14,664 nt of DNA from Candidatus Heimdallarchaeota archaeon (GTDB lineage: Archaea; Asgardarchaeota; Heimdallarchaeia; Heimdallarchaeales; Kariarchaeaceae), in the NCBI GenBank assembly GCA_015523565.1, contig WAKA01000006.1, positions 1-14,664 of the forward strand, given 5' to 3'. The notes under the pieces were generated by a model. That model made no database searches. It was not told where the DNA came from and saw only the letters and a program-made list of their open reading frames with translations. This document shows positions 1-14,664 of this stretch, one piece after another; the first letter of the stretch is position 1, and every line of letters begins with the position of its first letter. The position numbers and the translations under genes were made by a program.

Positions 1-1
1 C

Positions 2-334
2 ATTTATCTCTTGTCGAACTTCATTTATTTTTTCAAAATATCTTTGCCTATTTCGATACATGGTTCCAAAAGGGTCTGGATTTGCAACATATCTTCCAAA
101 ACTATTTTCTAATAAATGGGGGTTTTGAAGTGTGACCTCTGAAATATACTTGGAGATTGAATATTTTTCAAAATTAGTATTCAACGATTTAATTAGCTTA
201 TTCAACCCATTTTTATTTGTTTGGTTTTGTGATTTGGAATCTTTTTCAAGCTGATTCAATTCATCAAGATAATCCTCGAATAATTTTGTCAAAATCTCAT
301 TAATTGACTTGAAATTATGGAAATTACAATCCAC
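2..334 (-). CDS. Hypothetical protein, N-terminal part only (runs off the left edge)
   Basis: Not in the ORF track. Manual translation gives a stop-free minus frame from GTG at 334 (AGGA just upstream) to the window edge: MDCNFHNFKSINEILTKLFEDYLDELNQLEKDSKS...FGTMYRNRQRYFEKINEVRQEIN. Helical and charged; no family recognised. Confidence 0.65.
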   Translation of the reverse strand, partial: MDCNFHNFKSINEILTKLFEDYLDELNQLEKDSKSQNQTNKNGLNKLIKSLNTNFEKYSISKYISEVTLQNPHLLENSFGRYVANPDPFGTMYRNRQRYFEKINEVRQEIN

Positions 335-355
335 ATTAGTAGTTCCTGCGCCATA

Positions 356-361
356 TTATAA
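356..361. promoter_or_regulatory. Possible bidirectional TATA box (palindromic TTATAA) between divergent genes
   Basis: TTATAA lies in the 82-bp gap between the GTG at 334 (minus) and the TTG at 417 (plus), about 22 nt from the minus-strand start. Confidence 0.3.
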
Positions 362-416
362 GTAGCTTGTTGACCAGAGAGGAACGTTTATTATTTTTGG
401 GTCTGTAGCCAATACA

Positions 417-1421
417 TTGAATAGTTCCATACAAAATGGCATTGTACAGTGTATTTTTGGTCATGAAATAAATCCGCAACACAGATTTTGCTCGAAATGC
501 GGTCTGAAAATATGGCAGGGCATAGTCCCCATGGAGTATTGGTTTCTTCTGCGTTTTTTGAGGATTTCTTCACCCCATCCACCGAGTTCGGTTCACCTTT
601 GGGAAGAGACGTTGAATGTTTCATACAAAACTTATTTCACAAAGTTAATGGAATTGAGTTATCTTATTCTGATGAAAGGACCAGCCCTTTTACAAGCGCA
701 AAAAATGGACTATATTCGAAAATGGATATCTGAAAAGAACCTGAAAAAGTCTGGTCGTAAACAAGAGTTAGTTGACAGGTTGGTTCCTCACTTAACCGAT
801 AGTGATTGGAGGAAAATAGAAAGTGAGGTTGAACCTCGATACACAATCCATGCAAAAATCAAGAAAAATATGGAAAAACGTTTCAATAGCCTCAGGGAAA
901 TTTTTTTGGAAACCGTAAAGAGAATGAAAATTGTTATGGATAAAAATCCAGACAAGGCAGTAAAAATTCTGTCGGAATTCATGAACACCCAGATCCCATT
1001 GGCAATACGGGGGAAAGGTCTGAGTATGGGGTTCAATGATATTGAACCTCAATTAGAATCAAAATGGATTGGCAGCAATTACGATCTAGCTTGGGCAATG
1101 TCTATCTTGAATCACACTGAAGAAATTAAACAAGAGGTAATGGATTTTGTGCTTGATATCAGAAAGTATTTTTCAAATGACAAAGTACGAGCGTTGGCAT
1201 TTACTGCAACAAATAAGATATTTAACCAACTGGAACTCCAACGTTTCAAAAAGGAAAATTGGAATAGAATACAAGTTTCTGTAGCATCAACTGCATGTGG
1301 TCCATGCAAAAAGCTTGATAGAACATATCCGATAGATAACGCTCCAGAGTTACCCAACCCACAATGCACCCATGAAGAATATATGTATTGTCGATGTATT
1401 TATCTTGGAAGTGATAAATAA
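417..1421 (+). CDS. Zinc-ribbon + SAP-domain protein with C-terminal MuF-like Cys motif
   Basis: N-terminal CIFGH-x8-CSKCG zinc ribbon. LQAQKMDYIRKWISEKNLKKSGRKQELVDRL fits the SAP consensus (L..L....L+..L...gL..sG.K.eLi.RL). C-terminal CGPCKKLD..YP...APELP...C......CRCIY resembles the CxxC...P..P...CRC motif of phage Mu gpF-like domains. TTG start uncertain. Confidence 0.7.
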   Translation: MNSSIQNGIVQCIFGHEINPQHRFCSKCGLKIWQGIVPMEYWFLLRFLRISSPHPPSSVHLWEETLNVSYKTYFTKLMELSYLILMKGPALLQAQKMDYIRKWISEKNLKKSGRKQELVDRLVPHLTDSDWRKIESEVEPRYTIHAKIKKNMEKRFNSLREIFLETVKRMKIVMDKNPDKAVKILSEFMNTQIPLAIRGKGLSMGFNDIEPQLESKWIGSNYDLAWAMSILNHTEEIKQEVMDFVLDIRKYFSNDKVRALAFTATNKIFNQLELQRFKKENWNRIQVSVASTACGPCKKLDRTYPIDNAPELPNPQCTHEEYMYCRCIYLGSDK

Positions 1422-1574
1422 TTAATATCGTAAGTACTTGATGGCAATGACCTTTTATGTATAAGAAGACCTTATGGTCTAGAAGCATTTTGAATTCTGT
1501 TAAAAAATTCAATGGAAAGACAAAACCTATTTGAGGTTCAGTTTCTTATAAGTTATAAATAGCAAGTATCGACA

Positions 1575-2090
1575 ATGAAAGAGGGAAAATCTATGGTAAG
1601 TGAAATCGGGAGGTATTACTACAACAACCCGATAAAAGTAGATGTTGCATTGACAATAGTAATTTATGCGATATTTGTTGTCTTCGACCTGTATGTTTCT
1701 TGGTTCCATTCCAGTATTGTGGAAAATCAAGTTCTTATCTTCAACATTATGCCTGCAATCATTTCACTTCTTGGGTTTACGATTGCAGCAGTATCAGTTC
1801 TTACCTTTCTATTTGAGGACAGATATTTCGGAACATTGCGTTCAAGCCCTCATTTTTCAAGATTATTTGAGGCAAATCTCAGGGCAATTGTAGGATTTGT
1901 CATTCTTCTTCCATTATTAATATTGCCTTTAATCACTGCAAGAAACATGTTCAGTTATACCATTGGCATCATTTTGCTTTTCTTTTTTTCAGAGGTTGCA
2001 AGGGGTGCAATATACCTTAGGAAAATTATCAAGGCAAGAATCATGAAAATAAAAAAGGAAAATGAAAGAAAGGGGGGGGCATCAACATAA
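1575..2090 (+). CDS. Four-TM membrane protein, RexB-like (putative anti-viral pore effector)
   Basis: Four hydrophobic segments, an amphipathic linker after TM2 (LGFTIAAVSVLTFLFEDRYFGTLRSSPHF) and a basic C-tail. Size and layout match lambda RexB as recalled. The real start may be ATG 1593, which has GAGGG at 1581-1585. Confidence applies to the functional call; the CDS itself is clear. Confidence 0.6.
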   Translation: MKEGKSMVSEIGRYYYNNPIKVDVALTIVIYAIFVVFDLYVSWFHSSIVENQVLIFNIMPAIISLLGFTIAAVSVLTFLFEDRYFGTLRSSPHFSRLFEANLRAIVGFVILLPLLILPLITARNMFSYTIGIILLFFFSEVARGAIYLRKIIKARIMKIKKENERKGGAST

Positions 2091-2094
2091 AAGA

Positions 2095-3027
2095 TTATTG
2101 TTCAACCCTTTTCAATTCATCTTCAATTTTCTGCTTGTAATCATCTAGGCTTTTTTCTAATTTATTGAAGATATCAATGCTGTCAGCATGTTTTGAGTTG
2201 TTACTGGATCTGGAGGTAATTACTTTTTTTTGGAGTAAGTCTTCCACAAGAGATATTTTCTCTTTGTTTCCAGATGAATCATAACCACTTATTTTGAATG
2301 CATCTTTTTTTATTTGAGGTAATTTTCCTTGCCTTTTTAATCGGGTAAGTTTCCTAAATAACCTTTTTATGGCACCACCTTCTAACGACTCTTCCCTATG
2401 AACTTTGAACCGTATTTCAATATCTCTTGCTGAAAATTTGTCTGAAATTATATTACTATATAGAACAAAATCCAAATCCTCCAAATGTTCTTTTAACGTA
2501 TCCAAATGGGATAGACTTAGTCTAATGTGAAACTCTACAATTCTCTCAATCTGATCAAGCTTATTTTCGGTGACATCCTGCATTAAGTAATTTATTTCTA
2601 CTTTTTTCAAATCTGGGAATATGGAATTGAAGTATGTTCTCACTATTGTCAATGAATATCCATCTGGATTATGTTCATACGCCATTACATAATCATTCGC
2701 TACTTTCTTGATTACAAAATGCGACATTTCTATTAGACCCTCATCTTCACTAAGTGTTAGATCCGAAATAGTTCCCTTTATTTTATTATATTTTGGGGGT
2801 AAATAGACACCCCTTATCCTTCCAATGACACCCTTAATATAATTGGGGGAAATATCCTTTACAATGATGCGACACAAGGTTGAATGTTGGCTATATGGTT
2901 TAACGGTTGTTTCACGGTGGGGTTTTTCTTTCAACTCCTTGAATTTTTCCCAGACTACGTTTTTTCCGTTTGGAGAAACCACTTTGATCTTTGCAAAATA
3001 AACTACTCGTTTCAAACCGTTTGACAT
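2095..3027 (-). CDS. RexA-like / DUF6731-like soluble protein (predicted RdgC-like fold)
   Basis: Pattern G.IGRIR...LP.......G.I.DL.LSEDEGLIE.SHF.........AYEHN..G.....YF, typical of DUF6731-type proteins. It is collinearly similar to lambda RexA as recalled from memory. AAGGGA lies upstream of the ATG. Confidence 0.65.
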   Translation of the reverse strand: MSNGLKRVVYFAKIKVVSPNGKNVVWEKFKELKEKPHRETTVKPYSQHSTLCRIIVKDISPNYIKGVIGRIRGVYLPPKYNKIKGTISDLTLSEDEGLIEMSHFVIKKVANDYVMAYEHNPDGYSLTIVRTYFNSIFPDLKKVEINYLMQDVTENKLDQIERIVEFHIRLSLSHLDTLKEHLEDLDFVLYSNIISDKFSARDIEIRFKVHREESLEGGAIKRLFRKLTRLKRQGKLPQIKKDAFKISGYDSSGNKEKISLVEDLLQKKVITSRSSNNSKHADSIDIFNKLEKSLDDYKQKIEDELKRVEQ

Positions 3028-3708
3028 GGAAATTCCCTTGTTGATTTATTGACCCATGTTTTTCAATTTTGTTCTGTCTTGTTCACGAATTCTGTTTATT
3101 TTGTAATTAAATAACGCGAAAAAGACTTGGTGTAATTAAGTTATTTTTCCCTTTTCCTTATGGTTCCATTTTTGAAAAGGATTGTTCGGTTTACATCTGC
3201 CTAATGTTTCGATAACAACCCTGTTTTGATATTCGTTAATTTCCTACCTTGTTATGTTTACAAATAGTGCGATTTGGTTACCGAAAAGGAAAGTGTCATT
3301 CCAAATGCCAATGTTTGTCATGTGCATTACAGTTTCATGCACCGTAATTTTTACATATAATCACGATTAAACGCAAATTATTATGCTGTTTTTCCATCTT
3401 TATTCCGATTGCCAATATCAGTTCTGAGCTTTTTTTTCTTTGACATTCAAAGAGGATGAAATGAGGATTTCTTCATGCTATGATAGGGAAATCTGGACTG
3501 TATATTGACCGTTTCGATAGAGAGATTGATTGAATGTAGTTGTCCATTTTTTGGTGGATTCGGTTATTCTTAAATAATCGTTTTCAGAAAGGCATGAAAG
3601 TGTTGTGGGAAAAATAACACACATATTGTTTTTGATATACATATACTCACATTCAGAGATATTTTACGATGTGGTTTGTGGTTCAAAAAATAGTGTAAAA
3701 AAATAGTT

Positions 3709-4680
3709 ATGATTCAATCATGGAGGGAAAAAGTTAATATATTTGTCGACAATTTAAGCTATGTGATACCCGAATTTTCCGCACAATCACGTCGGTTTAT
3801 AAAAAAAGTGAATTTCAGGATAAAAACGGGGCAATACGGGGATGCGATCGAATTGTTGGAATCCCCATTGCCTGAACTGACTGATTCAAAAGAAGTTTTG
3901 CTTACTTTGGCAAAGCTGTATATCGTTACCGATAACAATGAGGGTGCATTGAAGCTTCTGAGGCAATTGTTTTCCAATGCTCCCGATCCCGACGTTGCGG
4001 GTCTTCTTGGGCTTGTCCTATGTTCTGAGGGTTTATACGAGGAAGTCTTGGATATTGTTTCAAGTGTGGAGGGGGACAGGAATCTATTATTTTCGGAAGC
4101 CTTGGCACGCATTGCCTTGAACCGGGATTTGAAGCGTGCAGAGGAAATAATGAAGTCCTTTGGTTCTGCTGAATTCGGAGCCTTTATTTTCCAAGTTGAA
4201 ATAATGCAGGGGAAGTTTGCCCAAGCCCAAAGGACACTAAAGGCAATTGCCAATCCTGTGGTTGCAAACTACAATTCCGGAATTATTGATCTTCGGCTCA
4301 GGTTTGCCTCTAATGCCGCTCGTTCATTCAGGAAAGCAAAAGACATGCTTTCTCCACCAAAAAACATTGAAATCTTGTATAGGCGGTGGAAAATCCAAGG
4401 GTTTGAGGATCTGAGTTTAGATGAATTTAGGCAGAAGGTTGATTATTACTTGAAAATGGGGCTTGCATTGTCCCATCAGAACATTGACGAAGCGTATAGG
4501 TTGTTGGAACAGCTTCGCAATTCTCCTGCCGAGGATCATTATCTCTACCTTTGTCTTGCATCCTATGGATTGCGTATCAACAGGGACATGCGGGAGATAC
4601 AGGGATATGTGCAAGAGGCAATGAAATATTCCTCAGATATCCCTCAGGAATATCTTGAATTATTGGAGGTGGAGTCATGA
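3709..4680 (+). CDS. Tetratricopeptide-repeat (TPR-like) protein
   Basis: Repeated TPR-type helix pairs: GQYGDAIELLE, LLTLAKLYIVTDNNEGALKLLRQL, LLGLVLCSEGLYEEVLDIV, GKFAQAQRTLK, YNSGIIDLRLRFASNAARSFRKA. Its stop overlaps the next ATG (ATGA). The start may be GTG 3763 instead of ATG 3709. Confidence 0.85.
   Translation: MIQSWREKVNIFVDNLSYVIPEFSAQSRRFIKKVNFRIKTGQYGDAIELLESPLPELTDSKEVLLTLAKLYIVTDNNEGALKLLRQLFSNAPDPDVAGLLGLVLCSEGLYEEVLDIVSSVEGDRNLLFSEALARIALNRDLKRAEEIMKSFGSAEFGAFIFQVEIMQGKFAQAQRTLKAIANPVVANYNSGIIDLRLRFASNAARSFRKAKDMLSPPKNIEILYRRWKIQGFEDLSLDEFRQKVDYYLKMGLALSHQNIDEAYRLLEQLRNSPAEDHYLYLCLASYGLRINRDMREIQGYVQEAMKYSSDIPQEYLELLEVES
3726..3741 (+). promoter_or_regulatory. Archaeal BRE + TATA promoter candidate for the TPR-membrane-RING operon
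   Basis: GGAAAAAG (purine-rich BRE) immediately followed by TTAATATA. An in-frame GTG at 3763 lies 22 nt downstream, the spacing expected for a leaderless transcript. Confidence 0.5.
4665..4672 (+). promoter_or_regulatory. Ribosome-binding site GGAGGTGG for the 1951-aa gene
   Basis: Lies directly upstream of ATG 4677 in the ATGA stop/start overlap. Confidence 0.8.
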
Positions 4681-7600
4681 AGGTTTGTGAAAAATGCGGC
4701 AGTGAACAAAAGGATGAAGGTCGTTTCTGTTCGGTTTGTGGTCACAATCTCGTGACTACGTCGGCAGGGGACTTTTGGTGCGTCAACTGTACGGCAGAGG
4801 TGTCGGAAGCGGATGAGGTCTGCAAGAAATGTGGTTCTGCCGTTTTGAGGGGGAATCTCAAGATCCAGGAAAAACTGTCAAGAATTGAAGGCAATGTTGA
4901 TCTGCTTGACCAGAAATTAAACTTTCAAATTAGGAGGATTGATCGGATTGTTAAAATCTTGGAAACAGCCCATTTGGGAACTGTTCCAGATGTTGTTGAA
5001 CCTTCACCCCAAGTGGCAAAAGCTTCACAGGTTCCCGAAGAAGTTCCTGAACCTATTGTCCCCCCCGGCAAGGTTGCATATGATATACCCCCGCCTATCA
5101 AGGTTTCTGCACCTGTCAAGGTGTCTCCTCCTGTTCAAGTGAAACCGTTGCCCACGACGGAAGTGATAGGTCGGGAGCATTTGGATCCGCCTACACTTCC
5201 TGCGTTGTTCCCAAGATTTTCGGCAAAGGATTTTGTCACGGTTGATGAGATTCAGATTGAGAAGAGGAAGACAAAGGTCTTTGTTGGGGAGCAAAGTCTT
5301 GCGATGAAAGTCTTTAGTGTCTTGACCAATCAGGTTCAGCCCATTGTTGCGTCAGGATTGCTGATTGGTGCATTCATGCTTTTGGCCATTTCCCTACAGC
5401 TTTCCCCTGTCTTCCAAGGTCTTGCCTTTGGAGTCATTGGTTTATTTTCAATGTTCATGGGTCATGCAATCATTTCAGGCAGGGTTTTTGGCATTGACCT
5501 GCAAGGGTTGCGAAGTCGAGAAGTTGGGATATTCCTCGTGAATTTTGGAATGGGATTGGGACTTGGCGTTGCATGGGTTACTGGTGGCAGTGTCGTCCTT
5601 CGTCTTCTTCCATCATTGGTATATATTGGAGTTCCTGCATATCTTGGCTATCTTCATCGTTCAGACTTTACAAAAAGCTTGGTGATCATTGCCATTCTTG
5701 CGGATGCCATTGTTTTGTCGACCTCAGGTCTTCCATGGTTGATGCAAATTGGGGGTGTTCTTCCAATTGGCATTGCCCTCATTTACCTTTACCTTATTTC
5801 CAAGCAGGATGTATCTTTTGCACCAGTTCTCATATTGATGGTTGGAGGACCACTGATTGTGGTTGTTCATTCATTGGCTGTTGATGTCATGTTTCTTCCT
5901 TCACTCGGCATTGTCCTGTCATTGTTCCCAGTTGCCTATTTTCTCATGCGTGGGTTTGTTGATGTCATCAAGCCATATTACTATACACTTTATTCCTTTT
6001 TCTTCCTTTGGCCAGTTGTCGCATTTTCGATCATTCTGGCAAAATCGTCCTCTGGCTTTCCTGTAGACCCTGTCATTCTTTTTGCAGGGCTTGCGATTGC
6101 CTTTCATCTTTCAACCTCTGTAATGCATGGTAAATTTGAGGGAACTGAGATATTGAGGGATGTCTCACAAAGATTTGATCGTATTGCCAAAATTTATGTG
6201 CCTGTCTTGGGTTCATTGGTCATCCTTTATCAGCAGTTACTGTTGGCTCCTGTAGGTCAGGGGATCACTATCTTTGATTTCATAATGGGGTATGTTGTTC
6301 CCCAATTTTTGTTGGTCTTTCTCTTTGTTGTGTATGTGGTATTTGTTCATTGGTCGAAATTCTGGACTCGCAAAGGATCCATTGCCGAGAAGTGGGCAAG
6401 CATTTTGGTTTGTGATTTATCAGTTTTAGTTTCTACAATATGGTTGAACAATGAAGGTGTTCACCTTGGCAATCCTGCTGTGATTGTGATGGCTACATTC
6501 CTTTTCACAGCCATTGTACCGTTTCTAGGAGTACTTATCCATCTCTTTGCGGGTAGGTGGATTGATCGGGAAGTTTTGTTGGCAAAGACAAATGTTGTTG
6601 CCATTGCCAATGGATTTCTTTTGACGGTAGGTTTCATAGAGGGAGCCGCGGCACTTGCGGTAACCCTTGTTTCCTTGTCCATTTTCTTGGTTGGTTTGCT
6701 TCTTCCCCATCTGGAAGGGGTTCAACGGAAAAGCTACTACCAAGTTTCCTTGATCGGCAATTTCATTATAGTTGTTTTTGGACAGTTGCTTGGTAGGTAT
6801 GACAGAATAGAAATTGAGCCATTGGTTCGTCTTCTAGGTTCTTTTGGAATCAGCACGGTAGGACCTTTTGTTGTTTTTGCGATCTATGCAAGTTTTTCAG
6901 GCTTTTCCTTCTTGTTTCTCAATAAAATCATTCCGCATCGTACAACGGCAGATATTGATTTTCAGACCGTCATTACCAACCCGATGATGGCAAGGCAATA
7001 TGTCGGGCAGAAGTTCATTGAATATCAGGAATTGATATTTTCAGTCCTGCTCAACCTTTCATTCATTGTTTTCTTGGTGACAGATGGATTCATCATGGGT
7101 GAAGGGCTGTCCTATCTTCCCCCGACAGCAGTGAGTCTCGCGTTCATGCTGGTCAATGCGATTACAATCTACAACTCCCGTGGACGGCATTGGGGAACAT
7201 TGGTTCCTGCCTATGCCTCATTCCTTGCTACCATGGCTTATGTTTCGGACAGTTCCTACAGTCTTTTTGTCCAATTTGGGTTGATTTTTGTCTATTCTGT
7301 CTCATTGTATGTTTCATACTTGGATGGGGTGAAAAAGCGACCTTCATATCTTGCCCGAATATTCTGGAGAGATGCGATTGCTTGGGTCGTTTTCCTTCTG
7401 ATGCTCTTGTCTGCCAATCTTTCTGCATTTGGGACGATAGTCACCTTTGCAATACTTCTTTTGGGCTCATTGTTTGTGACTATGAGATATGGTCAATATG
7501 TCCTCTTGGGGTTGGCACCAGTTCTTTTGGCTTCTTTGATTTCCCACATGCCCTCTGCATATGATACCTCATGGGCAACAGACCTCAATTATTTCATGGC

Positions 7601-10532
7601 CATTTTGATTTTGCTTGCATTTGCATCCTTGAATTTCCTTAGAAGCCTTCAATCAAGCGAGGTAGAGGATTTCAAGATATTTGGTCTTAACCAAGACCTA
7701 TTGGATAATGTAAGGAAAGCACTTCCTGTATTTTCTGCAATCTTCCTGATCAAGCCGAAAACATTTGAGGGGTTGGCAATCAGCCATGTCTGGTTCTTCA
7801 TTCTGACGCTCTTGGTCATTGGCACCATTGAAATGACTGGATTTGACAGACGCAAACTCATTGGGGTTCTTCCATTGTTGCTCCTTAATTTCATTGTGAT
7901 GCCTGAAAGTGGGGAACTTTGGCAAACAATCCTTCTTTTGGTCACATATGGTGTCTTGGTTGGATATTCCCTGATACGTTCCTCATTTTTCCAACCTGAT
8001 GAAAATGAGGCATATCATGTCCTGCTTTCACTTCTAAGTGCCGCAATCTTCTATGCCTTTGCTTTGGATGTTCCATCCTATCCAGAGGTGTTGTTGGTTG
8101 CTTTTGCAGTGGGGTTCTTGTTGCATACCTTTGAAAGCCTGAAATCAGAAACAACATATCGTTCAGTAGCCATTGCTGTTTTCATAAGCTCCCTTTCGGT
8201 TGTTTCCATGCAAGTCGGTATTGAGGACATACCTGTGGTTTCATTGAGTTTGTTTGCCCTTTCCTATATTGCATTGGGACTGTATCTTTTTGTCAATCTA
8301 TTTTACAAACAAGATCTTCCGCCTCACTCAATGGCAACACTTGGTGCCGTATTCGCGTTCATTGGCTTGGTCAATCCCGTCTCCATTGGCACTATTGAGG
8401 CTGGGGCAATTATCTTGGCAAGTATTGGGATATTGATGATGCAATACAGGAACTTTGAACTTACATCCACTGTCTTTGTCCAATTGGGTTTTCTTGTCCT
8501 TGTCACGAATTTGCAAGGGATCGTGCAAGATACAGTGTTTGCTGGGTTTGTTGTTCAATTGGTCTATTACAGGCTTTTCAAGGACAAAGAAGGTCTTTCC
8601 ATCTTGGATGACAGGATCAAACTTTATCAATATGTCCTGTTGCCCATTCCATTAATTGCGTCAATATCACTTTCCAATCCCATTTCACAAGTTATCTATC
8701 TTTCATTGCTTGGTATTCTGAGCGTTATCAACGAGATTGTAGAAGACCATGATTCCCGTGGTCTTTCTGCCATCGGCATTGCGTTGTTCACGAGATGGAT
8801 GGCCACTTACTCGGAACCAATTGCAATATTTGGGCAGAACCTATCGGAAGGCTTGTTCATTCCCTCTTTCATTGCATTGGCAGGTGCCATCTACCTGTTC
8901 AAGACATTTGATGAATCTCTTTATTTCTTGGAGAAGCAGATCCTTGCGTATCTTGTCTTTATCTTTGTGAGTTTTGGCATTAATGAAGGCATGACCACCT
9001 TTTTCATGGGGCTTCCTTTGGCTGTCGTATCCTTTTCACTTTGGACAAAAACACAAACGGATCGTGAGGATATCATTGATGTGTCATTTCTTGCAGTTTC
9101 TCCATTATTATTCCTTTTCACGGGAGCAAATCTCGCGTTTGTCCCATTGGTGTTTTTCTTCTTGAACCTTGTGCTTACCTGTATTAAATCTGTCTTGAGA
9201 AAGACTACAGGTTCCTTGGTTCGTTTGGCATGGTTCGGTTTTGCCCATCTTGTGGAGGGGATGTTCCTTGGAGGTACCTCAGACACGTGGGAAATGGTTG
9301 CGGGGGTTGTACCGCAGATTGTAATGGATTATGCTTGGGTCACTCTTCTTGCATTTTGGCTTATTTCAATAAACATCCTTATCTCTGGTCTGACCGAACT
9401 GGATGTTGAGGGGATGGAAAATATTTCTGCATATGGTCTTGGCACCTCAACCAGCATTTTCGTAATGGCATTGGCATCCCTTATGTGGATAAACCTATCC
9501 AATATAATCAGTCTTTTCCTTCTTTTGGCAATTGGATCGTTCCTGTTGCTTATTGCCGTGAGCGTGAATGGGCGTTTCGCCCCTGTTGCAAAACGGGATT
9601 TCACAATTATGGTCGGCTCAATTCTTGCATTGCTGGTTAGCCTGCGTATTTTCAGTTTTTCATTCATAGGGGCATATGACACAAGTATCTTGGCAAATAT
9701 CTTGACAGGCAGGGAAATGATTGCCTATTTTGTTTTCCTTCCAGTCAGCCTTACCATGATCCCATTGACGCTTAGGGTTGTTGCAAATAGGGAGCTTTCA
9801 AATATCATCGTTGCATCAAATCTTGATTTATTGCTCTTTGCGACTGTCGGCTTGACATTCTTCTGGTTCCCCAATTTCGGGGATGTTGCCGCAGGGGTTG
9901 TTGTTCTGCTTTGGAGCCTATTTGTTGTTTCCGCTTCCTTGGGTCGCCGTGAGACATCAGTAATCTCTTCTGCACTGATGTTCATCATGACCTTCTTGTT
10001 TGGAAGGGACAACCAGTGGTTGCAAAAGCTTTCACTTGGTGGTGTTGCTGTGGATGGAGGGGCAGTTTCATTATTGGTAGTCAGTGCCTTGATGTTTGCC
10101 TACCTTTGGAAGCTCAATTTTGAAAATGTTTACAATACCTGCCATGACATTGTATATTCCACAACGGTTGGTACAACAGTGCTTGCCCTAATGCTGATGG
10201 CAGACTTGACAACCACAGCAGGAAGAGCCATATTCTTCAATGGGCTTGTTCTGCTCAGTGTTTCAACCATGGCCTATGCAGTGAAGTTTTCAATGAGAAA
10301 ATATGAAATTCTTGCTACAGTCATCATTTATGGAGCCTTATTGCTGGGTATTGGGGCATTGATAGTTCTTGGTGCATCAGGGACTTTGAATCTTCCACTG
10401 ACCATGCTTACACTGTTTACTGGTGGCTTGGGTTTCCTCATCAATATGGGACTTCAGAACATAGAGAAATTGATGCAGCGTGCCAAGTTCCTGCAGATGT
10501 TCGCCCCTCGGGAGGTGTCATCCAATGAATAA
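4677..10532 (+). CDS. Giant polytopic membrane protein (1951 aa): double zinc ribbon, coiled coil, Pro-rich linker, DUF2339-like membrane region
   Basis: CEKC-x10-CSVC and CVNC-x10-CKKC; heptad segment IQEKLSRIEGNVDLLDQKLNFQIRRIDRIVKIL; Pro-rich linker; then about 1700 residues of almost uninterrupted hydrophobic segments with short loops (roughly 50 or more TM helices, estimated by eye). The layout of the first helices (LSPVFQGLAFGVIG... / AYLGYLHRS) recalls DUF2339. Confidence 0.85.
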   Translation: MKVCEKCGSEQKDEGRFCSVCGHNLVTTSAGDFWCVNCTAEVSEADEVCKKCGSAVLRGNLKIQEKLSRIEGNVDLLDQKLNFQIRRIDRIVKILETAHLGTVPDVVEPSPQVAKASQVPEEVPEPIVPPGKVAYDIPPPIKVSAPVKVSPPVQVKPLPTTEVIGREHLDPPTLPALFPRFSAKDFVTVDEIQIEKRKTKVFVGEQSLAMKVFSVLTNQVQPIVASGLLIGAFMLLAISLQLSPVFQGLAFGVIGLFSMFMGHAIISGRVFGIDLQGLRSREVGIFLVNFGMGLGLGVAWVTGGSVVLRLLPSLVYIGVPAYLGYLHRSDFTKSLVIIAILADAIVLSTSGLPWLMQIGGVLPIGIALIYLYLISKQDVSFAPVLILMVGGPLIVVVHSLAVDVMFLPSLGIVLSLFPVAYFLMRGFVDVIKPYYYTLYSFFFLWPVVAFSIILAKSSSGFPVDPVILFAGLAIAFHLSTSVMHGKFEGTEILRDVSQRFDRIAKIYVPVLGSLVILYQQLLLAPVGQGITIFDFIMGYVVPQFLLVFLFVVYVVFVHWSKFWTRKGSIAEKWASILVCDLSVLVSTIWLNNEGVHLGNPAVIVMATFLFTAIVPFLGVLIHLFAGRWIDREVLLAKTNVVAIANGFLLTVGFIEGAAALAVTLVSLSIFLVGLLLPHLEGVQRKSYYQVSLIGNFIIVVFGQLLGRYDRIEIEPLVRLLGSFGISTVGPFVVFAIYASFSGFSFLFLNKIIPHRTTADIDFQTVITNPMMARQYVGQKFIEYQELIFSVLLNLSFIVFLVTDGFIMGEGLSYLPPTAVSLAFMLVNAITIYNSRGRHWGTLVPAYASFLATMAYVSDSSYSLFVQFGLIFVYSVSLYVSYLDGVKKRPSYLARIFWRDAIAWVVFLLMLLSANLSAFGTIVTFAILLLGSLFVTMRYGQYVLLGLAPVLLASLISHMPSAYDTSWATDLNYFMAILILLAFASLNFLRSLQSSEVEDFKIFGLNQDLLDNVRKALPVFSAIFLIKPKTFEGLAISHVWFFILTLLVIGTIEMTGFDRRKLIGVLPLLLLNFIVMPESGELWQTILLLVTYGVLVGYSLIRSSFFQPDENEAYHVLLSLLSAAIFYAFALDVPSYPEVLLVAFAVGFLLHTFESLKSETTYRSVAIAVFISSLSVVSMQVGIEDIPVVSLSLFALSYIALGLYLFVNLFYKQDLPPHSMATLGAVFAFIGLVNPVSIGTIEAGAIILASIGILMMQYRNFELTSTVFVQLGFLVLVTNLQGIVQDTVFAGFVVQLVYYRLFKDKEGLSILDDRIKLYQYVLLPIPLIASISLSNPISQVIYLSLLGILSVINEIVEDHDSRGLSAIGIALFTRWMATYSEPIAIFGQNLSEGLFIPSFIALAGAIYLFKTFDESLYFLEKQILAYLVFIFVSFGINEGMTTFFMGLPLAVVSFSLWTKTQTDREDIIDVSFLAVSPLLFLFTGANLAFVPLVFFFLNLVLTCIKSVLRKTTGSLVRLAWFGFAHLVEGMFLGGTSDTWEMVAGVVPQIVMDYAWVTLLAFWLISINILISGLTELDVEGMENISAYGLGTSTSIFVMALASLMWINLSNIISLFLLLAIGSFLLLIAVSVNGRFAPVAKRDFTIMVGSILALLVSLRIFSFSFIGAYDTSILANILTGREMIAYFVFLPVSLTMIPLTLRVVANRELSNIIVASNLDLLLFATVGLTFFWFPNFGDVAAGVVVLLWSLFVVSASLGRRETSVISSALMFIMTFLFGRDNQWLQKLSLGGVAVDGGAVSLLVVSALMFAYLWKLNFENVYNTCHDIVYSTTVGTTVLALMLMADLTTTAGRAIFFNGLVLLSVSTMAYAVKFSMRKYEILATVIIYGALLLGIGALIVLGASGTLNLPLTMLTLFTGGLGFLINMGLQNIEKLMQRAKFLQMFAPREVSSNE
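5097..5141 (+). repeat. Degenerate 18-nt in-frame tandem repeat (IKVSAP VKVSPP VQV)
   Basis: atcaaggtttctgcacct / gtcaaggtgtctcctcct / gttcaagtg within the Pro-rich linker. Confidence 0.6.
10511..10517 (+). promoter_or_regulatory. Ribosome-binding site GGAGGTG for the RING gene
   Basis: Lies 7 nt upstream of the in-frame ATG at 10525, supporting that start over 10480. Confidence 0.8.
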
Positions 10533-11406
10533 GCCAGTACAGAATCTTATTTCCAATGTACGGAAAGGGAAGATTGACCAATCTCGTGCACTAGAGATAT
10601 TGGTCGATGGCGGTGCTGAAGAGAAGGCGGAACTTGCACTTTTCATAGGCACATATAGAATAGGGGAACTACTTGACCCTCTTCGAGATGCCTTTGAAAT
10701 GGAGCTTGATCCAGAAATACGGGGATTATACTATTGGGCCATTTCACTCATCGCACCCGAACAAATGACCAACACTCTTGTGGAATGGATCTTGGATGAG
10801 GAAAACGAGGATGTAAAGCGTTCGATGGTTGAATCTTTTCTGACCTTTGCAGAACGCCATGACATTCCTTTGGAAACCATCAAAATCCAGAAAGAAAAAG
10901 TCATGGAACCCTTTATGTCAGTCAAGGTATCTTCACCTGTACAGATGCCTAAATCAACTACGCATGAACAACTTTACGACAATGTACTGCATATCCTCAA
11001 CAAGTTCCGACCAAAGATACCTGTCAGTTTGCAACGTATATCCTCACTCGCGGGAATTTCCATCAATGAATTGACGCAGATATTGGATGACTTAGACGGA
11101 AGGGGAATGCTCCCCGGCGAATACCTGCGACTTGAACAAGTTTTCATTAAGGACACCAAAACTGCACAGTTGGTCAAATGTACCTCTTGTGGTTCAATGG
11201 TGACCGCCTACCCATGCCCAGAATGTGGCGGCGGCAAGGTATGCGCAACCTGTCGTCTTGCCATTGACATGGAGGACAGTATATTGACCTGCCCACATTG
11301 CGATGCCCCGTCACATTCGAGACACCTGCTGGAATGGGTGAAAATCAAGGGGGTCTGTCCTTCATGCCGAAACAGCATCTCTTTGCGTGATCTTGAAGAT
11401 TCCTGA
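10525..11406 (+). CDS. HEAT-repeat + winged-helix (PCI-like) + zinc ribbon + RING-finger protein, putative E3 ubiquitin ligase (293 aa)
   Basis: HEAT-like repeats LLDPLRDAFEMELDPEIRGLYYWAISLI and LVEWILDEENEDVKRSMVESF; WH/PCI-like VSLQRISSLAGISINELTQILDDLDGRGMLPGEY; zinc ribbon CTSC..CPEC; RING C-x2-C-x12-C-x2-C-x4-H-x2-H-x3-W-x6-C-x2-C at 11242-11367. Overlaps the upstream stop by 8 nt. Confidence 0.85.
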   Translation: MNKPVQNLISNVRKGKIDQSRALEILVDGGAEEKAELALFIGTYRIGELLDPLRDAFEMELDPEIRGLYYWAISLIAPEQMTNTLVEWILDEENEDVKRSMVESFLTFAERHDIPLETIKIQKEKVMEPFMSVKVSSPVQMPKSTTHEQLYDNVLHILNKFRPKIPVSLQRISSLAGISINELTQILDDLDGRGMLPGEYLRLEQVFIKDTKTAQLVKCTSCGSMVTAYPCPECGGGKVCATCRLAIDMEDSILTCPHCDAPSHSRHLLEWVKIKGVCPSCRNSISLRDLEDS

Positions 11407-11416
11407 TTCTGCAACC

Positions 11417-11587
11417 TTATGTTTCATAGACCAACATTTTTTCATCTTTTGTAATATTCTCTTGTAATCTGTCTATAAGCCTCTTGATTGCCAAATTTTG
11501 CTCTTGCTTATTGTATCCAGCCTCTGCCAACCCCAATCTAATTAAATACAACAAATATTCAATTTCCACATTCATGTCTTCCATCAT
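11417..11587 (-). CDS. Small hypothetical protein (56 aa), below the ORF-track cutoff
   Basis: MMEDMNVEIEYLLYLIRLGLAEAGYNKQEQNLAIKRLIDRLQENITKDEKMLVYET. Fills most of the gap, looks like amphipathic helices, and has TTTTAATATA about 18-27 nt upstream on the minus strand. Confidence 0.55.
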   Translation of the reverse strand: MMEDMNVEIEYLLYLIRLGLAEAGYNKQEQNLAIKRLIDRLQENITKDEKMLVYET

Positions 11588-11676
11588 AATTTCTTAGAGC
11601 TTTGTATATTAAAATAAAAATGGGGAGCATATTAAAACTAAAAAAGTAAAATTTCCACCACTTCCGCAAAACACAC

Positions 11677-11710
11677 TTATATTTGATAATTCTAACTGCG
11701 TTAACGGAGG
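11677..11710 (+). promoter_or_regulatory. TATA-like box (TTATATTT, 11677-11684) and RBS GGAGG (11706-11710) for the CARF gene
   Basis: An A-rich BRE-like stretch precedes the TATA-like box. GGAGG sits 9 nt before an in-frame ATC at 11720. Confidence 0.5.
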
Positions 11711-11719
11711 GTTTTAACC

Positions 11720-13012
11720 ATCAAACAAATTTTTATAGTTACAACAGGCTATGTACCGTCATATAAAAAAGTGAAATACAGGTTTGGAAATTCAACAAAG
11801 GTTAGTTGGTTTTCAAGTGAGGCTTTATTGGAATTCTGCTTTGATGATCCATCAAATGTCCATGTCATAATTGTCCACCCTGACAATGATGCCGCATATA
11901 AGGGTGTGCATGAGGGGTTCAAAACAGGGCAATATGGATTAAAGGCACCTCGTCCAAGCATTTGTGAGCTTTTCAAGAATTGTGCATCCATTCAAGTGAT
12001 AAGTGTCAAGGACGAGAAAGCCATAGGGGAAGAGGACCTTCTTTCCAGTTTCGATGATTTGGAAAGAGCAATTGAAAACATAGGCTTTCCATCGAAAATA
12101 ACCTATGACTTGACACATTCCTATCGGCATGTCGCTTTTGTAATACTTCTCCAATCCTTCTACCTGCAAACCCTGAAGAAAGGGAATGTTGAGATCCGCA
12201 ACATTTTCTATGCATTTGCCAAGCAACCATTGAAAGAAATGGATGAAGTCTCCTATCTCGATTTGGCACAATTGTTCCTTTCGATTCTGAACACACAGGT
12301 CATCAAGGATGCAGTACATGAACTGCGACCCCTTCCACTCAAGAGATATGCGGATGACTTAAAAAAATTCAAGGGGTTCTTGAATAAAACGGGGTATTCC
12401 ACGGAATACACTGATGCAGTAATCAAAAGGGTCAAGGAAATATCGTCCAAACTTTTCTATTTGCAAAATGGGTTTTTCGACTTGGATGACCTGACAACCT
12501 TGAAGAAATCCTTGAAAATAAAGAAAAAACAGCCAGAACATGCCTGGGACAGATTTCTTTCCAGATTTGTCCAAGCCCTTTTTGACGAGATTTCAATGCT
12601 TTTGAAAGGTTTGATAACCACTAATGGCTTTTATGCAAAAAGCAGGGTAATGTGCAGGTTGGGCAATCTTGTGTTTGAAAGGCAGGATGACATTGGCAAG
12701 GCGTTTGCATTCTTGCGTGAATCAATAGTCCAATACTTTGTCGAACATTTGTCATGCGAGGTAAGGGAAGCAGATCAAAAATTTAGTGAATTCATTAACC
12801 AAGAAAATATTGTTCCTGATAAATTCAAGCACATTAAAGAATTGTTTGCGGATATCGGGAATGTGAGAAATGAACTTCAGCATCTTGGGATGGGCAAACA
12901 ACCTGCCGCTTTAAGCAATTATCAAAGAAAATTCAAAAAATATTTCGAGAAGCTGGATTCTTTCTTTAAAGAAGGGAATACAGACTTCATAGACTATCTT
13001 TCTCAAATTTGA
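11720..13012 (+). CDS. csx1: CARF-HEPN ribonuclease, Csx1/TM1812 (DxTHG-motif) family
   Basis: ITYDLTHSYRH (12107-12127) is a DxTHGxR variant followed by the typical helix and I.NIFYA strand. HEPN RxxxxH motif RNELQH at 12866-12883, followed by LGM. The frame is open 5' of GTG 11771 and encodes KQIFIVTTGYVPSYKKVKYRF, the family's N-terminal strand-Gly-Y...Y motif. Confidence 0.8.
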   Translation: MKQIFIVTTGYVPSYKKVKYRFGNSTKVSWFSSEALLEFCFDDPSNVHVIIVHPDNDAAYKGVHEGFKTGQYGLKAPRPSICELFKNCASIQVISVKDEKAIGEEDLLSSFDDLERAIENIGFPSKITYDLTHSYRHVAFVILLQSFYLQTLKKGNVEIRNIFYAFAKQPLKEMDEVSYLDLAQLFLSILNTQVIKDAVHELRPLPLKRYADDLKKFKGFLNKTGYSTEYTDAVIKRVKEISSKLFYLQNGFFDLDDLTTLKKSLKIKKKQPEHAWDRFLSRFVQALFDEISMLLKGLITTNGFYAKSRVMCRLGNLVFERQDDIGKAFAFLRESIVQYFVEHLSCEVREADQKFSEFINQENIVPDKFKHIKELFADIGNVRNELQHLGMGKQPAALSNYQRKFKKYFEKLDSFFKEGNTDFIDYLSQI

Positions 13013-13590
13013 CCTTTTTTCTCGTCATAAACTGCCTTTCCTATCATGTGGGCAATCCTTAATGCTTCAGGCATGTTCCCGACAGCAATAGTGCATTTGA
13101 TGATTTGTGTGGCAGTTTCAAAATCAATGCCTGTTGCTTGGATAAAGATTCCTTCCTTCATGATTTTTGGCATTGGATGTTTCTGGATGACATTCCATCT
13201 TTCTTCACCATCTGGAAGGTTTTTCAAGGCTTCCTTGATTTTCTCGAAATCAGGTTTCCTTTTCATCACTGCAATAAATGGCACCTTTAATATCGTATAT
13301 ACTCTTTGCGGGTCAATCACACCAAATCCTCCAATGGTAACACCCTGATGGATGATTGCTTTCAGGTTCTGCCTATGCCCGCTTTTTTCAACCATCTCAA
13401 TTATCCTTGTAGTGGGATCTGGATCATCCTTCAAAATTGTGGTTTTTGTAATCCCCTCAACATAATGGTGTCCTCTCATGACGACTCCGAAGACATCCAC
13501 CCCATTCCATTCTGGACTAAAAAGTTGGAACCCCCCGTCATCAATTCCCATGACGGGTATTTTCTCTTTCACAGGTTTGTCATTCAACAA
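13003..13590 (-). CDS. DUF99 (UPF0215) family protein, endonuclease V-like fold
   Basis: Motifs VMGIDDG, GVVMRG, DPT..I, GVTIGGFGVID, P.IAVMKRKPD...IKEALK and G.MPEALRIAHMIG are the recognisable signature of archaeal DUF99. TTG start. Confidence 0.92.
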   Translation of the reverse strand: MLNDKPVKEKIPVMGIDDGGFQLFSPEWNGVDVFGVVMRGHHYVEGITKTTILKDDPDPTTRIIEMVEKSGHRQNLKAIIHQGVTIGGFGVIDPQRVYTILKVPFIAVMKRKPDFEKIKEALKNLPDGEERWNVIQKHPMPKIMKEGIFIQATGIDFETATQIIKCTIAVGNMPEALRIAHMIGKAVYDEKKGQI

Positions 13591-13774
13591 GTGTTGATTA
13601 TTCTTTCATTCGGGGGATGTATGTTTCAACAGCAGTTTGTATAGTATTGAAAAGAGATAAGTTCCCCTCTTTTAAAACCGCATGTGGACAAATCAAAAAT
13701 TCGAATATTGGTTCAGGATTTGGCAATCAAATGAAAGCCAAAAAAAGAGTCATTTCTTTAATGGGGGAAAACCA

Positions 13775-14230
13775 ATGGGAAAGAAAATAAATAAAAATGG
13801 TGGGAAAAGGAGAAAGAGTAGACGAGTTACAATACGGAAAATCAAACCTATCACCGAAAGGAGTCCCGCAATTGAATTTGAATTTAATATTGGTTTCCAA
13901 GGCATTAAAATTAAAAGAGAACTTCTAGAAATAAAATCAATAGTTATTAGCAAAAAGGTGCTAGATAAATTGTTAGATAAGCCAGGGCATTTAACAATTG
14001 AGGAAATTAAATTTGTATTGGAATCCCCAAATGGGATTTATCTCAAAGAAGGTAATGAGATCTGGTTTTTTTCACAAAACGAAAAAGTCACAAAAAAAGT
14101 TGTTGTAAAGCTGGTGAAAAAAGGAACGAAGCATTGGATAAGTACGGCACACATAATGTCAACAGATAGGTTTAACCATGATGTCAAAAAGAAAAGACTC
14201 AAGCTAATCTGGACAAACTTTGAATCCTGA
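13775..14230 (+). CDS. Putative BECR-fold RNase toxin (BrnT/DUF4258/PBECR2-like) with a basic N-terminal tail
   Basis: IVISKKVLDKLLDKPGHLTIEEIKFVLESP..IY ... VVVKLVKKG...WISTAH fits the helix-helix-P-beta-meander-ITA layout of BECR toxins. ATG 13775 has GGGGG at 13763-13767 and is preferred over 13682. Confidence 0.55.
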   Translation: MGKKINKNGGKRRKSRRVTIRKIKPITERSPAIEFEFNIGFQGIKIKRELLEIKSIVISKKVLDKLLDKPGHLTIEEIKFVLESPNGIYLKEGNEIWFFSQNEKVTKKVVVKLVKKGTKHWISTAHIMSTDRFNHDVKKKRLKLIWTNFES

Positions 14231-14495
14231 TATATTTCTTAAGTCCTTCACATTCCTCAAATTCAATCCATGCATATTTCAAATTTTTCCCTCGGGCTAC
14301 GGTTGCATATATTCCTTTGTCATGAATTGAATCAGTGGCGATTTCACCAACATTTTTTTCGAAAATAAGTAATATGGAACCTTCGTCAATATATTTTTCA
14401 ATTGGTGGGACAACCCAATTTAATTTTTCTTTGAGATAATTCAATGAGGCATCTAATATTTGATCTTCTGAATATTTGTGATATAATTGGTTCAT
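14199..14495 (-). CDS. Small protein, DUF2283-like (putative antitoxin)
   Basis: KYIDEGSILLIFEK......TDSIHDKGIYATVARGKNLKYAWIE loosely follows the DUF2283 pattern (YD...D.LyI.f......s..i..gi..d.d..g.i.giEi). Overlaps the toxin-like gene tail-to-tail by 32 nt. Confidence 0.4.
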   Translation of the reverse strand: MNQLYHKYSEDQILDASLNYLKEKLNWVVPPIEKYIDEGSILLIFEKNVGEIATDSIHDKGIYATVARGKNLKYAWIEFEECEGLKKYIRIQSLSRLA

Positions 14496-14664
14496 GAATT
14501 ATATTATTTTTTTATGCATATAATTGTTTTGACCTCTTAATTTTGCTCGCTAAATTCATATCTCCACTCCACGACCATATTTAATATTCACGTCACTCTC
14601 CAACCTATTTGAATAAGATTTAGAAATTGTTTATTTTTCTGTGATTTTTGGTATACCACAGGGG

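Follow-up and report, generated by a model that had tools for sequence, protein, structure and literature searches.

A translationally coupled TPR, giant membrane protein and RING-H2 operon of Heimdall-type Asgard archaea: a candidate membrane-docked ubiquitin-ligase module

Closest described systems

Eukaryotic membrane ubiquitin ligases such as Hrd1-Hrd3/SEL1L, Doa10/MARCH6 and Dsc/Tul1 combine a polytopic membrane component of 8-14 transmembrane (TM) helices, which itself contains the RING, with a helical-repeat partner, and the repeats of Hrd3/SEL1L are lumenal. The GATOR2 subunits WDR24 and WDR59 and the IFT-A subunit WDR19 carry an alpha-solenoid followed by a zinc ribbon and RING cassette, and in these complexes the zinc domains mainly hold subunits together. 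In archaea, the srfp RING E3 of the Caldiarchaeum subterraneum ubiquitin operon has been reconstituted; it is active, has a C-x2-C 'C3B' variant that is also that of the RING described here, and lost activity upon the substitution I30Q at its E2-contact position (PMC5654768). An E1/E2/RING cascade of Asgard archaea has likewise been reported (bioRxiv 10.1101/2023.07.25.550441).

The operon analysed here lies in a 14.7-kb stretch of DNA (the window) and encodes a TPR protein, a giant membrane protein (the giant) and a HEAT-winged helix (WH)-zinc ribbon-RING protein. An earlier note on this DNA knew of no characterised system of this composition, and our literature search found no paper describing one. 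The trio and the eukaryotic membrane ligases are alike in parts list only, and the comparison with Hrd1/Hrd3, Doa10 and Dsc that the note had drawn was not borne out as a relationship: the membrane body is an orphan with ~50 predicted TM helices, the TPR protein is predicted to be cytosolic rather than lumenal, and the RING belongs to a soluble subunit of its own. The giant was also rejected as kin of DUF2339, and neither this family nor the three ligases showed a sequence or fold relationship to it. The RINGs of synoviolin and AMFR are among the weaker profile matches to gene 3 (1e-3 to 1e-2). Any analogy with ERAD would be functional only, and is speculative.

The RING of gene 3 resembles srfp in its RING-H2 type, the extra Cys that creates the C-x2-C second knuckle, its conserved Trp and the Arg/Lys that follows the last Cys; unlike srfp, it lies outside the ubiquitin operon, has Thr in place of the essential Ile, and ends a protein in which HEAT, WH and zinc ribbon modules precede it and whose gene is coupled to those of a TPR protein and the giant. 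The solenoid and zinc cassette of GATOR2 and IFT-A recur in gene 3, and the profile matches to them span both of its zinc modules (query positions 13-76), but gene 3 lacks a beta-propeller and has a short solenoid (~120 aa) and an inserted PCI-type WH. Membrane-tethered RINGs of the same variant occur in the same genome (for example C203, with ~8 TM helices and a C-terminal RING) and in other Asgard genomes. In these fused forms the RING is part of the membrane protein, whereas in the trio it is a separate coupled subunit with a HEAT-WH module and a TPR partner.

Operon structure and linkage in relatives

Direct reading confirmed three co-oriented genes with overlapping stop and start codons and a GGAGGTG before each of genes 2 and 3, as the earlier note had reported (Table 1). 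All three reading frames agree with that note; the frame of gene 3 is open already from a GTG at 10480. The overlap between genes 2 and 3 is 8 nt (ATGAATAA, 10525-10532). GGAGGTG occurs only twice on both strands of the window, 5 nt from the start of gene 2 and 7 nt from that of gene 3. Its count is within chance (2 was reached in 64 of 200 shuffles); its placement, unlike its count, is above chance. Shine-Dalgarno (SD)-like sites before the orthologous starts are kept in G001, G002 and G009, and the site at junction 1 lies within the codons for L-E-V, the conserved residues that end the TPR protein. The translational coupling proposed earlier is supported by the overlaps, by the SD-like sites and by conservation of the unit across several genera. 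The GC content of all three genes (0.43-0.46, against 0.386 for the genome) falls in the top 2.5% of 6-kb windows.

The trio or its pairs were found at seven other loci, with flanking genes that are unrelated wherever they could be compared. TPR, giant and RING genes are adjacent in G001, G002 and G003 and span two contigs in G008; G009 has the TPR and giant genes, and locus L043 the giant and RING genes. Homologues of gene 1 lie upstream of the giant gene and overlap its start in G001, G002, G003, G008, G009 and L042. The last of these, which encodes the most divergent full-length giant (P0022), has a CBS protein gene after the TPR and giant genes and no adjacent RING gene. The linkage expected by the earlier note stands at the seven loci for the trio or its pairs, with L042 an exception for the RING, and this locus counts against the ligase reading. 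Identities to orthologues are 49/28/18% for the TPR protein, 55/33/24% for the giant and 60/48/34% for the RING protein, a fast and correlated divergence compared with the E1, which stays 64-65% identical. The trio is a real, lineage-restricted module, kept by a limited set of Heimdall-type Asgard archaea from several genera.

Table 1. Positions of genes, junctions and domains in the window
Feature	Position	Strand	Description
Gene 1	3709-4680	+	323 aa, P0001
Junction 1	4665-4680	+	GGAGGTG 4665-4671, then ATGA stop/start overlap 4677-4680 (4 nt)
Gene 2 (giant)	4677-10532	+	1951 aa
Giant aa 1-56	4677-4844	+	Two predicted zinc ribbons; Pfam Zn_Ribbon_1 and DZR just below cut-offs
Giant aa ~60-97	4854-4967	+	Heptad-like, coiled-coil-like; from the translation and alignment A6 by eye
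Giant aa 222-1926	5340-10454	+	Membrane body, ~50-55 hydrophobic helices; hydropathy, loop-charge alternation
Giant aa 1927-1951	10455-10529	+	C-terminal tail; F-x-x-x-F-x-P-x-E-like conserved motif
Junction 2	10511-10532	+	GGAGGTG 10511-10517, gene 3 ATG at 10525, TAA stop of giant 10530-10532
Gene 3	10525-11406	+	293 aa counted from the ATG
Gene 3 aa 1-120	10525-10884	+	HEAT-like alpha-solenoid; AF2 pLDDT ~85-94
Gene 3 aa 145-210	10957-11154	+	WH; nearest to WH of PCI-domain subunits (VIA-align)
Gene 3 C219, C222, C231, C234	11179-11226	+	Zinc ribbon; alignments A1, A2
Gene 3 RING-H2 variant	11242-11370	+	Profile A2 against PDB; identity to host RING

Domains of the three proteins and their predicted contacts

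The TPR, membrane and HEAT/WH/RING assignments of the earlier note hold in Pfam searches, AF2 models with structure comparison, and profile searches. Gene 1 matched Pfam TPR_19 (E=8.7e-14; 52 bits, cut-off 25) and TPR_14 (32 bits, cut-off 23.5); its product has neither a signal peptide nor a TM segment, and is by these predictions a cytosolic TPR protein.

The eight cysteines of the N-terminal zinc ribbons of the giant (C4, C7, C18, C21, C35, C38, C49 and C52) are invariant in 7 orthologues (alignment A6), and a Pro-rich linker extends from the coiled-coil-like segment to ~aa 180. Hydropathy and loop charge predict that the N-terminus is inside, that the outer loops are 4-13 aa long and devoid of Lys/Arg, and that the loops with Lys/Arg, which are longer, face the inside; cytosolic motifs are conserved near aa 782 (EYQE) and aa 835 (RGRHW). 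The C-terminal tail, where conservation along the protein peaks, is probably on the cytosolic side as well, and its motif is kept in distant giants, including P0022, at whose locus no RING gene overlaps. With every long loop on the cytosolic side, this topology suits a docking platform that faces the cytosol. Searches of the membrane body gave no internal repeats and no match to any Pfam or NCBIfam family, and neither a remote match by sequence nor a matching membrane-protein fold came up; an AF2 model of aa 900-1951 is all-helical (pLDDT 67). With only 11 members among 1.84 billion representatives searched, the giant is an orphan family as judged by sequence.

The solenoid of gene 3 resembles HEAT, alphaRep and adaptin repeats (VIA-align Z 10-11), and Pfam HEAT_2 matched weakly (E=0.004). 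Its WH aligned with that of a COP9 signalosome subunit (Z 10.3, rmsd 1.6, 62 aa), a proteasome lid subunit (Z 9.5) and other WH domains (Z 8-9). The RING has eight ligands in the arrangement C240-x2-C243-x12-C256-x2-C259-x4-H264-x2-H267-x10-C278-P-x-C281, in which W271 and P279 are invariant; the 'linchpin' position is R282, with Arg/Lys after the last Cys in orthologues and His in one. Profile A2 matched RINGs in the PDB from RNF126 (7.2e-6) and EL5 (1.3e-5), as well as RNF24, Arkadia/RNF165 and RNF38, with synoviolin lower (1.2e-3), and the core is 44% identical to the RING encoded in the ubiquitin operon of the host. By sequence comparison the C-terminal domain is a RING-H2-type finger, as in solved E3s and the host operon RING. 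Pfam Prok-RING_1 and zf-RING_2 scored below their cut-offs, which counts against the ligase reading.

Complex prediction suggested that the RING protein may bind the TPR protein (ipSAE 0.57; runs 0.63, 0.55 and 0.57), with contact agreement of at least 22% and partner pLDDT of at least 73; the best control, and the control in which the TPR chain was replaced, gave 0.00. The tool rates this support for the pair as weak: in its calibration, 58 of the 80 solved complexes passed the mark, against 2 of the 110 mismatched pairs, but scores at 0.60 or under account for only 7 of those 80 and for both passing mismatches.

A proposed membrane-docked ligase and its alternatives

There is no ubiquitin, E1 or E2 gene in the window, as noted before, and the search of the host genome recovered ubiquitin, E1, E2 and JAB elsewhere. 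Contig C104 carries an operon of two ubiquitin genes, E1, E2, JAB and RING; the genome also encodes another two E2s (three in total) and another two ThiF-type (E1-like) genes. Its paralogous RINGs of the same variant number at least 11, and several of them belong to proteins for which TM helices are predicted. E2s were found in 5 of 5 trio-bearing relatives tested. G003 has the trio and lacks the C104-type E1/E2 pair, which counts against the ligase reading. The membrane ubiquitin-ligase operon of the earlier note retains the linkage, the RING type, the host cascade and the TPR-RING prediction; the kinship to ERAD ligases is lost, and L042 and a Thr in the RING speak against it. The roles which that note proposed, in membrane-protein quality control, membrane sensing or antiviral tagging, are speculative.

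This residue, T242, replaces the usual Ile/Val at the E2-contact position, by analogy with srfp I30Q counts against ligase activity (PMC5654768), and bears on a possible, if rather unlikely, reading in which the RING is non-catalytic. The cassette would be a zinc-stabilised assembly or dimerisation module, like the partner RINGs of BARD1/BMI1 type or the zinc domains of GATOR2 and IFT-A, and the complex would act through the giant, as a scaffold, by shaping the membrane or as the organiser of a membrane domain. Thr is found at this position (compare PMC5654768) in all trio orthologues and only there, the ten paralogous host RINGs having Ile/Val or, in one, Lys. Residues 213-293 match the C-terminal zinc domain of WDR19 (Z 9.0, rmsd 2.2, 78 aa, 24% identity) and the profile matches WDR24/WDR59 (8e-5 to 2e-4), a likeness that itself counts against the ligase reading; HEAT with a PCI-type WH is an assembly architecture, and the TPR and giant genes can occur without a neighbouring RING gene. 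However, Thr is a mild substitution that introduces no charge, the Trp, Pro and linchpin important for E2~Ub activation are retained (the last as His in one orthologue), the top sequence matches are active RING-H2 E3s, and the RING/E2 repertoire of the host is large and apparently active.

Improbable in our estimation is a self-regulating unit, in which the giant is the effector and the RING/TPR pair mainly ubiquitylates it, setting its abundance or removal (e.g. through Cdc48/proteasome or ESCRT), with no scaffold for other substrates. The strictly one-to-one operon coupling, the Lys residues in the cytosolic loops and N-terminal region of the giant, the lack of a substrate-recognition domain beyond TPR/HEAT and the dedicated turnover expected for so large a polytopic protein favour it; yet a protein made stoichiometrically and coupled with its own degrader would be unusual, and by sequence this reading overlaps inseparably with the ligase module. 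Least probable is a conflict or defence module, e.g. antiviral or anti-mobile-element membrane surveillance, which would account for fast evolution (much faster than that of the E1) and patchy distribution and agrees with the unconserved flanks, the atypical GC and a Csx1/Csm6 CARF+HEPN gene directly downstream (PADLOC 2e-22), but none of the three proteins matches PADLOC or PHROGs, the Csx1 neighbour is not conserved at the other loci, and the trio has no nuclease, protease or NTPase effector.

We favour, with moderate confidence, an undescribed membrane-docked candidate ubiquitin-ligase module. The three products would be subunits of one complex, with the giant as a platform almost wholly embedded in the membrane, exposing its double zinc ribbon, coiled coil, Lys/Arg-bearing loops and conserved tail to the cytosol. 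The soluble TPR and HEAT-WH-zinc ribbon-RING proteins would bind one another and dock on this face, where the RING may recruit one of the host's ubiquitin-charged E2s. Such recruitment at the membrane would direct ubiquitin to membrane-proximal targets, be it the platform or other proteins of the membrane, and may serve a role in quality control.

Operon layout and predicted proteins

The three co-oriented genes, encoding a TPR protein (gene 1), a giant membrane protein (gene 2) and a HEAT-winged helix (WH)-zinc ribbon-RING protein (gene 3), were recovered by ORF listing and translation. Both junctions, an ATGA overlap between genes 1 and 2 and an 8-nt overlap between genes 2 and 3, read as described in the earlier note. 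Its GGAGGTG sites before genes 2 and 3 were also borne out. They precede the internal starts by 5-7 nt and are the only two occurrences in the window, both strands counted. The count alone is not significant (two were reached in 64 of 200 shuffles), while the placement is. Similar SD sites lie upstream of the orthologous starts in three related genomes (G001, G002 and G009). The first SD is embedded in the codons for Leu-Glu-Val, which is conserved at the C-terminal end of the TPR protein, and the second in the region coding for the tail of the giant. The window is an entire contig (C6, 14,664 bp) of a host MAG of 3.57 Mb that is ~90% complete. GC content is 43-46% in the trio genes versus 38.6% in the genome and 31-39% in flanks and spacers, so that the block ranks among the top 2.5% of 6-kb windows.

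Features of the trio, its surroundings and related loci. Positions are in the window unless a contig, locus or residue range is named. G000, host genome; G001-G003 and G007-G009, related genomes; C numbers, contigs; L038 and L039, G000 regions; L042, metagenome locus of the distant giant P0022; L043, NCBI contig.
Feature	Location	Strand	Description
Partial ORF at contig end	2-334	-	Weak Ufd2P_core (E=0.002) and ARM-like repeat matches, short
Divergent gene	2095-3027	-	
Spacer	3028-3708		680 bp, AT-rich (32% GC), between divergent gene and gene 1; no Rfam or tRNA match
Gene 1, TPR protein	3709-4680	+	323 aa; TPR_19 52 bits (cut-off 25), TPR_14 32.1 bits (cut-off 23.5)
Gene 2, giant membrane protein	4677-10532	+	1951 aa
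Gene 3, RING protein	10525-11406	+	293 aa from ATG; no TM segments; AF2 mean pLDDT 77
HEAT-like solenoid	gene 3 aa 1-120		HEAT, alphaRep and adaptin repeats at Z 10-11
Linker	gene 3 aa ~121-144		Low confidence (AF2)
Winged helix	gene 3 aa 145-210		Best matches PCI-subunit WHs, Z 9.5-10.3, rmsd 1.6
Cys-rich C-terminus	after gene 3 WH		Zinc ribbon, then RING
Csx1/Csm6-type gene	11771-13012	+	413-aa CARF+HEPN protein, directly downstream of trio (PADLOC 2e-22; NCBIfam cas_TM1812 5e-7)
Endonuclease dU gene	13003-13590	-	PF01949, E=1e-47; convergent with Csx1-like gene, 10-nt end overlap
G001, G002			TPR-giant-RING, same order, overlapping junctions
G003	C7:442600-451000		Trio: 299-aa TPR-like gene, 2133-aa giant, 335-aa RING protein
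G008			TPR and giant N-terminus on one contig; giant C-terminus and RING protein on another
G009			TPR and giant
G007			Giant fragments only; sole TPR-like match on separate contig, with internal stop
L043			Giant and RING protein
Upstream genes in L042	L042:56-2949		Arf/Ras-type small GTPase, ACT-domain protein, 308-aa leucine-rich-repeat protein
Host ubiquitin operon	G000:C104:1125-5576 (L039)		Compact; two Ub-like genes, E1, E2, JAB protease, RING protein
Host 695-aa RING protein	G000:C8:18944-21028 (L038:2442-4529, -)		Several winged helices (TrmB, PCI and DDRGK-like matches), C-terminal zinc ribbon and RING
Host membrane RING protein	C203:28993-30270		~8 TM helices and C-terminal RING

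The spacer upstream of gene 1 probably holds the promoters of both divergent genes. The Csx1/Csm6 gene is not kept beside the trio in other genomes. A mobile-element or virus origin of the flanks was rejected on finding no PHROGs match and no tRNA or Rfam match in the window.

The product of gene 1 belongs to the TPR repeat proteins, scoring above curated cut-offs, and its distant orthologue in L042 reaches 47 bits against TPR_2. Since it carries no signal peptide and no hydrophobic segment, this protein should be cytosolic.

The giant begins with a pair of zinc ribbons (eight Cys, all invariant in 7 orthologues), followed by a heptad-like segment and a Pro-rich linker. A near-continuous run of about 50-55 hydrophobic helices then spans aa ~222-1926, and this TM-helix count is, to our knowledge, among the highest known. 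The loops alternate strikingly in charge: odd loops are 4-13 residues long with no Lys/Arg, and even loops are longer and Lys/Arg-bearing. From this alternation, the predicted topology has the N-terminus and every sizeable loop in the cytoplasm and leaves the outside nearly bare. Conservation peaks in the last ~150 residues and in a short tail motif, which is kept in a locus without an overlapping gene and is therefore a protein-level feature.

The membrane body has no Pfam match (E up to 1) and no NCBIfam match (E up to 0.1). Searching 1.84 billion representatives with a profile built from the last 1,052 residues returned 11 proteins, all family members, and a word-based search of 5.8 billion clusters returned three matches. 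Public names of the family are 'zinc ribbon domain-containing protein' and 'hypothetical protein [Candidatus Heimdallarchaeota archaeon]'. Internal repeats were found neither by self-BLAST nor by block-wise hhalign (all probabilities under 3%). DUF2339 (PF10101) was rejected as the identity of the giant, given no hmmscan match at E up to 1 and no internal repeats; the whole host genome likewise gave no match at E up to 10, while control genomes gave matches. An AF2 model of aa 900-1951 is all-helical (mean pLDDT 67). No known transporter or channel fold was recognized for this half: Foldseek against the PDB returned nothing at E <= 1e-3, and the top 50 VIA-align matches comprise soluble alpha-solenoids and designed repeat proteins but not one natural membrane fold. 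The best score (Z 16.9) is to a designed repeat protein, for a model of >400 aa at pLDDT 67. Given this pLDDT and the shallowness of the alignment, the model may simply have defaulted to solenoid-like packing; we treat this packing as a lead and do not claim the fold itself. Lys depletion of the giant was dismissed as a sign of a ligase scaffold, since the K/R ratio, below the genome average, is explained by higher GC.

Distribution of the trio and the host ubiquitin system

Gene-neighbourhood comparison found the trio, or pairs of its genes, recurring in other genomes, in keeping with the linked unit that had been proposed. No flanking gene is common to any two of the compared loci; the block has therefore been retained amid changing neighbourhoods. 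This query detected the giant in 7 of 12 host-family genomes, counting the host itself. Across three sister families it was found in 0 of 29 genomes, bar one zinc-ribbon-only match; the genomes with no match are 68-86% complete, so absence of the giant is not established there. Identity to the G002 orthologues is 28% for the TPR protein, 33% for the giant and 48% for the RING protein, versus 65% for E1; the three trio proteins diverge together and quickly. P0022, the most divergent full-length giant, is encoded on a 736-kb metagenome contig, where the TPR gene overlaps that of the giant. No RING gene adjoins the giant at this locus (L042), where the next gene, 300 nt further on, encodes a CBS-domain protein. 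The TPR protein and the giant thus seem to form the core; the RING subunit, though often present, may be dispensable. The leucine-rich-repeat gene of L042 directly precedes the TPR gene.

Searches of the host genome found ubiquitin, E1, E2 and JAB, compatible with the ubiquitin ligase proposed in the earlier note. The E2s are encoded by three UQ_con genes (contigs C204, C104 and C32) and the E1-like proteins by three ThiF-type genes (C104, C97 and C95); the ubiquitin family has two to three members (on C104 and C97). In the compact operon on contig C104, the E1 is ThiF-type with a C-terminal UBL-like part and the E2 is UQ_con. The RING protein of this operon (388 aa, C-terminal RING, ~2 hydrophobic segments) shares 44% identity with the gene 3 RING over the core. 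By tblastn, this RING variant occurs at least 11 times in the host genome, in several cases on proteins with predicted TM helices. Ten copies are additional to gene 3: eight on contigs C203, C46, C44, C160, C99, C210, C164 and C1, and two on C8 and C104. The C44 copy is on a 1001-aa protein. The 695-aa protein of C8 looks UFL1-like, and almost all genomes of the order encode an orthologue of ~690 aa. It is this family that the WH-zinc ribbon-RING part of gene 3 most closely resembles.

E2 genes were present in all five trio-bearing relatives tested. G003, which is of the same genus, 93% complete and in 10 contigs, retains the trio but lacks orthologues of both the C104-type E1 (best match 41%) and the 174-aa operon E2. 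The trio therefore cannot depend on that E1/E2 pair.

A proposed RING ligase module and its rivals

The most economical reading is that the trio is a membrane-docked RING ligase module with predicted ligase activity, a reading in which we place middling confidence. In such a module the TPR and HEAT-WH-RING proteins would assemble on an extensive cytosolic face of the giant, and the RING would bring in E2~Ub. Such assembly, proposed in the earlier note, was modelled in a complex job with the TPR protein, the N-terminal 110 and C-terminal 37 residues of the giant, and the RING protein as scored partner. ipSAE was 0.63, 0.55 and 0.57, and three controls were all 0.00, including the TPR-only replacement; contacts agreed to at least 22%, with a partner pLDDT of 73 or higher. 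In calibration, a score at or below 0.60 occurred in 7 of 80 solved complexes and in both mismatches that passed. The control pattern points to contact between the TPR and RING proteins, a weakly supported prediction, and the score does not bear on docking to the giant, for which the job is not informative.

The RING carries both the case for a ligase and the main doubt. All 7 sequences share the pattern C-x2-C-x12-C-x2-C-x4-H-x2-H-x10-C-P-x-C. It provides eight putative Cys/His ligands at cross-brace spacing, which HMMER aligns to those of RNF126, EL5 and RNF24. Ligand 4 comes from a C-x2-C second knuckle, the same deviation as the 'C3B' described for srfp, the biochemically active small RING finger E3 of the Caldiarchaeum subterraneum ubiquitin operon (PMC5654768). 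Against Pfam RING models gene 3 scores below threshold (Prok-RING_1 19.4 bits vs 29.1; zf-RING_2 15.7 vs 27.3). Against solved structures, the 7-sequence profile matches RNF126 (7e-6), EL5, RNF24, Arkadia/RNF165 and RNF38, down to synoviolin (1e-3). Among the positions that in such RINGs bind E2 or activate E2~Ub, W271 and P279 (the Pro before the last Cys) are invariant, and the linchpin position 282 is mostly Arg/Lys, with His in one sequence. srfp is impaired by I30Q, W58A and R69A, and I30Q abolished activity (PMC5654768).

It is at the srfp I30 position, the E2-contact site after the first Cys where a hydrophobic residue is expected, that every trio orthologue has Thr; of the ten host paralogues, nine have Ile/Val and one has Lys. 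A serious rival, in our view unlikely, is thus that the RING is non-catalytic and structural. The RING also resembles assembly-type zinc domains of GATOR2 and IFT-A: the 7-sequence profile matches the zinc ribbon and RING ends of WDR24/WDR59, and aa 213-293 superpose on the C-terminal zinc domain of WDR19 (Z 9.0, rmsd 2.2). Whole-chain fold searches are dominated by the HEAT and WH parts, and the RING is reached by one row only. In Foldseek, the whole chain matches CSN and lid subunits of PCI architecture only at E 4e-3 or worse, and its HEAT and WH parts are separated by a 25-residue low-confidence linker. Gene 3 has no Pfam PCI match, while the 695-aa host paralogue has one.

Less probable again is that the three proteins form a self-regulating unit. 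We think it more doubtful still that the trio is a conflict system, as fast evolution, variable flanks and the Csx1/Csm6 neighbour in the window might suggest, since no trio protein has a PADLOC match.

As for the ligase module, the earlier note had likened it to Hrd1/Hrd3, Doa10 and Dsc/Tul1. The parts lists are alike, but no defining feature of an ERAD-type ligase was found. The membrane body is unrelated, with family members alone in the profile search. In ERAD ligases the RING is part of the membrane-spanning polypeptide, whereas here it is on a separate soluble protein, and the repeat adaptor Hrd3/SEL1L lies on the non-cytosolic side, whereas the TPR adaptor is placed on the cytosolic side. 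These differences rule out an ERAD-type identity; we infer that the trio works like a membrane E3 complex.

Archaeal ubiquitin cascades have been reconstituted (PMC5654768, PMC6043591, bioRxiv 10.1101/2023.07.25.550441). We found no description of the trio operon or of the giant protein family in full-text literature searches.

A bolder proposal, which we consider improbable, is that the giant is a new kind of membrane protein: a ribbon of ~50 side-by-side TM helices (a 'transmembrane solenoid') that would oligomerize via its N-terminal coiled coil and fence or shape a membrane patch. The TPR and RING subunits would make this patch a ubiquitin-tagging site. It would represent a prokaryotic precursor, of separate origin from the ERAD ligases, to the sorting or quality control of membrane proteins by ubiquitin, within the archaea most closely related to eukaryotes.

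Asgard archaea are known to possess ubiquitin cascades that include RING E3s; little is known of the substrates or of membrane links. Only a few genomes, all of one family, carry the module, which is fast-evolving and may not act as a ligase. As an orphan family without detectable relatives, repeats or catalytic signature, the giant would be informative through its structure alone. By linking its TPR adaptor and RING protein to a dedicated membrane platform, the operon would be a testable candidate for pre-eukaryotic membrane-associated ubiquitylation, one that bears on the origin of ubiquitin-dependent sorting and membrane-protein quality control.
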